This document shows, in pieces, positions 1-64,000 of a stretch of DNA of 64,000 nucleotides; the first letter of the stretch is position 1; the number at the start of each line of letters is the position of its first letter. Under the pieces are notes generated by a model. The model saw only the letters and a program-made list of their open reading frames with translations. It was not told where the DNA came from and did no database searches. The DNA comes from Squalus acanthias. Its lineage: Eukaryota. The position numbers were made by a program, and so were the translations under genes. The DNA lies in NCBI GenBank assembly GCA_030390025.1, contig CM059443.1:55490001-55554000 (forward strand). Direction: 5' to 3'.

Positions 1-359
1 GCCCTTCAAAGGATTCGACAGGGCAGATTCCGGTGTAGTCCCAGAAGGTGGTAGAAGTTTAAAATGGCTACTTTGCATCACTCTTCCCTACTGAAAATGA
101 TGCTGGGTTACCAATACTACCACATCGGGTTGATGCCAAGATTGAACGTTTTAAAGTGGATCTGGATATAGTCCTTCCTAGAATTAGAGCTTTTAAAACC
201 AATCAGCTGCTGGCCCTGATGGCATTCACCCTAGGGTACTCAAAGAATTTGAGGTGGGTGGATGGGGGGGGGCGGGGAGGGGGGATGGTGGGGATGCTCT
301 GCGAGTCATTTGCTCATTTATCTAATGGCTCTTTGGGATCTGGGATTGTTGCCATGGAT

Positions 360-1535
360 CCATGTGGTGCCAATATTTAAAAATGGGCAATAAGTCAAAA
401 CCAGGAAACAATAGGCTCCATTAGCTTGACTTAATTGGCAAATTGCTAGACGGGATCATTAGTTTACGATTACTTTCAAAGAGAGAAAGAGTTATTAGGG
501 GATCTCAGTGTGGCTTCTAAGAACATCAGGGCCCTCGAGCCTGCTCCGCCATTCCATAAGATCATGGCTGATCTTCTACCTCAACTCCACTCTCACACCC
601 TATCCCCATATCCCTCGATTCCCTTAGTGTCCAAAAATCTATTGATCTCAGCCTTGAATATACTCAATTATTCAGCATCCACAGCCCTCTGGGGTAGAGA
701 ATTCCAAAGATTCACAACCCTCTGAGTGAAGAAATTCCTCCTCATCTCAGTCCATAATGGCCGACCCCTTATCCTGAGACTGTGCCCCCCTGGTTCTAGA
801 CTCTCCAGTCAGGGGGAAACAACCTCTCAGTAAATACCCTGTCAATCCCCTTCAGAATCTTGTATAATACCACAGGAACACTGTGCTCGGGAGGAGACAA
901 TGTTTCGCTACTAGTCAGTATCCAGTGGAGACCCCCCACACTAACATTGGAAGCTGCATAAGTGCGAATGTCGGGTGAGCGTATGATTGGTGTTTAGCTA
1001 TGACACCATCTTCTGGTATGGAGAGCAACTATTCAGGCAGAAGTGACTATGCCCCCTCGTTCCAGACTCCCCAGCCAGGGAGAAACATCCTCTCAGCATC
1101 TACCCTGTCAAGCCCTCCAGGAATTTTATACGTTTCAATGAAATGACCTCTCATTCTTCTAAACTCCAGAGAATATAGACCCATTCTACTCAATCTCTCC
1201 TCATAGGACAACCCTCTCATCTCTGGCAATAGAAGGTCCTGTTTCACCAACTTGGTTGAATTTTTGGCAGCAATTACAAAGCTGGTGGATGATAGTAGTT
1301 CAGTCAATACTGTACAGCTAGAATTTCAAAAAAGCTTTTGATCAAATGCCGCACCAAAGGCTACCAAGCAAGGTTGAGATTGTAGGATTAGCAGGCAGAT
1401 AAGAAACTAGTCGCGTTTGCAGAGACAGAAGGTAGTTATGAATGGTAGAGGTCCTGCACGGGGCCAGTCATTCGTGAAGTCCCGCAGGGATCGGTGTTAG
1501 GGCTGTTATTCTTAACCCTCTTTATCGATGAACGA
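360..1535 (+). mobile_element. Old degenerate CR1 LINE RT fragment, split by younger insertions
   Basis: Decayed ORF2 motifs: VVPIFK at about 365, RSCFTNLVEF and EFQKAFD at 1232-1345, VPQGSVLG at about 1480. Confidence 0.7.
518..1228 (-). mobile_element. Two CR1 3' fragments (about 518-866 and 1045-1228)
   Basis: Minus-strand LSYEERLSRMGLYSLEFRRMRGHFIETYK and a CR1 3'UTR. Confidence 0.85.
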
Positions 1536-2108
1536 GAACTGCTCCACATCCAGTTCTCTAGCTTGATCTCTTGTCGAGCATGACAAGAGTTCCAAATATT
1601 TTTGAACATTGCGTTCACAGAATCACGACAGGCAGTGATCAGAATAACCAGATTCCACTGCATCCTACATTATTCATCCTTAACTGCTTGCCTTCCTTGT
1701 CGTGGCATTTGCATTGTTGAGCGAGTTCAGAAGCCTCTATGTTCCACAGCGCATTCAGTGCACGGAGAGTTCTTATCCTCAGAGGCCTCAATTGCTTTCC
1801 TCACCAGATGCTGTGCCAGCTGTTTTCTTTGTGCTAATTAACATATTATTAACTGGATTTGTCGGGTGTCTGTTCCACATACCTACTGTTCTGAGGAAAA
1901 ATTCATTCTCAACTGAAATCCTGCTTGATGCTTGTTAGTTTTATACTCCTGCCCTCTAGTCTGTGCTCACAGCCCAAGTCAACTAATCAGCTTGCATCGA
2001 CATTGTCCTATCCTCTCAGCGTTTTTTTGATTGGCGATTACACCTCCTTTCAATCAATCACTTTACACCCAATGATAATAAGTTGGCTTGTGTGACTCTC
2101 TCTCTTTA

Positions 2109-2567
2109 GTGTCAGCTGTGGCTCAGTGGGTAGCACACTTGCCTCTGAGTCAGAAGGTTGTGGGTTTAAGTCCCACTCCAAGAACTTGAGCACATAAATC
2201 TAGGTTGACACTCCCAGTGGAGTGCTGCACTGTCGAAGGTGCTGTCTTTCGGATGAGACGTTAAACTGAGGCCCCGTCTGCTCTCAGGTGGGTGTAAAAG
2301 ATCCCATGGTGCTATTTTGAAGAAGTGTTAGGGGAGTTATCCCCGGTGTCCTGGGTCAATATTTATCTCTCAACCAACATAACAAAAACAGATTATCTGG
2401 TCATTATCACATTGCTGTTTGTGGGAGCTTGCTGTGCGCAAATTAGCTGCTGCATTTCCCACATTACAACAGTGAATACACTTCAAAAAGTTCTTCATTG
2501 GCTGTAAAGCGATTTGAGACGTCTGGTGGTCATGAAAGACGCTATATAAATGCAGGTCTTTTTTTTG
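2109..2567 (+). mobile_element. SacSINE1-like tRNA-derived Deu-SINE
   Basis: tRNA-like head (GTGGCTCAGTGGGTAGC...GGTTTAAGTCCC), Deu-type body and L2-like tail (CGCTATATAAATGCA). Confidence 0.85.
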
Positions 2568-2632
2568 ATGACTTTGATCCTTAAATTCAGGCACCATCTA
2601 CTGCACTTTGCGCTTCTTCCCAACACCACCCA

Positions 2633-3105
2633 GTGTCAGCCGTGGCTCAGTGGGTAGCACCTTTGCCTCTGAGTCAGAAGGTTGTGGGTTCAAGTCCCAC
2701 TCCAGAGACTTGAGCACAAAAATCTAGGCTGGACACTCCAGTGCAGCGCTGAGGGAGCGCTGCACTGTCGGAGATGCCATCTTTCGGACGAGACGTTAAA
2801 CCGAGGCCCCGTCTGCTCTCTCAGGTGGACGTAAGAGATCCCATGGCACTATTTCGAAGAAGAGGAGGGGAGTTATCCCCGGTGTGCTGGCCAATATTTA
2901 TCCCTCAATCAACATCATTAAAACAGATTATCTGGTCATTATCACATTGCTGTTTGTGGAAACTTGCTGTGCGCAAATTGGCTGCCACACTTCCTAGATT
3001 ACAAGAGTGACTACACTCCAAAAAAGTACTTCGTTGGCTGTAAAGCGCTTTGGGACGTCCAGTGGTCGTGAAAAGGCGCTATATAAATGCAAGTCTTTCT
3101 TTCTT
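2633..3105 (+). mobile_element. SacSINE1-like Deu-SINE, full length
   Basis: Same structure as 2109-2567; ends in a (CTTT)n tail. Confidence 0.88.
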
Positions 3106-3624
3106 TGTTTCACCATTAACTTGTGTTCACAGCAAAAATACGCATTTTCTATTATTAGACCCCTATCTCCTGTGAAACTTGCAATGTTATGCCTGATTTG
3201 AATTAGATTGCACACCCCAGAGCCAATGCTGACTTGTCTATCACAATATTTGGCACCAGAGACTACATGGCGGCCCACTGCACCATTGCAATCTACTGTT
3301 CACTTTGAAGGGCAGTAAATATCACACTGTTGGACCGTTTATTCAGGTTAAAACTAGTGGTGCGTTTATTTACAAATGAGATAATTATACAGAAGCAAAA
3401 GGTACGCTGCAAGTAATTGGTAATATAGTATTTATTGACTTGGATAACACAAACTGTTCTAGAAACAAAAAATAGTCCAAGAAGCAAAAAATAGTCCAAA
3501 ATCTTTCGAGTTCTTTCCAGAATCATTAATTGGCATCTCTGATGAATTGTTACATGGAAAAGGCATCCATTGAGCCTCTTTAGGCTGTCTCTGCTGGTAA
3601 CAGACAGTCAAAGCAGAGAACCTA

Positions 3625-4828
3625 ATCATAGAATCATAGAATAGTTACAGTACAGAAGGAGGCCATTTGGCCCATCGAGTCTGCGCCGGCTCTTTCGAAG
3701 AGCAGTCCAGTTAGTCCCACTCCCCCGCTCTTTCCCCATATCCCTGCAATTTTTTCTCCTTCAAGTATTTATCCAATTCCCTTTTGAAAGCTAATATAGG
3801 ACTACTGCCCAGGTATAAGGGATAATTCTGCAACCAGGTAATCCTAGTGGGGAAAGCATTGCTCACAAGGGAGCACTGGTTGGAGAGCGGGCACCAACAC
3901 TGCGAGTGCATAGAATCATAGAGTTATACAGCACAGAAAGAGGCCCTTCGGCCCATCGTGTCCGCGCCAGCCATAAGCCCTGTCTATTCTAATCCCATTT
4001 TCCAGCACTTGGTCCGTAGCCTTGTATGCTATGGCATTTCAAGTGCTCATCTAAATGCTTCTTGAATGTTGTGGGGGTTCCTGCCTCTACCACCCTTTCA
4101 GGCAGTGAGTTCCAGATTCCAACCACCCTCTGGGTGAAAAAGTTTCACCTCAAATCCCCTCTAAACCTCCTGCCCCTTACCTTGAAACTATGCCCCCTGG
4201 TTATTGACCCCTCTACTAAGGGGAAAAGTTCCTTTCTATCTACCCTATCTATGCCCCTCATAATTTTGTACACCTCAATCAGGTCCCCCCTCAGCCTTCT
4301 CTGCTCTAAGGAAAACAACCCCAGCCTGTCCAGTCTCTCTTCATAGCTGAAGCGCTCCAGCCCAGGTAACATCCTGGTGAATCTCCTCTGCACCCTCTCC
4401 AATGCAATCACATCCTTCCTATAGTGTGGTGACCAGAACTGCACACAGTATTCCAGCAGTGGCCTAACTAGAGTTTTGTACAGCCCCATCATAACCTCCC
4501 TGCTCTTGCCTTCATTAGCCGAGGCATAGAATATAAGTATCCCATATGCCTTTTTAACCACCTTATCTACCTGTCCTGCTGCCTTCAGGGATCTATGTAC
4601 ATGCACACCAAGGTCCCTTTGATCCTCTGTCCTTCCTAGGGTCCTACCGTTCATTGTGTATTCCCTTGCCCTTGTTAGTCCTCCCAAAATGCATCACCTC
4701 ACACTTTTCAGGGTTAAATTCCATTTGCCACTTTTCTGCCCATCTGACCAACCCATCTATATCGTCCTGTAGCCTGAGGCTTCCCTCCTCGCTATTTACC
4801 ACTCCACCAATTTTCGTGTCATCTGCAG
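3625..4828 (-). mobile_element. CR1 LINE 3' portions (3625-3795 tail; 3908-4828 RT C-terminus and tail)
   Basis: Minus-strand ADDTKIGG...WQMEFNPEKCEVMHFG...LEYCVQFWSPHYRKD; (CATAGAAT)n tail. Confidence 0.92.
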
Positions 4829-5461
4829 TTCCCAACTGGCAGCTGGGCATCAAGGAATCACTGCCATACACGTGACTGTCTTTGAAAAGGAGACAGGGCT
4901 TTCTTTAAAAACAAACCGATTCTTTGTCAATCGTCTGATAATCAGAATATTAATCGTTTCTACCACTCAAGCAGATAAGGTGCGAGCAGCAGTCTATTGC
5001 CTGCCTGCTGACTCATTTGTTCTTGCAGTTGGCTGCATCGAAACGCATCCACTGTCTGATGAGTCTGCAAGTCCACAAGCATTAACATTTCAGAAACATG
5101 CTGGACTGCCCAAACAACCTTGACCTGACTACATTCTGGCTGGCTCCTCACAAAACTACCAGTTATCTCTAGACGGTTTGGTGTGTTATTTTTCTCGCCA
5201 CAGAAGAACTCTTATGAATATAGTTATCCACAGTCAGTTTTTAAATCATAATGGTCTGTTTTAAAAAAAAAAGAAAGTACAGCGTTTCTTTCTTGTTTGA
5301 AAGATGACCGAGCTCTTCTTCCATTACCCCGTCCGTGCTGCTCATGGCCTCGTGTTCACCTGCGTAAAGCTAATACTTTTATAACGCTAATTAGTTCAAA
5401 TGAGCAAAAGTGCCTGCTTTTGAAGGGACACAAAAAATAAACAGCAAGTTATAAGTACAAA

Positions 5462-5630
5462 TAACAACAGAAAATGCTGCAAACACTCAGCAGGCCAGGC
5501 AGCATCCGTGGAGAGAGAAACAGAGTTAACGTTTGACGTCTGGGACCCTTCATCAGAACTGGAAAAGGCTGGAGATGTAACAGGTTTTAAGCAGGTGCAG
5601 AGGCAGGGAAAGGGGGAGAGGAGGGGAGCA
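5462..5630 (-). mobile_element. Penelope-like element terminal fragment with a degenerate hammerhead
   Basis: Same family as 10680-11055. On the minus strand the core reads CTGATGA-A-GGGTC CCA GACGT-CAAA-CGTT-AACT, with G12 mutated. Confidence 0.7.
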
Positions 5631-5669
5631 GATACCTGATCAAACACGAGAAGGGAAACTGAAAGCAAT

Positions 5670-6428
5670 GGCCCAGAAATTAGGCTCCCTGGCTTCCCGC
5701 GGGTGCAAGGATCCCGCGCGCACCTACCTACCGCGTCTGCCGTTGACCTCTGGGCCCACGGGGTCTTCAGCTCCTGGGCCTCCTGCAGCTGCCGGCGCGC
5801 AGTGCTTGCGTGTCCCAGGGGCGTAGTTAGTGCGATGCATCCCCTGGGATCACGTGGGCCATGGAGAGCCAATGACAGCAGACCATCTTTCATTCATAGA
5901 TTTGACAGGACCTGTCAAATCTATGAATTGAAATTAGCCCCAAAACAACAGCTAAACTTCAAATAAATTTAAAAAAAATCACATTTTAAAAATAACTATA
6001 AGTTAAATAAATTAACTACTTTAAACAAAAATGTAAATTTTTGAAAAAATTAAAAGACTTTTTAACAGTGCTAAAAATAAACTTACCTTTCTTTAAAGTA
6101 TCTAAAAAAGATAAACCTGTTGACATTTTTTTTTAATTGTAATTAATTAACCACTTACCTTGTTGAAAACGGGTCCTGCGCCTCCTTTTTAAAAGCGCAG
6201 GTTCTTCAATACTTACCCTGCCGGAGAAACCTGGAAAAAAACCTAAGTTTGCTGCGTGCGCGCAGCCTCTACCGCGCACGCGGTTCACCTCTGAACCGCT
6301 TCCTTCACGAGACCGGAACTTCTGGTTTCCCGCGCATGCGCAGTGCATGCAGGAAACCGGCACTTCAGGAGGCCTTATGGGTGAGTACACAGTGCGTACT
6401 CACCTGGCAAGTGCCGAATTTTTGGCCC
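5670..6428 (+). mobile_element. PIF/Harbinger-type MITE, family A copy 1
   Basis: Imperfect TIRs GGCCCAGAAATT / AATTTTTGGCCC; TSD AAT/AAT; AT-rich core; near-identical to 17009-17772 and 47095-47846. Confidence 0.85.
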
Positions 6429-6525
6429 AATGAAGAGACAAACGAAAATCCCGTCGGAGAGAAGAGCAGAACTTCTTCAAGGTGGGCATTCCTGGAAGAG
6501 AAGTGGCAGTGAACCAAACACTAAC

Positions 6526-6634
6526 ACGATAGCAAAATACTGCGGATGCTGGAAATCTGAAATAAAAACAAAAAATGCTGGAAGCACTCAGCAGGCCAGG
6601 CAGCATCCGTGGAGAGAGAAACAGAGTTAACGTT
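6526..6634 (-). mobile_element. Penelope-like terminal fragment
   Basis: CGATAGCAAAATACTGCGGATGCTGG...CAGAGTTAACGTT is the reverse complement of the 36176-36284 terminus. Confidence 0.75.
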
Positions 6635-6639
6635 AAGTA

Positions 6640-6930
6640 AAACAAGCTTATCAAATTAAAGCATAATGTTGTTCCTGGTGCCGATCACTCACTCCAGCCC
6701 CTCTGGTGCCCACCGGTCGCGGAGGGCCTCAAGCGTACCGACGGACACTGCGTGCTCCATCTCCAGGGCCACCCAGGCGCGGATGTAGACGCGGAAGAGA
6801 GGGGGACAGTCGGGCTGAACGATCCCCTCGACCGCCCGCTGTCCGGACCAGTTGATGGCCACCTTGGCCCAGGCCCCAGTAACAGTCCCATGAGGAGGTC
6901 CTTCGACTTACCCGCTCTCCCTCCGCCGTG
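6640..6930 (-). mobile_element. Tx1-clade (L1-group) LINE 3' end, ORF2 C-terminus
   Basis: After correcting a frameshift, the minus strand reads DLLMGLLLG/AKVAINWSGQRAVEGIVQPDCPPLFRVYIRAWVALEMEHAVSVGTLEALRDRWAPEGLE, resembling the C-terminal segment of vertebrate Tx1 ORF2; a short AT-rich tail follows. Confidence 0.7.
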
Positions 6931-7437
6931 TCGGGTGGCAAAAAGATCAGGAGCTCGGGGACTGAAGTGCAGCGGGAAATTGAGGAGCAGCCCCCTTCAA
7001 ATAGTGGAAGTGGGGCTGCAACCTCTCTGCCTAAAGCGAGAACAACTTGTTTTGACACAGACAAATGGCCTCGCGCTGTGTCCCAGTACATGATTAGCCT
7101 TATTGATGAAAGCCTCACATTGACTGTGTACTTTTGATGGTCAATAATTGTACCTTGGCCCTTTCTTCACATCCAAATGCAATGGAGGGGAAAAAACTCT
7201 GCTGATTTCAGGGATACTGCGCTTTCAGTGGTGACGGGCAGGCAGCACTGAATGTCCTCTGATAACGGGCTAAAAAATCTGCCATTTAAATGTCATACCC
7301 TTATAGATTTTGCAGGATCTCCACTTCGGTAGTAATCACAGGCTGGATAAAGCACTGAAATAATGAACATTGCTCATTGTACGTGGCGTTTAACTGAATA
7401 TGTGTCCTCTGTGTACACAGTGGAATGCATTAGTTTC

Positions 7438-7945
7438 AAATGTAATGTAGGAAACGCAGCAGCCAATTAGCTCACAGCAAGCTCCCACAAACAGCCATGT
7501 GATAATGACCAGATAAATAGTTTTAGTGATGTTGGTTGAGGGATAAATATTGGCCAGGGCACCGGGGAGAACTCCCCTGCTCTTCTTCAAATTGTGCCAC
7601 GGGATCTTGTACGTCCACCTGAGAGGGCAGGCAGGTCCTCGGTTTAACGTCTCATCTGAAAGACGGCACCTCCGACAGTGCAGCGTTCCCTCAGCACTAC
7701 ACTGGGAGTGTCAGCCTAGATTTTATGCTCAAGTCTTTGTCGGCAGCCCCTCCCAAACCCGATCGCTGATCCTTCATCAAAATCCTGGAACTCCCTCCCT
7801 AACAGCCCTGTGGGAGCACCTTCACCACACGGACTGCAGCGGTTCAAGAAGGCAGCTCACCACCATCTTCTCAAGGGCAATTAGGGATGGGCAATAAATG
7901 CTGGGCCTTGCCAGTGACGCCCACATCCCATGAATGAATGAAAAA
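7438..7945. mobile_element. Partial Deu-SINE (minus, 7438-7737) joined to a CR1-group LINE tail (plus, about 7770-7945)
   Basis: Matches the internal copies at 2633 and 14100. Confidence 0.8.
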
Positions 7946-8403
7946 AAAAAGTCCCTGGAGTGAGACATCCTGTCAATAGAGCTTCAGTGCCTCTTTGTTG
8001 TTTGTTATTTATTTATTTATTGAAAATGCTCCCCACTTACCGCGAGAGTCTGCAGTCAAGTTGCCTGCTGGGGACCCATCGGGTCTCGTTGCCGGGTGAA
8101 GCTCAGAGGCTCATGAAAAATGTAGAGCATTGAAAGCTGTTTGTGTCAGGGCATTGGAAGCTGAAATGAATTCATGTTGGGGTGAGTGCTTTTGTCTGCA
8201 TTAATAATTAAACTAGCTGGTGTCTCTCTCGAGAAGGGAGAAAGCAGAACACGGTCCAAATGCAAAGGACAGAGGCTTATCCGAGTGAGGGCAAAGAAGC
8301 AATTTCTTTATCAGTGGCACCATTGCCTGTAGGAACGCACTCCGTGACTGCTCCTGAATTGTGTGATCAGCATTGGTATTTGGTGCTATGTGTTTTCTTT
8401 TTC

Positions 8404-8434
<31 letters not shown>

Positions 8435-8435
8435 A

Positions 8436-8897
8436 AAGAACGACTTACATTTATATAGCGCCTTTCACGACCACTGGATGTCCCAAAGCGCTTTACAGCC
8501 AATGAAGTACTTTTGGAGTGTAGTCACTGTTGTAATGTGGGAAACGCGGCAGCCAATTTGCGCACAGCAAGCTCCCACAAACAGCAATGTGATAATGACC
8601 AGATAATCTGTTTTTGTTATGTTGGTTGAGGGATAAATATTGGCCAGGACACCGGGGATAACTCCCCTGCTCTTCGAAATAGCACCGTGGGATCTTTTAC
8701 GTCCACCTGAGAGAGCAGGCGGAGCCTCGTTTTAACGTCTCATCCGAAAGACGGCACCTCCGACAGTGCAGCACTCCCTCAGCACTGCACTGGAGTGTCA
8801 GCCTAGCTTTATGTGCTCGAGTCCCTGGAGTGGAACTTGAACCCACAACCTTCTGACTCAGAGGCGAGTGTGCTACCCACTGAGCCACAGCTGACAC
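8436..8897 (-). mobile_element. SacSINE1-like Deu-SINE, full length, inserted in a (TA)n tract
   Basis: Reverse complement of the 2633 copy; flanked by TATATATATAAAA on both sides. Confidence 0.88.
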
Positions 8898-10679
8898 TTA
8901 TATATATAAAAATAATATATATAAAAATTTTATATTGTTTACACCGGTAAGTGACTGACTATTTAGGAGCCTGAAATGCACTTTAATGCTTCTGCCATGA
9001 AGCAGTTCATGATATTATCAGGGCCAGAATGATCTCTTGGACAAAATTCGATCGCCTAGGAGGGGATGGAGAGGAATTTAAAATCTTTATCCCCCTCCCC
9101 CCCCCCCCCCCCCAGTTCGGCCTGGGTTTTTCTCACGACCGTGGGTGCCATTGAGCCGTGGAAGGCCATCATTGCCAACCTAGACCTATCCCACAGGAGG
9201 GCACGTTCCCTTTGCCTCTGCCAGGAGATCACATGGTTTCGGGTGCGTTGGGGAGTGTGTCTATTGTGGAGCACAAGGTATCACAATTGTGCGTGGGACA
9301 GGCTGGATGGACCAGGGGGCCTTTTCCTGTCCGTCATTGTTCCTATTACTCAAGTAGCCACTCTTCATTTTTGAACCACATCAGTGATGGTTAGTAAAAT
9401 ATTCGACATGGCAGGGAGACTTCGCAGCCTGTTTATGTCCTTGTTTCACATCTACGCAAGCACACTTCATAGCGGCAGTCACTGGTTAGCGATCAGGAGT
9501 GGGAGCAGCCCTGGCTAGTACTTCCATCACTGTCTTGTTAAGATCAATCAGGGGAGACCACGAGTTGAAGTAAGGTCCAGTCCAACCACACAGTGCATTT
9601 TCCCACCCAGCCTTCAAGGAGAAGAGGTTTGCTTCTTAACAGTGTTAAAATGCAGTGCAGATAGTTCTTTATTAATTAGTCCTTTCCTTCTTGTAAGTTC
9701 CTGAGTACTAAGCCGAGATATGGTTTGTTCTCCGGCAAGATCAAAGGTCGTGCTTCTGTGCATTCCACAGCCCCGTAACGTTACAAATAATCTTGAGTTT
9801 AACTCGATAGGGGTTTAGCAATGGAGATTAGCATTTTCAATTAAACACTGACAAAAGAAATATCACAGCTCTATGAACCAGTCTCCAAGGGGCTCCTCGC
9901 CATTTTCTTTCGGCAATGGTATTCAGGGTTACGGAACCAAGGCGGGTAGATGGAGTTAAGACACAGATCAGCCATGATCTAATTGAATGGCGGAACAGGC
10001 TCGAGGGGCTGAATGGCCTCCTCCTGTTCCTATGCTCTTACACCTTACACTGGAGCAGAAAGGTTGGCTGTGATAGTAAAAGTAATCGGCTCTTTTTACA
10101 TTATGGAAATAGATCCCGTGGCAATTGTGCGTCCTCCGCTGCATCTTCAAATCTAAAAAAAAGACCAGCGACAGTGGTGACCCACTTTCTCACAGCTCGT
10201 GTGAGCTGCCGTTGCACTCAACCGCTCTGCTTCTGGCCAGAGAATGGCTCCGAATGGGGAAAGTAAAGGCAAACGTGGTGCTGAGAACTCTTGGGGGTGG
10301 GGGGGGTGGGGGGGAAAGGTAAAAGAACCAGGAGTTCATGGAAATGAAATGATTCTTGGCGAGACACTGGTCATGTGAACAGAGAGGGGAAGTCCTTGCC
10401 TATTCATGTCGTTCGTGGCATTTTGCAAGGGAGCAGGCAGGGCCACAGAGCTACAATCGATAACCTCCCGGACATTCAGCGACCCCGGCACGCTACAAAA
10501 TTGCACAGCCCTCTCCCGCGGCTGTTAGTTGTCTCCGGCGGGCGGGAAAGGGGGGAGTAGGGGGTGGGCGGGAAGGGGGGAAATGAAATGATTTGCTTGA
10601 ATAAAACAACCATCCGTCGCTTGCTTTACACAACTATGGATGGCTGATTGACTAATTAAATTAATAATGGACATCTTAA

Positions 10680-11055
10680 TTATTTATACCTTTTGTTTGG
10701 CCCCCTTTTTTTCTTCCCTCCCTGAAGCTGGCAGCTGTCCTTCATTCCGCCAGCGCATTTCACACTTCATCTAGCCTCAACCTGTCACATTACCACCTCC
10801 TCTCGCCTTGAATATCTCTTAATGTCTCTCAATGTCTCTTAATCTCTCCTGCTTTCTATCCCACCACTGACCTTCCCTTTTGTTCTTTCATCCCCTCCCC
10901 CTTTTCCCAGCATTATCCTTGCTTTAAATCTATTTCATTCCCTGCTTTTTTTCCAGTTCTGACGAAGGGTCTTCGACCTGAAACGTTAACTCTGTTTCTC
11001 TCTCCACGGATGCTGCCTGGCCTGCTGAGTTTTTCCAGCGTTTTCTGTTGTCATT
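10680..11055 (+). mobile_element. Penelope-like element 3' terminal region
   Basis: Pyrimidine-rich UTR, a hammerhead core and GGATGCTGCCTGGCCTGCTGAG, shared with 36095-36284. Confidence 0.72.
10955..10991 (+). ncRNA. Minimal type I hammerhead ribozyme motif (PLE-associated)
   Basis: AGTT-CTGACGA-A-GGGTC(TTC)GACCT-GAA-ACGT-T-AACT: helix I AGTT/AACT, core CUGANGA and GAAA, palindromic helix III ACGT, GUU cleavage triplet. Confidence 0.75.
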
Positions 11056-11390
11056 TTAATTATTTATGTCTTCTCTTTGAAGGAATTGCCAGCATTGGGT
11101 TGTGGTGAGTGAACTACATAGCGGTTGTAATTAAGGTTAATGGATGGATGACATTGCATACAATGATGTAGAATTTACAGCATAGAAACGAGCCATTCGG
11201 CCCAACTGGTCCATGCCGGTGTTTATGCTCCACATGAGCCTCCTCCCACCTTCCTTCATCTCACCCTAACCCTATCAGCATATCCCTCTACTCCTTTCTC
11301 CCTCATGCACTACCTTGCCCTTAAATGCATCTAGGGCTGCATAACAGAGGCAAAACAATTCACAAGCGTCTTCATTTTGATTTCTTCCAG

Positions 11391-11741
11391 GAGCTTTGGA
11401 GATCCAAGTGCCTGAAGCCCCTGTGGTTGCCATATTTGGAAAAGACGTCACCCTGAACTGTTCTTTCACCACAGACGCCAATTTTTCCCTCGGTGACCTG
11501 AGCATCATTTGGCAGCTCACCGAGACGCGGAAGATGGTGCACAGCTACTCGCTCCTCCAGGACCTGCAGGCCGATCAGGCGGTCGCTTTTGTGAACAGGA
11601 CGGCGTTCTTCCACGAGGAGCTGGAAAAAGGAAACGCTTCCTTACTTTTGAGGCACGCCAAGATCGAGGATGAGGGCAGCTTCACCTGCTTTGTGCGAAT
11701 TAAAGAACACAAGAAAGCTGCCATCGTACTCCAACTGGCAG
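11391..11741 (+). CDS. CD276: CD276/B7-H3 IgV-domain exon (351 nt, phase 1-1)
   Basis: Acceptor tttcttccAG at 11389-90 and donor G|GTATTT at 11742. Translates (G)ALEIQVPEAPVVAIFGKDVTLNCSF...IIWQLTETRKMVHSY...NRTAFF...[37 protein letters not shown], closely matching the human B7-H3 IgV (GALEVQVPEDPVVALVG...LIWQLTDTKQLVHSF...[22 protein letters not shown]). Canonical Ig Cys and Trp are present. Confidence 0.96.
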
Positions 11742-11789
11742 GTATTTATTACAACAACTTGCTGACCAACATTGGCTCCTGTTTCGCCA

Positions 11790-12214
11790 ACGCCTCAATT
11801 TAAAAATTCTCATCCTTGTTTTCAAATCCCTCCATGGCCTCGCCCCTCCCGATCTCTGTAATCTCCTTCAGCTACACAACCCCCACCCCCCCCCCCCCCC
11901 GAGATATCTGCGCTCCTCTAATTCTGGCCTGTTGCGCATCCCCGATTTTAATCGCCCAACCTTTGGTGGCCGTGCCTTCAGCTGCCTGGGCCCTAAGCTC
12001 TGGAATTCCCTGCCTAAACCTCTCTGCCTCACTACCTCTCTTTCCTCCTTTTAAGACGCTCCTTATAACCTACCTCTTTGACCAAGCTTTTGGGCACCTG
12101 TCCTATTGTCTCATTCTTTGCCTCCGTGTCAGTTCTCTTTGTCTAATTACTCTCCTGTGAAGCGCCTTGGGATATTTTAGTATGTTAAAGGCGCTGTATA
12201 AATGCAAGTTGTTT
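11790..12214 (+). mobile_element. L2 LINE 3' end, starting about 50 nt after the IgV donor
   Basis: FKILILVFKSLHGLAP...PKLWNSLPKPL-type ORF2 end and the L2 tail GGCGCTGTATAAATGCAAGTTG. Confidence 0.85.
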
Positions 12215-12552
12215 TTGCCATCGGGCCATCCTATACCACAGCGTTGATACCTTGCCTTATCAAGGGTAGGAGAAGGAGCAACAAATGACATGGTAGATGG
12301 CAATTTTTTGGCAGCTATATGAAGGTTATACTTTAATTTGCCCAACCCTGACTTTCCTCCATCCTTCCTTCTTCCCTCACTCTTCCTCCGCTCTCCACCC
12401 ACCCCCCCCGCCAAAAAAAAACTCCACTGGTGGATTATGTGGTACTCGGAAGATTGAAAAACAAATGAAGTAATTAGGATTAAAATTTAAATCCATGTTC
12501 CCGTTAGTTTGCAGATAGTTCAATTTGCTAACAGACCTTGATGCTCTAATTT

Positions 12553-13018
12553 GTCAGCCGTGGCTCAGTGGGTAGCCCTCTCGCCTCTGAGTCAGAAGGT
12601 TGTGGGTTCAAGTCCCACTCCATGAGACTTGAGCACAAAATCTAGGCTGACGCTCCCAGTGCGGTGCTGAGGGAGTGCTGCACTGTCGGAGGTGCATCTT
12701 TCAGATGAGACGTTAAGCCGAGGCCCCGTCTGCTCTCTCAGGTGGACGTTAAAAGATCCCATGGCATTATTTTGAAGAAGAGCAGATGAGTTATCCCTGG
12801 TGTCCCGGCCAATGTTTATCCCCCCACCAACATCACTAAAAAATGAATATCTGGTCATTATCACATTGCTGTTTGTGGGAGCTTGCTGTGCGCAAAGTGG
12901 CTGCCTCGTTTCCTACATTACAACAGCGACTACACTTCAAAAAGTACTTCAGTGACTGTAAAGCACTTTGGGACATCCTGAGGTCGTGAAAGACGCTATA
13001 TAAATGCAAGTCTTTCTT
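12553..13018 (+). mobile_element. SacSINE1-like Deu-SINE in the IgV-IgC intron
   Basis: Full-length copy of the family. Confidence 0.88.
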
Positions 13019-13308
13019 TAATTATGGGATTTATCTACTAGTTGGGAAACAGGATTAAAAACAGCCGTTTTGCAAACTTCTAGGCCCCCAACATTGAAAG
13101 AGGACAAACCAGCAAATAAGAAATAGTGAAAATAGGACCGAGTTGCCTGGGCTTCAAGAGCCCGATTGCCAGGGACTGTGACTCATAGGCTGAATGCTCT
13201 TGTGCAAAAGACATTGGTGGAGTTGTAAAGTTCTCACAGAGCAAACCATGCTGACGTGTTAGGAGCTCCGTTTGCATTGCTGATGTGCTGATGCTTCTAT
13301 CGTTTCAG

Positions 13309-13605
13309 CTTCTTACTCCAAGCCCAACCTGCACCTGGAGCCCAACAAGAACTTGAAGCCTGGCGATGAGGTGGCCATCGCTTGCCATTCTTCAGGGGGT
13401 TACCCGCAGGCCACCGTCCAGTGGCACGACGGGAAAGGAAGCAACATCACCGAGAACATCACCACCTCGCAGGTGGCCAACGAGAAGGGCCTGTTCGACG
13501 TCCGTAGCGTGATCCGTGTGACGCTGGAGCCGAACAGCACGTACAGTTGTATGGTGAGGAACGAACTACTGAACGAGGAGACCCAGGCCTTGGCGACCAT
13601 TACAG
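13309..13605 (+). CDS. CD276: CD276/B7-H3 IgC-domain exon (297 nt, phase 1-1)
   Basis: Acceptor cgtttcAG at 13307-08 and donor G|GTCAGT at 13606, in frame with the IgV exon. Translates ASYSKPNLHLEPNKNLKPGDEVAIACHSSGGYPQATVQWHDGKG...TTSQVANEKGLFDVRSVIRVTLEPNSTYSCMVRNELL, matching human [20 protein letters not shown]...TTSQMANEQGLFDVHS...NGTYSCLVRNPVL. Confidence 0.96.
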
Positions 13606-14099
13606 GTCAGTCCCGCATCACTGTTGGCAATTTGAGGCCTGCACTGCTTTGATATATGAGAGAACATTGTAACAGCATAACTTTTCAAAGCATCCCCCTC
13701 CAATTACTGTGTGCTGCCTCAAAGGAGTTGAGAAGTGTTTCAAGCATCTATTCTTTTCATTCTGCTGTGTAAGGGAACCAGAGGAAAGCCGCTCAACATC
13801 ACAATAGGATATCGGGAAGATTTGTTTGGAAATTTTGGATGGACAATTTTTCTTTTCTTTAGGGGGGAATTGTACATCTTTCACCCTTTCCAATTCTGGA
13901 GCAATTTAAGCCTGTTATAGACATAGAAAATGACAAAAGTGTCCAGCACGTCTGGCAGTATCTGGAAGAGAGAGATTGGGTAATGCTTTAAATACGACCC
14001 TGCATCAGAACGATTGATCTGTTCAACTTGAGCCTGTTTTTGTTTACGGGTAGTTATGATTTTTTTCTACTGCGTGAGGACAATGAGGTTGGTCTGTTT

Positions 14100-14842
14100 T
14101 TTTAAATTCATTTTTATGGGTTGTGGGCGTCGCTGGCAAGGCCGGCATTTATTGCCCATCCCTAGTTGCCCTTGAGAAGGTGGTGGTGAGCCGCCTTCTT
14201 GAACCACTGCAGTCCGTGTGGTGAAGGTGCTCCCACAGTGCTGTTAGGGAGGGAGTTCCAGGATTTTGACCCAGCGACGATGAAGGATCGCCGATATATT
14301 TCTAAGTCAGGATGGTGTGTGACTTGGAGGGGAACTTGGAGGTGGTGGTGTTCCCATGCGCCTGCTGCCCTTGTCCTTCTAGGTTGAAGAGGTCGCGGGT
14401 TTGGGAGGTGTTGTCGAAGAAGCCTTGGCGAGTTGCTGCAGTGCATCTTGTAGATGGTACACACTTGCAGCCACGGTGCGCCGGTGGTGGAGGGAGTGGA
14501 TGTTTAAGGTGGTAGAGGGGGTGCCAATCAAGCGGGCTGCTTTGTCCTGGATGGTGTCGAGCCTCTTGAGTGTTGTTGGAGCTGCACTCATCCAGGCAAG
14601 TGGAGAGTATTCCATCACACTCCTTACTTGTGCCTTGTAGATGGTAGAAAGGCTTTGGGGAGTCAGGAGGTGAGACACTCGCCGCAGAATACCTAGCCTC
14701 TGACCTGCTCTTGTTGCCACAGTATTTATGTGGCTGGTCCAGTTAAGTTTCTGGTCAATGGTGACCCCCAGGATGTTGATGGTGGGGGATTCGGTGATGG
14801 TAATGGCATTGAATGTCAAGGGGCGGTGTTTAGACTCTCGCT
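14100..14842 (-). mobile_element. Second CR1-group LINE family, 3' end
   Basis: Minus-strand NILGVTIDQKLNWTSHINTVATRAGQRLGILRRV...IYKAQVRSVMEYSPLAW; other copies at 21110-21738 and 60050-60740. Confidence 0.85.
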
Positions 14843-14879
14843 TGTTGTAAAAGAGTTGAATAGAATTACTGCACTCCAC

Positions 14880-15200
14880 GACATAGAGTAAATAAGGAGA
14901 AACTGTTTCCACTGGCAGGAGGGTGGCTAACCAGAGGACGCAGCTTTCAAGTAATTGGCAAAAGAATCAGAGGGGGGAGATGAGTTTTTTTTACGCAGCG
15001 AGTTATGATCTGGAACGCGCTGCCTGAAAGGGAGGTGGAAGCAGATTCAATAGTAACTTTCAAAAGAGAATTGGATATATACTTGAAAAGGAGAAATTTG
15101 CAGGGGAAAGAGCAGGGAAGTGGGACTAATTGGACAGCTCTTCAAAGAGCCGGCACAGGCACGATGGGCCGAATGGCCTCTTTCTGTGCTGTAAGATTCA
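14880..15200 (+). mobile_element. CR1 3' end
   Basis: WNALPEREVEADSIVTFKRELD followed by a CR1 3'UTR. Confidence 0.8.
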
Positions 15201-17008
15201 ATATTAAAGTGGCAGGGCTGGATATCTATACACTTCATTACAAAATCCTCATCCCACAGGTCTTCCTAATTCAGTCACACTTGAGTCAGTTGGCTGATTA
15301 ACAGAAGAGATTCTTCAATTTCTATTGGGTACAGTTAAGGCTACCTTAACTTAACAGTTGGAAGCTTTTACCAATTAATTTGGAACAAAAGGAATTGCGC
15401 CAGCAGCTCAATGTTTGTCCAGCAATTGCGATTTTCCTCGATTTATTGGATTTTGAAAATAGCATTTAACTTTCTGTTAGTCCAATAAAAGCTATTTCAC
15501 TATGTCTTTCCAAATGAGGCTAAAAATACAGAAGGAATATAAAACCATCTTTAAGATATGATTAAATAGCAAGATTGCACTGCAGTGTGTTTGTACCGGC
15601 CTTGTCAGATTGAGGTTAAATTGAAGGATTGACAGATTTAACCTTCAGGTTAATTTGTCAATCATTCATCTTGTCCTTGATTTAGTAAGACAAGCGCCTA
15701 TGTGTGCCCATTATTGGTTAAGTGCGTGACCTCCCTAACATTAAATGTCATTGACTTGCCAAGTATTAAATAAGAGAAGCTGACAGTGATATATTAGCAT
15801 TTGCATTCTGGTAAACTTGAATCTCAATGAGAAGATTTAAATACCCGACTGGAACCTGTTCCAGAAGTCACCTTTCAGTAGAAGCCACGCTTTTATTCCT
15901 GTCTTTGTACTGTTAATGCGCATGGGGATTAGCAACTAAAGAATACTAGATAAGAATGGAAGTTAAAGAGTAATGCATTTGAGGGGCGCTTGAACATGTC
16001 ACATACACTCCAATTGGCTTGCCTCTGGTTCCCTTACACAGCAGAATGAAACAACAGCTGTCCTTGAGGCAGCAACAGGTGGGACATGAAGGTCCACTCA
16101 CCAATCACCATGTGGAGAAGGGCAATGAGGGTAGGCTTCAAGAGTGGAGACCACATTGTAATATTTTAATTCCAAGATAGAAAAGGGAAGGGAAACATAG
16201 AAACATAGAAAAATAGGAGCAGGAGTAGGCCATTCGGCCCTTCGAGCCTGCTCCACCATTCAATATGATCATGGCTGATCCTCTATCTCAATACCATATT
16301 CCCGCTCTCTCCCCATACCCCTTGATGCCTTTTGTGTCTAGAAATCTATCTATTTCAACCATATTTGGAAGGGTCCCAGATATGGTTGAAATCGCAGCTA
16401 GGTTCTCTAGAGCCTTGTATCTTCTGGGACCTGGAGAGGGCCCTCAAACTCCTCGAAGTACACCTTCAATACCTGGCGGAGGCTTCACCTCCATACCATT
16501 TTTCCTAGACTGGATGATCCGGCTATAAACTTTCTCACACAACCTTTCCTGATTCCTAATTTGCTGCCACAGTGGATACGGAGCTCAGCTTTGGGAGCTG
16601 ACAACGTCACCACTTTTCATTGCACGGCACTGCAGTTGAATGCATCGTACCTCCTTCCTGTTACATTAAGGTCCTGTTGCAAAGCTGAGAATCCTTAGCA
16701 GTCGAGAGTTTCTGTTGGTACCCAAGTGGTGGAGTTCAGAATACAACCACTAAAATAAAACTTTTTTTTTCTTAATGAGCTGCTCAGTTTCGTAACTCTC
16801 CTGGTATTCGTCTTTGAGATAATGTCCCCTGGTATGCGTTCTTTTTCAAGTCTAATGTCCAAAATTAACTGCTCTGAACGGCAAAATATCCATTCATGTG
16901 ACCCACTTTCCTTTGCCATGCAATCCTCACACATAACGTTTGCAGTCTAATAATCCAAAGCTACTGCCTTGAGGATGACCAGAGAAAGTTATAGATGCTC
17001 GGCTCATT

Positions 17009-17772
17009 GGCCCAGAAATTCGGCTCCCTGGCTTCCCGTGGGTGCAAGGATCCTGCATGCACCTACCTACCGCGCCTGCCGTTGACCTCTGGGCCCACGG
17101 GGACTTCAGCTCCTGGGCCTGCTCCGAGTGCCGGCACGCAGTGCTTGTGTGTCCCAGGGGCGTAGTTAGTGCGATGTGTCCCCTGGGATCACGTGGGCCA
17201 TGGAGAGCCAATGGCAGCAGACCTTCTTTCATTCATAGATTTGACAGGAAGACCTGTCAATTCTATGAATTGAAATCGGCCCCAAAACAACACCTAAACT
17301 TCAAATAAATTTTAAAAAAAACATCACATTTTTAAAATAACTATAAGTTAAATAAATTAACTACTTTAAACAAAAATTTAAATTTTTGAAAAAATTAAAA
17401 TACTTTTTAACAGTGCTAAAAATAAACTTATCTTTTTTAAAGTATCTAAAAAAGATAAACCTGTTGAAAATTTTTAAAATTATAATTAATTAATCACTTA
17501 CCTTGTTGAAAACGGGTCCTTGCGCCTCCTTTTTAAAAGCGCAGCTTCTTCAATATTTACCCTCCCGGAGAAACCTGAAAAAAAACCTAAGTTTGCTGCG
17601 TGCGCGCAGCCTCTACCGCGCACGCGGTTCACCTCTGAACCGCTCCCTTCACCAGACCGGAAGTTCCGGTTTCCCGCGCATGCGCAATGCATGCAGGAAA
17701 CCGGCACTTCAGGAGGCCTTACGGGTGAGTACGCGCTGTGTACTCACCCGGCAAGTGCCGAATTTTTGGCCC
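17009..17772 (+). mobile_element. Harbinger-type MITE, family A copy 2
   Basis: TIRs GGCCCAGAAATTCGG / CCGAATTTTTGGCCC; TSD ATT/ATT. Confidence 0.88.
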
Positions 17773-18053
17773 ATTATTGCAGACTGGAAGTCACCTTGGA
17801 GCTGAAGGGGGTGGGGGGGGAAAGTTCCAGTGTTCTTGCCAAAACATGCAATCAGCGGTATTACCCTACAGCCATCCAGGAGCACAGTGGATTGCCAGCC
17901 AGAAGTGGGCACCTCAGCAGAGGCTTGACATCAGAGCGCCGTGGGTTTTGGTCATAACTGCAACGCATCGTCACACCCTGACTGAGGTTCCACCCTAAAG
18001 ACTGCCGTCTTGCTGTTGTGTAAAAGATTCAAAACACATTTTTACAGCACTGT

Positions 18054-18157
18054 CTCTGGTGTCTATGTGTTAATGACGTCGTAAACACAGTGGGAAGATT
18101 CCCTCTGGTTGCTATGTGTTGGTGACATCGTAAACACAGTGAGAAGTTTCCCTCTGG
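18054..18157. repeat. 49-bp tandem repeat (about 2.1 units)
   Basis: CTCTGG recurs at 18054, 18103 and 18152, and the units align along their length. Confidence 0.85.
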
Positions 18158-18477
18158 CTCTCACGATTTTGACTAGAAATAGTCAACCTTAAGGAGTCTT
18201 TTATACTATCCTAATGACCTCACTATCCTACAGCGACCAAAGGAGTCTTTCCCTCCTGTTAACAGATGTAACAGAACAGAAATTGTTCCCATTTACAAGA
18301 GCTGATTTTCCCGAGTTAGTGCTGCTGGTGGGATCCTTGCCAACTGGCTATGTATCTCAGGAAATTACAGATTTACAAACATCTGGCAATATTAAATTCA
18401 AATAAGTTTATTAGGAAGGCAGCACCCATTCACAATGCAAGTTCCAACATCAAACTATTGTTTGCACTAGTTGCGCT

Positions 18478-20030
18478 AAATCTATTTAAAAACTAGTTCG
18501 GTCCCAGCTGGAGTATTGTGTCCAATTCTGGGAAGGACGTGAAGGCTTTGGAGAGGGTACAGAAGAGATTTACTCGAACGGTTCCAGAGATGAGGGATTA
18601 CAGTTACGTAGATAGACTAGAGAAGCTGGGGTTGTTGTCCTTACAGCAGAGAAGGCTAAGAGGAGATTTGATAGAGGCGTTTACAATCATGAAGGATTTA
18701 GATAGAGTAAAGAAAGAGAAACTGCTTCCAATGGCTGAGGGGTCGATAACCAGAGGACACAAATTTAAGGTGATTGGCAAAAGAACCAGAGGCGACATGA
18801 GGGAAAACTTTTTTTACGCAACGAGTGGTTAGGATTTGGAACACACTGCCTGATAGGGCGGCGGATACAGATTCAATAGCAGCCTTCAAAAGGGAATTGG
18901 ATAAAGAAGGTAAGAGCCCATGGGATCCAGGGCAATTTGGCACATTGGATCCAAAATTGGCTTAGTGGCAGGAGGCAGAGGGTGATGGTCGAAGGTTGTT
19001 TTTGTGACTGGAAGCCTGTGTCCAGTGGTGTACCGCAGGGATCGGTGCTGGGTCCTTTGCTGTTTGTAGTGTACATTAATGATTTAGATATGAATGTAGG
19101 AGGTATGATCAGTAAGTTCGCAGATGACACGAAAATTGGTGGAGTGGTAAATAGCGAGGAGGGAAGCCTCAGGCTACAGGACGATATAGACGGGTTGGTT
19201 AGATGGGCAGAACAGTGGCAAATGGAATTTAACCCTGAAAAGTGTGAGGTGATGCATTTTGGGAGGACTAACAAGGCAAGGGAATACACAATGAATGGTA
19301 GGACCCTAGGAAGGACAGGATCAGAGGGACGTTGGTGTGCATGTACATAGATCCCTGAAGGCAGCAGGACAGGTAGATAAGATGGTTAAAAAGGCATATG
19401 GGATACTTGCCTTCATTAGCCGAGGCATAGAATATAAGAGCAGGGAGGTTATGATGGAGCTGTACAAAACGCTAGTTAGGCCACAGCTGGAATACTGTCT
19501 GCAGTTCTGGTCACCACACTATAGGAAGGATATATTGGCCTTGGAGGGAGTGCAGCATAGGTTTACCAGAATGATACCCAGACTTCAAGGGTTAAATTAC
19601 GAGGAGAGATTACTCAATTTAGGGTTGTATTCCGTAGAATTTAGAAGATTAAGGGGTGATCTGATCGAAGTTTTCAAGATATTAAGGGGAACTGGTAGGG
19701 TAGATAGAGAGAAACTATTTCCGCTGGTTGGGGATTTTAGAACAGGGGCATAGTCTAAAAATTAGAGCCAGACCTTTCAGGAGTGAAATTAGGAAACACT
19801 TCTACACACAAAGGGTGGTAGAAGTTTGAATTCTCTTCTGCAAACGGCAATTGATTATAGATCAATTGTTAATTTTAAATCGGAGATTGATAGCTTTCTG
19901 TTAACCAAAGGTAATAAGGGATATGGGCCAAAGGCGGATATATGGAGTTAGGTCACAGATCAACCATGATCTCATTGAATGGCGGAACAGGCTCGAAGGG
20001 CTGAATGGCCTCCTCCTGTTCCTGTGTTCC
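18478..20030 (+). mobile_element. Composite of CR1 fragments from three subfamilies
   Basis: ORFs 18518-18832, 18937-19350 (PQGSVLGP, FADD) and 19337-19753; the CR1 3'UTR ends at about 20030. Confidence 0.92.
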
Positions 20031-20125
20031 TATGTTATTAATTAGGCAGTTTACCCTGTTTGAATTTTGTGGGCCTGGATGTTTGAACAGGGCTGTTCTT
20101 AGCATTGTTGTCTTGGAGGTGGATG

Positions 20126-20500
20126 ACAACAACAACAACAACTTGCATTTATATAGCACCTTTAACGTAGAAAAACGTCCCAATGCGTTTCACCGGAGCG
20201 TTATCGAACAAAGTTTGACACTGAGCCACATAAGGAGGTAATCGGACATGTGACTAAAAGTTTGGTCAAAGTTTTAAGAGCGTCCTAAAGGAGAAGAAAG
20301 AGGCGGAGAGGTTTAGGGAGGGAATTCCAGAGCTTGAGGCCCTAGGCAGCTGAAGACATGCCCGCCAATGGTGGAGCGACTAAAATCGAGGATGCGCAAG
20401 AGGCCAGAATTGGAGGAGCGCAGATATCTCGGAGGGTTGTAGGGCTGGAGGAAGTTACAGAGATAGGGAGGGGGTGAGGCCATGGAAAAACTCGAGGGAT
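20126..20500 (-). mobile_element. L2 LINE 3' end
   Basis: Reverse complement of the 11790 family, with an (AAC)n tail. Confidence 0.82.
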
Positions 20501-20708
20501 GGACAAATAAATACCCGTCTTGGCCACATCCCGAGAAAACAAGATTATGAGTTAGAACAGCAGCATGAGCTGCATGCAAATTAACAAGATTATAGATCTA
20601 AACTCTATGTGGCTCTTGAATCTCCATGGCACATATGTATGCAACCCATGAAGGTGAGGCTTGGAACCACTGCTATAATACTACACTATTGTAGAAATTA
20701 CATATATT

Positions 20709-21104
20709 GGCCCAGATATTCCGATCGCAGGCCTCCCGCGGGCGGAGGCCTGCGATCTGGAAAAATCTGCGCCCTCACCTGAGGGCTCCCAGGAGGCGCA
20801 CAGTTCCGATCCTGGGCCTCTCCAAACTTGAAGTGTGCAGGGCCCACGTATCCCAGGGGCGCAGGTAGTTCACAGCTTCCCTGGGATCACATGGGCCATG
20901 GGGAGCCAATCAGAGAAGGGAATCTCCCTTCATACGTTTGACAGGAAGACCTGTCAAATATATGAATGGAGATCAATGAAAAAATATAGTAAAACTTCAA
21001 ATACATTAAAAAAAAAATCACGTTTTTAAAATGACTTGAAACTACAATAAATTAACTATTTTAAACAACGTGTACCCACCCGTAGGGATCGGAATATCCG
21101 GCCC
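20709..21104 (+). mobile_element. Harbinger-type MITE, family C (internally deleted)
   Basis: TIRs GGCCCAGATATTCCGATC / GATCGGAATATCCGGCCC; TSD ATT/ATT. Confidence 0.85.
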
Positions 21105-21109
21105 ATTAT

Positions 21110-21738
21110 TTTTATTTGTTCTTGGCATGTGGGCATTGCTGGCAAGGCTAGTCTTTATTGCCCATCCCTAGTTACCCTTCAGAAGATAGTGAACCTTCCT
21201 GAACTGCTGCAGTCTGTGTGGTGAAAGTGCTCCCATGGTGTTGTAAGGCCAGGAGTTCCAGGATTTTCACCCAGCGACGATGAAGGAATGGCGATATATG
21301 CCCAAGTTGGGATGGTGTGTGACATGGAGGGGATCTTGCAGGTGGTGGTGTTCCCATGCACCTACTGCCCTCGCCCTTCTAGGTGGTGGAGGTCGCGGGT
21401 TTGGGAGGTGCTGCCGAAGAAGCCTTGGCGAGTTGCTGCAGTGCATCCTGTAGATGGTACACACTGCAGCCACGGTGCGCCGGTGGTGGAGGGAGGGAAT
21501 GTTTAAGCCAAGCGGATGAGGTGCCGATCAAGCCGACTGCTTTGTCCTGTTGGTGTTGAGATGTCGAGCTTTTTGAGTGTTGTTGGAGCTGCACTCATCC
21601 AGGCAAGTGGAGAGTATTCCATCACACTCCTCACTTGTGCCTTGTAGGTGGTGAGTCGGGAGGTGAGCCACTCGCTGCAGAATACACATTCTCTGACCTG
21701 CTCTAGTGGCCACAACATTAACGTGGCTGGTCCAGTTA
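21110..21738 (-). mobile_element. Second CR1-group LINE family, 3' end
   Basis: Homologous to 14100-14842. Confidence 0.85.
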
Positions 21739-22606
21739 GTGTCTTAGTGAGGTTCTGAGAGTCTCCGGATCATTAAATCATCATTTTCCTGTTTTTCTTG
21801 TCTGTTTTTTATGCTAATTTCCATTTTCACAGCAGAGCATAAGTGTGTGAGGAGGAGGTGGTGAAGGAAAGTATTGAACAACCCACCACTCAGTTAAGCA
21901 CACAGGCTGTTCATAACTCCTACATTTGTGAAATGATGGGATGAGATCTTGCACACTGTATTTGTTTTGCCTTTGCCATCCATAGTTGAAAATAATGGAA
22001 TGGAACCATGGCTGCACCTACCATATGATATCAAACCAAGGGGTACACACTGCTGAAATGTGGGACTACTGATGGAAGCCATATGGCCCCTGTCCAGTTT
22101 TTACCTGATCCAGTTCACTGCTTAGATATGTTTCCCTAAACTCCTGGCTATAAAGGGAAGAAGGAAATAAAATTGTTGTTTACTTTTGAGATGTCATAAT
22201 AATGTTACCACCATATATCATGCAGCTAAATATACTTCAGACTGTAGTAAGATTGCTAAGGCCTTCATTAAAATAGCTGACAAAGTAATTTTACATGGAT
22301 GCGTTAGTTATTATTCAGTAAGAGTTGAATCCTTATCTGTCCGATATAGTCTCCCTCACATTCTCTCCCTCTCTGGTGTGTACCCTCCCTTTTTAAAGAT
22401 CATATTTGTAATTTTATTAGACAAAATTCTGTGATGAGACCCTAGGAGAAAAAACTAGGCATGTCACCTATTATCATGATGCGGAGATGCCGGTATTGGA
22501 CTGGGGTGGACAAAAGTGAGAAGTCGCACAACATCAGGTTATAGTCCAACAACTTTATTTGAAATCACAAGCTTTCGGCGCGCTGCTACTTCGTCAGGTG
22601 AAGACT

Positions 22607-22643
22607 TCACCTGACGAAGGAGCAGCGCTCCGAAAGCTTGTGA
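22607..22643 (+). ncRNA. Minimal type I hammerhead ribozyme motif
   Basis: TCAC-CTGACGA-A-GGAGC(AGC)GCTCC-GAA-AGCT-T-GTGA; all helices are intact and helix III (AGCT) is palindromic. Confidence 0.8.
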
Positions 22644-22705
22644 TTTCAAATAAAGCTGAGAAGTCGCACAATACCAGGTTATAGTCCAACAGTTTTATTT
22701 AAAAT

Positions 22706-22741
22706 TACGAGCTTTCAGAGCTGCTGCCCCTTCGTCAGGTA
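22706..22741 (-). ncRNA. Minimal type I hammerhead ribozyme motif (variant)
   Basis: Minus strand TAC-CTGACGA-A-GGGGC(AGCA)GCTCT-GAA-AGCT-C-GTA; helix I covaries (TAC/GTA versus CAC/GTG). Confidence 0.72.
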
Positions 22742-23082
22742 GAGGTACAGTGAGGGAATCTATTACACAGTATATATACACAGAGAGCGACTTGTCTGCA
22801 GAGATACAATCCGTCAGGAAGGCACTGCATCAAAGACACATCAGAGCACAGCCAAGACAATGAGGTGGGTCACATGGGGTCCAACGTGTCAAATGCTGCC
22901 GTCTGCAGTTGAGGTCCTAACTTTTTTTTTGTTTGTTTTTTTTTGGTGTTTTTTTTAAAAACTGGAAAGACAGACAACGATGTCGCGTCACGTTCTGTAG
23001 CGTGACATGAACCATCATTGTCAAATAAAGCTGTTGGACTATAACCTGGTGTTGTGCGACTTCTCACCTATTATCATGTAAT

Positions 23083-23535
23083 GTCAGCTGTGGCCCAGTG
23101 GGTAGCACCCTTGCCTCTGAGTCTAGAAGGTTGTGGGTTCGAGTCCCACTCCAGAGACTTGAGCGCAAATATCTCGGCTGACGCTCCCAGTGCAGTGCTG
23201 AGGGAGTGCTGCACTGTCGGAGGTGCCGTCTTTCAGATAAGATGTTAAACCGAGGCCCCTCAGGTGAACGTAAAAGATCCCATGGCACTATTTCGAAGAA
23301 GAGCAGGGGAGTTATCCCCGGTGTCCTGGGCCAATATTTATCCCTCAATCAACATCACGAAGGAAACAGAATATCTGGTCATTATCCTGCTGTTTGTGGG
23401 ACCTTGAAAATTGGCTGCCTCGTTTCCCTACACTACAACAGTGACTACACTTCAAAAAGTATTAGCTGTACAGTATTTGGGATGTCCCGAGGTCGTGAAA
23501 GGTGCCGTATAAATGAAAGGCCTTCCTTCTTTCTT
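23083..23535 (+). mobile_element. SacSINE1-like Deu-SINE
   Basis: Family match. Confidence 0.85.
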
Positions 23536-24348
23536 TTACTAACAGTGACTTGACAGCTTTTTAGATTGACTGCGGGCAGTTTGAGGCTGTCCTGCATGAG
23601 CGTATGTTATGAGACATTAACATTGAATGAGGTGTGGCAGTATCAACAGCGCACTGGACGCGACGCTGCTGATCTCTCCTGTCAATGATATGCCTGGCTT
23701 TCTTTTCTCACTTCCTGCTCTGGTGATCTGGCGAATGAAAGGCTACAGCATTCATTTTCCCAGTGATACGGCCTTTGGGTTTATTATAACTGAAGCAAGT
23801 TGTCCATGGCCAAAAAAAAAAAGGAGAATGAACTTGGAAACGAGTGGTTTGTGGTGGAAATAAAAAAGTTATTTTTTTCGACAGACTTGTGGGAAAATAG
23901 TCTTTCGTTAGAAGTGGCTTCTCCTCCATTTCCTTCCTTTCTCTCCTGAAAGCGACGACTCTTTGGCTCTGTTGGTGCTGGTTGCCTTTCTGGTGCCTTG
24001 TCCGATTGGACATGTGTGACCCTTGATGGTTGGTGTGCGATGTGACCTTTGAGGTGGGTTAGTCATACAGTCAAGTCTGATCTCTTGGTGGGGGGGGGCG
24101 GGGGTGGGGACACTGCGACCAATTCTAATGCCCCTATTCCTGCCCTCGTTGCATCAGCACAGACTGGGGGTCAAACCTATGAGCTTCTTTGTGTTTGCGG
24201 CGCAGTTCCACACTGGCTTTACCAATGTAAGCTGTCCAAGGATTTAGTCCTCTGTTTAACGCTCATTGGAGATGAGTGAGAGGTGAATCCCATGTTCTGT
24301 TTTACAAACGTCAGCCAGTGTGGGTGCAATGGAGTAGATGTCTGATTA

Positions 24349-25260
24349 GTGGCAGCTGTGGCTCAGTGGGTAGCACTCTCGCCCTGAGTCAGAAGGTCAT
24401 AGTCACACTCCGGGAGACTTGAGCACAAAAATCTAGGCTGACACTCCAGTGCAGTGCTGAGGGAGTGCTGCACTGTCGGAGGTGCCGTCTTTCGGATGAG
24501 ACGTTAAACCGAGGCCCCGTCTTGAGTATTGTGTGCAGTTTTGGTCGCCTTATCTGAGGAAGGAGATTCTTGCCATGGAAGGAGTTCAGCGAAGATTCAC
24601 CAGGCTGATACCTGGGATGGCAGGAATGACGTATGAGGAGAGATTGGGTCGATTGGGCTTATACTCGCTGGAGTATAGAAGAATGAGAGGGGATCTCATT
24701 GAAACTTATAAAATTCTGACAGGACTGGACAGACTAGATGCAGGAAGGATGTTCCCGATGGTCGGGGAGTCCAGAACCAGGGGTCACAGTCTAAGGATAA
24801 GGGGTAAGCCATTTAGGACAGAAATGAGGAGGAATTTCTTCACCCAGAGGGTGGTGAACCTGTGGAATTCTCTACCACAGAAGGCAGTAGAGGTCAATTC
24901 ATTAAATAGATTCAAGAAGGAGTTGGATATATTTCTTAAGGCTAAAGGGATCAAGGGATATGGGGAGAAAGCAGGGACAGGGTTCTGAATTTGGATGATC
25001 AGCCATGATCTCATTGAATGACGGAGCAGGCTAGAGGGGCCGAATGGCCTACTCCTGCTCCTATCTTCTGTGTTTCTATGTCTGCTCTCTCAGGTGGACG
25101 TAAAAGATCCTGCGGCACTATTTCGAAGAAGAGCAGGGGAGTTCTCCCCGGTCTCCTGGCCAATATTTACCCTCAACTTCAAAAGTACTTCATTGGCTGT
25201 AAAGCACTTTGGGACGTCCTGAGGTCATGAAAGGCGCTATAGAAATGGAAGTTTTTCTTT
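24349..25260 (+). mobile_element. Deu-SINE interrupted by a CR1 3' portion (about 24523-25079)
   Basis: The SINE sequence GGCCCCGTCT|GCTCTCTCAGG is split with GTCT duplicated; CR1 ORF at 24533-24988. Confidence 0.9.
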
Positions 25261-25499
25261 TTAGCATTGCCATTAGCATTTTAAGGAATAAGTTAAAACA
25301 AGAGTGGAAATGTGTATGTTTCTGTAGGCTATATAAGATCATAATGTAGATGTGCCTTGTTCCATAATCTATGGCAGGGTAGAATGTAGTTGAATAGTTC
25401 CACCTGCCCTGTAGAAGGGGGAATTAGAATGGAGTCGTAGATGCCCTTCGCACAAAGGCAATAGTATGCAATGTCGCATGTCTTTAACATAAGTGTAAT

Positions 25500-25812
25500 G
25501 GTACAACCCTCACAGTTCTCTGCGCCTCTCAATTCTGGCCTCTCGCGCATCCTCTATTCTAATCACTCCACCATTGGCGGCCATGCTTTCAGCTGCCTAG
25601 TCCCTAAAATCTGGAATTCCCTCCCTCAACCTCCCTGCCTCTCTAACTCTCTCTCTCCTCCTTTAAGACGTTTCTCAAAGCCGACCTCTTTGCCCAAGCT
25701 TTTGTTCATCTCCGAATATCTCATGTTGCTCGGTGTTTGATAACGCTCCTGTGAAGTGCCGTGGGATATTTTACTATGTTAAAGGCGCTATATAAATGCA
25801 AGTTGCAGTTGT
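25500..25812 (+). mobile_element. L2 3' end
   Basis: Family match. Further copies at about 29705-29980 (+), 30685-31000 (+), 57340-57733 (+) and 58045-58340 (-). Confidence 0.8.
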
Positions 25813-26323
25813 TGCACAATCGCGCTCGACCTGTCAAGTTTATGGTGACCGGTCCTACCTGTCATCCACGCAATGAACAGTCTCACTTGACCTGTATGCA
25901 GGGAGAGGTGGACTTCCCCTACAGAGAGAGAATAGTGGACAGTCCCACTTGTCTTGGATAGAGGGGGAGTGGTGCACAGTCCCAGTTGCCCTGTAGACAG
26001 GGGGCAGGAACCACACGAGAGAAAGGCACCATATCTTGGAACACAAATTGTGCAACATTAGTTTTAACATGTTCATTAATGCCCTTGCTATATTGGGATT
26101 TCCACATCAACATTTACTCTTAAATGAGCGTGAAAAATCTTCTGATAGAGCTGCGAACTAAAGCAGTTCTGATTGTCTCATCTGCACCAAGACTGCATTA
26201 AGATAATGGTAATGAAGGACATAATTGAGGATGTGATGAGGTGCTTATATAAATATACCCCTGCCTTCCTGCCTTCCTTTCTTTCCTTCTTTCTTCCCGC
26301 TTTCTCTTGATCTCAGAATCATA

Positions 26324-28050
26324 GGCTGGGATTTTGCTGACCTCGGCGGGTCTGTGGCAGGTGACGTCGGTGGCGGGTCCCGACCCCGCTGCTGGCTCCA
26401 TCCTGCTCCGTGAAATGACGTTCCGTTGATAGGTCTTGTTAAGCCCCGCCCAGCGCGTTTCCTGGGCCAATTAGAGGAAGCAGGTCTGATGACACCATTT
26501 GATGACACGTCATCAGCCGGTTTCATTAAACGGACTATGTCCAAATTTAGTTTGACATTTGTGCTGTCAGTGTTCTGCAGCATTGAGGTGCTGCAAACAC
26601 TGACAAGCACTGCACAGAGGTGCAGAGCTGCACCCAGGCTCTCCCATGACTCCCTCCATATGCTTATGGAGGGAGTCACAGCACGCAGGGAGGTCCTCTT
26701 CCCTTCCCATGGGCGGAAGACACCTCGCCAGGAGATCAACGCAGCCTGGTTGCACATTGCAGAGGATGGCACAAGCAGGGATGTTGTCAGGAGGACCAGG
26801 CTGTAGTGGCGCAAACCTTTCAATGATCTCAGTAGATCACGAAACATTACTGTAAAGCCACACTCAACCTCATCCTGCTGTGCCTCTCATCACATCCCCA
26901 TCACTCTACCTTCCCTACCCTACTCCTGCACATCCTTACTCACACCAACTTACCTTGCACCTCCACCCATCCCTCTCTATCTATATTATCACATCCCCAT
27001 CTCACTAGCCACCCTCACACTCACCCTCATCCGAGTGCAATCATACCAACTAACAACGCACTTGGGTGTTTTATGCCATGTTCATGTAAAGTTTCTGTTA
27101 ATGTGCTGTCAGACATTGAAACCTTTATTTTCAACACTTTGCATTCTTGGAACACACCTTTGGAAGTGGCTTAGTGAGTGGCAGTGAATGGTGAGACATA
27201 ACGGTACCCCCCGCAATGGCGATGAGTGTGAAACGAATGGCTTGGGCATTGTAGGGATGCTTTATGGTGTTGGTGTGGGGTGGTGCCAACCTGGCGCATC
27301 ATGTGGCAGCCAGGGTGTACAGCATCAAGTGAAGTAAATCTGGCCATGGTGAGACCATCCCTGGCCTCCTAGGCAGCAATGTGGTCGGGTGCTGATGCCC
27401 TCTGTCCTGTGCAGCATCAGTTGATTGTGGAGAAGGTTGGTGGCGTTGTTGGTGCTGCTGGTGTGCCTGATGCTGCTGGTGTGCCTGGTACTGCTGGTGT
27501 TGGGGCTGATCATGGTGGGATTCTGAGGACCAAGGTGAGAGTATAAAGGGTACCTATGCTGACGGAATAGATGGCAGGTGAAGTAGAGATGACCGAAGCG
27601 ATCTGTCAATGGTGAGAGAGGTAATGAGGTCAGACTGGATGGAGACTTGTGTAAAGACTTGCAGCATGGTGAATCTGTTGTGGAAATGCAGTGAGGAAGA
27701 GCTTGTGGCTGAGGGAAGATATCTCTGTAAGGTGGGAGCTTTTACTTCACATTTGAAGCTGTCAACTCCTCAGCTTCATAGATGTGGTCCCCGAGCAGCG
27801 AGGACCCCATGGGCGAGCACGTGAAATCAAAAGGTGAGCTCAAATGTATTCTGAATGATCTGTAAACAAGGTCATAATTACCTGAATTGGGTCCCCCGCC
27901 ACTGCGTGTCGGGTCTGCTCAGCGCTGACAGACCCGACATTGGGAAAGGCGTGTGTGGCAGCGGGGTCCCGACCCGCTGGGGAAAAAAAACACTTTCCCA
28001 CCCGACCCGCCACCGATCGTGCCCGCTGACCCCCCCGGAAAATCTCGACC
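26324..28050 (+). mobile_element. Non-autonomous PIF/Harbinger transposon (deletion derivative) with a Myb/SANT-like ORF remnant
   Basis: TIRs GGCTGGGATTTTGC / GGAAAATCTCGACC; TSD ATA/ATA. 26620-26840 encodes RAAPRLSHDSLHMLMEGVTARREVLFP...INAAWLHIAE...RRTRL*WRKPFNDL, a trihelix Myb/SANT-like domain typical of Harbinger accessory proteins. Confidence 0.85.
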
Positions 28051-28630
28051 ATAGAATCATAGAATGATACAGCACAGAAGGCGGCCATTCTGCCCATCGT
28101 GCCTGTGCCGGCTCTTTGGTAGAGCTATCCAATTAGTCCCGCTCCCCTGCTCTTTCCCCACAGCCCTGTAATTTTTTTCCGTTCCAGTATTTATCCAATT
28201 CCCTTTTGAAAGTTACAATTGAATCTGCTTCCACCACCCGATCAGACTGTACATTCCAGACCACCTTCTCAAGGGCAATTAGGGATGGGCAATAAATGCC
28301 GGCCTTGCCAGCGACGCCCACATCCCAGGAACAAATTTTGAAAAAATCACAATAACTCGCTGCATTAAAAAAAAAAGTTTCCTCATGTTGCCTCTGGTTC
28401 TTTTGCCAATAATATTAAATCTGTGTCTTCTGGTTCTCGACCCTTCTGGTACTGGAAACAGTTTCTCCTTATTTACTCTGTCAAAACTCTTCATAATTTT
28501 GATCACCTCTATCAAATCTCCTCATAGCCTTTTCTACTCGAAGGAGAACAACCCCAGCTTCTCTAGTCTCTCCACATAACCGAAGTCCCTCATCCCCAGT
28601 ACCATTCTAGCTAAATCTCTTGTGCACCCT
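28051..28630 (-). mobile_element. CR1 3' portion containing a small LINE-tail insert
   Basis: IEVIKIMKSFDRVNKEKLFP; (CATAGAAT)n tail. Confidence 0.85.
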
Positions 28631-28766
28631 TTCCTATCAAATAGACAATAAGGTACTTCTTAAAGAATTGGGCAGATAGGGAAGTAAATCACACTGAAAG
28701 AATCCTCATTGGACTTCCTTCTCCTTCAAATATTTATGGCCCACACATGCTCATGTGGAATGGGGC

Positions 28767-29143
28767 TAGTGTTGCCAACTCTGGTTGGGTGTATTCCTGG
28801 ATGTTCCATCACATGACCTATCACCTCGAACCGCCTCGCCCCCCCAACTCCCGCTATTGGTCCATCCTCCCGGCGAGCTGCCTGCCCAACGCCAATTAGA
28901 AAGGGAAGAGACTCTTCGTTACCCAATTGGATTCATCTCGACTGTTCGCGAAACAGCTTATTCCCCCCATCTCCAATATTTTTACAACTAATAAATGAAC
29001 TTCTTCAAAGAAATTGAAAAAACTTTTTTTTTTTAATGCTCCTATGTTTTTTTTTCTCCTGGGTGTTGCTCGCGGCAGGGTCCCGGAGATTAATCTTCAA
29101 TTCTTGGAGACTCCAGGGCAACCCTGGAGGGTTGGAAACCCTC
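28767..29143. mobile_element. Old hAT-like MITE
   Basis: Degenerate TIRs TAGTGTTGCCAAC / GTTGGAAACCCT; no recognisable TSD. Confidence 0.5.
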
Positions 29144-31661
29144 GATTGGTACCTTCCCAAGTCCGTTGGAACTTGCGATGGCTTTACTGTCATGAAGAAC
29201 CCAGCGAGCGGTGCGCGCAGAGAGCTGCGATGGATTTGGAAATCGTTTCCACGATCCCGTACGTTTACCAACAATGCAAGGCACCAAAGTGAGGTGCATG
29301 ATTGATGGATTGTAGGTTTTTTGGCCATTTGATATAGAAAGCTTCCGAGTGCGAAAAATTCACGATGGATGCACTGCCTAACCTGGCCTTGCATCCTTCC
29401 ATTGATTTTGTGTCGGGGCGGTCTCTGTGATGTGGGGGAAATCAACATCAGCAGTATGAAACAATTAGAAGTGCAGGCACTGTGCAACTAATAAAGATGC
29501 CTGTAACCCAAAGCAAAAGGGATGAATCCAATTTTAGCTCCATTTGAAATTTTAATTGGCTCCAGTAACCAAAGACTCAAGTTAATAAAAGGTAGCGTGC
29601 CCCTTCCCCCATAGCCAGCCCAACTCTTCCTTGATTTGAACTTAAAGCCTCCAAACTGGCTGGTGCTATTGTCTCTTCCCAATCTCTGAGGTCAAAGGGC
29701 AGGCTGAGGATTTTCATCGCTTCACCATTGGCGGCCGTGCCTTCAGCTGCCTGGGCCCTAAGTTCTTGAATTCCCTGCCTAATCCTCTCCGCCTCTCCAC
29801 CTCTCTCTCCTCTAAGAAGCTCCTTAAAACCTACCTCTTTGACCAAGCTTTTGGTCACCTGCCCTAATATCTCCTTATGTGGCTCGGTGTCAAATTATGT
29901 TTGATAATCACTCCTGTGAAGTGCCTTGGGATGTTTTACTATGTTAAAGGCGCTATATAAATACAAGTTGTTGTTGTAGTTGTCGAGGTGGTTCTAAATC
30001 GTGTACAGAAGAATTCTGCAGACCCCAAGAAGCCGGATTTGCGGCAGAGATAATTTAATTGACCGCCAACATTATTCGAACTGGCCAAATAACCAATAAG
30101 AGGCTGACATTCCAACTGCACGTTACGAAAAGAGCCAATCATGTCCAAATTAAAATGAAGGTGGCTGCAATATTAATCATTGCCAGTAGATGTCACTGGG
30201 GCATTACATTCTATTTGCAAAACATCTTCAGACATTTGGGGAGACTATTTGTTTTTGGAATCCAGTATTGGACTCCTGAATGTTGGATATGGGAGTCCAA
30301 CTGATTCATTGCTCTAGATTGAACAGTGGTCAATAGAACGCAAGTTTCCAATATTGTCAATCCATGCTACAGTGAGTAGGCATTGAATGAGGAGAAGCTA
30401 ATTGACATTGTTAATCTCTTCCATCATCTGTGCTGTTATTATGCAGCGGTGGTGTTGGTTCTGGAGAGGTCCTTTGTGAAGATTGTCCTATCTTTCAGGC
30501 TGCAGGTCACTAGATGATGGTTAGTGACTCCCCCGCAGATAAAATGAAGGAGGAAAATATAGATTAAAATTACAAACAAATAATCTGGAAATTGCACTTG
30601 TTTAATGTGTTTGTAGGAATGAGGAACATGTTTGTATCAAATTTCCCTCTCCACTATCTTAACATAATGCATTAATGCCTTCATTAACCTCCTCCAGCCC
30701 GACAAGCCTCCGGAATCTCTGCACTCCTCCAATTCTGCCTTCTTGCCCATCCCCGATTTTAATTGCTCCACCATTGGTCATCGTGTCTTCAGCTGACTAT
30801 AGGCCCTAAGCTCTGGAATTCACTCTCTAAACCTCTCCGCCTCTCTACCTCGCTCTCCTCCTTTAAGACGCTCCTTAAAACCTACCTCTTTGACCAAGCT
30901 TTTGGTCACCTGTCCCTATGCGGCTCGATGTCAAACGTTGTTTGATATCGCTCCTGTGAGGTGCCATGGGATATTTTACTACGTGAAAGGCGCAAGTTGT
31001 TAAAATAGCACACAGCGGAATTTGATGTGAGTTATGAGGGAAGACTGGAGAAACATGAGTCTCTTAGCTCGGAAAGGAAGTATCTGTGCTGCGATCTGTA
31101 TCGAGGTATACAAGAAAGTTAAGGGAATGGAAAATATAAATCTATCACTTTAAATTTTGAGAGTAGGACAAGGGGACATGGGGTTCAAACTACTAAAAGG
31201 TAAATTTATTACTGATATCAGGAGGCGATTCTTCGCACAATGAGTGATCAAAACTTGGAATGGACTCCCAAGTATTGGAGGTGAAAACTTTGGAATCATT
31301 TGAGAAACAATTGGATAGCACATTGGGTGAACTGCAGGCTCCATCTACATGGACTTAAAATGGGACAAATGGCCTCCCTCATCCATAAGCATCTTGTGAT
31401 GTTAATAGTTTGTAGTATTATATTGCTCGGCCTCATTTCCAAGCTGTATGCCATTTTAAGTTCTCTTGTAACTCTACCTAACTTGATCAAACACAGTAAG
31501 ACTGTAATATGATGCAGATAATGCATTTATTTTAATTCGTTTATGGGATGTGGACGTCGCTGGCAAGGCCAGCATTTATTGCCCATTCCTAATTGCCCTC
31601 GAGAAGGTGGTGGTGAGCCAGCTTCTTGAACCACTGCAGTCCGTGTGGTCATAGAGTCATA

Positions 31662-32541
31662 GGGGGAGAAATTCAGTATCGCCCCATTTGGGGCGCAATT
31701 ATCGGCCGGGCGCAAAGATTAGCGCCTGGCGCTAATTATCGCCACCGACTGCAAACTCACTTTTATCGCCCCTGGAGGTGATTGCAGCGCTTCACACCTG
31801 TCTTAAGGCGCAAAGGCCGAGGAGCGAGGCGCTACCTCAGAGCGCTGGCGAAGCTCATGTAATGTCAGTCAGCAATGGAACACACACACAATGGCACGGG
31901 CCAGTTCTTAAAGGGGATGGTTAATCTTGCTTTCCATCCACATCCTGCTCATTGCAGCCTTGAATCTCGGCCTGGAGAGACCTGCACATCAAATGTGCTG
32001 GAAAGAACAATGGAGAGTACCAGGCCAAGAGCTCAGAGTGCAGCCCCCACAGTCTCTGCTAAATCGATACAAGGAATGGCAAATCAAAATGAACCTGCAA
32101 AGTGCTGCTCAGTACCCAAAACTCCTTCACACAACGTTGAATCTCTCCAGAAGTCTCTGCCTCTCTCTCTCAGAATGCGTAGTTCAAAAATGGCACCAAC
32201 AATAAAAGGCAGGAAGCGGTCACCTTTAAATAGCGCTCCCCCTTTCCCTTCATGACTGCAGAACGCTCCCCTCAACCTGTCGTTGCTAGCGTCAGGTGGT
32301 AAGGCAAGGGGCGCCACTCAATATCCGCTCCGGGGCGATACCGGGGCGTTGCGCACTCGAGTGACGTCATGATCTGCCGGCGCAGGAGATCGTGGCGGTA
32401 GTGTTTAGCGCCGCCGCAAAATGTCTAGTTAATTTCGCGAGCGGCGCAAACTTCGCCGCGCCTGGGCGCTGGATGCTTTGCGCCCCATTAGCGCCCTCTT
32501 AAGGCGCTAATGGGAGGCGCAACCAACTGAATTTTTCCCCC
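31662..32541 (+). mobile_element. Harbinger-type MITE, family B copy 1
   Basis: TIRs GGGGGAGAAATTCAG / CTGAATTTTTCCCCC; TSD ATA/ATA; many subterminal AGCGCC/GGCGCT motifs. Confidence 0.88.
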
Positions 32542-34690
32542 ATAGAGTTATACAGCACAGAAAGAGGCCCTTCGGCCCATCGTGTCTACGCCGGCCATCA
32601 AGCCCTGTCTATTCGAATCCCATTTTCCAGCACTTGGTCCGTAGCCTTGTATGCTATGGCGTTTCAAGTGCTCATCTAAATGCTTCTTGAATGTTGTGAG
32701 GGTTCCTGCCTCTACCAACCTTTCAGGCAGTGAGTTCCAGATTCCAACCACCCTCTGGATGAAAAAGTTTTTCCTCAAATCCCCTCTAACCCTCCTGCCC
32801 CTTACCTTGAAACTATGCCCCGTGGTTATTGACCCCTCTACTAAGGGGAAAAGTTCCTTTCTATCTACCCTATCTATGCCCCTCATAACTTTGTACACCT
32901 CAATCAGGTCCCCCCTAAGCCTTCTCTGCTCTAAGGAAAACAACCCCAGCCTGTCCAGTCTCTCTTCATAGCTGAAATGCTCCAGCCCAGGTAACATCCT
33001 TGTGAATCTCCTCTGCACCCTCTCCAATGCAATCACATCCTTCCTATAGTGTGGCGACCAGAACTGCACACAGTATTCCAGCTGTGGCCTAACTAGCGTT
33101 TTGTACAGCTCCATCATAACCTCCCTGCTCTTATATTCTATGCCTCGGCTAATGAAGGCAAGTATCCCAGATGTCTTCTTAACCACCTTATCTACCTGTC
33201 CTGCTGCCTTTAGGGATCTATGTACATGCACACCAAGGTCCCTCTTATCCTCTGTCCTTCCTAGGGTCCTACCATTCATTGTGTATTCCCTTGCCTTGTT
33301 AGTCCTCCCAAAATGCATCACCTCACACTTTTCAGGGTTAAATTCCATTTGCCACTGTTCTACCCATCTAACCAACCCGTCTATATCGTCCTGTAGCCTG
33401 AGGCTCCCCTCCTCGCTATTTACCACTCCACCAATTTTCATGTCATCTGCAAACTTACTGATCATACCTCCTACATTCATATCTAAATCATTAATGTACA
33501 CTACAAACAGCAAGGGACCCAGCACCGATCCCTGTGGTACACCACTGGACACAGGCTTCCAGTCACAAAAGCAACCTTCGACCATCACCCTCTGCCTCCT
33601 GCCACTAAGCCAATTTTGGATCCAATGTGCCAAATTGCCCTGGATCCCATGGGCTCTTACCTTCTTGACCAGTCTCCCATGTGGGACTTTGTCAAAAGCC
33701 TTACTGAAGTCCATGTAGACTACATCAACTGCACTACCCTCATCCACACACCTAGTCACCCCCTCTCAAAATTCAATCAAATTGGTTAGACATGATCTCC
33801 CCCTGACAAAGCCATGCTGACTATCCTTGATTAATCCTTGCCTCTCCAAGTGGAGACTAATTCTGTCCCTCAGAATTTTTTCCAATAATTTCCCTACCAC
33901 TGATGTTAGGCTGACTGGCCTGTAATTCCCTGGTTTATCCCTACTAACCTTCTTGAATAATGGTACAACATTAGCTGTCCTCCAGTCCTCCGGCACCTCC
34001 CCTGTGGCCAGAGAGTTTCTGAAACTTTGTGTCAGAGCCCCTGCAATCTCTTCCCTTGCCTCACACAGCAGCCTTGGATACATCTCGTCTGGGTCTGGGG
34101 ATTTATCCACTTTTAAGCCCGCTAAAACTGCTAGTACCTCCTCCCTCTCAATGCTAATTTTTTCAAGTATATCACAATCCCCCTGCCTGATTTCTATGCC
34201 TACTTCGTCCATCTCCATAGTGAACACAGATGCAAAATATTCATTTAAAACCTCACCTACATCTTCCGGCTCTACACACAGATTGCCACTTTGGTCCCTA
34301 ATGGGCCGTACTCTTTCCCTGGTTATCCTCTTGTCCTTAATATACTTATAAAACACCTTGGGATTTTCCTTTATTTTGCCCGCCAGTATTTTTTCATGCC
34401 CCCTCTTCGCTCTCCTAATTTCTTTTTAAGTACCACCTTGCACTTTCGATACTCCTCTAGGGCTTCCACTGTTTTTAGTCCTTTGTATGTGCCAAAAGCC
34501 TCCCTTTTTTCCTAATCCATTCTTGTATATCCCTTGACATCCAGGGTACCCTGGACTTCTTGGTCCCACCCTTGACCTTTACGGGAACATGTTGGCATTG
34601 TACTCTCTCTATTTCCTTTCTGAATGACTCCCACTGCTCTGATGTGGATTTTCCTACAAGTAGCTGATCCTAGTCCACTTTGGCCAGAAC
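32542..34690 (-). mobile_element. Young 5'-truncated CR1 LINE with a nearly intact ORF2 RT domain
   Basis: ORFs 33766-34356 and 32548-33759 share a frame and are separated by one TGA; motifs NYRPVSLTS, DFSKAFDKV, PQGSVLGP, FADD. Confidence 0.95.
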
Positions 34691-34897
34691 AACTTTGGTG
34701 AAGGTGCTCCCACGGTGCTGTTAGCGAGGGAGTTCCAGGATTTTGACCCAGCGACGGTGAATGATTGTCAAATATTGCACTTAAAGAATCATAGAAACTG
34801 CACATAGAAGGAAGAAATGATGTACCTCTGTTGGTGCTCTACTCTAATCCCATTTTCCTGCCCTATGCTTTTATATTTTTTCCAAGTTATACACTAT

Positions 34898-35785
34898 GGG
34901 GGAGAAATTCAGTATCGCCCCATTTGATGCGCAATTATCGGCCGGGCGCAAAGATTAGCGCCTGGCACTAATTATCGCCTCCGACTGCAAACTTGGCTTT
35001 TATCGGCCCTGGAGGTGATTGGAGCGCTAAATCAGGCGCTACACATCTGTCTTAAGGCGCAAAGGCCGAGGAGCGAGGCGCTACCTCAGAGCGCTGGCGA
35101 AGCTCATGTGATGTCAGTCAGCAATGGAACACAGACACAATGGCGCCAGCCAGTTCTTAAAGGGGAGGGTTGATCTTGCTCTCCATCCCCATCCTGCTCA
35201 TTGCAGCCTTGAATCTCGGCCTGGAGAGACCTGTACATCAAATCTGCTGGAAAGAACAATGGAGAGTCCCAGGGAAAGAGCTCAGAGTGCCGCCCCCACA
35301 GTCTCTTCTAAATCGATACAAGGAAGGGAAAATCAAAATGAACCTGTAAAGTGCTGTTCAGTACCCAAAACTCCTTCACACAGCGTTGAATCTCTCCAGA
35401 AGTCTCTCTCTCTCTCTCTCAGAATGCGTGGTTCAAAAATGTCACCAACAAAAAAATGCCAGGAAGTGGTCGCCTTTAAATAGCGCTCCCCCAGTCCCTT
35501 CCTGACTGCAAAACGCTCCCCTCAACCTGTCGTTGCAGGCGGTAAGGCAGGGGGCGCCACTCAATATCCGCTCCGGGGCGCTACCGGGGCATTGCGCACT
35601 CGACTGACGTCACGATCTGCTGGCGCAGGAGATCGTGGCCGTAGTGTTTAGCGCCGCCGCAAAATGTCTAGTTAATTTCGTGAGCGGCGCAAAGATCGCT
35701 GCGCACGGGCGCTAGTTGCTTTGCGCCCCATTAGCGCCCTCTTAAGGCGCTAACGGGAGGCGCAAACCAACTGAAGTTTTCCCCC
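34898..35785 (+). mobile_element. Harbinger-type MITE, family B copy 2
   Basis: Same TIRs as 31662; TSD TAT/TAT. Confidence 0.88.
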
Positions 35786-36094
35786 TATGTGCTATGTGAC
35801 GCTCAATCTTCCATGCATCTTGACATGAGGCAAGTTGAAGAGCTGAAGGAACCTTCTGTGCTAAAATGCAGAATAGAGGTGCCTCATCAAACTCGTGTGG
35901 GCACTTGTATATTTAATGCATTGTATTAACGCTGTATTTCTCAATCTTTTTTTGCTTTTCTCCTCCTAGTAACTCCCTGGGAGTCACTTTGGTTTCACAG
36001 TTATAGCTTCAAGGCAGAACAGCAAACGGTTTGGAGACAGAGTGAATCTGTGCATTTACTGTAGGATCTGTTAAGGCTCTTAGTCAGTCAGAAC

Positions 36095-36284
36095 CCTTTT
36101 CCCAGCTTTATCCTTGCTTTAAATCTATTTCATTTCCTGCTTTTTTCCAGTTCTGACGAAAGGTCTTCGACCTGAAACGTTAACTCTGTTTCTCTCTCCA
36201 CGGATGCTGCCTGGCCTGCTGAGTTTTTCCAGCGTTTTCTGTTGTTATTTCGGATTTCCAGCATCCGCAGTATTTTGCTATCGT
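36095..36284 (+). mobile_element. Penelope-like terminal fragment
   Basis: Near-identical to 10900-11050. Confidence 0.75.
36149..36185 (+). ncRNA. Minimal type I hammerhead ribozyme motif
   Basis: AGTT-CTGACGA-A-AGGTC(TTC)GACCT-GAA-ACGT-T-AACT; perfect helix II. Confidence 0.78.
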
Positions 36285-37127
36285 AGAACCCTTTGCTATC
36301 CCTGTCTGTAATGGAACAATGAATGGGTTACCGTAGTCCAGATCAAATAACAACTGATTAAATGCAATCAATGGTACGGTGTAATTATTTAGACCTGTTA
36401 TCAAATGTAGTTCTTATTTACGGCTATCTTTATGTCCTTACGAGAAGGTTGTAATCGCCACAGCACGCATCTCCATATCACCCCCGAAACAGGTACCTTA
36501 TCAATACATTCATTTGCCCTTGCGTGCTGTGCTTCTGACTGTTCACACAAGTCATCAATCTTTGCAACGCCTCCATCGTAAATTTTATACCGGTTCTCGA
36601 TTTCCGACGTGCTGCTAATTTTGGAGAAGGCAATTTGAGTGATACATTGGCTTTTCCCCGCACAGTGACATTTAATGACTCTTCACCTGAAGAAGCTTTG
36701 CAGAGATTGTGGTTTCTAGATGTTAGTCCTTAATGGGAATCATGCATGCAGTGTATAATGTTATGCTTGGTACACTAGCAGTTAGCGTTTTAATACTGAT
36801 TTTGTCTACAGCTTTGAAAATATAGCCATCACTGTGTAATCTTCCAAAAACATGATTCTAAAGAGATGCTTCTGAGACTTTGGGATAAAGATATTCCTTT
36901 GATGGTTTTAGCAAAATCCCGAATAACATGAGTTTGACAGCCCTTCTTTTTAAAGACTTTTTATGGTCCAGTTTTGGGCCATCAAGATAGGGCAATCAGT
37001 GTCCATGTCTACTATTTCAAGGTCAGGTATGGTACGTAGGGCAAGGAAGTCCTTAAGTGGGTAGCTCTTTCAAGGAGTCAGTGCAGGTGCAGTGGGCTGC
37101 ACGGTCTCTTTCTGTGCTGGAAATAGT

Positions 37128-37902
37128 GGGCCGGATTTTCCGATCGGAGGCTTCCTGCGGGTGGATGCCTCCGATCGGGAACAATCTACGCACTTACCTG
37201 CTTGCTCCGTAGGTCCCGAGACTTCTGATCCTGGGCCTCTCCGGGTCCGCGCGCGGGCAGAGGCCCAGGTATCCCAGGGGCGCAGGCGGTTCGCAAGCGT
37301 CCCTGGGATCACGTGGGCCATGGGGAACCAGTCAAAGAAGGGAATCCCCCTTCACACTTTTGACAGGTCTCTCCGCACAGATCTGTGAAAAGTATGAATG
37401 GGGAACACATTTAAAAACACAGTTAAACATTAAATAATTTTTTTTTTAAATCACGTATTTAAAATTACATTAAATTAAAAAGTTTAAACAAAAATTTAAT
37501 TTAAAAAAAAATAATTAGGTTTTTTACGGGGCTAAAAATAAACTTACCTTTTTTAAGTATTTTAAAATTATAAATGAGTGAAAAAAAATTATTTTTAAAA
37601 TTTTTTAAAACTCTTATGCTGGTAAAAGCAGGCCTTACGTAGGCTATTACCGGGCGTAAGATTTTTAAAGGTCTTCAGCGGGCAGAGGTTCTGCAGAAAG
37701 CGGAACTCTCCACCCCCCCCCCCCCCCCCCCCCGGCAGAGCCCCTTCTCCAGGGCAGGTGGAGGATCTGTCAAGAGGATTCTTGACAGATCGCAAGTGTC
37801 GGGTTTCAGCGCATGCGCTTCGCATGCCTGAAACCGGCACTTGCGAGGCCCCTACGGGCGCGTACACAGCGCGTACACACCCGTGGGGGTCGGATCCGAC
37901 CC
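37128..37902 (+). mobile_element. Harbinger-type MITE, family C
   Basis: Left TIR GGGCCGGATTTTCCGATC; right TIR degenerate (TCGGATCCGACCC); flanks AGT/AAT. Confidence 0.8.
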
Positions 37903-38019
37903 AATGTGGGGTAAAGTTCCCACTTTGCCTCAAAATGGGGGAGGATTTCCTTTGATCTGTAAGGGTTATTGACCTGAATACGCATTGCAGAAAAACCTCT
38001 GATCAATGTTTTTGGAAGC

Positions 38020-39105
38020 ATATTACATTACATAGGATATACGGCACAGAAACAGGCCATTCAGCCCAACCAGTCCGTGCCGGCTGTTTATGCTCCACTC
38101 GAGCCTCCTCCCGTCTTTCCTCATCTAAATCTATCAGCTTAACCCTCTATTCCCCTCTCCCTCATATATGCTTGTCCAGCCTCCCCTTAAAGGCATCCAT
38201 ACTATTCGCTTCAACCACTCCCCGTGGTAGTGAGTTCCACATTCTCACCACTCTCTGGGTAAAGAAGTTTCTTCTGAATTCCCTATTGGATTTCTTGGTG
38301 ACTATCTTATATTGATGGCCTCTAGTTATGCTCTTCCCCACAAGTGGAAACATTCTCTCTCTATCCACTCTATCAAAACCTTTCATAATTTTAAAGACCT
38401 CTATTAGGTCACCCCTCAGCCTTCTTTTTTCAAGAGAAAAGAGACCCAGCCTGTTCATCCTTTCCTGATATGTATACCCTCGCATTTCTGGTATCATCCT
38501 TGTAAATCTTCTCTGCACGCTCTCCAGTGCCTCTATATCCTTTTTATAATATGGCGACCAGAACTGTACGCAGAACTCTAAGTGTGGTCTAACCAGGGTT
38601 CGATACAGGTTTAGCATAACTTCCCTACTTTTCAATTCTATACCTGTAGAAATAAACCCTCGTGCTTGTTTTTTTTTTATGGCCTTGCTAACCTGCATAA
38701 GGAAAGTGTTGTCCTCTCTTTAAGATGTCAGGTAGCGATTAGAGGAACTCTGCATGGACCCCAACCTCATCACAGCAGCTCCTGCTGTACGAGTGCTGGA
38801 GAGAAACTATTTCTTCTCAAGGGGGAGTCCAGAACAGGGGACCCCAACCTTAAAATTAGAGCTCGGCGGTTTAGAGGTGATGTCAAGAAGCACTTCTTCA
38901 CACAAAGGGTAGTGAAAATCTGGAAATCTCTTCCCCAAAAAAAAGCTGTTGAGGCTGAGGGACAATTGAAAATTTCAAAACTGAGATTGATCGGATTTTT
39001 GTCAGGCAAAGGTAGACGGACTTGAGATACAAATCAGGCATGATCGAATAGCGTGGCGGAACAGGCTTGAGGGGCAAAATGTCCTACTCCTGTTCCTATG
39101 TTCCT
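38020..39105. mobile_element. CR1 fragments (38020-38670 minus; 38795-39105 plus)
   Basis: ORF 38162-38698 (LVRPHLEFCVQFWSP); HFFTQRVVKIWKSLP on the plus strand. Confidence 0.88.
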
Positions 39106-39804
39106 TCCTATTTATATTTCTGACACAGGCCTGTGAGTCTCTGAGCGAATCTGCCAATTCAGTACCAGCTTGTGCCAGTTTACAATGCAGCCTTGCATTG
39201 GGAACTTCTGCAGTAGGAGCTCGATTTAAGACTTGTGCACTTGTTTAATCTCAAACTCTTGCAGCAGGAGTGGAGAAGGGACTTTCATCTTGAAGTTCAG
39301 GCAACATATGTCCGCCACCATTTCTTCCAGATCCTTTTTGGTGAATCATCGACAGTGAATTATCGAGACAGCCGCAGAGGATTGACTAAGTTCTAATCTT
39401 TCACCGTAGGGCTTGTTGTCTTTGACGAAGCTCAACGCCAAAGAAACTGCATCTACCTTCCCCTGCCACCCATCTCCCCTCAGGAGGATGGTCAGGAGTC
39501 ATTAGACAATGAATAAGAATAGGTTTGAGTGACTAGGTCAATTCTACTCTTAAGTTCTGTCATGCAACCGTGAACTACATTTTCTTTTTCCTTCATTCTT
39601 TTTCTAAGTCTTCTCTCATCGCTCCTCTTCTTTTAAAGGCGCTGATTCCTTGTTAGGATACAGTTCCACAGACATTGAGCATTCTTTCGTAGCTTGCCAA
39701 CAAATCATTCTTCATGTGTGAGCACGGACAATGAGTTTTGATAGACTAATTGGCTATAGGGAGTATTACAAACGAGCCCGATACTGCCCGTATGCTAACT
39801 CGCA

Positions 39805-40532
39805 CCAAGTCCTATTCACCCCTGTGCTCGCTGACCTACGCTGGTTCCTGGTCCGGCAGCACCTCGATTTTTAAAATTCTCATCCTTCTTTTCAAATCTC
39901 TCCATGGCTTCTCGCCCCTCCCTATCTCTGTAATCTCCTCTAGCTCCACAACCCTCCGAGATCTCCGTGCTCCTCCAATTCTGGCCCCTTGTGCACCTCC
40001 AATATCCTTTGCCCCACCATTGGTGGCCTTATCTAAGGATAAGGGGTAAGCCATTTAGGACAGAAATGAGGAAGAATTTCTTCACCCAGAGAGTGGTGAA
40101 CCTGTGGAATTCTCTACCACAGAAGGTAGTTGAGGCCAAGTCATTAAATATATTCAAGAATGAGTTAGATATATTTCTTAAAGCTAAAGGGATCAAGGGA
40201 TATGGGGAGAAGGCAGGTACAGGGTACTGAGTTTGGATGATCAGCCATGATCAGGCTCGAGGGACCGAATGGCCTACTCCTGCTCCTATCTTCTATGTTT
40301 CTATGTGCCTTCAGCTGCCTAGGCCCTGAGCTCTGGAATTCCCTCCCTAAACCTCTCCGCCTCGCTACCTTTCTCTCCTCCTTTAAGATGCTCCTTAAAA
40401 CCTACCTCTTTCACCTTGCCCTAATATCTCCTTCTGTGGCTCAGTGTCAAATTTAGTTTGATAATGGCTCCTGTGGAAGCGCCTTGGGACATTTTACTAC
40501 ACGAAAGACGCTATATAAATGCAAGTTGTTGT
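39805..40532 (+). mobile_element. L2 3' end interrupted by a CR1 tail (about 40030-40305)
   Basis: L2 is split at GGTGGCC|...|TGCCTTCAGC. Confidence 0.85.
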
Positions 40533-40607
40533 CTTCCCTGAGCATGCCTACCGAGAGGAGTGGAAACCCTGGCTGATTTTCCCCTTGCTGACCCAAGGGT
40601 GTTAAAC

Positions 40608-41275
40608 TATGCAGGTACAGCAAGTAATTAGGAAAGCTAATAGAATGTTATTGTTTATTGCGAGGGGAATTGAATACAAAAGTAGGGAGGTTATGCTTCA
40701 GTTATACAGGGCATTGGTGAGACCACATCTGGAGTACTGTGTACAGTATTGGTCTCCTTATTTAAGGAAGGATGTAAATGCGTTGGAAGCAGTTCACAGA
40801 AGGTTTACTAGACTAATACCTGGAATGGGCGGGTTGTCTTATGAGGAAAGGTTGGACAGGCTAGGCTTGTATCTGCTGGAGTTTAGAAGGTGACTTGATT
40901 GAAACATATAAGCTCCTGAGGGGTCTGGACAGGGTGGATGTGGAGAGGATGTTTCCTCTTGTGGGAGAATCTAGAACTAGGGGGTCGCTGTTTAAAAATA
41001 AAGGGTCGCCCAGTTAAGTCAGAGATGAGGAGAATGTTTTTCTCAGAGGGTCGTGAGTCTTTGGAACTCTCTTCCTCAGAGGGTGGTGGAAGCAGAGTCT
41101 TTGAATATTTTTAAGGCAGAGGTAGATAGATTCTTGATAAGCAAGGGGGTGAAAGGTTATCAGGGGTAGGTGGGAATGTGGAGTAATCGGATCAGCCATG
41201 ATCTTATTGACTGGCGGAGCAGGCTCGAAGGGCCGAGTGGCCTACTCCTTCCTGCTCCTAATTCGTATGTTCGTA
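40608..41275 (+). mobile_element. CR1 3' portion
   Basis: ORF 40609-40893; (TTCGTATG)n tail. Confidence 0.9.
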
Positions 41276-42891
41276 TAACCAATTGAACCACCATATTGTT
41301 TCTTGACGGAGGTGAGCTAACTCAGCACAGACGGGGTTGGACCTGGCGGCTCCCTGTTTTGTACGGCTCGGCTATTCACCAGCTTCACCAGCCATCATGT
41401 GACCAATCCCCATCATTTCATGCATGATATAAATCATTGAAGAAATAAGGTGCCTGGGAGACATAGGAACATTTTTTTAACATTGCTTTCTTCAACCCAC
41501 TTCCTCTGCTCCCCACGGTCCCGGTCGGTGTTAGTTTTATTCCACGGTCCAACCATTCGTGTGGCATCTCTGAGGAGATTAATGCCAAGAATAGCGCTGT
41601 GTTATGGCACCTTTGAGCTGTGGACTTGTGCCCACTTGGAACTAGATTGAGAATCTCCAGACGCTTCTCTCCTGGGATCCTTATGGATATGAAGGAGAGG
41701 ACTTTCATCCTCCTGGGTCTGAGTTGGCATCAAATCAAGGTCCCAACTTTTCAATGAACATTTGCTCAATTTTTTAACGACTGTTCTTTCATCAGATAGG
41801 AAGTTATGTCAACTGCTAAGGAGCTGCTTAGAATCTGATGCTTAAAAAAGATTCAAGATGCTGTCCCTAAACTTCTGTTTACGGGGCTTTTCAAGATGGC
41901 AGCCAAGAACCTCTGAAGAGAGATGGAAGCCAGTTGGCATGACTTTAGGGAGTATTATATCATAATGGCTTAAAATTAAATGGAAGACATTGAAACAGGG
42001 TCATTATGGAAGACTTTAATAGTTCATTTCAGATGGCACAGGGTTACATTTATGCTAGTCATGTGTAAAGATAGACCATTTTAAGATGAATTAGTGTGCG
42101 CTATATATAGAAGATACCTCATTGGTGTGATTGAGTTATGACATTTTTTATGAGTATGAAATATATATAATTCAAAACTAAGGGAGGTGCTTTTAAATCA
42201 TGATGGTCTTTCAGATGAGTGGGGACAAAATTACATTCAGAAGTCCGATTTCTGATGCAGTGCCATTCAATAATAGCACCAAGTGAGGAAGACTATAGTC
42301 GCTGATAGGTTAGCGGGTAAATGCACCGCCTGCACTAACATGCTGCCACACTCGAAAGGTCCCAATTCCGATCCCTCATCATTGCCGAGTTAGTTTGCCT
42401 CAGTCATAAAAGAAAGACTTGCATTTATAGAGCACCTTTCACAACCTCAGGACATCCCAAACATTCGAATGATGCCGCTGGGATCTTTTACGTCCGCCTG
42501 AGAGGCCAGACGGGGTTTTAACGTCTCATCCGAAAGACGGCACCTCCGACAGTGCAGCACTCCCTCAGTACGGCACTGGGATGTCAGCTGAGATTTCGTG
42601 CTTAAAGTCTCTGGCGTGGGACTTAAACCCAGAGCGTTCTGATATCAGAGGCAAGAGTGCTGCCAACTGAGGCGCGGCAGTCATGCTGCAATTGGTCACA
42701 GGGTTCGTGGCTAGGCAGGAGTAAAATCAGCCGGGATTTCTGATCCAGTAACCCATGTTGGCAAGTGGACATTGGAGGAGGAGAGGACCAGGCTGAGCTG
42801 TGATACTAAACCCCATTTCCCCCTCTCCAACACACAGTTGCTACTATTTAAAGTTGGCAAATTACCCAAGCTCAATGAGGATAGATTCATA

Positions 42892-43518
42892 GGGGTAAAA
42901 ATTGGGTGGCGCCCTTTATGGCACTACCTTTGCCATGACGCTAATTTTAGCGCCCCGAAAAAGTTAGCACCCCCGCGCCCGATTTTCCCAGGTAGCTCCC
43001 CGAGAGGGAGGAGGGGCGCCATTGGAAGCGCCCCGCGTCTCACTTGTTATGTGCCGCGGTACTGCAGGCCTTCCTCCCCTTATTAAAGGGGAGGGGCCTG
43101 GTGCAGCGCGTCCCGGCGCCCAGCTGGGCCACCAGGGATCGGGAGTGCCGGCAAATGAGCCGGGCACTCAAGAGGAGTGCTGGACTCACGGAGAGCAGCT
43201 GGCACCTCGCGGTGGGGGGCTTCACGGGGGCCGGGGACAGCAACGGGGGCAGGTGCTGGCAGGTGGCCAGCAACAAAAATGGCCGCCCGCCACCTCCCCT
43301 TTAACTAGCGGCTCCCCGGCTGCAGGTAGGCCCCCCTGACCCCGGCGGACATCCAATATTACAGCTGGGGCGCGAGCACGGCACTGCGCACGGCGATGAT
43401 GTCATCACCTCCCACTGAATTTCGTCAGAGGCGTTAGCGGCGCCATGCCCAGGCGCTAGTTGATTTGCACCCTGTTAGGGCGCTAACGGGAGGCGCAAAT
43501 CAACCGAATTTAGCCCCC
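42892..43518 (+). mobile_element. Harbinger-type MITE related to family B
   Basis: TIRs GGGGTAAAATTGGG / CCGAATTTAGCCCCC; TSD ATA/ATA. Confidence 0.82.
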
Positions 43519-44799
43519 ATAGACTTTCATAGTACAGAAGAGTCCATTTAGCCCACTGCACCAATGCCAATTCTCCGAAAGAGCTATCCACTTAGTCCCA
43601 TTCAACTTCTCTTTCCCCATACCCTGTTATTTTTTTTCCACTTCTCCTTTTAAAGCTATTATGGATTCTGCTTTCCTCACTGTTCCTCGTCGAGCCAGTG
43701 GGGAAATGTCTGGTGTTTGCTCTGACTTCACCCTCTGAGGAGTAGTTCAGCACAGGTAGGGCGTACTGCGGACAACAGACGCTCGAGTGAGCGTTCGACT
43801 TATCTGTCGCTCAAATCGGTGACAAAATAACCAGAGCCCAAAACCTCCAGCTCTTTTTCCGCAATGGAATGTCACAATCTGTGGCGGGGCGGGGGTGGAA
43901 TTTGCGGTAGAACCCATTCCACCTGATCTTAACCCCTTTCTCTTCCACATTACAAAGTTCCGACAGGTACAGGTGCTCCTTCTGCCCCTCTCCCACCATG
44001 ACTTTGCAGTTGAGACCGATGGGATGATGGTCTCAGCTGGAGACCCCACCAGCTCCGCCCAGCGAAAGTCCAATGGAAAGCCCCCTTCGTCTGATGCAGA
44101 CGTACTTGCAGTACAAGCGCCCACAATGGTGTTTAGAGATTGATTGCCGTTGGAAGAGCAGCAAGAGACTCGGTATTAACATTTTTCTCTTTGGCCATTT
44201 TGGTAAGACAGACCACACACCCCGCCTCCCCCAGGCGAAGGGGCAAGGGGCTGCTCCAAAATCCCTGTGCCCCTGCAAGGTTAGCGAGCCATTAGCTCTG
44301 TAAATGGCGCAGTCGCCTGCCCCTTTTATGCAAAAGGACCTTGCTGTGCGCAAATTGGCTGCCGCGTTTCCCGCATTACAACAGTGATTACACTTCAAAA
44401 GTGCTTCATTGGCTGTAAAGCACTTTGGGACGTCCTGAGGTTGTGAAAGGCGCTGTAGAAATGCAAGTCTTTCTTTTCATTCTTTTATATGTTAGCTATG
44501 AAGATTAGATAGGTGAGGGTTGGAGTGTGTGACATGATTACTACTATTCTGCACTACTTGTTTCAGATCTTTACCTCTAGTATATTATTGGGTTGTATCA
44601 TATCAAAACTATCAACAATTTCATATTTTGATCCAGCTTGGCAATGTTGGAACTTCTACACGTCACCTTCAAGAAACCCTTCCGCTTGTTCCCTTTCTGC
44701 CTGACATGCATCTTAAACACAGTACCACCTGCACTGTTGCCAGCACTATGGTTCTCTCCATGGGCTCTACTGCTCTAAGTTTTGCAGTAACTCCAGAGG

Positions 44800-45366
44800 A
44801 ACACCTGGAATACTGCGTACAGTTTTGGTTTCCATATTTAAGAAAAGATATACTTGCTCTCGAGGCAGTTCAGAGAAGGTTCACTCGGTTGATTCCGGAG
44901 ATGAGGGGGTTGACTTATGAGGAAAGGTTGAGTAGGTTGGGCCTCTACTCATTGGAATACAGAAGAATGAGAGGCGATCTTATCGAAACATATAAGATTG
45001 TGAGAGGGCTTGATCGGGTGGATGCGGGGAGGATGTTTCCACTGATGGGTGAGACTAGAACTAGGGGGCATAATCTTAGAATAAGGGGCTGCCGTTTCAA
45101 AACTGAGATGAGGAGAAACTTCTTCACTCAGAGGGTAGTAAATCTATGGAATTTGCTACCTCAGAGAGCTGTGGAAGCTGCGACATTAAATAAATTTAAA
45201 ACGGAGATAGACAGTTTCCTAGCTGATAAGGGAATTAAGGGTTATGGGGAGCGGGCAGGGAAGTGGACGTGAGTCTAGGTTCGGATCAGCCATGATCCTA
45301 TTGAATGGCGGAGCAGGCCCGAAGGGTCGTATGGCCTACTCCTGCTCCTACTTCTTATGTTCTTAT
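44800..45366 (+). mobile_element. CR1 3' portion
   Basis: HLEYCVQFWFPYLRKD...WNLLPQRAVEA; GAACA duplicated at the flanks. Confidence 0.92.
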
Positions 45367-47094
45367 GAACAGGGGCTATCCCAGGAGCCACAGGACCAGC
45401 TGAAGGTGTAGACCGCTTTCACTGGCGCTTGCGATGTTGGGATCGTCCTTGTCCTCGCTGCAAGAGGGGGAACTGGGGCACAAAGGAAAGCAGGAGTTGG
45501 GCGCGAGCAGGCTGAGGATGTTTCATAGCTGACCCCAATCAGGCAATAAAGGGTGTGGTAAAGATTGAGACAAATATATTGGAGGATGTGAAGCCAAACA
45601 ATGCTGGAGGGCTGTGCTGTCCTGGGGAAGGATTTCAAGAATATGAAGGGGAACGAATCTAGGAGTGACAATGGATTTGTTGATCGGGAGTGGTGAAGTA
45701 GGATGGGAGGAGGCTGGTGTGGAGCATAAACACCGGCATAGACCTGTTGGGCTGAATGGCCCGCAGCATCTGAATCTGTCTCTGTATTTCCTAATATCTG
45801 CCACAATTCTGCTGGGTGCCTCGTTCAACCCAACATCTCTGGTTCATAGCCATTTCTGTTCTAGCTCCTAGCTCTCTGATCTCTCCCTCTTGGCTTTCGG
45901 ATCCCTGTCCAAGGAGTTGCTCATTCTGCTCAAGCTCTCTGATGTTCCTCCCAGCCCTGATCTCTCGCTGGCTGTGCTTCATGCTGTCCTGACACTCTGA
46001 CCGTTGTCCCAGAAGTCCCTCATTCCGTCCCGCTAGTTGTCGCTCGCTACCTTCTGCGTGTCCAACCTCTCTTCCTGCCTTGAGATTTCGACCTCCGCCC
46101 CATGAGCTGTCTCCTTGCGGAGCCGACTGTCCATTCAGGGGCTTCTGCAACTCTTTGAAAGAATCTCCACTGATGCAAGTTTTGAGTCTGAACCAAGTTT
46201 GGCTGAGAGGAGAAGAAGCAAAGAAAACTGAAGGAGAAATGCAGAAAGAAGTGATGGAAAAGAATGAAGAAGTTGAAGGGAAGGTAAGGCCAACAAAGAA
46301 CAAAAATGAAGAGCAACAAAGAACATATGTAAAAGCCAAAGAATAAAGACAGAAAGGAAAGTGTAAATAGGGATTATCTGGAAAGCAAAATTCTCCGTTG
46401 GTTTTTAATACTTTCACTAATTCAGCTAAGTATTCTAGCACTTTTCTTTTAAAAAGAGGTCATTTTAAACATAGGTACATTGATTTTAGAGTTTCTATTG
46501 GATGACTTCTGTTCGCTGGAGTGTTTTCTGTATATTTGTGTCAGCTTGGCTCAGGTTGCTGTCGCTGTCTCTTGAGTATGAAAGTTGTGGGTTATAGACT
46601 CGAGCACATATTCTAGACTGATATTCTCGTGTGGTACTGCGCTGCTGGAAGTACTGGAGTTTTTTTTGGGATCAGATGTTAATCCGAAGCCCCAGCCACC
46701 TGTTCAGGAGGATGTGAAAGATCCCACAGTACTATTCCAAAAAGAGCAGGTTGTCCTAACCAATATACCTCCCCAGCAAAAATCTGATTCTCTGGTCGTT
46801 CATTCATTTGCTGTTTGTGGGGATTTGGTGTGTGCAAATTCGCTACTGATTTTGCCTATCATTGACTGTACTTCAGAATGAATACGTTAGTTGTAAAATG
46901 CTTTGGGACATCCTGGGAACATGATGAGGTGCTCTATCAATACAAATTCTTTCTTTTCCATGCAATCGCCTTTCGGACAGATACCCCTGGATGTTGATGT
47001 AGGAAACATGTTGTAGACAGACACATCACTAGACCAGCACAGACAGAAATGGACTCACAACCGTTACACTAACGTGGGTGTGCTGTATTTAAAT

Positions 47095-47846
47095 GGCCCT
47101 GAAATTCGCCTCTACGCTTGCCGCGGGGGTAAGGATCGCGCGCGCACTTACCTACCGTGCCTGCCGTTGTGTTTTGGGCCCACGGGGACTTCAGCTCCTG
47201 GGCCTGCTCCAAGAGCCGGCATGCAGTGCTTGCGTGTCCCAGGGGCGCAGTTAGTGCGATGCGTCCCCTGGGATCACGTGGGCCATGGAGAGCCAATGGC
47301 AGCAGACCATCTTTCATTCATAGATTTACCTGTCAAATCTGTGAATTGAAATCGGCCCCAAAAGAACAGCTAAACTTAAAATAAATTTAAAAAAACCATC
47401 ATATTTATAAAATAAATATAGCTAAATAAATTAACCACTTTAAACAAAAATTTAAATTTTTGAAAAAATTAAAATACTTTTTAAAAGTGATAAAAATAAA
47501 CTTACCTTTCTTTAAAGTATCTAAAAAAGATAAACTTGTTGAAATTTTTTAAAATTATACTTAATTAACCACTTACCTTGTTGAAAACGGGTCCTGCGCC
47601 TCCTTTTTAAAAGCGCAGGTTCTTCACTACTTACCCTCCCGTAGAAACCTGAAAAAAAATCTAAGTTTGCTGCGTGCGCGCAGCCTCTACCGCGCACGCG
47701 GTTCACCTAGGAACCGCCCCCTTCACCATACCGGAAGTTCCGGTTTCCCGCGCATGCGCAGTGCATGCAGAAAACCGGCACTTTGGGACGCATTATGGGT
47801 GAGTACGCACTGTGTACTCACCCGGGAAGGGCCGAATTTTTGGCCC
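47095..47846 (+). mobile_element. Harbinger-type MITE, family A copy 3
   Basis: TIRs GGCCCTGAAATTCG / CGAATTTTTGGCCC; flanks AAT/ATT. Confidence 0.85.
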
Positions 47847-48246
47847 ATTAGTGCAGGATTGTACTGTAACAAGGAACCTGCACACTTGTGATGCATAGCT
47901 AATTTAATGGCAATTAAGACCGTGTTTGAGCATGCTCAGTGAGCCCAGCACAAGGAAATGAAGAGTGTATTTCACTCTAGAATCTTTTGCAGTTATACAT
48001 TGAAGTTTTTTGAATTAAATGCAAGAAAATAACTCCAGAGACTTGAGCACAAAATCCAGGCTGACAGTCCAGTGTTGCACTGTCGGAGGTGCCGTCTTTC
48101 AGACGGGATGTTAAACTGAGGCCACGTCTGCGCTAAAACAGATTATCTGGTCATTATCTCATTGCTGTTTGTGGGAGCTTGCTGTGCGCAAATTCGCTGC
48201 CGCGTTACTCACATTACAACAGTGACCACCCTTCGAAATTCATATT

Positions 48247-48976
48247 GGGCCGGATATTCCGATCCCTACGGGTGTGTACGGGCTGTGTACCCACCCGTAG
48301 GGACATCGGAAATGCCGGTTTCAGGCATGCACAACGCATGCGCTGAAAACTAGCATTTCCGATCTGTCAAGAATGGTCTTGACAGATCGGATGCCTGCCC
48401 TGGAGAAGGGCCTCTGCGGGAGGAGAGTTCCGCTTTCTGGAGACCCTCCGCCTGCTGAAAATCCTTAGCATTCTTACGCCTGCTTTTACTAGGATAAGAG
48501 TTGAAAAAAGTAAAAATAATTTTTTTTTCACTCATTTATCCTTTAAAAATACTTTAAGGTAAGTTTATTTTTAGCCCTGTAAAAAACTTTAATTATTTTT
48601 TTCAAAAAATTAAATTTTTGTTTAAAATGTTTAATTTATTGTAATTTCAAATAATTTAAAAAAGGTAATTAAAAAAAAAATGTATTTAAAGTTTTACTGT
48701 TTTTGGGGTGATCTCCATTCATATATTTGACAGGTCTATCTGTCAAGTATATGAACGGAGATTCCCTTCTTTGATTGGCTCCCCATGGCCCACGTGATCC
48801 CAGGGACGCTTGCGAACCGCCTGCGCCCCTGGGATACGTGGGCCCTGCGCACTTGGAGTTTGGAGAGGCCCAGCAGCGGAAGTATAGGCGCCTTGGGAGC
48901 CCTCGGGTAAGTTCGTAGATTTTTCCAGATCGGAGGCTTCCGCACGCGAGAGGCCTCCGATCGGAAAATACGGCCC
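48247..48976 (-). mobile_element. Harbinger-type MITE, family C, reverse orientation, between Deu-SINE fragments
   Basis: TIRs GGGCCGGATATTCCGATC / GATCGGAAAATACGGCCC. Confidence 0.85.
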
Positions 48977-49658
48977 CTTGTATTTATCTACATTACAACA
49001 GTGACTACACTTCAAAAAGTACTTCATTGGCTGTAAAGCGCTTTGGGACGTCCTGAAGTCGTGAACGATGCTATATAAATAGCAAGGCCTTTCCTTTTTT
49101 TCCCCCTTTGCTTTTGGCAAATTACATTGCAACTCCGAGGGAACAAATTCACTAGGAACCTAACTGACACATTAATAAATGAATGTAAGCCACAGTTGGA
49201 GGTAAATTTTGGTGCGTAACTGCTAAAATAGTGTAGCGTATAGCATAATAGTGTACCGCAGTCCATTATTCAGTCCAGTGATGATTCAAGTTCAGAAAAT
49301 ATTTCACCTCTCATCTTTGTTCCCAAAACCGCGCTCTCTGTGCACTTGTGTCAGGACACAGCTACTTTAATCATCTAGTGCCGCAAGTCTGCTCGTGCCC
49401 TTAATAAGTGTCAGTCGCCCACTCTCTGAGTCAGATGGTTGTGGTTTCAAGCACACTCTGGATGTGAGCACAGAATTCATTGCAGTGCTGAGGGACTGCT
49501 GCCTTGTCAGAGGTGCCGCCTTTAAGAAATGAATGTTAAGCTGAGGGCCCGTCTATCTGCTCGGGTGACCAAAAGAACAGGATTCATATGATAACTTTCA
49601 TGTCCTCCGGGGGCATCCTGAAACTTCTCACCGCCAATGAATCACTTGCGGAAGTGCA

Positions 49659-49861
49659 CAAATGTGAGAAGTCGCACAACACCAGGTTATAGTCCAACAG
49701 CTTTATTTGAAATCACAAGCTTTCGGAGCGCTGCTCCTTCGTCAGGTGAAGTGAAGAGATGCATATAGGCGCAGCATATATAGTCAGAGAACACTGCCAG
49801 ATGATTACAGTTAATCTTTCCAACTGCCCTTTATCGCACCTCGGCAGAGAGATTCATTGCT
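49659..49861 (-). mobile_element. Short Penelope-like insertion with an intact hammerhead (49713-49749, minus)
   Basis: 8-bp TSD GAAGTGCA at 49651-58 and 49862-69; minus strand TCAC-CTGACGA-A-GGAGC(AGC)GCTCC-GAA-AGCT-T-GTGA. Confidence 0.82.
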
Positions 49862-50717
49862 GAAGTGCAGTCACTGTTGTTCTGGAGATGGATGTAAAAG
49901 ATCCCAGGCGCTATTTGAAGAAAAGTAGGGAGTCCTCTGTGTCGAGGTTAACATTCTTCTCTTCAACCTCACCACCAAAAAAACAAAATAACCGGTCATT
50001 CCTTCATGTGCTGCTTTGGGATCTTGCTGTGCGCAACTTGGCGGCATGTTTTGCCTACATAATAACAGTGACTGCGCTCTGTAAAGTGCTTTGGGGGGGG
50101 GCGGGGTTCCTGAGGATGTGATAAAGTGCTACATCAATGAAAGGACCACCATCGCCTTCTCAACGGCAGCTGGGGCTGGACAATAAATGTCAGCTTTGCC
50201 GGTGATGCCCACATCCCAAGAATTAATTACAATAAAATCAGCACCCCAATTTGCTCCTATCGCTACCACCTCAGGTACTTCATCTTAGTGGTTATACTTA
50301 GCCTATCCCCCACCCCTCTTAATGTAAAGTGTATTTTTTGGGATAATCCTTTTTTTGTCCGTGAGGGATTATCAGTCGACTGGGACTCAGAATGTCTTTG
50401 ACGATGCATCCACATTTGGAAGAACAGAATATGTAATGGTGCCACATGGCGTGTTCACCTGAATAGTGAAAAGCATCACGAAAAATTCACACACTCCCCA
50501 GTATACTTTACTTCAAATAACAGTGGCAAACTGGGAATATAAATTATGCTGCCTGACCTGCTGAGTATTTCCAGCATTTTCTGTTTTTATATAAATTATG
50601 GATTGCTTCAGGAAATTAGAGTTGAAGTATTTCGGTTAAATGAAGGATATTGATTGGGAGACAGAATGTAGGAGTTTAAAATATTTTCACAGGCTGGGCT
50701 CCCGGTTACTCAACGGC

Positions 50718-51970
50718 TCAATTTAAAAATTCTCATTCTTGTCTTCATGTCCGTCCATGGCCTCACTCCTCTCTATCTCTGTTACCTCTTACAGCTCTAC
50801 AATCCTCAAGAGATCTCTGCGCTCCTCCAATTCTGGCCTCTTGCGCATCCCCGATTTTAATTGCTCCACCATTGGCGGCCGTGCCTCTTGATGGCAGGTT
50901 GGGCCTATACTCATTGGGAGTTTAGAAGAATGAGAGGTGATCTTATTGAAACATATAAGATTCTGAGGGGCATTGACAGGGTGGATGCTGAGAGTTTGTT
51001 TCCCCTAGTGGGGGTATGTAGAACTAGGGGGCATAGTGGTTAGCACTGGTGCTTCACAGCGCCAGGGACCCGGGTTCGAATCTGGCCTCGGGTGACTGTC
51101 TGTGTGGAGTTTGCACATTCTCCCCGTGTCTGCGTGGGTTTTCTCCGGGTGCTCCGGTTTCCTCCCACAGTCCAAAAATGTGCGGGTTAGGTTGATTTGG
51201 CTATGATAAATTGACCCTTAGTGTTAGGGGGGGATTAAATATGTGGGGTTACGGGGATAGGATGGGATATGTTAGGGGGAATTAAATACGTGGGGTTACG
51301 GGGATAGGGTGGGATATGTGTCGGTGCAGGCTCGATGGGGATTCTGTGTGAGAAAGCAGGGACAGGGTACTGGATTTGGATGATCAGCCATGATCGTATT
51401 GAATGGTGGAGCAGGCTCGACGGGCCGAATGGCCTACTCCTGCTCCTAGTTTCTATGTTTCTATAGTTTCAGAATAAGGGGTCACCCATTTAAGACGGAG
51501 ATGAGGAGGAATTTCTTCTTTCAGAGGGTCGTGAATCTTTGGAATTCTCTACCCCAGAGAGCTGTGGAGGCGGAGTCATTGAATATATTCAAGGCGGAGA
51601 TTGACAGGCATTTGAACTACAAGGGAGTCGAGGGGTATGGGGAGAGAGCGGGAAAGTGGTGTTGAGGACAAGATTGGATCAGCCATGATCTTATTGAATG
51701 GCGGAGCAGGCTCGAGGGGCCGATTGGCCTACTCCTGCTCCTGTTTCTTATCTTCTTATGTGCCTTCAGCTGCCTAGGCCCTAAACTCTGGAATTCCCTG
51801 CCTAAACCTCTCCGCCTCTCTACCGCTCTCTTCTTTAAGAAGCTCCTTAAAACCTACCTCTTTGGCCAAGCTTTTGGTCGTCTGCCCTAATATCTCCTTA
51901 TGTGGCTCAGTATCAAATTTTGTTTGATAATCGCTCCTGTGCGCTTTATAAATATTTGTTGTTGTTGTTG
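50718..51970 (+). mobile_element. Triple nest: L2 containing a CR1 (about 50888-51760), which contains an HE1-type SINE (51038-51462)
   Basis: GTGCCT is duplicated around the CR1 and ATAGT around the SINE; HE1-like sequence GGTTAGCACT...GTGTGGAGTTTGCACATTCTCCCCGTGTCTGCGTGGG. Confidence 0.87.
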
Positions 51971-52334
51971 TAATATCCGTTGATCCGGTCGGCGCTGTCT
52001 GAGACAGAATGGAGCATTCCAGTGATGTTATTACTGCTGAGGCAGTATAATAAATTTCTACCCCACTGGGATTATTACCACATGTCTGGCTTAGACGATC
52101 TTTATTATAGTGGTGTGATCAAAAACTGTCATTCTTAATCCAGGTTGAGGGCAATCAGGCAGGTAAAATGCTGACTCCTGCCTTGGCAGGTTTTTTTAAT
52201 ACGCATTGTGTGCGCACAGTCTGGGTTAAATGCTTGCGACTGCTTATGTGTTACTAAGGAAACTCAACTCTATAACCAGGGTCCCAATAGTTCAGAACCT
52301 TTTCGTAACTGTATCCCCACCATCGAATTCGGGT

Positions 52335-52870
52335 ATGGTCTCCTTACCTAAGAAAGGATATACTTGCCATGGAGGAGTGCAGCGAAGGTTCACCAGACTG
52401 ATTCCTGAGATGGCAGGACTGTCGTATGAGGAGAGATTGGGTCGACCAGGCCTGTATTCACTAGAGTTTAGAAGAATGAGAGGGGATCTCATTGAAAGGT
52501 ATAACATTCTGACAGGGCTAGACAGACTGGATGCAGGGAGGATGTTTCCTCTGGCTGGGGGGGGGGTCTAGAACGAGGGGTCACAGTCTCAGGATACGGG
52601 GTAGGACATTTAGGACTGAGATGAGGAGAAATTTCTTCACTCACAGGGTGGTGAACCTGTGGAATTCTCTACCACAGAAGGCTGTGGAGGCCAAGTCACT
52701 GAATATATTTAAGAAGGAGATAGATAGATTTCTAGACACAAAAGGCATCAAGGGGTATGGGGAGAGAGCGGGAATATGGTATTGAGATAGAGGATCAGCC
52801 TATTAAATGGTGGAGCAGGCTCGAAGGGCCGAATGGCCTACTCCTGCTCCTATTTTTCTATGTTTCTATG
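52335..52870 (+). mobile_element. CR1 3' portion
   Basis: VQRRFTRLIPEMAGLSYEERL; (TTCTATGT)n tail. Confidence 0.9.
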
Positions 52871-52926
52871 TATCCAAGTGTTCTACGTACCTGCCAGTTT
52901 TTGACGGCAGTGTGATACTGGACCAG

Positions 52927-53681
52927 CAACCTAGAAATTTTGGATTTGGATTTAATAATCGAGGGGGAAACGGGGCACTAACTTTTGAAATCTGGAAAAA
53001 TTAGCGCCAGGCTCTAATGATTGTGAGCTTCCAGTAAATTGGCTGTTAGCGCTCCAGGAAGGAGGTGGAGCATTAAATCAAGCGCTGCCACTCCCCTTGG
53101 AGCGCTAAAGTTTGGCAAGAGGGGCAGTAGCGGTGTTGGCGCTGCCCAATGTCGAGGGCAGCGCTGCCGGGAATGGACGCTCCTTCCCTCCCTTAAAGGG
53201 AAAGGGCCGTCGCTGCAGGCTCTGCATTGAAACGAGGTCCCTCGTTGCCGACGGCAGCCGCGATCCGACACGATCGGCCCCAAGCGCTCTAGCAGAGTGC
53301 AGGCTGATTGATCGCGGAAATGCTGAAAAGTGGACGTAAGGCATTAAGACATTTTTTTCATGCTACCATCATCACCTTTAAATACCGCTCCCCAAGCGGC
53401 TGGCCTCCCTGACAACGCCTCCCGCAGCTGTCGCTGTTGTCGCCTGGCGATGCTACAGGAGGCGGAACCGAATTTCGGGTTCGGGGTGCTACCGGGGCGC
53501 TGTGCAGCACGATGACCTCACAATCTCCGGGCACAGGAGGTCGTGGTGCTCGGGGTTACCGCCACCGCAAACCTCGACGGGAATTTCGCGAGCGTCGGTA
53601 CTCTCGCAAAGCCTGTAGCGCCCCGTTATCGCCTCCCGAAGGCGCTAACGGGAGGTGCAAGGGAGGCGAATTTCTAGCCCC
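52927..53681 (+). mobile_element. Harbinger-type MITE related to family B (left TIR eroded)
   Basis: Right TIR CGAATTTCTAGCCCC; left remnant CTAGAAATTT; shares the GGCGCTAACGGGAGG subterminal motif. Confidence 0.72.
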
Positions 53682-54265
53682 TAGTAACCTGTGGGCCTGG
53701 CATCAGGGGGAAAAAAATGACCTTGTAAACTGGTTAAAGGAAGAGATGTTGCCGTCACTGCCCAGGTTGGTCTGCCTGTGGTTGGCTCTCAATGAGTTCT
53801 GAAGCAGATGAACCCTTTGCCAGCGTCGGGGCAATACATGCGGCCATTGCCAGTGTCCGTCACATCTCTAGCAAATAATAAAGAGTGCAGCCAGGTATGT
53901 GTATGAGGAAGGTGGGCGATAGTTAAGGGTGGACAGTGTTACAGCTAGATTGATTGTGAAGTGTTGCCATGCCATTAAGTTGGGGAATGTATCTTGCATG
54001 GTTTATGGGGATCTGACATCAAACTGTTGAAGGTGCTCATGCCCATGGTATCCGCTTGGCAAATTAAACAAATTGGCAAATTTAAGGGGTAACACTCGGT
54101 AGACGGGGAGAGGGCCCTCTGTCCTTCTGTTCAGGCTTGTTGTCACGGATGATGTGGTTTTGGTGTAAAGGTGCTTGGTCTGCTGCCGGGGGGGATCTCC
54201 AGTGACGTGAGCCCAGCCTCACTCCATAATGCATGGGTCAGCTCATTTGATGTTGCACCCAACAG

Positions 54266-54565
54266 GGGCAACATGGTGGCATAGTGGTTAGCACTGTTGC
54301 CTCACAGCGCCAGGGACCCGGGTTTGAATCCAGCCTCGGGTGACTGTCTGTGTGGAGTTTGCACATTGTCTGCGTGGGTTTCCTCCGGGTGCTCCAGTTT
54401 CCTCCCACAGTCCAAAGATGTGCGGGTTAGGTTGATTTGGCTATGATAAATTGACCCTTAGTGTTAGGGGGATTAAATACGTGGGGTTACGGGGATAGGG
54501 TGGGATATGTGTCGGTGCAGGCTCGATGGGCCGAAATGGCCTCTATCTGCACTGTGGGGATTCTG
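54266..54565 (+). mobile_element. HE1-type V-SINE
   Basis: tRNA-like head, V-domain-like core and CR1-like tail GGCTCGATGGGCCGAAATGGCCTCT. Confidence 0.85.
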
Positions 54566-55116
54566 AAAAAAAATTCTGATCTGAAAACACGTTTCTCAGG
54601 ACTCGGCGGGAGAACGGCCAGCTCGTGGAGCTGGGATTTCCAGCCGACAGCAGCACTCGTTCTGCAGGCCAGATTGCATCGTGTGGAATTAGCTGGGAGC
54701 CGAATCGGAAGACCCAATAGGAACGGCCGTGGATAGCTCGTGGGGGCAGATGTCCAGCTCCTGGCGCGGGATCAATCATCTGCTTGAGCATTTCTACCCT
54801 ATATTGACACCCCTAAATCTCATCAAATTTACTGACCATGTTTATTGTTCAGGCAAACTGCACTAAATAATTTTATGGGGATGTTATTTTCATGGAGCAG
54901 TTTAGTTTTGTTGATTTTATGGATGATAAAAATCTTGCAATTACAATTCCCCAATGTATAGTTCTCTGCTATGTTCTCACTGTTTGTGCTACATGACTGA
55001 ATGCAAAATCCTGTACAGTCATTAATAATTTGTTTTTAAAAAAAAGAAACGTACACAAAATTCTGTTCAATTCTACGGAAGGCAGTCAAGATGCAAAGTC
55101 ACTAACGGTAAAGCGA

Positions 55117-55670
55117 GAAAGACTTGCATTTTTACAGCGCCTTTCACAACCTCAAGAAGTTCCAAAGTGCTTTACAACCAATGAAGTACTTTTTTGAAGT
55201 GCAGTCACTGCTGTAATGTAGGAAACGGGGCAGCCAATTTGCGCACAGCAAGCTCCCACAAACAGCAACATGATAATGACCAGATAATCTGTTTTAGTGA
55301 TGTTGGTTGAGGAATAAATATTGGCCCAGGACACCGAGGTGTCATGGGGTGTCTTACATCCACCTGAGAGAGCAGACGGGGCCACGGTTTAACGTTCCGT
55401 CCGAAAGATGACACCGCTGACAGTGCGGCACTCCCTCAGTACTGCACTGAGAGTGCCAACCTCGATTTTGACCTCTCAACCAACATTACTAAAAAAGATT
55501 ATCTGGTCACTATCTCACTGCTGTTTGTGGGAGCTTGCTGTGCACAAATTGGCTGCTACATTTCCTATATTACAACAGTGACTACATTTCAGAAGTACTT
55601 AATTGGCTATAAAGCGCTTTGGGATGTCTTGAGGTCGTGAAAGGTGCTATATAAATGAACTCTTCCTTTA
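55117..55670. mobile_element. Deu-SINE fragments in inverted arrangement (minus 55117-55470; plus tail 55473-55670)
   Basis: Family match. Confidence 0.8.
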
Positions 55671-56317
55671 CTTTTTTTATTATTGTCTGAAGTTTGGGAG
55701 CTTGATCAGATGGGCTGCAGTCATCTGTTCTGGTCCTTTGCATTGACCAGGTTTTTTGCACTCCGGAACTGAAGGAGGGGCTTATGTGGTCCCAATATCC
55801 AGTGGGGAGAAAAATATCCCAACGATGGGTTGCTCATGTTGAACCCTTAGAAAATCTGTATCACTTCGCCTGATGCAGCACCGAGGACTATTTAATTCAA
55901 CATGGAATTGTATCCACTGTCCTGTTAAGCTTCTAATTCTAATACGTATTTAGGTACAAAGAATAAATACACTGTGATTCCTGAGATGATTTGTCAATTT
56001 ATTTCCATTCCCCGATGGTTCAATAAGACTAGCTGTCGAATTGATTGTCTTTCCCTCCTCAAATTCAGCAAAGGAAAGGGTTCTGAGGAGCTCATCTGCT
56101 GTGTTGTATTTAACCGCGCAGGGAAAATTCCGCACCGTTGCGGACTCGTGGATAATTGGACTGTTGCGGGATGGGGGGGGGGGTGGGATGTTGTGCTACT
56201 CATCCGGTGCCTGGGACTGAGCAGGCATTCAGACTGTTTCTACAGTGAGCTATCTCTAATTCGTGATCAACCAAAACATTTGGAGCCGAGCCAAATATTT
56301 AGCTCTTGTGTTAAAAG

Positions 56318-56614
56318 TGCTTTAATTTGCGCCGCCCCGGCCGCAGGTAGGCCCCCCTGACCCTGTCGGACATAGCGTCCGACGGTAAGTCAGGGGGCGC
56401 TACCGAGATCGCGGCCGGGGCGCTGCGCATGGCAATGACGTCATTGTTGGCGGCGCAGCGCCACGGGACGCTAACAGTTAGCGCCGTCGCTAACCTCCCG
56501 CTGAATTTCCCAGGAGGCGTGGACGGTGCCACGCCCAGGCGCTAGTTGCTTTGTGCCCCGTTAGCGCCCTCTTAGGCGCTAATGGGAGGCGCAAAGCAAC
56601 TGAAATTTTCCCCC
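56318..56614 (+). mobile_element. Right half of a family-B-like MITE
   Basis: Ends in CAACTGAAATTTTCCCCC; homologous to 43318-43518. Confidence 0.75.
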
Positions 56615-58591
56615 TTAGTTTATGAGATGAGAATACAGATCATATCCACCTTGATGAAATCTATAGGCTGCGTTTTGGCGCTGAATCTTAGTTCACTTAC
56701 CTCGGTCTAACGCTAATACTCTAAGAAATTCCCGTTTGTTGTGGTAGATTTACCCGGTCTGTATTTCAAAAGCATCAAGATACACTTTAATACTATGGGA
56801 TGTCTTTATCGTCTGGTGCGTGTGGAGGGTGACGTTAAAAGGGTGTAAATGTGGGCTGATAGTTTTAGTGATGTTTGAAATTCATTGCCTTTGGGTGAAT
56901 GAAAGTACATTAGCACCAGCATATTAAAGTTACTTTCTTTAATTTATGTTGCAGAGTATGTCAAAAAAAAAACTGATTATGACATTGTTCGCAGAGAGGC
57001 AGACTATTCCTCATTCGGAAACAGTATGAAAAGAGAGAATTGCACTTTTTCAAAGTTGTGGGGAAAAATTATTATTTTAAACTCCTTATATAAAAGGAGC
57101 ACAATTACAATGTTATTGGCAAAAACAGAAATGAGAATTGTTTCATCGATACTGCCCTTAAAATTAAAATTATATTATAATTTAGGTCTATTTACAGAAT
57201 GCTAGGATCAGACTGCTTCCATCTCCCTGTACCCTGTACCCTGGCACCAAGCCTATTCTCTCCTTGTTAAAGCCAGAACTCTCACTTTCTTTTTTGAACA
57301 TCCACATTCACTGCAGCAAGTGGCTGCCGATTATAGCTGATGTTTTCAAATCCCTCCTTGGCCTCGCCCCTCCCTATCTCTGTAATCTCCTTCAGCCCCA
57401 CAACCCCCTCCTCCCGAGATATCTGCACTCATCTAATTCTGCCCTCTTGAGCATCCCTGATTATAATCGCTCAACCATTGGTGGCCGTGCTTTCTGTTGC
57501 CTGGGCCCTAAGCTCTGGAATTCCCTGCCTAAACCTCTCCGCCTCTCTACCTCTCTTTCCTCCTTTAAGACGTTCCTTAAAACCTACCTCTTTGACCAAG
57601 CTTTTGGTCACCTGCCCTAATTTATCCTTATGTGGCTCGGTGTCAATTTTTTTTGCCATAAAATACTCCTGTGCAGTGCCTTGGGACGTTTTACTACGTT
57701 GCAGGCGCTATATAAATACAAGTTGTTGTTGTAGTTGAATCCACGGCCCCCGTACCAGCTGGCTGCCTATTCCAACCAAATCTGCATTCACGCACCCCAG
57801 TCAATAGCAGCTAATCCTAACCGAGTCTGCATTCACTGCACTAAATGGCAACCTATTCCGACTGCGTCTTCATTCATTGCGAAAGCTGTCAGCTCATTAT
57901 GCCGAGAGGCAGAGCTGATGTGAAAGTGATTAGGCTGAAGGAGTGCAGAACTGCCGTCTACAACTTTGTGCTAATAATAAGGCTCAAACAAGACTGGAGG
58001 TTAGAAGAAAAACAATTGTTTTCTTTCCCAAACAGTACAACAATAGCTTGCATTTATATAGCGCCTTTAACGTAAGGCGCTTCACAGGAGCGTAAGCAAA
58101 CAGAATTTGACACCGAGCCACATAAGGAGAAATGAGGGCAGATCACCAAAAGCTTGGTCAAAGAGGTAGGCTTTAAGGAGGGTCTTAAAGGAGGAAAAGA
58201 GAGGTAGCGAGGCGGAGAGGCTTAGGGAGGGAATTCCAGAGCTTTGGGCCTCGGCAGCTGAAGGCACGGCCGCCAATGGTGGACCGATGATAATCGGGGA
58301 TGCGCAAGAGGCCAGAATTGGAGGAGCGCAGAGATCTTGGATATAAGTAGTGAGTATGTTCAGCCTATACGCTTACAAATTATTCTTGGCAAAATTTTTA
58401 GATGAGTGCTTAAGGAAAGAAAGAAAGACTGCATTTATATAGCGCCTTTCATAACCACAGGACGTCCCAAAGCTATTTACAGCCAATGGAGTACATTTGA
58501 AGCGTAGTCAGTATTGTAATGTAGGAAACAGGGCACCAAATTTTCACATAGCAAGATCCCACAAACAGCAAAGTGATAGCAACGAGATAAT

Positions 58592-59296
58592 GGCCCTGGA
58601 TTTGCGGTCGGAGGCTTCCCGCTGGAAAATGCCTCCGATCCGCAAATAAAAGGCCCGCCTACCTGGTGGTCCGGGAGGTACGGAGACTGGCGGTCCTGGG
58701 CCTCTCCGGGTACCCGCGGACAGAGGCCTGCGTATCCCGGGGGTGCAGGCGGTTCGCGAGCACCCTGGGATCACGTGGGCCGGCCCAACCAATGAAAGAA
58801 GGGGATCCCCATTCATGCTTATGGTGATTCCGTATGTATAGAAACCCCATGAGCATGAATGGGAACACCCCAAAAAATACATCTAGACATCAAATAAAAA
58901 AAAAATCACATATTTACAATGAATTAAAATGCCATTTAATTAAATATTTAAAACAAAAATTAAATTTTTTGTAAAATAAATGTAATTGTTTTAAAGGAGC
59001 TAAATCAACCTTACCTTATTGTACAGGTTTTTTAATGTATGAATGATTGATAAATATTTATTTGTATGTTTTTTTTAAACTCTTACGCTGGTAAAAGCGG
59101 GCCTCGGGCATTCGCTGGGCAGAAGTCGGCCCGCGGATGCCCTTTTCCCGGGGTTGCGTTGGATCCGTCGAGAAAATTCTTGACAGATCGCAAGTTCCGG
59201 GTTTTCACGCATGTGTGCGCTTTGCGCGCGAAAACCCGGAACTGGCGCGGCCCTTACGGGCGCGTACGCACCTGTAGGGGCCGCAAACTACGGGCC
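58592..59296 (+). mobile_element. Harbinger-type MITE related to families A and C, inserted in a minus-strand Deu-SINE
   Basis: TIRs GGCCCTGGATTTGCGG / CCGCAAACTACGGGCC; TSD AAT/AAT. Confidence 0.85.
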
Positions 59297-60049
59297 AATC
59301 TTCTGCTGAGTTTTTCCAGCGTTTTCTGTTGTTATTTCAGATTTGCAGCATCCGCAGTATTTTGCTATCGTTTTTTTTTAGTGATGTTGATTGAGGGATA
59401 AGTATTGGCCCAGGACACCAGGGAGAACTCCCCCTTGCTCTTCTTCGAAATAGGGCCGCGGGATATTTTACGTCCACCTGAGAGAGCAGACGGGGCCCTC
59501 GTTTTAACGTCTCATCCATCACCGTTCTTCGTGACCGTTTGATTTCTGAAAAAGTCAGCGAAGGCAAGGCTCATTCTTTTAAGATAAGACATGTCTGGGC
59601 TTTGTAATTACTTTCCTTTTTCAGAGAAATTAGATTAAGGCTATTATCTCAGGTGCTGCTTCTTCTTGTCTCATCTAATTTGCACCGCATCAATTTCACT
59701 AACTGGAGAAGGCGCTTGATGCTAATCACAGCGTAGCTCCGTGGAATGACTCACTGCTCCAGACACATGAATTGTTGCATATTTTAGACACAACTCTGTG
59801 CCTGTGCTTCTGTGCAGGAATTCTCTTTGTATTTCTTCTCAAGGGTAAAGTGAAACTTGCCAGCTTGGCTCAGTTGGTGGCACTCTCGCTTCCCGAGTCA
59901 GGAGGTTGTGGTCTCGAGGTCACTTCCAGAACTTGAAGCGCATAATCTAAATTGTCGCCGGCGCAGCAGTGTCCACGACGCTGTCTGTATGAGATGCTTG
60001 AACTCTCCGCCTGTTCAGGGGCGTTTAAGGGTTCCCATGGTATTATTTA

Positions 60050-60740
60050 TTATTATTCACTTATGGGATCTGGGCGTCGCTGGCAAGGCCGGCATTTATT
60101 GCCCATCCCTAATTGCCCTTGAGAAGGTGGTGGTGAGCCGCCTTCTTGAACCGCTGCAGTCCGTGTGGTGAAGGTGCCCCCACAGTGCTGTTAGGGAGGG
60201 AGTTCCAGGATTTTGACCCAGCGACGATGAAGGATCGGCCGATATACTTCTAAGTCAGGATGGTGTGTGACTTGGAGGGGAACTTGGAGGTGGTGGTGTT
60301 CCCATGCGCCTGCTGCCCTTGTCCTTTGAGGTGGTAGAGGTCGCGGGTTTGGGAGGTGCTGCTGAAGAAGCCTTGGCGAGTTGCTGCAGTGCATCTTGTA
60401 GAGGGTACACACTGCAACCACGGTACGCCGGTGGTGGAGGGAGTGGATGTTTAAGGTGGTGGATGGGGTGCCAATCAAACGGGCTGCTTTGTCCTGGATG
60501 GTGTCGAGCTTCTTGAGTGTTGTTGGAGTGGCACTCATCTAGGCAAGTGGAGAATATTCCATCACACTCCTTACTTGTGCCTTGTAGATGGTAGAAAGGC
60601 TTTGGGGAGTCAGGAGGTGAGACACTCGCCGCGGAATACATAGCCTCTGACCTGCTCTTGTTGCCACAGTATTTATGTGGCTGGTCCAGTTAAGTTTCTG
60701 GTCAATGGTGACCCCCAGGATGTTGATGGTGGGGGATTCG
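60050..60740 (-). mobile_element. Second CR1-group LINE family, 3' end
   Basis: Near-identical to 14100-14790. Confidence 0.87.
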
Positions 60741-61441
60741 CTGCCTACATAACAACAGTGATTACTTCAACAGGAGTCCAATGGTTACAAAATGCTTTGG
60801 GATGTGATAAGCTGCTCCAGAAATGCAAGTTCTTTCTTGCAATCAATTTATAATTACATATCTTAGTTGACTGATTACTGACATTGCTGGTTGTCTCCCA
60901 TTCACAATTCTCTGAAGGGCACTGAGTCAAACAGACCAGAAAGTGAAGTTCTCACCTCATGTACTGCATGGAATTGGTTTTGCATGTAATGGCTTCCAAA
61001 GCTGAGTGGCCTAATCGACATCTGTTACCAGACTTTAATGGTGCAACTCTCACTGAATGAAGTTTGTAATACTTCTCATCCCTTTTGGAATGCAACACCA
61101 ATAGTTTCTCCCCCCCACCCCCCCCACCACCAAAGTGTTTTACAGCGTCACTTGTCCTATATTTCCTAACGCTTTCAATCTGTGCAGACTGCTGCATAAT
61201 TACTCAGAATGGTTGCTTCCAGACTTCAGCGGGAGGGTTCCTGCTGGCGGGGGATGGAACTAGATTGTGTATTTACAACACATTTTAAATACCGCGAATG
61301 ATAGAGCGTTGCGTGCTGAGATTCAGCGAGTTTTGCTTTTATTAAATTCGAAGGAATGAATGAATGAATGAATGCGTGCGCACGCACTGAAATGGAGACC
61401 ATGCATCATTTTCTATTTATGCCTTCAGTTCTTCACTCAAT

Positions 61442-62188
61442 GGGCTGGATTTTGTCTTGGGGTCGGGTTGGGGTCGTGTCCTCCACATTTCGTGTTTCCC
61501 CCACGACTCCAGATTAATGTGGATGAATGATGCAATTTTCACCTAATTGGGCAATTGAGTTCCAGCATGTGGGAACCCATGAACTAATTAGTGGTTTCAG
61601 CCTGAAACCCGCCTCTGATGATGTCATCATTGCTGACTGCCTGCTCTCAGAGATTGTCTGGCTACTGGTGAGAGAGGACCTGCATTGGACCTGGATGCAA
61701 AATTGATATGAGAGAGAGAGAGAGAGAGAATTTTTTTGCATCCAAGTCCTCTCAGCAAAGGCCATGCAGTCTCTGAAGACATTCAATGCAGCAGCATCAG
61801 AAGCGACTTTCAGGCCTAATACTACTACTACCTTCATCACATCTCCGTTGTAATAGTGGACCTGCAGCTCATAGTCAGCTATCCACTTGTGCTCCCGCCA
61901 GGTTTCACTGGAGTGTTTCACACCAGGCGTACTTCACGTCAGAAAAGGGTTAAACTAGCTACAACGATTCAAAATAGCATTACAGACCCAATTTAGGGCT
62001 TGTTAAGGGCTGTAATGGCCTCTCCCGCCTCTTGGAGGCGGGAGAGAGTCGGGAACCCCGCGACCGATTTTGTCAAAATTGCGTGGAGGCGGGATGGAGT
62101 CGGGATAGGGTCGGAAACCCCGACCCCGCAAATTTAACCCCCCACACGCCTCCAAACCCGACTCCATGGGTCATTCAAAATCCAGCCC
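61442..62188. mobile_element. Harbinger-type MITE (family D, TIR similar to the 26324 element)
   Basis: Perfect 13-bp TIR GGGCTGGATTTTG / CAAAATCCAGCCC; flanks AAT/AAA; repeated GGGTCGG/CCCGAC motifs. Confidence 0.8.
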
Positions 62189-62649
62189 AAAGAGTTTTCA
62201 CCAGCGTATTCATTTCCACATACAAATGCAAGCATTTCTAGATGGAAGAAAAGTTGCTTATTTAGAAAGTGTATCCCGCTGCTTTTGTTGGCATTCTCCG
62301 AGATTATTCTTTTTTTCTCCGCTCCTCACTTGAGAACCCTTTTACCTGCAGTATACATCTTCCCGTAGAATTACACAGAGTCGACAGAACATTTTAAATA
62401 CCGAGAATGGTAGAGCGTTGCACGTTGAGATCCAGCAAGTTTCGCTTTATTAAATTCCAATGAATGAATAGCGCTGGAATTATGAACTCAAACGCGGGTT
62501 TTAAAAAAATGAACACCTAGGCCGCAAAAACCTCCAAGCACTGAAAGCCTCTCGGAACAGTCCCAGCGACTATCGGACAATGCTGCTCAGATGATCGAAG
62601 GATGGATGAACCACGGCTGGTGCGTCTTTCCCTTGGCCCAGAGGCACGT

Positions 62650-63230
62650 CATAGAATCATAGAATGATTACAGCCCGTGCCGGCTCTCTGCAAGAGCACT
62701 TCAGCTAATCCCACTTCCTCGCCCTTTCCCCCGTAGCCCTGCAAATTTTTTCCCCTCCGATACTTATCCAATTCCCTTTTGAAAGCTACGATTGAGTCTG
62801 CCTCCACCACCCTTTCAGGCAGTGCATTCCGGATCCTAACCACTCGCTGCGTAAAAAGGTTTTTCCTCATGTCGCCTTTGGTTCTTTGGCCAATCACCTT
62901 AAATCTGTGTCCTCTGGTTCTCGACCCTTCTGCCAATGGGAACAGTTCCTCTCTATCTATTCTGTCTAGACCCCTCATGATTTTGAACTCCTCTATCAAA
63001 TCTCCTCTCAACCTTCTCTGCTCCAAGGAGAACAACCCCAACTTCTCCAGTCTATCCACGTAACTGAAGTCCCTTATCCCTGGAATCATTCTCGTAAATC
63101 TTTTCTGCACCCTCTCTAAGGCCTTCACATCCTTCCTAAAGTGCGGTGCCCAGAAGTGGACACAATACTCCAGTTGAGGCCGAACCAGTGTTTAATAAAG
63201 GTTCATCATAACTTCCTTGCTTTTGTACCT
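62650..63230 (-). mobile_element. CR1 3' portion
   Basis: ORF 62649-63128; (CATAGAAT)n tail. Confidence 0.92.
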
Positions 63231-64000
63231 CTATTTATGTCCTATCCTGGTGATATGGCTTGAGCCAGAGTGGAGTCTTGACACGGAGATACCGCCTAGG
63301 CTTGGCTGCCTTTGGACTGTGTACTAAGCAAAGTCAATTTACAAATTGATAATCTGAAGACACAGATCAAGAACCAGAGAACAAACTGTCTCACTTGTTG
63401 GTGACTATGTTAATTATTTGGTATTTATTATTTAAATCCATCAGTGCAAAATGTAAATATTCCAAAGTCACAAATCTAAGTTAGTCACTAACAAATCCAA
63501 GAGGGAATTCAGGAGAAACTTCTTTACCCAGCAAGTGGTGAGAATGTGGAATTCGCTACCACAGTGAGTGGTTGAGACGAATGTATTTAAGGGGAAGCCA
63601 GATGAACCCACTAGGGATAAAGGAATAGAAGGTTATGCTGATAGGTTCAGATGATGAGGGGGTGAGGCTTGAGTGGAGCATAAACGCCGTCAGAGACCAG
63701 TTGGGCTGAATGGCCTGTTTCTGTGCTGTAGACTCGATGTAATGCTTGTGTGAGTAGCACCAGAAGGCCATGCAAGAGGAGGATTGATTCTATTAGGGAA
63801 ACAGCAGATGGAGGACAGTGAATGGCCAGGTGCCGAGCTATCATGAGACCTCAGTGATGGCAGCCGTAGGCCGAAACTGGCCAAGCAACGGTGGTGTCCC
63901 GATCCATAAGGATGAGAGTTCCAGCGCCGCGTCTAGACCGGCTGCACTTTGATGGTGACAGAGCCACAGCACCCAGATGCAGCCACTGACAACCTCCTGG

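Follow-up and report, generated by a model that had tools for sequence, protein, structure and literature searches.

The window, a stretch of 64,000 nucleotides from the genome of Squalus acanthias, harbours at positions 22464 to 23078 a Penelope-like element (PLE) insertion into which a second PLE copy has been inserted. The outer insertion is bracketed by an exact 15-bp direct repeat, the target-site duplication (TSD; 22464-22478 and 23064-23078). Within it, a left arm of 88 nt on the minus strand (22516-22603), made of pLTR leader, pairs with the two parts of a right arm on the plus strand, 22605-22658 (54 nt, 94%) and 23034-23067 (34 nt). The arms are centred on the single base A22604 and the foldback has a length of 220 bp. 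A base-by-base comparison confirmed all coordinates that a sequence-only reading of this DNA had given for the 15-bp repeat, the arms and the nested 13-bp repeat. To these we add a PLE tail (22479-22515, minus strand), which is present on the left arm only and comprises the last ~40 nt of the leader; the final 3-4 nt of the left copy of the duplication correspond to the tail end as well. In the parent elements the tail terminates at the ORF start codon, and its end would represent the second of two reverse transcriptase (RT) start sites if a two-site scheme described for another PLE (PMC11167929, in the part available) can be transferred.

The left arm misses the predicted +1 by one base and contains a hammerhead motif (22601-22565). 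At the junction (22603-22604, plus strand) A22604 is the predicted transcription start, lying in an initiator-like TCACTT with a TATA box at -30 in the parents, while G22603 occupies the position of an extra G or, alternatively, is the first base of the left arm. The first part of the right arm (22604-22658) carries a minimal type I hammerhead that is intact (22607-22643) and is predicted to be cut after 22639. The second part (23034-23067) finishes at what would be RT start site 1 and shares its final 4 nt with the outer duplication. Both direct repeats share 2-4 nt with the element ends. The locus as it stands is dead, ordinary debris. Directly to its right lies a tRNA-like SINE head (23086-23400), which we take to resemble the Deu-SINE group. 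A non-inverted, 5'-truncated copy of the outer subfamily at 49654-49855 (minus strand) has kept its TATA box and an intact hammerhead and shows an imperfect ~13-nt duplication.

The inner insert (362 nt) is flanked by an exact 13-bp repeat (22646-22658 and 23021-23033), the final TG of the left copy also matching the end of the inner element. Its tail-less PLE part (22659-23013, minus strand) includes a hammerhead (22741-22706), a TATA repeat (22771-22778) and the 3' UTR together with the end of the ORF and its stop (23013-22988). Homology with other copies continues up to 23013 and covers the last 8 ORF codons and the stop, which contradicts the earlier description of this piece as ORF-less. 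Over bases 1-355 the top 30 genomic matches show 93-100% identity; beyond base 355 they extend by 0 to >1,500 nt into coding sequence. This variable extension and the existence of full units of 3.05 kb identify the insert as a 5'-truncated autonomous copy. Judged from these alignments, the inner piece is a later, ordinary insertion of an autonomous sister subfamily, and its reading as an independent nested insertion with its own 13-bp duplication is upheld. The remaining 7 nt (23014-23020, plus strand) are filler at the inner 5' junction, the homology of other copies ending at query base 355 of 362. The filler looks like the last bases of the tail in opposite orientation and is possibly the trace of an abortive second priming of a few bases.

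The sequence-only reading had also suggested that the element targets its own terminus beside the AATAAA. Non-tail ends at most 25 nt after the AATAAA were found in 12 genomic matches, 10 of them at the base used in the window, and a second TSD copy is present within the fetched flank in 6 of these 10 loci. Recurrence at this base is thus real, whereas the frequency of self-nesting (~1 per 6,000 arms) speaks against a targeting strategy. As uniform insertion would roughly be expected to give ~0.5 events per base, 12 events over 26 bases represent no net excess; locally, the base used forms a hot spot at which 2 nt agree with the end of the element. A symmetrised target motif (C|T, AT-rich, A|G), derived from 29 sites with a 12-nt TSD out of 61 found, ranks the AATAAA region within the top 1-3% of window positions, in a different register from that of the nested copy. 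It was rejected as a full account of the hot spot, since the register used is not singled out. In another nested case (L065:1357-1811) a foldback lies within an inner-subfamily foldback at a different pLTR position, with a 12-nt duplication.

The parent element and its hammerheads

In the 3.7-Gb genome searched, parent units of 3.05 kb are organized as pLTR-ORF-pLTR, the pLTR-ORF junction having 593 matches. The single ORF encodes an RT domain (Pfam E 6e-9) together with a GIY-YIG domain at the C terminus, whose Pfam match (E 2e-4, 22 bits) lies just below the cut-off of 22.6. These units support the PLE origin proposed for the outer and inner pieces. The ORF has two cysteines between the VVY and YIG blocks of the GIY-YIG motif and, upstream of GIY-YIG, a C-x4-C-x2-C linker. 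According to the available part of PMC8557442, a CX2-5CxxC linker is assigned to Neptune/Nematis and absent in Penelope/Poseidon; the parent element carries such a linker, which would place it with Neptune/Nematis. Its insertions have the features of EN+ PLEs, namely inverted 5'-truncated copies, a one-sided tail and a TSD of variable length. Head-to-tail arrays of 3-4 full units at ~3.14-kb spacing (C2:211213573-211223018 and C2:175562959-175569275) are candidate active source loci. Among 30 loci containing the ORF start, five (L157, L163, L167, L173 and L181) stop 72-82 nt into the ORF, and at least in L157 and L167 the stop point is followed by another leader beginning near +1. This suggests a preferred template-jump or a third start site, which could build partial tandems.

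All three hammerheads noticed initially can be read directly from the DNA. The plus-strand motif at 22607-22643 consists of helix I TCAC/GTGA, CUGACGA, one extra A, helix II GGAGC/GCTCC, GAAA, AGCU and a CUU triplet. The left-arm motif on the minus strand has helix II broken by two private substitutions, and the inner minus-strand motif has TAC/GTA in helix I, a CUC triplet and GGGGC/GCTCT in helix II. The elements of a minimal type I hammerhead are all found: CUGANGA, an extra base, helix II, GAAA, a palindromic helix III, NUH and helix I. An Rfam scan of the locus at E<=10 gave no hammerhead match and only hairpin-driven matches to miRNA families, which are artefacts of the foldback. Monomer folds of the three motifs are not more stable than shuffled sequences (z -0.6 to 0.9), as expected for minimal motifs. 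A transcript of the foldback would, by prediction, bury its hammerhead within a duplex of 89 bp. We also considered a minus-strand dimer ribozyme formed by the inner and left-arm motifs and rejected it, since the left-arm motif is impaired and, by prediction, engaged in pairing.

Variation was analysed in 296 hammerhead arm records, whose loci are not a random sample. Helix I is CAC/GTG in 236, TAC/GTA in 41 and TAC/GTG in 3 of these records, the triplet is CUU in 245 and CUC in 48, and N7 and the length of loop II vary. The G-U changes in helix II of the inner motif comprise one shared variant and one CpG-type C>T confined to 2 arm records, the window copy being at least one of them. The helix I covariation is one compensatory change inherited by a parent pLTR subfamily, and the overall variation is that of a fold conserved in the leader of the parents. 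The hammerhead comes from the parent leader and appears to be under selection there, and the copies are not delimited by it. The covariation pointed out in the sequence-only reading is therefore real as fold conservation at the level of subfamilies in the parent leader, and does not hold as a property of tiny ribozyme elements.

Foldbacks across the genome

Using a gapped pattern we found at least 2,727 short head-to-head foldbacks in the genome; all genome counts given here are exact-match lower bounds, with rows listed mostly from the start of contig C1. The 31-nt junction of the window copy has 228 exact genomic copies and its reversed control none, demonstrating that this foldback did not arise by chance. 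The best 40 of 3,042 candidates for the outer piece are 96-97% identical across the junction. Most copies measure 213-230 bp, so that the expectation of a recurrent short length class with TSDs was borne out. The foldbacks lack a TATA box and promoter.

Counted by eye, the first 50 foldback loci listed fall into 35 kinds of junction, and 8 of the 50 have that of the window. At least 7 arm haplotypes share the window's junction, and TATA-bearing parent arms contain most of them as well. This diversity of junctions and haplotypes led us to reject a single master as the origin of the 228 identical junctions and, together with the occurrence of the tail on either arm, indicates that foldbacks are made again and again. 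The foldbacks do not show a single inherited structure of constant junction and polarity, as would master-derived MITE- or SINE-like families. A fixed polarity of tail and central base, seen among top BLAST hits, vanished in loci picked by their junction and reflected selection bias. The outer and inner pieces are two ordinary insertions of a very abundant PLE and not a self-spreading ribozyme element.

We then analysed the ends of 98 insertions, 58 of which are two-ended with 3'-type ends; the other 40 have an unresolved or 5' end. Of the 58, 56 join a tail end to a non-tail end; a nested pair carries two tails and one insertion carries none. For 30 loci selected solely by their junction, the complete arm bears the tail in 21 and the partner arm in 8; one locus is tail-less and none has a tail on both arms. 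A TSD of at least 10 nt is present in 56 of the 98 insertions, with a mode of 12-13 nt and an AT content of 73% compared to 54% in the flanks. This rule of one tail per insertion matches, by analogy, what is reported in the accessible part of the study of PAc, the Poseidon element of Anolis carolinensis (Frangieh et al. 2024, PMC11167929): this element both cuts and extends the two strands, and two internal RT start sites flank its tail.

Two proposed templates and a predicted capped start

We propose, with a probability of about 0.72, that each stub is made afresh: both ends of a 12-13-nt staggered cut would prime on sense leader RNA, and the two cDNAs would stop at the predicted cap and be joined head to head. 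In such a scheme a TATA/initiator promoter would start the RNA 7 nt before the hammerhead core, and the PLE protein, possibly as a dimer, would cut both strands ~12 nt apart. One DNA end would prime at the tail end and the other ~40 nt upstream, and uncleaved RNA would be copied, often from two different molecules. Opposite the cap the RT would then add a C, and 0-2-nt microhomology would serve to join the ends.

One question is whether one template or two are used. The loop-II length variant, which also marks parent subfamilies, differs between the arms in 12 of 51 foldbacks, compared to 41% expected if the arms were independent and a background arm difference of 1.1% per site. At a G/A site, after four low-identity pairs were dropped, the arms differ in 3 of 48 foldbacks, where independence would give ~49%, and at two loci (L109 and L067) they differ at several linked sites. 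Since the loop-II and G/A markers give different mixing rates, recurrent slippage is suspected and may inflate the discordance at loop II. An explanation that we consider unlikely is snap-back self-priming, in which one cDNA or antisense RNA folds back to serve as its own template, and trimming of one arm by the endonuclease accounts for the tail being one-sided; the antisense-RNA version was proposed by Arkhipova et al. 2013 (PMC3846280, seen in part). It would account for the agreement of the arms at the G/A site in 45 of 48 foldbacks, for the more frequent location of the tail on the arm reaching +1 (21 of 29, p=0.024) and for the palindromic junctions common in the inner subfamily. However, the tail lies on the arm short of +1 in 8 of the 29 junction-picked copies and in the window copy, and a tail-less cDNA copying itself cannot supply a tail. 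Moreover, arms of mixed subfamilies occur, and a loop or stem able to snap back is absent at most junctions. Taken together, the mixed arms and partner-arm tails argue for two RNA-templated cDNAs rather than one folded cDNA.

Another question is where the arms stop. Of 100 arms listed, tallied by eye from rows filtered by the last letter of the pattern, 57 read on along the parent and 17 leave right after the +1 base, 13 of the latter continuing with C. Genome-wide, 2,524 matches have C after +1, compared with 265 for the T control, a 9.5-fold difference. In sense terms the extra C is a G ahead of the A in TCACTT; the partners that follow it are diverse, and several junctions have the extra base on both arms. 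Among 87 arms with a TATA, its first base precedes the hammerhead core by 37 nt, equivalent to -30, in 24 and by 37-40 nt in 83, although the spacer sequence differs between subfamilies. A full-length copy (L121) starts at the equivalent A; many others among the 30 ORF-start loci have a longer upstream pLTR or are truncated elsewhere. From the DNA we infer that the A of TCACTT is the putative capped transcription start. Four contig sets that may derive from RNA cover the element. In L1, capped full-length insertions are recognizable by an extra G (PMC11702581, in the part available), and TATA with TCACT has been noted in a rotifer pLTR (PMC3846280, likewise), while a TATA-less internal promoter was reported for Drosophila Penelope (PMC2377424). 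The extra C could instead stem from terminal addition by the RT or from a joining bias, as most partner arms begin with C.

Double priming might also hold with the stop reflecting an RT pause past the hammerhead fold or an otherwise processed RNA end. We regard this as improbable. The stop is 7 nt from the catalytic core and 57 of the 100 listed arms read past it; in the inner subfamily, where the last letter of the pattern removed most parent-like rows from the profile, stops cluster at the same place but spread over ~8 nt, and the signal of the extra C is less sharp. Against this, TATA spacing, initiator-like sequence and the 9.5-fold bias coincide at one base, and full transcripts, through their 3' pLTR, should give read-through past +1. 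Of 62,244 matches, 100 arms were listed, and none of these 100 terminates where the hammerhead would be cut, which fits uncleaved RNA as template, as described in the available part of the PAc study (PMC11167929). At L078 and C1:2662997 the first 15-20 nt of the leader are repeated at the junctions, as if the RT had re-jumped at the RNA 5' end.

Relation to known systems

Inverted pLTRs, one-sided tails and hammerheads in PLEs have already been published. A literature search covering mainly the main texts of non-subscription papers yielded neither cap-bounded PLE foldbacks nor two-template priming. The origin of tandem and inverted PLE insertions is called still undefined in PMC8557442 (seen in part). 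Among the closest systems are Pen2a/Pen2 of Adineta (PMC3846280 and PMC8557442, both in part), which share the head-to-head inverted pLTR with TATA, TCACT and hammerhead, the one-ended 30-40-bp tail and a TSD. In contrast, the present insertions consist of two leaders of ~90 and ~130 nt only, occur in thousands of copies, and show a single-base stop hot spot with an extra G. The explanation published for Adineta, self-priming on an antisense template, predates the PAc biochemistry.

With PAc the present family would have in common the cutting and extension of both strands, two RT start sites bracketing the tail and an uncleaved template, and it shares AT-rich targets that include its own pLTR. 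The PAc ORF begins inside the hammerhead, whereas that of the present parent starts ~120 nt downstream at the tail end, and the present element has the CX2-5CxxC linker. In the portion compared, the PAc account neither links the two sites to the two strands nor describes inverted products. Our use of PAc is an analogy across clades, as PAc is a Poseidon and the present element bears a Neptune/Nematis linker. L1 twin priming (PMC11702581, in part) is similar in that the second DNA end primes RT, the inversion has an intact TSD and complete 5' ends carry an extra G; there, however, the two cDNAs span adjacent RNA segments, while here the same segment is duplicated.

At even odds, two-ended integration may be the default for PLEs: an asymmetric RT-endonuclease dimer would carry two sense RNAs, prime on both strands of a 12-nt staggered cut, at one tail boundary each, and copy up to the cap; PAc is predicted to be a dimer (PMC11167929, in part). 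If true, this would explain head-to-head inversions and the one-sided tail, recombination between two RNAs at each insertion would explain the fast variation of PLE hammerheads, and the stubs would map the promoter at single-base resolution. The thousands of young stubs provide countable rules (one tail per insertion, a +1 stop with extra G, mixed arms, no cut-site ends) and so document, in a form that can be tested, the way in which these little-understood elements integrate; the rules translate into an in vitro test of the insertion mechanism. Stub hairpins can be mistaken for MITEs, miRNA precursors or retrozymes.

The initial proposal of a non-autonomous, retrozyme-like foldback family, with a few palindromic masters moved in trans and RNA processed by the ribozymes, would suit the 228 exact junction copies, the tight length class with TSDs, the trans integration driven by solo pLTRs in Adineta (PMC3846280, in part) and the descent of non-LTR retrozymes from PLEs (bioRxiv 10.64898/2026.07.22.740005, in part), but is most improbable given 35 junction kinds in the first 50 loci listed, the many haplotypes sharing the window's junction, a tail on either arm and never both, the missing internal promoter, the absence of cut-site ends among 100 listed arms, a hammerhead predicted to lie within an 89-bp duplex and units that are head-to-head rather than tandem. 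Non-LTR retrozymes, as described in the accessible part of that preprint, are likewise PLE-derived and ORF-less with type I hammerheads; they form head-to-tail tandems with one hammerhead per unit, whereas here a head-to-head pair with a TSD is found, and cleavage does not set the unit ends in any of the 100 listed arms.

The minimal type I hammerheads of PLEs (Cervera and de la Pena 2014, PMC4209133, in part) share with ours the conserved core, the extra base between 9 and 10.1, G10.1-C11.1, the palindromic helix III and covariation at the family level. Here helix I has only 3-4 bp and helix II 5 bp, and the circular-template idea of that study finds no support in the present copy ends. In Schistosoma, pairs of PLE hammerheads on opposite strands lie 100-700 bp apart (same source). 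Elsewhere in the window, two hammerhead-like cores (10955 and 36149, plus strand) are almost identical to each other, differ from the present ones in sequence family and probably belong to another PLE.
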